From an uncultured archaeon (GTDB lineage: Archaea > Hadarchaeota > Hadarchaeia > Hadarchaeales > Hadarchaeaceae): DNA of 16,811 nucleotides. The DNA is taken from assembly GCA_937921735.1 (NCBI GenBank), contig CAKZTQ010000055.1, positions 1-16,811 of the forward strand, given 5' to 3'. The position numbers were made by a program, and so were the translations under genes. Positions 1 to 16,811 of the stretch are shown here, in pieces (position 1 is the stretch's first letter; every line of letters begins with the position of its first letter). The notes below the pieces were generated by a model that ran no database searches, was not told the DNA's origin, and saw only the letters and a program-made list of their open reading frames with translations.

Positions 1-50
1 ATGTATGCCCCTATTTATTTTATACTGAGAGGCGATGTGATGCTTTGAAT

Positions 51-194
51 TTGAAAGTTTGGGATTTAACTAAATTAGCAGAATTTTCTAATACTTAAAG
101 AGTTAAGAAAGACGTCTGCAAAACAAAAATGTTCAACATTATGCTTGTCTGTATCGAAACTGAAATAGGCATTAACAGACCGTCCCCGCACTAA
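51..194 (+). pseudogene. Possible degraded N-terminal fragment of a cupin-like gene
   Basis: The frame from TTG51 reads MKVWDLTKLAEFSNT*RVKKDVCKTKMFNIMLVCIETEIGINRPSPH* with an internal TAA at 96-98. It resembles small archaeal cupin N-termini from memory only. A GAGGCGATG RBS-like tract lies upstream. Confidence 0.3.
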
Positions 195-322
195 TTGATG
201 CCATTGCGAAGGTGCCGTAGCTACCCATTTACGGCGACGATGAACGTTGACCCGGAGGAAAAGGGGCCCCATCCTCCACATGGGCGGCTACATAATAGGG
301 GAGAAAAGGCTGGGGCGGTCAC

Positions 323-718
323 TTAACCCTCCTGCAGCCTATTAATGAGGTCTAGGACTTTGGCTTTTATGACGTCGCGGATTTTTCTAGCTTCTTCTAA
401 TGGCATTCTGGCTGGGTCTGGCATGTTCCACTCTTCGACACGTCTTGTATAGACCAATGGGCAGAGGGAGCCGCTGCAGACAATTATGGCTATTTCGGCC
501 TTTTCCTGGAGCTCCCTCGTCATAATTTGGGGTTTTTTGTGGCTTATGTCTATGCCTTCTTCAAGCATGAGTCTAACAGCGTTTGGATGGATCCCTTCCG
601 CCGGTTTTATGCCTGCGCTTATGGCTTTCCAGCCGCTCGGCGCATATTTATTAAAGTAGGCTTCGGCAATCTGGCTTCTAAAATTGTTCTCAACACAGAT
701 GAATAGGGCGGTCTTCAA
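323..718 (-). CDS. arsC: Arsenate reductase, thioredoxin-coupled ArsC / LMW-PTP family (131 aa)
   Basis: P-loop LFICVENNFRSQIAEA (CX5R), SAG..PA, GIDIS, resolving cysteines in IVCSGSLCP, and W...DP. The true start is probably TTG at 718, 2 nt after the upstream stop. The 874 extension overlaps the upstream gene. Confidence 0.85.
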   Translation of the reverse strand: MKTALFICVENNFRSQIAEAYFNKYAPSGWKAISAGIKPAEGIHPNAVRLMLEEGIDISHKKPQIMTRELQEKAEIAIIVCSGSLCPLVYTRRVEEWNMPDPARMPLEEARKIRDVIKAKVLDLINRLQEG

Positions 719-720
719 TT

Positions 721-1959
721 TTAGCCTCTCCAGTCTAAGAGCCTTTTTTCGCCCTCGATTTTCTTTATGTCTGTTATATCTTGGGTTACCTCCATGGTGC
801 CCAAGTATTTGCCCCCCTTGTCTCTTACCGCGAAGTATCTTATGTGGATTAGGCGGTCGCCTTTTTGTATCCAAAATTCTGCCACGTCTTTTTCGCCTTT
901 CTTGAAGGCTTCTAGGATTCTGTTGACAATGTGGATGCTTTTCTGCGGGTGACAGAGCTGAACCTTTCTGCCCAAAATGGCCTTTGTCCTTACGAAGATA
1001 TGTTTGTCGGGTTTGCTAAAATATTTGACAGCATCATCCCTATCCACAAAGGTCACGTCTACTGGCAGCGTGTTCAAAATAGCCTCAATCTCCTCTTTCG
1101 TCAAGCTTCCGGTTTCAAACTGTAATATACGTTCAGGCATGATTTCCTCCTCAGCAGCTGTTTTCTCGAGCTCTTTGGCTGGCTTGGCCATCAAGTGTGC
1201 TGGGGTGAAGCAGCAATATCCAATCTCGTCAAAATCCTCCATCATACTGATCCACTCTTGCTCCGCGATCACGCGCTGGGCTGCTGGGAATAGGATGTTG
1301 TTCTCTTTGTAGATGTGGCTATTAAGCGCATCACCTATGGCTTTTGCAAGTTCGCCAACCTGCCTCTTAAAATCTGAAAAACTCATTTTCGCGGCATTCT
1401 CGATTAGGGCCTTAAGCTGCTTCTTTTTTTCCCTAAGTTGGTTGTGCTCCATCCACATTATTGCCGGCGGTTCGCTTATTCCATGCTTCTCCAAAACTGG
1501 GAATAGAGCGTTTTCCTCCCTCAAATAATGCTTTTCAGCATCTAAAAGCTCATCTACAACATGCTTTAGCTGTGAAAATTCTCCAGCCACCCCGTCTAAA
1601 CTTTCTGCCCTCTGCACTTTTTCAGCTAAAACGCCAAGCTTTTCGGCTATTTGCTGGAGCATCTCGTGTTCCTCTACTAGAATGCCAATGGGGCTGACTG
1701 GGGCTGCCTCAATCTTCTGCTTTTCCAACTGTTCCTTGAAAATTGCTAAGTGAACGTCGCATAGCCTTTGAAGCTCTTCTCTTGATACACCTTCACTTAC
1801 GAGTTCTTGTTCAATTTTGGCTATCTCAAGCGGGCTTACTCCCTCCAACACCTGCTTAAACTTTTCCTTCACCTCTTGTGGAGGCGCGCCGGCATGCAGT
1901 TGCCTAATAGCCTCCTTCAGAAGCCTCTTTCTATCCTCCTCAGAAACTCCACCCAACAA
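721..1959 (-). CDS. DUF438 + hemerythrin-like (HHE) + PAS domain protein
   Basis: N-terminal LHAG...EIAKIEQELV.EG...LCDVH (DUF438), hemerythrin motifs EEH, HYLREENALFP, MWMEH and HIYKENNILFP, and a C-terminal PAS (LPVDVTFVD...GRKVQLCHP...GTMEVTQDIT). GGGGATG RBS-like tract upstream. Confidence 0.88.
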   Translation of the reverse strand: MLGGVSEEDRKRLLKEAIRQLHAGAPPQEVKEKFKQVLEGVSPLEIAKIEQELVSEGVSREELQRLCDVHLAIFKEQLEKQKIEAAPVSPIGILVEEHEMLQQIAEKLGVLAEKVQRAESLDGVAGEFSQLKHVVDELLDAEKHYLREENALFPVLEKHGISEPPAIMWMEHNQLREKKKQLKALIENAAKMSFSDFKRQVGELAKAIGDALNSHIYKENNILFPAAQRVIAEQEWISMMEDFDEIGYCCFTPAHLMAKPAKELEKTAAEEEIMPERILQFETGSLTKEEIEAILNTLPVDVTFVDRDDAVKYFSKPDKHIFVRTKAILGRKVQLCHPQKSIHIVNRILEAFKKGEKDVAEFWIQKGDRLIHIRYFAVRDKGGKYLGTMEVTQDITDIKKIEGEKRLLDWRG

Positions 1960-2393
1960 ACATCCCCTTTACACTTTCATTCAAATTTTTTAAGTATTTC
2001 CTTCAATAAAAAGTTATTTTCAGCTCGTCTACGAAGTTTACGCTATCAACCAACATAAACCTCTCTTCGCTCAACTCTTCCATAAGCGTCTTTTCGATAG
2101 AAAACTTTAACGCCCTCGCTTTCGACATGTTTCATCATTGGCTTTTTGCTACACGTTTTGGATCAGCTCCAAACTAGCCGTAAGCCCGAAAGCCCATTCC
2201 AGAAATTGTATGGGGGCTTCTCCTCACATATCCTCTTTTTCCCATTTCTAACAAATTGTTCTTATTTTCGTTTATCAGCGACCAACACCCATGAAAGGCA
2301 TTTTCACCTGCACTGAAACTTTAAAGCCAGCGGTTAAGGCTAATGCTGAAAGCCTATTAAGCCTTGTAATCATATTTGTGCGGATGTTTGAAC

Positions 2394-2987
2394 ATGAAAA
2401 TCGCTGTCATAGTTATCTTCGCGGCGATAATCGCTGCTAGCGCATTTTACGTTTGGTATTTTCAGCTTAATGTCTCTGAACGAATTATAAGGGAAGACTT
2501 TGAGGACGGGTTTGGCGATTGGGTTATAGATGCGGATGTACCGCTTGACCCTAACAACCCTGGGCATTACGTTGATTGGAGCATAACACGCTCAACCGAC
2601 GTTGCCAGCTCAGGCCAGTACTCCTTAAAGCTTTACATTGATGGGCGTCAGGACGATGGAACAATATGGATAGAAAGAAAAATAGCTGTGCAAAAAGATT
2701 CTCAGATACAAGTTGGCATCTCCTTTGATTTCTACAGTGACCATGAAAGCCTCGCAAACACCATAGCCGTCGTATGCGCCTATGCTGGCATAAGAAAACC
2801 CAGAGCTGAGGAGCACTTCACCGTTATTGGAAATGCGAACGAAGTTGAGGGCTGGAAAAGATACAGTTACACGGCAAAAATAGACACTGGTACCAGTGAA
2901 GAAATATGGGTCGCTTTAGGTCTCTCAGTACGCTGGGAAACTCACATGACATACTACATCGACGATGTTGAAGTGAAAATCCTTTAG
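2394..2987 (+). CDS. Secreted or membrane-anchored hypothetical protein, probable beta-jelly-roll (CBM/MAM-like) fold
   Basis: ATG2394 gives the signal/TM segment MKIAVIVIFAAIIAASAFYVWY. EDFEDG near the N-terminus, GQYSLKL, GWKRYSY and terminal YYIDDVEV are typical of galactose-binding-like jelly rolls. Confidence 0.75.
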   Translation: MKIAVIVIFAAIIAASAFYVWYFQLNVSERIIREDFEDGFGDWVIDADVPLDPNNPGHYVDWSITRSTDVASSGQYSLKLYIDGRQDDGTIWIERKIAVQKDSQIQVGISFDFYSDHESLANTIAVVCAYAGIRKPRAEEHFTVIGNANEVEGWKRYSYTAKIDTGTSEEIWVALGLSVRWETHMTYYIDDVEVKIL

Positions 2988-3003
2988 CCTAAAACGGGGC
3001 CCC

Positions 3004-3064
3004 CACCGCTTTTATACACCCTAATTTTGGCGCGAAAAATGCCAACTCGGTGAATAAAAGCGTG
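3004..3064. other. Long imperfect intergenic stem-loop between convergent genes
   Basis: Nested pairings CGCTTTTAT(3007-3015)/ATAAAAGCG(3054-3062), CACC/GGTG and TTGGC/GCCAA. Confidence 0.5.
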
Positions 3065-3125
3065 ACATGCCGCTTTTTAAATGTCAACAACAATTTTATG
3101 GTGGCCACAGTATTTGTTTCATCAA

Positions 3126-3266
3126 ACGAGACGAGGAGTAGAGAGGAGCGATTACGGCATAAATGCAAGCCCGGCAGTAGTCATCGACAAGGACATACGC
3201 ATAATAAGGGTTTGCCTTAGCGAAGAAACCTTAAAAGAAGCCCTTGGAGGAGCAGGTGTGCTATGA
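3126..3266 (+). pseudogene. Possible C-terminal remnant of a thioredoxin/glutaredoxin-like gene
   Basis: DYGINASPAVVIDKDIRIIRVCLSEETLKEAL resembles the Trx-fold cis-Pro segment (YGIxAVPxVVIxG...P.xEELxxAL). No CxxC-containing N-terminus is visible. Confidence 0.35.
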
Positions 3267-5164
3267 TGGCGAATGTTGAAGGCCCGGAACTTAGGCCTGC
3301 GATAAACCAAGATCGATATAGTTAGTGTAACGATTACCGCCACAATCAAGAGCCTCAGAAGCCCAGGCGATCCCTCTGAAGGAGGTTCTTTCGTCAGCGG
3401 CCTCGGCTCGCCAACCGCCCGGAATTCTAGGCCCGAGAAAACCCCTGTACCGGTAATTATCGCGAACAGGTTATCCTCGTCAGACCCCCCTAAATCGGGG
3501 ATGAGAATATTTACAAAGACTATGCCGTCCTCCCCGGCTTCGAGGGTTAGCTTACTCGGGAAAACTTCGACCAACCAGTTTTTCATGCTTTTGACTTTTA
3601 CATTGAAAGTGTTTCGTTGGCTTCCGGTGTTCGTGATCGTAAGGATGTAGGTTAAGACATCTCCGGAAACTCCCGAGGCTTCCGTCCTGTCGAGCGTCAC
3701 CCCGACCGAATACTTGATATCCTCAAATATTTGAGAGATTACCTCCCCCTCCGCATCGGCAGGCGGCCTAAGCCCTACCAGTTCTGCGATGGTGGGGGCG
3801 ATGTCTATGATGCGGTGCGCCACAAAGGTTTCCTCGTAACTAGCGGGCCATAGCCCCCAACAATAGTTATTATACTTTGCTTCGACGATGGACGAATTTG
3901 CCGGGATCGCACCGATATCAAACTTAAGAAAGGCCCTCTCAGCACCGTCCCGATAGCGCCCCACGTACAAGTACGTCGTTGCTCCAAAATTAGAATTGGA
4001 TGCATCCCACCTCACATAGGAATCCTCAATTGGTACGAGTCGAATGGTGGAATTGGGGCCCTCGGATGGCAGGTATTGGACCTCGAGATGTGGGCGCAAC
4101 GTTATATTCCACCACTCCCTCGCCTCAAAGGCGGCCGCGTGGTCTGGCGGCAGGTTCTCATCCGAGTCCACCATGCCGATGCTTAAGACCTTATCCCCCG
4201 CAAATTCTTCGGCCACGAAGCTCGTTATATCCCAAGAATACCAACCCGGGGAGTCCACCAAGATATCATCGGCGATGATGTCGTCGAGTGCGGGCTGGTT
4301 GTTCCACGCTAAGCTATTTTCGCTCCAAGAGTCATCGCGAACCGCATGAATTCGAACCCTCGCATAGCTTCCTTCCATCGGCGGGATTTGCAAGGAGTCC
4401 ACCATTTGGTAACCTTGCTTCACCCCCGGTCCTTTGAAGATGGAGAAGATTCTCATATCCGTCGTAGTGCCGGCGCCGTGCGAGCGTCCGGTCATGCCGT
4501 GGTCGGTGGTAATCACCACCAATGTTCGTTCGTAAACACCGAGCTCCTTTAACATGTTCACGATCCTACCGATTTGAAAATCCGCGTCTTCGATCGCTTT
4601 TTTGTATTCCTCACTCCAATGGCCAAATTCGTGTCCCCTTTTATCCGGCATGGGGTTATAGACCGCTAAGAAGAAGGGCCTGTACTCCGTGAACCACTTT
4701 ATCGCTATGTCCGTGAAGTGTTTATCTGCCTCAGGGTGGGAGTAGTAGCCAGTGCAGTAGGTCGCTGAGTATCCACCCAAGATCGCATCGTTGCCCACGA
4801 TCGCGCTCGTCAGCCCAGCCTCGTTGAAGACCTCGACCAGCGTTTCCGCATGAATTTCGCCACGCCAATCGGTGACACCATGGACCTCCGGTGTAGCGCC
4901 AGTAAATATCGCTGGGACGGCGGCAATGGTCCCCGAGGGTCGCACCGTCCAGGCATTCCAAGTGTAGGATCCCTCCGCGGCCAATGCATCGATGTTCGGC
5001 GTATTCGCCTCTTGAAGCACGTCCGGTCTTACGCCATCGATTACGATGAGGACGACGTGGGCGACGCGTTCGGCCCCAACTGGCTGGGATGAGGAAAATC
5101 CAAGGCCCAAAAAGATGAGCGCAACCAAAATCGTCGCTGGGCATTGGGCATTCATTTTGTCCAC
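3152..5164 (-). CDS. Membrane-anchored alkaline phosphatase superfamily protein (NPP/phosphodiesterase-like) with an inserted DNRLRE/CBM96-like domain and an Ig-like domain
   Basis: Signal peptide (start GTG5164 or ATG5155). Catalytic motifs: IVIDGVRPD, PSGT nucleophile region, TGATPEVHGV, PDKRGH, TTDHG..H and terminal IDIAPT. Then an Ig-like TITNTG segment and a C-terminal TM helix followed by RRPK. Confidence 0.82.
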   Translation of the reverse strand: MDKMNAQCPATILVALIFLGLGFSSSQPVGAERVAHVVLIVIDGVRPDVLQEANTPNIDALAAEGSYTWNAWTVRPSGTIAAVPAIFTGATPEVHGVTDWRGEIHAETLVEVFNEAGLTSAIVGNDAILGGYSATYCTGYYSHPEADKHFTDIAIKWFTEYRPFFLAVYNPMPDKRGHEFGHWSEEYKKAIEDADFQIGRIVNMLKELGVYERTLVVITTDHGMTGRSHGAGTTTDMRIFSIFKGPGVKQGYQMVDSLQIPPMEGSYARVRIHAVRDDSWSENSLAWNNQPALDDIIADDILVDSPGWYSWDITSFVAEEFAGDKVLSIGMVDSDENLPPDHAAAFEAREWWNITLRPHLEVQYLPSEGPNSTIRLVPIEDSYVRWDASNSNFGATTYLYVGRYRDGAERAFLKFDIGAIPANSSIVEAKYNNYCWGLWPASYEETFVAHRIIDIAPTIAELVGLRPPADAEGEVISQIFEDIKYSVGVTLDRTEASGVSGDVLTYILTITNTGSQRNTFNVKVKSMKNWLVEVFPSKLTLEAGEDGIVFVNILIPDLGGSDEDNLFAIITGTGVFSGLEFRAVGEPRPLTKEPPSEGSPGLLRLLIVAVIVTLTISILVYRRPKFRAFNIRHHSTPAPPRASFKVSSLRQTLIMRMSLSMTTAGLAFMP

Positions 5165-5215
5165 GCTCTTTCAAAGCCGATGGGTATTCTCTTCTTGAGA
5201 ATAAAAAGAAGAGCA

Positions 5216-6277
5216 TTACCTCAGCCCAATCACCGTAACCTCACCAAAGCGCTTGAGCTCGACGACGTCGCCGGTTTCCGCCGATGCGAGCACAACCCTA
5301 ATGCCAGAGGGGCGACTCTTGCTGGAGAGCACCGCATGGACATCCTTGAGGAACCTCTCAAGCTCCTCTTCGCCGTGATATGGCACCACGACCATGTCGA
5401 GCCCAGCAACGCACACGGGCGCGAGGGAGAGAAGCGAGTAGGCGGTCAGCTTGCCCTGCGCCCCGAGCTCCAGCAGGCGAGAGTCCTCCGCGTACGGGAG
5501 CATGACCTCGTTGAAGCCCACCGCGCGAACTCCCTTTGAGGAAGCGACGGAGTTTATGGCCGCGTTCAGCTCGCGCACCGCGCAGTGGCTACCTGGTCCA
5601 CCGAACTCAACGCCGCTCAGCTCCTCCACGAGGCGCGCCACGCTCTCCTCCATCCAGGGCGAGAGCGATAGGTCGACGCCGTAGTTCTCGACGTTCAGCG
5701 AGTTGGACACGGTTCGCAGCAGCTCCTCGGCCCTCGCGTAGGATCTCCTCACCACCTCTTCCGCGCTGGTGCCGGATCTCAGGGCGCTTCGGACGTCGTC
5801 CGCGTAGAGTATCGAGGCGGCGATGCCGACTTCCTCCCCGCGCGCGGAGGCGGAGGGAAAGTACGGCGTCAAGATCTCGCCGAGGGTAAACGAGATCCTC
5901 GTGCAAGCGTCCGGACCCAGCTCCGAGAAGGCCTTTTCGAGCAGGGCAGCGAAGAGCATCAGCTCGTCCAATCCCCCGCGTATGGAGGTAAAAAGATCGT
6001 CGCCACCGTCCAACGCTTTCACGATCGTCTCGACATCCGTTCGATCTCTCGCCCTCGCCGGCACGGCCACCAGCATCGACTTTCCGAGGTCGTCAACCAT
6101 TTCCGCGATGGCCGGAAGTTCGCTGGCGGGAGCAGGGGCCAATGCCAAGCGCTTGGTCCAGACCTCCAACTTCATATCTCGAGCTACGCGATCGACCTCG
6201 TCCCGAAAGGCCGAGATCAGGTCGTCGTGCCCTTGCGGCTCACGGCCTAGGAACAGCGTCAAAGCCCTTATCCTCAC
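5216..6277 (-). CDS. DUF711 (UPF0210 / PFL-like) family protein
   Basis: Motifs PYFP, GVDLSLSPW.EESVA, VGFNEVMLPYAED and VCVAGLDMV. GTG6277 gives MRIRALTLF; TTG6295 is an alternative start. Confidence 0.82.
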   Translation of the reverse strand: MRIRALTLFLGREPQGHDDLISAFRDEVDRVARDMKLEVWTKRLALAPAPASELPAIAEMVDDLGKSMLVAVPARARDRTDVETIVKALDGGDDLFTSIRGGLDELMLFAALLEKAFSELGPDACTRISFTLGEILTPYFPSASARGEEVGIAASILYADDVRSALRSGTSAEEVVRRSYARAEELLRTVSNSLNVENYGVDLSLSPWMEESVARLVEELSGVEFGGPGSHCAVRELNAAINSVASSKGVRAVGFNEVMLPYAEDSRLLELGAQGKLTAYSLLSLAPVCVAGLDMVVVPYHGEEELERFLKDVHAVLSSKSRPSGIRVVLASAETGDVVELKRFGEVTVIGLR

Positions 6278-6382
6278 GGGAGCACCGATATCCAATACCG
6301 GTACTTAAACTAATTATTTTTGATGCATATCGCCCGAAACCGTGCGCAAGGATAAATATCCAGAGGCGAAAATTTAAAGCGC

Positions 6383-6455
6383 GGCCGAGGTGGTGTAGCG
6401 GTCAACATCGGGGACTGTGGATCCCCTGACCCGGGTTCGAATCCCGGCCTCGGCC
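6383..6455 (+). tRNA. tRNA-His(GUG), with G-1 genomically encoded and no encoded CCA
   Basis: Acceptor stem GCCGAGG/CCTCGGC, anticodon arm GGGGA-CT-GTG-GA-TCCCC (GTG at 6417-6419), T-loop GGTTCGAATCC and C73 discriminator. ATAAATA TATA-like box at 6352-6358. Confidence 0.96.
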
Positions 6456-6467
6456 CCTTGATTTGGG

Positions 6468-6575
6468 TTATCTCCTGCGGAGGGCCACTATTGTGCCCGA
6501 GAGGGCGGCCAAGATCACCGCCGCCACTAAGCCCAAGGTGGCCAAGAGGTCGGTGGGGATGCCCGCTGCGGCAGG
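6468..6575 (-). pseudogene. Orphan 3' fragment of a surface-protein gene (C-terminal TM anchor plus RRR)
   Basis: The minus frame reads PAAAGIPTDLLATLGLVAAVILAALSGTIVALRRR*. An in-frame stop at 6597-6599 closes the frame upstream and no plausible start precedes the anchor. Confidence 0.6.
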
Positions 6576-6708
6576 TATAAAAAGGGAGGCTCCAGATTAT
6601 TTATTGGCGATAGGGCGGCGCATTTGCAAACGGTCCTCCTCGGCCTCCGTTCGTTGTTTTAACCGAACAAGGCTTTTCGCGCCGCCCCGCTAAATGGGGC
6701 ATTTTTGG

Positions 6709-6722
6709 GAAAAGCTTAAGTA
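6709..6722 (+). promoter_or_regulatory. rRNA operon promoter (BRE + TATA box)
   Basis: GAAAAG-C-TTAAGTA about 210 nt upstream of 16S. A second TTATAA lies at 6733-6738. Confidence 0.6.
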
Positions 6723-6774
6723 GTAGCTCCGATTATAAGCTAAATTGGTCCACACCGCGGTGTAGGAACGGCGT

Positions 6775-6814
6775 CGATCATGAGCATGGGGCAAAGCCCC
6801 GCGATGAGGGATCG
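6775..6814 (+). other. Kink-turn hairpin in the pre-rRNA 5' leader
   Basis: CGATC/GATCG stem, tandem sheared G.A pairs (GA6782-83 with GA6806-07), a 3-nt GAT bulge and a GC-rich C-stem capped by GGGGC-AAA-GCCCC. Confidence 0.55.
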
Positions 6815-6868
6815 TTAGCTCTTGGTGTGGATAAAATCATGTGGATCCGAACAAGCCGGGCGACCGGA

Positions 6869-6899
6869 GGGCTCGGGTCCGAGATAGGTTCGGCACCCC
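6869..6899 (+). other. 5' arm of the 16S processing stem with a bulge-helix-bulge motif (pairs with 8416-8447)
   Basis: GGTTCGGCACCCC(6887-6899)/GGGGTGCCGAACC(8416-8428), bulge ATA, 4-bp CGAG/CTCG, bulge GAG, then CGGGTC/GGCCCG. Confidence 0.8.
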
Positions 6900-6925
6900 G
6901 CTAATTTCTCGACTTGCGGCCACCA

Positions 6926-8401
<1,476 letters not shown>

Positions 8402-8434
8402 ACGATGCTATATTTGGGGTGCCGAACCCTCGGA

Positions 8435-8506
8435 GGGCCCGTAGCTCAGTGGTAGAGCGTCGGCTTTGCAAGCCGAAGGCCCCGGGTTCGAGTCCCGGCG
8501 GGTCCA
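8435..8506 (+). tRNA. tRNA-Ala(UGC) in the 16S-23S spacer
   Basis: Acceptor GGGCCCG/CGGGTCC with G3.U70, anticodon arm TCGGC-TT-TGC-AA-GCCGA, GGTTCGAGTCC T-arm and A73. CCA is not encoded. Confidence 0.97.
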
Positions 8507-10651
8507 CATTCGATGCAGCCCGTGAAGACCACTTCATGGGTGAAGGGCAAAATTGCGATTGCAAGATGATTGCCACGCATAGGTCTGCTTAGCGCTGGCT
8601 GGGTTCAAAAGGAAACGAACGCCTAAGCCACCTGGGGGATAGCTCGGCTCGGGCGCCGAGGAAGGCCGTGGCAAGCAGCGAAATGCTCGGGCGAGGCGCA
8701 GGCGGCCCTTGAACCCGAGATCGCCGAATGGGACTTCCTGGCGGGGGGTAACCCCCGTCGTTCGCGGCAGCGAACGGGAACCCCGGGAACGGAAACATCT
8801 TAGTACCGGGAGGAAAAGAAAGCAACCGCGATGCCCTGAGTAACGGCGAGTGAAAAGGGCAGAGGGCAAACCGAACCCGGTGGCGAAAGTCACTGGGGAT
8901 GTGGGGTTGTAGGACCCTTCCCAATCCCTAGCGCGGGAAGCCGAAGTCGGCTGGAAGGCCGCGCCGGAGAGGGTGAAAGCCCCGTAGGCGTAACTGCGCG
9001 GGGTACGAGGGAGGGGATCCTGAGTAGGATGCCTTGGAAATGGTGTCCGAAGCTGGGAGGCATCAACTCCCAACCCTAAATACGTCCCGAGACCGATAGC
9101 GGACGCAGTACCGCGAGGGAAAGCTGAAAAGTACCCCGGAAGGGGGGTGAAAAGAGCTTGAAACCAGGTGGCGATAGTTGGACACGGCTCGAAAGGGTTG
9201 AGTCTCCCCGAAGGAACCCGCGGCGACGCGGTAGTACGAGGGGAGAGGACCGGGGTCGTGTCGTCCGTCTGGAATCACGGGCCAGGGAGTTCATCGTCGT
9301 GGCGAGGCTAAGGGGTCAAACCCCGGAGCCGTAGCGAAAGCGAAAGGTCCGCATCGCGAAAGCGAGAGGGACTGGGTGCGAAAGCGCCCGGAGTCACGGC
9401 GATGAGACCCGAAACCGGGTGATCTAGTCCGGGGTAGGATGAAGCCGACCGATAGGTCGGTGGAGGTCCGAACCGGTCTTGACGTGCAATTCGGTCGGAT
9501 GACCTCGGGCTAGTGGCGAAAGACCCATCAAACCCGGTGACAGCTGGTTCCTCCCGAAGCTGGCCGCAGTCAGGCCCAGCGCGAGGTCGCCGGCGGCGTA
9601 GAGCACCGATTGGTGGGATACGGGGGGAAACCCTCGGCTCACCTGTCGAACTCCGAAGTCGTCGGCACCGTAGACCGCTGGAGACGGGATGCGGGGGGTA
9701 AGCTCCCGCTCCGAGAGGGGAACAACCCAGACCAGGGTTAAGGCCCCAAAATGCCGGCTAAGTGTGAAAACAAAGGGCGTCCCCGTCCTTAGACAGCGGG
9801 GAGGTAGGCTCAGAAGCAGCCATCCTTTAAACAACGCGTAACAGCGGACCCGTCGAGGGCGGGGGCCCCGAAAATGGACGGGGCTAAGCCGGCTGCCGAG
9901 ACCCTGGGGCGGGCGAAGTTCAGTAGCCCGATCCGGTAGGGAGGCGCCCGGCGCGGGGAGAAGCTCGGGCGTGAGCTCGGGTGGACCGCGTTGGGATGAG
10001 GATCCTGGCGGTAGTAGCAGCAAAGTGGGGTGAGAATCCCCACCGCCGAAGGGGCCCGGGTTCCTCGACAATGATCGTCAGTCGAGGGTTAGTCGGTCCT
10101 AAGGCCGCCCTCAACCAGAGGCGGTCGAAGGGGAAACCGGTTAAAATTCCGGTACCACCCAGGTACCTGCGGCAACGCAAGCCCGGCTTCCGACGCTTCG
10201 GGGTAGGCCGAGCGGGGTCGTCGCCCCGTCTAACTTGCGGAAGCCCGGGGAGTTCCGTAATGGAGAGAACCGGGCGAACGCGGGAATGGCCTGCCGCAAG
10301 GTGGGTTCGGCTGATCCCTGGAGCCCGTGAAAAGGGAGCCGGGAAATGGGACCCTGGGTGACCGTACCTAGATCCGACACAGGTGCCCCTAGGTGAGAAG
10401 CCTAAGGCGTGTCGGGAGACCCCAGGCCAGGGAATTCGGCAAGTTAGCCCCGTGACTTAGGGCGAAGGGGTGCCTGCTCCGCGAAGGAGCAGGTCGCAGT
10501 GACAAGGGGGGGCCGACTGTTTAATAAAAACGTAGCTAACCGCTAGCCCGAAAGGGTGAGTACGGTTAGTGAATTCTGCCCACCGGCGGTACGTGAAGGC
10601 CCGGTTCAACGGGCAGAAGCGCCGCCAAGGGGCGGGGGTAACTATAACCCT

Positions 10652-11507
10652 CGAGAAGGGGGTTGTAAAACCCGGCTGTATGCGGGGAAGACGTGACCGG
10701 GGATGGACTACTCCAAGGAGTAACAAGGTTCATCTCCGATGAGGTCGACCCGCAGGAAACCCCGGAGGGCCAGGGAGGCTTAAATAATAGAGTCCCTCTT
10801 AAATTGACAACGATGACGGAGTCGCTACCGTACCTGATTGGCGTGATGCTCGGTGATGGCGGTGTCTATGGAAACTCGTACACGGTATTCTGCAGAGACA
10901 GGAGCAGAGAGTTCGCGGAGAGCGTTGCCAAGATCGTCGAGAAAATCTTCAACTTCACACCGAGGGTGAACAGAGCTTCACCGAACAGTTGGATCGTGAG
11001 TACCAACCGCAGGGATGTTCACAGGTTCTTCGTGAAAATCGGGTATCCGAAGGGGAGGAAGCTCACGACCCTCGGGATACCGAGGATCTTCACCGCGGAC
11101 AAGGATTCAAGATTGGAGGTCGCCAGAGGACTATTTGATGCGGAGGGCTACTGCGGAATCGACAGGCAGAGACATGGGGAGAAAGTGTATAGCTATCCGT
11201 ACGTTGGAATAGACATGATCACCGGACCACTTGTCAAACAATTGCGTGGAATCCTGAGGGAGGTCACGATCGAGAGCGCGATCTCGATCAAGAGGCGCAG
11301 GGCATGGGGAAAGAATCCGCAGTTTTCGCTCGTGATCAAGGGTCTGGAGAGGGTCAGAAAGTTCAGGGACGTGATCGGCTTCAGACATCCCGAGAAGAGG
11401 GAAAAGCTCGATTGGCTCGTTGAAGGGGGATCCTCAGAGACCATACGCCGGGCGCACCGGAATGTGTGCGATGATATGGTCCACCCTTCCGAAAAAGTGG
11501 AAGGGAG
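10652..11507 (+). mobile_element. Group I intron (IB-like) at 23S position L1923, 856 nt
   Basis: Interrupts TATAACCCT^CTTAAGGTAG. P1 AACCCU/GGGGUU has U.G at the 5' splice site. P3 CCCGGC/GCCGGG, P4 TGCGGG/CCCGCA, P6 GGA/TCC, P7 GAGACCA/TGGTCC, J8/7 ATGATA, P8 CGCAC/GTGCG, P9 CCCTTCC/GGAAGGG and terminal omega-G at 11507. Confidence 0.93.
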
Positions 11508-11517
11508 CTTAAGGTAG
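10813..11517 (+). CDS. Intron-encoded double-motif LAGLIDADG homing endonuclease (234 aa from ATG10813)
   Basis: Motif 1 YLIGVMLGDG, motif 2 VARGLFDAEG, with KGRK between them and the tail F...IGFRHPEK. The ORF starts in the P6 loop. The GTG10693 extension runs through ribozyme helices and is unlikely to be the start. Confidence 0.9.
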   Translation: MTESLPYLIGVMLGDGGVYGNSYTVFCRDRSREFAESVAKIVEKIFNFTPRVNRASPNSWIVSTNRRDVHRFFVKIGYPKGRKLTTLGIPRIFTADKDSRLEVARGLFDAEGYCGIDRQRHGEKVYSYPYVGIDMITGPLVKQLRGILREVTIESAISIKRRRAWGKNPQFSLVIKGLERVRKFRDVIGFRHPEKREKLDWLVEGGSSETIRRAHRNVCDDMVHPSEKVEGSLR

Positions 11518-11522
11518 CGTAA

Positions 11523-11554
<32 letters not shown>

Positions 11555-12137
11555 GGAATCAACGAGCCCCCCACTGTCCCGGCCTGGGCCCCGGTGAACC
11601 CACTGGCCGGCGAACATGCCGGGGACCCCCGAAGGGAAACGAAGACCCCGTGGACCTTCACTGCAGCCTGCCGTTGGGGCGCGATCGTGGGTGTAGAGCG
11701 TAGGCGGGAGCCAAAGCTGGGTCGAAAGGCCCGGTGGAGGCGCCAATGTAACACCGCCCTCCTGCGGTTGCGTTCCTAACCCCAAAAGGGGACCGCGGTA
11801 GGTGGGCAGTTTCGCTGGGGCGGCAGCCTCTCGAAAGGATATCGAGAGGGCCCAAAGGTCGGCTTAGGCGGGTCAGAAATCCGCCGTGAAGGGCAAGGCC
11901 AAAAGCCGGCCTGACTGCGTCCTCAACACCAAGGGACGCAGGGGCGAAAGCCTGGCCTAGCGAACCCCGATGTCCCTCTTGATGAGGGCTCGGGATGACA
12001 GAAAAGGTACCCCGGGGATAACAGAGTTGTCGCGGGCGAGAGCCCCCATCGACCCCGCGGCTTGCTACCTCGATGTCGGTTCTTCCTATCCTGGCCGTGC
12101 AGCAGCGGCCAAGGGTGGGGTTGTTCGCCCATTAAAA

Positions 12138-12179
<42 letters not shown>

Positions 12180-12553
12180 TGCTATCTTTCGGGGGTGCTG
12201 GGTACCTGAGGGGAAGGTGGCCTCAGTACGAGAGGAACAGGTCACCGGCGCCTCTGGTTTACCGGTTGTCCGACAGGGCACAGCCGGGCAGCTACGCGCC
12301 AGCCGATAAGGCCTGAAAGCATCTAAGGCCGAAGCGGCCCTCGAAAATAGGTACCCATTTCCGGCGGCTCCGAAAGGGGCGCTCGCGCCGGCGACGGCGC
12401 GGGAAGCCGGAACAAGGGCTGGGGCTAGAAGACCCCGTTGATAGGCCGGGGGTGTAAGCGCGAAGCTCAGGCGACGCGCTCAGCCCGCCGGTACTAATCG
12501 CCCGAGGTTCGTTTCCTTTAACCCAAGGCGATGGGCAGACCTATGCGTGGCGC

Positions 12554-12565
12554 TTTTACTTTTTT
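12554..12565 (+). terminator. Oligo-T terminator of the rRNA operon
   Basis: TTTTACTTTTTT immediately after the 3' arm of the 23S processing stem (12507-12551, pairing with 8572-8620). Confidence 0.65.
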
Positions 12566-12594
12566 GACGAAGAGGGTTCACATAGATCGGGCGA

Positions 12595-13920
12595 CTAAAC
12601 GATTCTCGCTATTTTTATCGCTAGCCTCGCGACCTCCACGGCCGACCTTCCGAGGAGCCTTATCATGGCCTCCTTGCCCTTTGCGCCGCGATCGAAGATC
12701 ACGTCGGGCACCGCTCCGGCCCTCCCTATCGCTTGCTCGGTCCCCCAGACCATGGTTTTAACGCCGCCGGGCTCGCGGGTTCGGTCGAAGCCGGCGACGG
12801 TGAGCCCGAGCTTCCTGCAGGCGCGCAAGATCTCCTGAGAGAAGCGAAGGTTCATCGCAGCCCTTATCCGAGGATCGTGCCTGGAGGCAGTCAGCGCGAT
12901 GTTGGCCACGTGCTCCGAGCCGCCCAACATCGGGAAACCCGTCAGCCTCGGTTGGCCGTCGACGCGGATGATCCTCCCGGAGAGCCCGATTACGTCCGAC
13001 GTGGCCTTTGCGCCCAGCGGAACCACAGCGATGTTCACGCCGACCTCCGGTATGAGCTTGGCAAATTTTGGGGTGGAGGCCAAAAGTTGAGCGGCCGCCC
13101 AAACGTCCTGCAGCGCTCGCCAGCGGTCCGCATCGAGTAGGAGGGGCATCATGGGGTTAATCGGTTTCACCCCCTTGCCGACGTCGAGTTTGCCCTCCAC
13201 CGCTTTGGCGATGAAGTCCCTCGCCTCTCCCACGGCTTGGCGCAGGCTTAGCCCCTTCGCTAGTCCAGCCGTTATCGCGGCCGAAAAAGAGCACCCCGTA
13301 CCGTGGGCTGGCTTGCCTGGGACCCTGGGCCCCACGAACACCGTATACTTCCCGTCGGCGTAGAGCAAGTCCACCACCTCCCTGCCCGCCAGGTGCCCAC
13401 CCTTCACGAGCACGGCCTTGGGGCCCAGCTTGGCGATGGCCCTAGCGGCTACCCTCATTTCGCGCAGGCCGTGGATCCTCACCCCGGAGAGCTTCTGGGC
13501 TTCGGGCACGTTGGGGGTCACCAGCTCAGCCCCACCGATGAGCCTGATGAGCGAGTGTAGAGCATCGGCGCGCAGCAACGGCGCACCGGTGGCGGAGACC
13601 ATTACCGGATCGACGACGAGGCGGAGGCCGTAGCGCTTCACCCCCTTCTCCACCGCCTCTATGATATCCGCGTTGCTCAACATGCCGGTCTTGGCCCATT
13701 CCACCTCGAAGTCCTGCATTAGGGTGTCCAGCTGCTGGGCGACGAACTCAGGGGAAAGGTCGAAAATGGCATCGACGCCCTGCGTGTTCTGGGCCGTCAC
13801 AGCCGTGACGACGCAGAGCCCGTGGACGCCCAGGGCCGCGAAGGTCTTTAGGTCCGCGGCTATCCCCGCGCCACCCCCCGAGTCGGAGCCGGCTATGGTG
13901 AGGGCACAGGGCACCTTCAC
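12595..13920 (-). CDS. thiDN: Bifunctional HMP/HMP-P kinase + thiamine-phosphate synthase (ThiD-ThiN fusion)
   Basis: ThiD motifs [38 protein letters not shown] and HGTGC. ThiN domain IPEVGVN...GGSEHVA...AMNLRF...[18 protein letters not shown]. Overlaps the upstream gene by GTGA. Confidence 0.93.
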
Positions 13921-15191
13921 GTTCTTTCCCCCAGCAAATAGGTCGGGCGGGCCCCGGTTATCTTGACCCTTAGGAATTCGCCCAGCTCGGCTTTGGTTAA
14001 GATGGCGGGCTTGTAGTTGGGCAGCCTAGCTATATATCCGCCCTTTAGGCCCTCCTCCACCACTAATCCCTCCGCGATTCGCCCAACGTATCGCAGGTTC
14101 CGTTCATAACCGATCCTCCTGCAGATGTCGCTGAGCAACCTCGACCTCACCTTCACCTCCCGCCCCTCCACCTGTTTCATCCTCGCCGCGTCCGTGTTGG
14201 GCATCGGGGAGAATCTCGTCAGGTTTACCTTATCCGGCTTCACCTCCTCGATGAGCTTGCAGGTATCCTCGAACTCCTCTTTACCCTCGCCTGGGAAGCC
14301 CACTATGACATCCGTCGCGAGGTATAGGTCCTCAAACCTCTGCCTGAACGCCTCCACTATCCCTAGGAACTCATCGACGGTATAGCCGCGACGCATCCCG
14401 GCGAGCACGTCGTCGTTCCCGCTTTGAACCGGCAAGTGGAGGAACTTGTATACCTTATCGCTCTCGAAGGCATCGAGCAGCTCTGGCAAAATGCGCTTCG
14501 CGGTGGCGGGGTTCATCATCCCCACCCTTACCCTGAACTTGCCCTCGAGCGCGGCGATCCTCCTCAGCAGCTCCGGGAGGCTCGAGCCCTTATCCATACC
14601 GTAGGCGGCCGTATCTTGGGAGGTGAGTAATATCTCTCGATATCCGCTGAGGATCGCCCTTCTAGCCTCTTCTAGGATGGCATCGGCATCGAAGCTATAG
14701 AGCCTCCCCCTGGCCAGCCTCACCGAGCAATAGCTGCAGTTGGAGACGCAGCCCTCCGAGATCGCGACTATTGCGCTCACGCCGCTGAGGCGGAGCTTCG
14801 GGAGGCGGGGCTTCTCCTTGGGCTCGCGTTCCATCAGGCGCACCTCCCCTTCGCCCTCGGCGATTCGATCGACCACGGTCGCGATCGCGTCCACGGAATG
14901 GCAGGATATCACGCCCGCGAAAGTGCCCAGCCTCTCGATCGAGGCCAAGTCTATGAGGGGTAAGCAGCCCGCGACTATCACGTGTTTTCCATCCAATTGG
15001 CGAAGCTCTCGCAGCCTCCGCAGCACCTTGCGCTGGGTTGGCCCCTTTACGGCGCATGTGTTCACGATGATCACCTCGGCGTCCGCTGGGCTAGTGGTCA
15101 CCTCGTGGCCTGCCGCCTTGAGGCAACCGAGCATTATCTCGCTGTCACCCTTGTTCATGGTGCAGCCGAAGGTCTCGCAGTAGACCCTCAT
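13917..15191 (-). CDS. MiaB-like radical SAM tRNA methylthiotransferase, archaeal type (probably e-MtaB/CDKAL1, acting on t6A37)
   Basis: UPF0004 N-terminus ETFGCTMN...NTCAVK...AGCLP, radical SAM motif [25 protein letters not shown] and a C-terminal TRAM domain. Confidence 0.9.
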
Positions 15192-15241
15192 TTGGCCACC
15201 AAAATTAATTTACCACGATCGACAATAAAATCAGCGGTCAC

Positions 15242-16000
15242 ATGAAGAAAATCCAGCTGACGTTGATCCAGATAGACAACTACGGCCCATGGACGGTCAC
15301 GCCGGCCCATCGTCGGGAGGCGGACCTCCAGACGCTTCAGGCTGAGCTCTTCGCCGACCTGGAGAGGCTCTTCTCCGCTCGTGGCGGGCTGGTCTTCTGC
15401 ACCAGGTTCGATAACATGCTCGCCATCTCTAACGGCATCGACGCGAATACCCACAGGGCCATTCAGGAGAGCATCCACAATCGCTACCCCATTACCCTGA
15501 GCATGGGCATAGGCGCCGCCGAGACACCCTACGAGGCGCAGGTGCTTGCGACACGAGCGCTGCAGCGGGTGGGGAGCAGCCGATCGGTGGAAAGGCGAGG
15601 CGCGCTGGTGGGTGAGTGCGTCATCCCGCCTGACGAGGATTGGGTGCAGATCGCGCACGTGGACGTGGACCACACGAGCTCGATGACCGACAGCCGCCCC
15701 ATCTACGATACCCACATGCTGCTGCAGAGGGTGCACCTCCTGCTGATGGAGGCCCTGTCGAAGCACGGGGCGCTCGTCTTTTACACGGGGGGCGATAACT
15801 TCATGGCACCTTCCAACGGCGTCGGGGAGAAGGAGCTCCAAGCGATCATCGATGACGTGCAGCGAGAGCTCGGGGTGGAGCTGAAGGCAGGTGTCGGGGG
15901 AGGGGCAACCGCTGAGCTAGCAGCTCGTTTGGCGAGCCAAGGGTTGAAGGAGATCAGGGAGGGTAGGGCAATAGGACGATTGGTGTTCAAGACGGGCTAG
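15242..16000 (+). CDS. gch3: GTP cyclohydrolase III (archaeal riboflavin/F420 pathway)
   Basis: IQIDNYGPWT, RE.DLQ.LQ, RFDN, TPYEAQ, IAHVDV, GGDNFM and LKAGVG are MJ0145-family motifs. Confidence 0.93.
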   Translation: MKKIQLTLIQIDNYGPWTVTPAHRREADLQTLQAELFADLERLFSARGGLVFCTRFDNMLAISNGIDANTHRAIQESIHNRYPITLSMGIGAAETPYEAQVLATRALQRVGSSRSVERRGALVGECVIPPDEDWVQIAHVDVDHTSSMTDSRPIYDTHMLLQRVHLLLMEALSKHGALVFYTGGDNFMAPSNGVGEKELQAIIDDVQRELGVELKAGVGGGATAELAARLASQGLKEIREGRAIGRLVFKTG

Positions 16001-16265
16001 CCGAGCGCGCAGGGTCTTCGCGAGGCGCATCCGCTTGGTCCTCCAAGAGCGAAATGGTCCTTAAGTTACCTCCCTTGACGAAGGTCAACTTGTGACGTCC
16101 GACGAGCTTATCGTTGAAGTATTCCTCGACATCCCCTAATATCAAATTCATGTGCTCATCGTATTGGGAGAGGACCCCGCTTAACCTATGCCCGTCCTTG
16201 ATGTTTATCATCACCTTCTTGTTGAGGAATTTTTCGAGGTCCAAAAGTTTTAGTTCCTCTTCCAT
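15987..16265 (-). CDS. Sm-like archaeal protein (Lsm/SmAP)
   Basis: Sm1 motif LNKKVMI..KDG..LSGVL..YDEHMNLIL.DVEE and Sm2-like FVKGGNL. Its 3' end overlaps gch3 by 14 bp. Confidence 0.85.
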   Translation of the reverse strand: MEEELKLLDLEKFLNKKVMINIKDGHRLSGVLSQYDEHMNLILGDVEEYFNDKLVGRHKLTFVKGGNLRTISLLEDQADAPREDPARSASPS

Positions 16266-16332
16266 GCGCGCCCTTACAAACTCAATTGGGCGCCACTTAA
16301 CACTTTCGGTTATCTCTCTCTGCGGGCAACGG

Positions 16333-16367
16333 TTTAAAAGCCAAGGGAGAAGGTCGCGGAGGGGTGA
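16333..16367 (+). promoter_or_regulatory. radA TATA box and Shine-Dalgarno sequence
   Basis: TTTAAAA at 16333-16339. GGAGGGGTGA at 16358-16367 is complementary to the 16S tail GATCACCTCC. Confidence 0.6.
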
Positions 16368-16370
16368 AAG

Positions 16371-16811
16371 ATGACCGAACTCGAAGAGCTGGATGGGGTT
16401 GGACCAGCGATAGCCGAAAAACTTCGAGCGGCTGGTTATGAGTCGGTTGAAAGTTTGGCCGTGGCCACGACCGGCGAACTGATGGAGGCCGCCGAGCTCG
16501 GGATGCGGATGGCGGTGCGAATAATAAATTCAGCCCGAGAGGCGGCCAAAATGGGATACGAGAAAGCGAGCGAGGTACTGGAGCGCCGCAAGCGATTGGG
16601 GCACATCTCGACCGGAAGCAGCGCCCTCGACAAGATGATCGGGGGAGGGGTGGAGACGCAGGGCTTAACTGAGGTCTTCGGGGAGTTCGGCTCGGGCAAG
16701 AGCCAGCTCGCGCACCAGCTCTGCGTCAACGTCCAGCTGCCGCCTGAGCGAGGTGGGCTCAACGGAAAGGCGATCTTCATTGACACCGAGAACACCTTCA
16801 GGCCGGAGAGG
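16371..16811 (+). CDS. radA: DNA repair and recombination protein RadA (5' partial, runs off the window)
   Basis: [23 protein letters not shown] (HhH N-domain), ISTGS.ALD..IGGGVET, Walker [15 protein letters not shown] and [11 protein letters not shown]. It is absent from the ORF track because it has no stop in the window. Confidence 0.95.

Follow-up and report, generated by a model that had tools for sequence, protein, structure and literature searches.

How is the 16S rRNA released from this archaeal operon, and does the signal that releases it involve the tRNA-Ala located downstream? Bulge-helix-bulge (BHB) motifs in 16S processing stems and a tRNA-Ala internal to the operon are both textbook features. 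The window, that is the whole 16,811-nucleotide stretch of DNA analysed, corresponds to all of contig C55 of a genome of 1.06 Mb (60 contigs, 83% complete) and carries on its + strand an archaeal rRNA operon of the Hadarchaeota, annotated with ARAGORN and Rfam. All parts of the 16S processing signal described below lie on this strand. The annotated genes are a tRNA-His (6384-6457), the 16S rRNA (6926-8402; RF01959, 1519.8 bits), which is the segment that the BHB proposed here would excise, a tRNA-Ala(UGC) and the 23S rRNA (8610-12517). tRNA-Ala extends over 8435-8507 according to ARAGORN and 8435-8506 according to Rfam (77.7 bits). It shows a cloverleaf, a UGC anticodon, the G3:U70 pair, a 3′ acceptor strand at 8499-8505 and a discriminator A at 8506. 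The source bin also contains a second 16S-like stretch (G000:C24:109-1545), 69% identical to the 16S of the window, which is possibly a contamination of the bin.

A first-pass annotation of this DNA had proposed that leader and trailer of the 16S pair in canonical BHB geometry. The sequence is as that annotation had it: leader 6874-6899 and trailer 8416-8441 can form a canonical 3-4-3 BHB, with two 3-nt bulges on opposite strands and exactly 4 bp between them. On the leader side, the outer strand CGGGTC (6874-6879) is followed by the 5′ strand of the central helix, CGAG (6880-6883), by the bulge ATA (6884-6886) and by GGTTCGGCACCCC (6887-6899, to 6900 at most), which forms the 5′ side of the inner helix in the 16S processing stem. 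On the trailer side, the inner strand GGGGTGCCGAACC (8416-8428, from 8415 at most) precedes the central strand CTCG (8429-8432), the bulge G-A-G1 (8433-8435) and the outer strand GGCCCG (8436-8441). Position 8435 is G1 of tRNA-Ala for both ARAGORN and Rfam, and GGCCCG is therefore tRNA nt 2-7, paired with CGGGTC in the order 7 to 2. Upstream, leader GGGCT (6869-6873) continues the pairing with tRNA nt 13 to 9 (8447-8443), U8 being bulged. The outer helix counts 6 bp (5 Watson-Crick and one G-U) plus this 5-bp extension, and the inner helix 13-14 bp. The flanking helices of an hBHBh′ motif are given at least two Watson-Crick pairs per side in the available excerpt of PMC7714728, as is the case here.

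The rule that cleavage follows the second bulge nucleotide, and the geometry of the strands, were calibrated on the tRNA-Ala intron of a relative (L011; 15 nt, site 37/38), whose exon boundaries are set by comparison with other relatives in which tRNA-Ala has no intron and whose layout on both strands is identical to that of the window BHB. Application of the calibrated rule to the window predicts EndA cuts at 6885/6886 and 8434/8435. The predicted 3′ cut coincides with the 5′ end of tRNA-Ala, which is the RNase P site.

To evaluate this match, we used a BHB finder whose pattern is an outer helix, 4 bp, 3-nt bulges and an inner helix. The BHB is the only strong leader-trailer match in the window, with a score of 20 (6 outer and 14 inner bp, a capped count). 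When the leader was shuffled 500 times, the best score was 12, 295/500 shuffles gave no match and 0/500 reached the observed 20.

Conservation was examined across Hadarchaeota in 41, then 66 genomes and further fetched regions. This gave 24 distinct leader plus trailer sequences with both 16S ends, after removal of identical rows (six duplicates: L153, L038, L061, L066, L090 and L094). A tRNA-Ala directly follows the 16S in 18 of these 24 sequences, with a spacer of 27-53 nt. The 18 comprise 17 sequences from the order Hadarchaeales and the phylum outgroup L156, and the arrangement is conserved in 18/18, spanning five families and the outgroup. The outer helix is paired in 108/108 cells (18 sequences), with a compensatory change at one of its six positions: G-C becomes A-T in L159, by way of a G-U found in seven sequences. 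The extension to tRNA nt 9-13 is paired in 84/90 cells (18 sequences) and shows no compensatory changes. The first-pass claims that the outer helix uses tRNA nt 2-7 and that GGGCT reaches nt 9-13 are thus borne out by conserved pairing, and its suggestion to look for complementarity between leader and tRNA-Ala 5′ sequences in related operons finds a positive answer among the Hadarchaeota compared here. The central helix is paired in 64/72 cells (18 sequences), one of four positions being compensatory; a double change of CGAG/CTCG to TGAG/CTCA is seen in family f5 (L014, L017). For the inner helix, pairing reaches 216/234 cells (18 sequences) with compensatory changes at 10/13 positions. As a register control, central and outer helices were scored together: 172/180 cells are paired at shift 0, compared to at most 108/180 when the trailer partner is slid by one to three bases in either direction. 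The two unpaired bulge bases that precede G1 differ between sequences (GA, TT, TG, AA, AT), as fits bulge positions. No other BHB between leader and trailer was found with the finder, and a scan of L002 returned a single match. Together, these comparisons support a canonical BHB, conserved with covariation across the order.

Two further observations came from this search. On a contig labelled as an Actinomycetota MAG (L107) lies a Hadarchaeal 16S-tRNA-Ala operon almost identical to that of the window's genus; the contig is probably mis-binned. L158 (G029) and L159 (G016) each have a ~900-nt intron in the 16S, inserted at one shared site around position 870 of the query (1721 bases).

The first-pass annotation had placed the predicted cut exactly at G1. 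This stands for the window and, exclusively, for 12/17 order sequences. L006 and L010 (2/17) permit either G1 or -1, and 14/17 sequences in all allow a 3-4-3 BHB with a cut at G1. It does not extend to L008 and L158 (2/17), which have a GAGA/TCTC central helix with 2-nt bulges, nor to L155 (1/17), a canonical BHB with 3-nt bulges and a cut at -1 only, whose source is a MAG with 4% contamination and whose inner helix has just 8 bp. These register variants argue that exact generation of the 5′ end by EndA is not the selected property; they favour ligation of the leader to G1, after which RNase P would set the final end.

In the outgroup L156 (G041, family f6), a canonical BHB (GCCA/TGGT, ata/ata bulges) lies 19 nt before the tRNA. 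Its outer helix has 15 bp; beyond a 5x3 loop, the leader pairs again over 8 bp, with tRNA positions -1 to +7. That the leader pairs with the 5′ strand of the tRNA is therefore common to the phylum. Judged from these sequences, it is the immediate contact of BHB and tRNA that characterises the order, and the two positions (-19 in the outgroup, 0 in the order) suggest that the BHB moved along the processing stem in evolution.

The six remaining sequences belong to genus g7 (L009, L011, L012, L160, L161, L162). Here no tRNA is adjacent and the inner helix is followed by a T-run, which we read as a terminator; the 16S is unlinked in this genus. The tRNA-Ala was located in three of six cases (L011, L162 and G021/L164), from ~0.1 kb (L162) to 1.7 kb downstream, with a leader and an apparent promoter of its own (a candidate identified by eye). 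The tRNA-Ala of L164 carries a 15-nt intron at 37/38, like that of L011. The g7 leaders keep the elements named A, small hairpin and A′ (described below) and CGAG-ATA almost unchanged. Since these are kept without an adjacent tRNA, the leader element must have some tRNA-independent role.

Is there an alternative to the BHB fold? The first-pass annotation had named a mutually exclusive fold, TCCGAG/CTCGGA. Such a fold is present in the window, and the idea that some pair of exclusive folds exists proves real, but the GA at -2/-1 that this one needs occurs in only 7/18 sequences and we reject it as a conserved feature. The conserved competitor, which that annotation missed, is a leader hairpin formed by A and A′ (6843-6849 with 6874-6880). 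Strand A, GGATCCG (6843-6849), is a new element. Strand A′, CGGGTCC (6874-6880), whose first six nucleotides are the outer strand of the BHB, is identical in sequence to the 3′ acceptor strand of the tRNA, and A is consequently complementary to both. A:A′ pairing is found in 167/168 cells (24 sequences) and pairing of A with the tRNA 3′ strand in 125/126 cells (18 sequences). Just upstream of A, leader ATGT (6839-6842) can pair with the discriminator A73 and the following CAT (8506-8509), which would extend the A:tRNA-3′ helix. This is seen in 54/72 cells (18 sequences), G-C(+1) in 17/18 and T-A73 in 16/18. The ATGT motif is also invariant in the six sequences that have no adjacent tRNA, so its conservation is not explained by tRNA pairing alone. 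The stretch GTGTGGAT (6825-6832) recurs as ATGTGGAT (6839-6846), and both copies are kept in relatives, including those without adjacent tRNA. Between A and A′ lies a small hairpin, CCGG-GCGA-CCGG (6856-6867), whose stem covaries (the window has CCGG/CCGG, the majority of relatives CCAG/CTGG) and which is absent from family f5 and from the outgroup f6.

Two pairing forms can thus be drawn from the same four strands. Form 1 consists of the A:A′ leader hairpin and the tRNA acceptor stem. Form 2 consists of A′ paired with the tRNA 5′ strand (the BHB outer helix) and A paired with the tRNA 3′ strand. We propose, from this model, that both forms could interconvert by branch migration at a four-way junction. 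Covariation cannot separate A:A′, A′:tRNA-5′ and A:tRNA-3′, since all four strands change jointly. Nearest-neighbour energies of the BHB/swapped form and of the tRNA plus leader hairpin are respectively -101.5 and -91.1 kcal/mol at 37 C, which makes the swapped form the more stable of the two in a model that ignores tRNA tertiary structure, modifications and proteins. At 70 C, the values are -50.6 and -41.8 kcal/mol. For the ligated leader-tRNA, they are -68.1 (swapped) and -59.4 kcal/mol, and part of the stability of the swapped form in the window is due to a leader:T-arm pairing that relatives lack. This pairing, which belongs to the minimum-energy fold of the window, was rejected as a general feature: the small-hairpin and T-stem sequences of relatives are non-complementary. 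If the acceptor stem is imposed as a constraint, the A:A′ hairpin arises unaided in the predicted fold, and under the same constraint the ligated RNA is predicted to fold into the leader hairpin, a 4-nt linker (AGAU) and the cloverleaf. Inspection by eye of the internal loop of the leader hairpin gave no tandem G-A motif of a K-turn. The hairpin was also considered as a minihelix for RNase P or tRNase Z and discarded for want of a continuous 12-bp stack; this idea survives only within one of the rival explanations weighed below.

A single EndA catalytic domain (121.7 bits) is encoded in the genome, within an ORF of 182 aa (L151 1474-2022, minus strand); from its size we take this EndA to be of the homotetramer type, a type that presumably needs canonical BHBs. 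The genome also encodes RtcB (606 bits), RNase P RNA (201 bits) and a Clp1-type kinase domain (CLP1_P, 129.4 bits). The latter also matches in the control genomes of Methanocaldococcus jannaschii and Sulfolobus acidocaldarius and is therefore not specific. Among the sequencing runs searched, none holds at least half of the sampled words. In the four runs that were mapped, reads came almost all from the conserved 16S of other organisms, none specific to this organism fell on the leader or the tRNA, and the joints 6885/8435 and 8434/6886 were absent, an absence that weighs neither for nor against cleavage; raw-read depth in one run was 0 on 6750-6875 and 8451-8620. PMC12918454 reports high expression of Hadarchaeota in wetland Illumina and Nanopore data.

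The 23S rRNA has its own processing stem, a long helix of 8572-8605 with 12520-12551 that includes at least 17 perfect bp. In this stem of the window operon the finder detected no canonical BHB; close to the 23S, 4 bp lie between a 1x1 mismatch and a 3x1 loop. Since the 23S stem is without a canonical BHB, use of EndA on rRNA in this lineage is not self-evident. The 23S itself carries an 861-nt insertion (10653-11513) directly 3′ of what corresponds to helix 69 of E. coli. An ORF inside it (10693-11514) matches LAGLIDADG_3 (1.3e-12). At the ends of this insertion, taken for this purpose as an intron of 10653-11508, the strict finder gave no canonical 3-4-3 BHB, and a relaxed reading fits the cut rule.

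The reading that we favour, with a probability of roughly 55%, is that the BHB is an EndA site for excision of pre-16S whose exon-side helix is made of the leader and the first 7-13 nt of tRNA-Ala, excision being followed by ligation, refolding and RNase P cleavage. From the structure, its conservation, covariation and register, the alternative pairing and the enzyme genes, we infer that EndA would cut here, and in what order ligation and a final RNase P step would follow. Once the trailer is transcribed, it would zip up with the leader into the inner and central helices. The tRNA 5′ strand would then displace A from A′ to complete the BHB, and the freed A could hold the tRNA 3′ acceptor strand. 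While the outer helix exists, the tRNA would have neither acceptor nor D stem and the transcript would stay whole. With both stems blocked by the outer helix, the tRNA would be shielded from RNase P and, since A can hold the 3′ acceptor strand, probably from tRNase Z as well. EndA would cut both bulges, at 6885/6886 and 8434/8435, and RtcB would close pre-16S into a circle and ligate the leader to G1 of the tRNA. The strands could then swap by branch migration, giving the A:A′ leader hairpin and a tRNA with closed acceptor stem, from which RNase P would remove the leader at the same phosphodiester, 8434/8435. In Haloferax mutants, as reported in the part available of Juttner et al. 2020 (PMC7038931), 16S processing at the BHB was inferred to precede that of the internal tRNA, the processing of which was inferred to be rate-limited; the leader-tRNA structure would offer a direct mechanism for this order.

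Other explanations of the same structure have to be weighed. EndA alone might make the 5′ end of tRNA-Ala: the leader would not be ligated, a Clp1-type kinase would phosphorylate the 5′-OH at G1 and RNase P would be unneeded. A cut confined to G1 in 12/17 order sequences and possible there in two more, the 2-nt gap from central helix to G1, kept while both bases vary, and the encoded CLP1_P domain all agree with it. However, L155 is at -1 only, the register is ambiguous in two sequences and the bulges measure 2 nt in two others; the genome has an RNase P RNA and, as the g7 tRNA-Ala with its own leader and apparent promoter indicates, this tRNA can be processed by RNase P; the outer helix would keep both exon ends together, favouring RtcB ligation; and the Clp1 domain is unspecific. 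Such direct formation of the 5′ end appears rather unlikely to us. With about the same reserve we entertain a contested bond in Hadarchaeales, in which 8434/8435 would be attacked by EndA in the BHB fold and by RNase P in the tRNA fold, the four-strand exchange, similar to a Holliday junction, choosing between them and a Clp1-type kinase phosphorylating the tRNA 5′ end made on the EndA branch without RNase P. EndA would leave a cyclic phosphate and a 5′-OH, permitting a circular pre-16S, and RNase P a 3′-OH and a 5′-phosphate, barring circularisation. If true, this would be the first tRNA with a 5′ terminus generated by the splicing endonuclease.

Alternatively, the transcript could fold natively as it is made. 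The A:A′ hairpin would then be an independent element that resembles an acceptor stem and acts as a signal for processing or protein binding, or as one (outer) helix of a half-BHB. Its match to the tRNA would be a by-product of this mimicry, and at 8434/8435 RNase P and tRNase Z would cut instead of EndA. A:A′ is indeed paired in all but one of its 168 cells, all six sequences without adjacent tRNA included; in L008, L158, L013, L015 and L006 the A:A′ stem is a copy of the acceptor stem of tRNA-Ala, down to its G-U at position 3; and L156 retains both A:A′ and the leader:tRNA helix although its BHB is at -19. Yet a perfect 3-4-3 BHB in exact register is an unlikely by-product, as a one-base slide lowers pairing from 172/180 to at most 108/180 cells. 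The f5 change TGAG/CTCA (L014, L017) keeps a Watson-Crick T-A pair with the trailer, compared to only a G-U wobble with strand A, and no other BHB was found to release the 16S. Furthermore, cleavage by RNase P leaves a 3′-OH, unusable by RtcB, which would bar circularisation of pre-16S. We regard native folding as rather unlikely, too. As for chance complementarity in a G+C-rich sequence, the outer helix shows little variation, given the high G+C content of both strands and the constraint that the tRNA side is under in any case. No shuffle equalled the observed score, however, the arrangement is kept in all 18 adjacent cases over five families and the outgroup, the change in L159 is compensatory and the register control is clear. 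A chance match is effectively refuted by the shuffles and the conservation, and we give it hardly any weight.

Under excision by EndA followed by ligation to G1, the cutting signal that releases the 16S would share bases with tRNA-Ala and would tie rRNA release to tRNA maturation. That the internal tRNA is held back until 16S and 23S are handled has so far been inferred just from Haloferax genetics (PMC7038931, available part). This operon would offer a sequence-encoded mechanism, the leader holding the acceptor strands until 16S excision and the competitor strand releasing them. It also illustrates how a BHB may migrate along a stem, from -19 in the phylum outgroup to 0 in the order. A 182-aa EndA and a mini-substrate of ~200 nt would make a simple in vitro system in which EndA and RNase P compete for a single bond.

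According to the excerpts available, Euryarchaeota such as Haloferax volcanii, Methanococcus maripaludis and Thermococcus barophilus have 16S and 23S stems with BHBs (PMC7038931, PMC7714728, PMC10515664, bioRxiv 10.64898/2026.03.23.713588), of the same 3-nt bulge, 4 bp, 3-nt bulge layout. In the same excerpts, EndA cuts and RtcB ligates to give a circular pre-16S and a ligated leader-spacer, and the tRNA-Ala between 16S and 23S is assigned to RNase P and tRNase Z. A BHB with a tRNA as one of its helices is not mentioned in the parts available of the archaeal rRNA-processing literature searched (PMC10351888, PMC10515664, PMC7038931, PMC12918454, PMC7714728, PMC8997704, bioRxiv 10.64898/2026.03.23.713588), a coverage outside which older key work lies (Tang 2002, Qi 2020). 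Within these partial sources, a BHB that takes the tRNA acceptor strand as exon helix, has its predicted cut where RNase P acts and brings its own competitor strand is apparently undescribed, consistent with the first-pass remark that no description of the motif was known.

The same finder was applied to other lineages with spacers of 20-50 nt (Thermococcales being outside this sample). Among the matches listed, six other lineages have a predicted 16S 3′ cut 10-24 nt upstream of tRNA G1: Methanothermococcus (-20), an Archaeoglobus MAG (L166; -16, outer helix reaching G1), an Archaeoglobaceae MAG (-17, with 4-nt bulges), Theionarchaea (-24), Methanolliviera (L034/L085; -10, outer helix reaching +3) and Methanoliparum (-10). 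In these lineages the outer helix is mainly spacer, whereas here the spacer piece shrinks to 0 nt and the acceptor strand of the tRNA itself makes up the outer helix. Archaeoglobus L166, Methanolliviera and the outgroup L156 resemble the order in that leader or stem pairing reaches up to or into the tRNA. They differ by a cut 10-19 nt upstream, so that the ligated product would retain spacer. From their sequences, Hadarchaeales look like the end point of a series of stems running up to the tRNA.

Two known systems are close to this arrangement. BHB-dependent joining of split and permuted tRNAs and non-canonical tRNA introns have reportedly been described by Marck and Grosjean in 2003 and in work on Caldivirga and Cyanidioschyzon. 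In these cases, exon helices are likewise built from the tRNA body and flanking leader, and EndA cutting is coupled to tRNA folding. There, however, the cuts are internal and the exons are rejoined into the tRNA, whereas here the predicted cut is the tRNA 5′ terminus and the 'intron' would be the 16S rRNA. In Haloferax, a tRNA-like element upstream of 5S rRNA is said to be cut by tRNase Z (Holzle and co-workers, 2008). It resembles our locus as a tRNA look-alike within an rRNA operon, A:A′ in the leader copying the tRNA-Ala acceptor stem; it differs in that the leader hairpin described here has no T-arm stack and no adjacent cleavage is known or predicted.

Follow-up and report, generated by a model that had tools for sequence, protein, structure and literature searches.

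In Chlamydomonas eugametos, the chloroplast gene for large-subunit rRNA contains the intron that encodes I-CeuI, which we take to be a group I intron with a LAGLIDADG gene at the same 23S position (L1923) as the insert described below. I-CeuI itself has one motif and works as a dimer. In bacteria, the 23S introns of Thermotoga and Coxiella are presumably group I introns with the same core. I-Tsp061I and I-DmoI, by contrast, come, we assume, from bulge-helix-bulge (BHB) rRNA introns, which are spliced by an endonuclease. Our literature search returned no paper on I-CeuI and L1923 together, and in the papers searched we met neither experimental work on archaeal group I introns nor a demonstration of splicing in one.

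The closest described archaeal systems are computational predictions. Table 1 of Nawrocki, Jones and Eddy (2018; PMC6125680) has ten IB4 introns at LSU/1923, of which six belong to four archaeal phyla, the phylum of the other four being either in conflict or unassigned; the archaeal LSU/1923 introns fall under IB4.7,.9,.11,.13,.17,.18,.20,.21 and.28. In the portion of that paper available to us, Hadesarchaea contigs carry IA3 group I introns at LSU/2500, the sole euryarchaeal IB4 intron listed is at LSU/1931, and the general Rfam model RF00028 (Intron_gpI) had no significant match in the archaeal search, the introns being found by subtype models only. Here we describe a stretch of DNA, 10652-11507, in a Hadarchaeia archaeon that is very probably a mobile group I intron with a LAGLIDADG gene at position 1923 of the 23S rRNA.

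Host gene and insertion site

The window, by which we mean the whole 16,811-nt stretch of DNA analysed, contains the only rRNA operon seen for it, in the order tRNA-His / 16S / tRNA-Ala / 23S. The Rfam model LSU_rRNA_archaea matches at 8610-12517, a span of 3908 nt versus the 2987 positions of the model. Apart from the insert (10652-11507, 856 nt), the 23S gene fits that model end to end with 2731 bits. The letters at the two junctions are ...AACTATAACCCT / CGAGAAGGGGGTTG ... GGAAGGGAG / CTTAAGGTAGCG, and the exons around the insert meet as ...AACCCT/CTTAAGG..., the boundaries being ambiguous by 1 base because a C stands on both sides. The insertion point follows the U that matches E. coli 23S position 1923 (LSU/1923, L1923), within one of the most conserved stretches of the 23S. 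The Rfam match and the junction sequence thus bear out the earlier note, which had placed an insert with these ends in an archaeal 23S gene; the relatives are Hadarchaeia.

Secondary structure of the intron

The earlier note had listed the elements of a full group I core, and every one of them could be placed in window coordinates (Table 1), with covariation backing the structure. U10651.G10659 is the U.G wobble at the 5' splice site, and G11439-C11481, adjoining the bulged A11438, is the presumed guanosine-binding pair. The 68 pairs drawn for the window comprise 43 G-C, 21 A-U and 4 G.U, and none is left unpaired. Without L6 the core measures only about 195 nt, with helices that are 63% G-C. 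The periphery is small: P2 is absent, the P5 extension is short, and P9 is single and short. In the ORF-less relatives L051 and L060, a short loop closes P6 where L6 sits here. Two additional helices were tried and rejected. An extended P3 (10678-79 with 11445-46 and further into CAUA) would, at its first position, place A opposite an invariant C in most relatives, while covariation links the CAUA bases to P7'. A P6a helix at the start of L6 (GAGAG with CUCUU) reached -1.2 kcal/mol and showed no covariation.

Table 1. Elements of the intron and its open reading frame in window coordinates
Feature	Position	Strand	Remarks
Group I intron (very probable)	10652..11507	+	856 nt; structure and covariation
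P1 5' strand, last 9 bases of 5' exon	10643..10651	+	pairs with 10659-10667
Internal guide sequence, P1 3' strand	10659..10667	+	differs according to the exon faced
P10 5' strand, AAG in P1 loop (weakly supported)	10656..10658	+	pairs with CUU 11508-11510
P10 3' strand, first 3' exon bases (weakly supported)	11508..11510	+	pairs with 10656-10658
P3 5' strand	10671..10676	+	pairs with 11447-11452
P3 3' strand	11447..11452	+	pairs with 10671-10676
P4 5' strand	10681..10686	+	pairs with 10749-10754
P5 and extension	10690..10746	+	P5 is 10690-92 with 10744-46
P5a-c extension	10699-10737	+	includes near-invariant UAACAA
P6 5' strand	10755..10763	+	pairs across the ORF with 11425-11433
P6 3' strand	11425..11433	+	pairs with 10755-10763
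Loop L6 with predicted endonuclease gene	10764..11424	+	661 nt; splits the core
9-base copy of ligated-exon junction, CCCTCTTAA	10794-10802	+	upstream of endonuclease start codon
Predicted LAGLIDADG homing-endonuclease ORF	10813..11517	+	234 codons; TAG stop in 3' exon
J6/7	11434-36	+	core
P7 5' strand	11437-44	+	pairs with 11476-82; bulged A11438
P8 hairpin	11453..11470	+	11453-57 with 11466-70
J8/7	11471-75	+	core
P7 3' strand	11476-82	+	pairs with 11437-44
P9 hairpin	11484..11505	+	11484-90 with 11499-505
Terminal guanosine (omega-G)	11507	+	G in 29/29 complete introns

Comparative support for the structure

The structure was examined in a set of 29 non-identical complete introns from this site and in nine Hadarchaeia introns, the latter chosen by similarity search without the core pattern. 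In the 29 introns, 91.3% of the pair cells hold standard pairs, versus 36.5-48.1% in controls whose partners were slid by 1-3 columns, and double changes occur in 42 of the 68 pairs. The nine Hadarchaeia introns are 98.3% paired, versus 37.6-52.1% when slid, with double changes in 16 of 53 pairs. None of 500 shuffles was as high on any of five measures in the larger set, and none reached four of the five in the smaller one, where the fifth, further pair types, was not significant (213/500 shuffles); the intron sequences being related, these shuffle counts overstate significance. Covariation, slid controls and shuffles in the two sets together place the structure far beyond chance.

The support can be followed helix by helix. 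The U.G at the 5' splice site occurs in all 29 introns, and four of the nine P1 pairs show double changes, which track the exon differences among archaea, DPANN-type hosts and bacteria. One P1 pair is AU in 16 introns and GC in 13, and three pairs switch from CG to GC. The guide and exon sequences match accordingly as GGGGUU-AACCCU, GGGGUC-GACCCU, GCCGUU-AACGGU (bacterial), GCGGUC-GACCGU and GGCCUC-GAGGCU, so that the P1 with its U.G described in the earlier note not only recurs but follows the exon when the exon changes. The omega-G of that note is likewise found, as G11507 in the window and as the last base of every intron in the set.

For P10, which the earlier note had called possible, three pairs can be drawn (10656-58 with 11508-10) and are 96.3% paired in the nine introns with no double change; in the 29 introns, two of the three pairs are kept in 26-29 of 29 and the third in 20 of the 28 with letters. 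These counts lend weak support to a 3-bp P10.

The helices of the core vary to different extents in the 29 introns. P3 is 100% paired with double changes in 4/6 pairs, and P4 is 100% paired with one double-changed pair (GC 24, UA 5); no variation in P4 was seen among the nine close relatives. P7 is also 100% paired; its single double change, from AU to GC, is that of L004 in the nine-intron set. In 20 of the 29 sequences, the search pattern dictated P7 and the initial two bases of P3', so that invariance there is by construction. P5 is 93.8% paired and double-changed in 3/3 pairs; its extension is 74-87% paired, in a less certain part of the alignment, and is missing in L005 and L011. P6 is 95% paired with double changes in 4/7 pairs, and in the nine introns 100% paired with three double changes. 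P8 is 98.6% paired (double changes in 4/5 pairs), and P9 is 81% paired with all seven pairs double-changed, rising to 91.8% in the nine introns. The stretch GGATCCTCAGAGACCATACGCC is translated in all three frames across different introns, which indicates that it is conserved as RNA and not as protein.

Covariance models and subtype

A covariance-model search had been set beforehand as a test that could refute the intron, and its outcome is formally negative: at the gathering threshold RF00028 has no match in the window, and with E up to 10 it scores 12.8 bits (E 2.1, cut-off 50). The 12.8-bit alignment was rejected as a structural guide, as it squeezes the whole model into 11363-11503. The failure is not decisive, because the 661-nt L6 splits the core and because RF00028 also missed the archaeal introns in the available portion of Nawrocki et al. 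(PMC6125680). Among eight ORF-less relatives that share the core, five reach the cut-off with 51-64 bits and three do not, and none of three ORF-bearing introns (the one in the window and two relatives) passes. The ORF-less, 285-nt intron L051, also at L1923, scores 64.3 bits. On this intron, P1, P3, P4, P5, P6, P8 and P9 as placed by Rfam are the helices drawn here, with identical P3 pairs, and the P3-P4-P5-P6 order matches the Rfam consensus. The core is of a type that occurs in 23S introns of bacteria and archaea, and the intron is probably of subtype IB4.

The endonuclease gene in L6

By sequence and structural model, L6 contains the gene of a predicted two-motif, monomer-type LAGLIDADG homing endonuclease. 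The ORF matches PF14528 (LAGLIDADG_3) with an E of 7.1e-13 and has the motifs ...MLGDGG... and ...LFDAEGY..., each with an acidic residue, in a modelled fold of the alpha-beta-beta-alpha-beta-beta-alpha repeat kind. D15 and E111 are invariant in 19/19 aligned homologues, an alignment that omits four relatives in which the Asp of the first motif is replaced. The protein model has a pLDDT of 84.6, with residues 208-234 below 50. The fold extends to about codon 204 (near 11424), and the ORF continues through the ribozyme core into the 3' exon. The best fold match in Foldseek is I-Tsp061I (2dch, titled archaeal intron-encoded homing endonuclease; E 1.1e-12, TM 0.74 on target). I-DmoI chains have TM 0.65-0.71, the intein enzyme PI-PfuI is also among the matches, and 1p8k, a bifunctional endonuclease and splicing factor, appears at rank 22. 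A phmmer search against solved structures found nothing; profile and fold searches did find relatives. DPANN-type introns at the same site (L033, L035, L049) carry one-domain LAGLIDADG_1 genes instead. I-MG11, a thermostable endonuclease of a 23S intron from a hydrothermal source, was considered as a relative by site and set aside, since in the accessible part of its description it targets a different 23S sequence (PMC13748971).

A copy of the exon junction before the start codon

The junction copy CCCUCUUAA lies 10 nt upstream of the endonuclease start codon in the window, and eight Hadarchaeia introns keep it 13-24 nt upstream of theirs. It occurs once in the window versus 0.16 expected, and it was found in 8 of the 29 introns, all from Hadarchaeia genomes. 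Then, what might such a copy do? It could be a target of the intron's own guide sequence, an idea that we regard as quite improbable. Once splicing is over, the junction copy would be bound again by the guide sequence together with the P10 bases, and the terminal G or water would cut after CCCU, releasing or circularising an RNA that starts just before the endonuclease start codon and could serve as a near-leaderless mRNA. If true, this would be a ribozyme-made, almost leaderless endonuclease messenger in an archaeon. On a less novel reading, the copy may be a footprint left when the endonuclease gene invaded an intron without an ORF, at a sequence resembling the enzyme's own target; this is the model of Loizos et al. 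as PMC3984707 describes it.

Distribution and RNA contigs

Among 65 genomes of class Hadarchaeia, the intron is present in nine and the site is empty in 14, no genome showing both; the two states co-occur within two genera. This patchy distribution supports the pattern of a mobile element. Relatives of the window's intron come from eight genomes and seven metagenome contigs. More widely, rRNA genes of bacteria and archaea hold the core motif on 49 contigs from genomes and on at least 121 from metagenomes, and a pattern search located the core at L1923 also in contigs of Caldarchaeales/Calditenuaceae, Nitrososphaerota, Aenigmatarchaeota and Micrarchaeota. The exact exon-exon joint is present in contigs from RNA libraries. 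These are assembled contigs, and the DNA run X2 also contains the intron-less junction, from relatives; the joints thus prove no splicing of this gene.

In the assembled contigs of four sequencing runs, none spans 10729-11386, a gap that weighs neither for nor against the intron.

Discussion

The assignment to group I introns at L1923 is drawn from covariation, homology to relatives that pass RF00028, the ORF in loop L6 and the patchy distribution, and these same lines support the earlier note, which had read the insert as a group I intron at this site of an archaeal 23S gene. Splicing would take the established two-step group I pathway. The guide sequence 10659-10667 would pair with the last nine exon bases and place U10651.G10659 in the active site, where an external guanosine, bound at the P7 pair G11439-C11481 beside the bulged A11438, would attack after U10651. 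The terminal G11507 would then occupy the guanosine site. With the 3' exon held in line by P10 (10656-58 with 11508-10), the released exon end would attack after G11507, joining ...AACCCU to CUUAAGG.... In homing, the endonuclease would be expected to cut intron-less 23S alleles at the site, and repair would copy the intron in. We infer catalysis, protein independence and thermostability for the intron and endonuclease activity for its enzyme.

Does the RNA act alone? It may be a group I intron by descent that needs a protein helper, either its LAGLIDADG protein as a maturase or a host factor, which we consider unlikely. The small periphery, with the P5 extension missing altogether in L005 and L011, fits such a need, as do the long P9 extensions of the bacterial relatives, the presence of the bifunctional 1p8k among the fold matches, and the fact that self-catalysis of this intron is a prediction from sequence. 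Against it, the core has all its helices in full, these are rich in G-C pairs, and small bacterial 23S introns of this kind are said to self-splice in vitro, as reported by Nesbo and Doolittle in 2003. The four relatives with a replaced first-motif Asp keep their RNA structure, which argues against the need for an active enzyme but not against a maturase role. Loss of that Asp in some relatives, together with an endonuclease ORF that runs through the ribozyme core into the exon, could also be expected of a dead relic, decayed and no longer spliced, that leaves the rRNA fragmented or the gene non-functional; homing endonuclease genes and their introns do decay after fixation. We hold this to be very improbable, as no second rRNA operon was seen for the window and the 23S gene with the insert otherwise fits its model throughout. 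All 68 drawn pairs are standard, the U.G and the terminal G are both preserved, and so is the guide sequence, which follows exon changes. An unremoved 856-nt insert in so conserved a stretch of the 23S would presumably be harmful.

An archaeal host and the archaeal origin of the nearest solved endonuclease relatives (2dch, which is I-Tsp061I, PI-PfuI and I-DmoI) bring to mind a BHB intron, which the tRNA-splicing endonuclease excises before a ligase seals the exons, as in the characterised LAGLIDADG-encoding rRNA introns of crenarchaea. The junctions speak strongly against it. Every bulge register up to 3 nt from the junctions was scanned for the strict h-B-H-B-h' form, which has two 3-nt bulges and a 4-bp helix, as distinct from relaxed one-bulge forms. 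The best result in the window was 3/4 central pairs, three outer and no inner pairs, its bulges not falling on the splice sites, and nothing was conserved among the 12 introns scanned; the absence of such a BHB motif at the junctions, as claimed in the earlier note, is thereby upheld. What the intron has at its ends is P1, P10 and P9, with covariation at these ends, though none in P10. Furthermore, the same core is found in rRNA genes of bacteria, which to our knowledge lack the archaeal splicing endonuclease. A BHB origin is, in our judgement, scarcely credible, and the locus is better read as a group I intron.

How does this intron compare with those already described? Like the introns of Nawrocki et al., as far as the available portion of that paper extends, it lies in an archaeal 23S gene at the same position, is known from computation only and is missed by RF00028, and many of those introns have LAGLIDADG genes; the lineages in which we find the core at L1923 are those with L1923 introns there (PMC6125680). 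Unlike them, its host class is Hadarchaeia, and no accession is shared between our loci and the table of that paper. It presumably belongs to the same IB4 family as they do. The novelty implied in the earlier note was overstated, since LSU/1923 group I introns had been predicted in other archaeal phyla (PMC6125680, in the portion available). The window's intron adds to an already predicted sort, and what is new is the host class.

With the bacterial 23S group I introns (L013-L061) it shares near-identical J6/7-P7-P3' and J8/7-P7' segments, the P1-P3-P4-P6 layout and a guide sequence that fits the local exon. Unlike the window's intron, the bacterial ones mostly lie 6 nt upstream (3' exon beginning AACGGTCCTAAGG), and they have 60-100 nt more after P9 and a bacterial exon pairing, many of them without an ORF. 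Unlike I-CeuI, the enzyme is a predicted LAGLIDADG_3 protein with two motifs, and the folds nearest to it are archaeal. It resembles the enzymes of the I-Tsp061I and I-DmoI introns in its archaeal rRNA host and its monomeric two-motif fold, whereas sequence identity to them is 14-19% and the surrounding RNA is group I and not a BHB substrate.

These results add Hadarchaeia, a small-genome, heat-associated class of archaea, to the hosts of LSU/1923 group I introns, and the eight genome and seven metagenome relatives provide real comparative support for the secondary structure, beyond a single model score. The compact core of about 195 nt makes this intron a practical candidate for a first splicing test of an archaeal group I intron. 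One ribozyme and one insertion site host two unrelated endonuclease families, and the nearest folds of one of them are archaeal rRNA-intron and intein enzymes, which bears on the movement of endonuclease genes between archaeal intron types.

The 23S insert and its relatives

The rRNA operon of the window (6384-12517) runs tRNA-His, 16S, tRNA-Ala and 23S, and no 5S gene was found downstream of the 23S gene in the window. The 23S gene holds a single large insert, flanked by ...AACTATAACCCT and CTTAAGGTAGCG..., whose limits, 10652-11507, agree with those of the earlier note, with an ambiguity of one base as a C stands on either side. No second large insert was found in the window 23S gene, which therefore lacks the intron at LSU/2500 that has been reported on contigs of Hadesarchaea. 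We take the last 5' exon base to be U1923 in E. coli numbering. This numbering is supported by relatives with the same core located 6 nt upstream, whose 3' exon begins AACGGTCCTAAGG, a spacing in keeping with the 1917 and 1923 site series.

Features of the window
Feature	Position	Description
tRNA-His	6384-6457	rRNA operon
16S	6926-8402	rRNA operon
tRNA-Ala	8435-8507	rRNA operon
23S	8610-12517	3908 nt; the model has 2987 positions
A/T-rich box	10780-10789	TTAAATAATA; ~30 nt before the ATG, preceding the junction copy
Junction copy	10794-10802	CCCTCTTAA; exact 9-base copy of the ligated-exon junction (4 + 5 bases); 10 nt before the ATG
Endonuclease ORF	ATG 10813, TAG in 3' exon (11517)	234 codons; Pfam LAGLIDADG_3, E 7.1e-13

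A similarity search of the 65 genomes of the class recovered full-length copies of the intron in eight other genomes (64-80% identity), all eight at the identical 23S position; two further matches, of 21 and 25 bases, were disregarded as short. A core pattern built from J6/7-P7-P3' and J8/7-P7' matched 49 genome contigs and at least 121 metagenome contigs. Among the matches listed were 23S genes of many bacterial phyla, archaeal 23S genes labelled Nitrososphaerota, Calditenuaceae or Caldarchaeales, Aenigmatarchaeota and Micrarchaeota, and, with flanks judged by eye, two apparent tRNA genes and one apparent 16S gene. In the former two, on Anaerolineae contigs (L026 and L039), the core is followed by an apparent tRNA 3' half ending in CCA, and in the latter (L069) by 16S-like sequence; the core family is thus not restricted to 23S genes. 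Several group I introns can share one bacterial 23S stretch, with three RF00028 matches in L074 and two in L088, and one metagenome contig (L079/L080) carries the core pattern twice, 742 nt apart.

Secondary structure and covariation

The helices were drawn by hand on the window and then counted on an alignment (A1) of the 29 distinct complete L1923 introns that were left among the matches listed once eight exact duplicates had been dropped. Standard pairs occupied 91.3% of 1895 pair cells, as compared with 36.5-48.1% when the partners were slid by 1-3 columns. Both sides had changed in 42 of the 68 pairs, and none of 500 shuffles attained any of five measures. Because the pattern used to retrieve 20 of the 29 sequences itself prescribes P7 and two bases of P3', the count was repeated on nine Hadarchaeia introns found by similarity alone (A4). 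Here 98.3% of cells were paired (37.6-52.1% when slid), double changes occurred in 16 of 53 pairs, and no shuffle out of 500 attained four of the five measures; the fifth, further pair types, was not significant (213/500). The shuffle figures overstate significance since the aligned sequences are kin; more weight falls on the slid controls and on the double changes, which are independent.

Pairing and double changes by helix in A1
Helix	Paired	Pairs with double changes
P1	89.7%	4/9
P3	100%	4/6
P4	100%	1/6
P5	93.8%	3/3
P6	95.0%	4/7
P7	100%	1/7
P8	98.6%	4/5
P9	81.1%	7/7

The guide sequence tracks the exon that it faces (GGGGUU/AACCCU, GGGGUC/GACCCU, GCCGUU/AACGGU, GCGGUC/GACCGU and GGCCUC/GAGGCU), and P6, which pairs across a loop of 661 nt, shows C-G replaced by U-A three separate times in close relatives. 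The block GGATCCTCAGAGACCATACGCC is read in three frames by different introns (...GGSSETIRRA, ...GGILRDHTPR and ...GDPQRPYA), so the protein cannot account for its conservation. The group I core that the earlier note had recognized in the insert is borne out by paired and covarying helices in both alignments (P1 and P3-P9 in A1), and the splice-site U.G and the terminal G that it described are present in 29 of 29 introns. P10, which it had called possible, keeps that grade because it comprises only 3 bp with no double change. The arm P5b/c was tandemly duplicated over 33 nt in L133 (A1 columns 110-142) and replaced by a short hairpin in L005 and L011, two Candidatus Hadarchaeum introns, which indicates that the P5 extension is dispensable or variable.

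Covariance models and the bulge-helix-bulge alternative

At their own cut-offs, the Rfam models found only rRNA and tRNA in the window, and RF00028 at a loose threshold gave 12.8 bits (E 2.1), squeezed into 11363-11503. The earlier note had held that a group I reading would fall without a covariance-model hit, and this check was negative. The result lacks refuting weight, since the archaeal introns of Nawrocki et al. were missed too and ORF-less relatives with the same core pass. In the available passages of that study (Nawrocki et al. 2018, PMC6125680), neither RF00028 nor ten subtype models yielded a significant match in archaea, and its 39 archaeal introns were obtained with IB4 and IA3 models. 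Among relatives with this core, the RF00028 cut-off was reached by five of eight ORF-less introns (L051, 64.3 bits; L074, 59.6; L025, 51.4; L088, 51.2; L024, 51.0) and missed by L060, L042 and L067, while none of three ORF-bearing introns (the window, L016 and L033) reached it. On L051, the Rfam alignment places P1, P3, P4, P5, P6, P8 and P9 at the hand-drawn columns. That the insert is instead an archaeal bulge-helix-bulge intron is very unlikely. Two 3-nt bulges were tried in all placements up to 3 nt from the junctions of 12 introns, relaxed one-bulge forms lying outside the scan, and none fitted the window junctions, in line with the earlier note. The best form in the window had three of four central pairs, three outer pairs and no inner helix, with bulges off the splice sites; the best placements varied from intron to intron. 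The presence of this core in rRNA genes of bacteria likewise speaks against such splicing.

The endonuclease gene in L6

The product has two LAGLIDADG motifs, and their acidic residues D15 and E111 are invariant in 19 aligned homologues. This alignment omits L036, L090, L099 and L135, in which N or S replaces the catalytic Asp of the first motif and the RNA helices are still paired; in these introns the structure persists and the endonuclease gene is probably in decay. Order in the AlphaFold model (mean pLDDT 84.6) extends to about residue 204, and residues 208-234 are disordered. The end of the fold coincides with the start of P6' (11425), which indicates that the C-terminal tail comes from translation running on into the ribozyme core; the frame continues through P6', P7, P8 and P9 to the stop codon, adding 27-30 residues. 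A stop inside the 3' exon was found in 5 of 27 ORF-bearing introns (6 of 29 with the chance frame of ORF-less L060), and in the remaining introns the stop lies in J8/7 or earlier and the core is read in differing frames. The nearest solved fold was I-Tsp061I (E 1.1e-12, TM 0.74 on target, 19% identity), with the intein enzyme PI-PfuI and I-DmoI also near; the nearest folds are all archaeal. In ORF-less relatives P6 is closed by a short loop, so the endonuclease gene is an insertion. The same site and loop hold, in DPANN-type introns (L033, L035 and L049), a LAGLIDADG_1 gene for a one-domain protein of 171-189 aa and, in introns of Hadarchaeia and the Caldarchaeales group, one for a two-motif LAGLIDADG_3; thus the site was colonized by two unrelated endonuclease families.

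The junction copy occurs once in the window, with 0.16 expected by chance. It is kept in eight of nine Hadarchaeia genome introns and in none of 20 others (8/29 L1923 introns), at 13-24 nt upstream of the start codon throughout. It could be a footprint of invasion by the endonuclease gene, a model described in the available part of PMC3984707, part of an internal promoter, or a site re-bound by the guide sequence. Boxes resembling ATAACA stand in relatives at the place of the A/T-rich box, and no Shine-Dalgarno-like bases precede the window ATG. The box may thus be a TATA element of archaeal type, from which a leaderless mRNA for the endonuclease would start within the intron.

Occurrence, RNA libraries and novelty

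Nine of the 65 genomes of the class, the window's included, have the intron, 14 have an uninterrupted site and none has both. Neither state was seen in the other 42, most likely owing to the frequent failure of rRNA genes to assemble. Two genera mix the states (two with and four without; two with and one without), and such patchy occurrence is what a homing element predicts. All sequencing runs were examined as assembled contigs. In RNA library X9 a 171-nt contig is identical to 10490-10652 and then continues with 3' exon bases, and one contig of RNA library X20 joins 10651 to 11508. The same joint was found in 14 contigs of X5, labelled metatranscriptomic and probably DNA. DNA run X2 also gave junction contigs, with a variant exon, so intron-less relatives exist as DNA in such communities. 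The joints in the RNA libraries are compatible with splicing, and intron-less relatives could also give them. The runs sharing words with the stretch (shares of at most 0.37) are mostly labelled hot springs, and the rRNA G+C is 61-64%. The 68 drawn pairs of the window comprise 43 G-C, 21 A-U and 4 G.U (63% G-C; 53% in bacterial L051). From its composition, a thermostable intron is plausible.

In its available passages, Nawrocki et al. 2018 (PMC6125680) lists LSU/1923 among previously observed group I sites and assigns ten of its 39 predicted archaeal introns to IB4 at that site: six in Aigarchaeota, Micrarchaeota, Pacearchaeota or Aenigmarchaeota, two in Thaumarchaeota by conflicting or GenBank-only label, and two unassigned or conflicting. 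For Euryarchaeota, the same passages give only IA3 at LSU/2500 (Hadesarchaea-study contigs) and one IB4 at LSU/1931. A literature search, covering few subscription-journal papers, returned no later report of an LSU/1923 intron in Hadesarchaea, nor any work in which a group I intron of an archaeon was tested by experiment. A group I intron at archaeal LSU/1923 is therefore of a kind already predicted, to which, as the sequence comparisons support well, the window adds a member. The main value of the window intron lies in its compactness, which makes it a candidate for a first biochemical assay of such introns from archaea.
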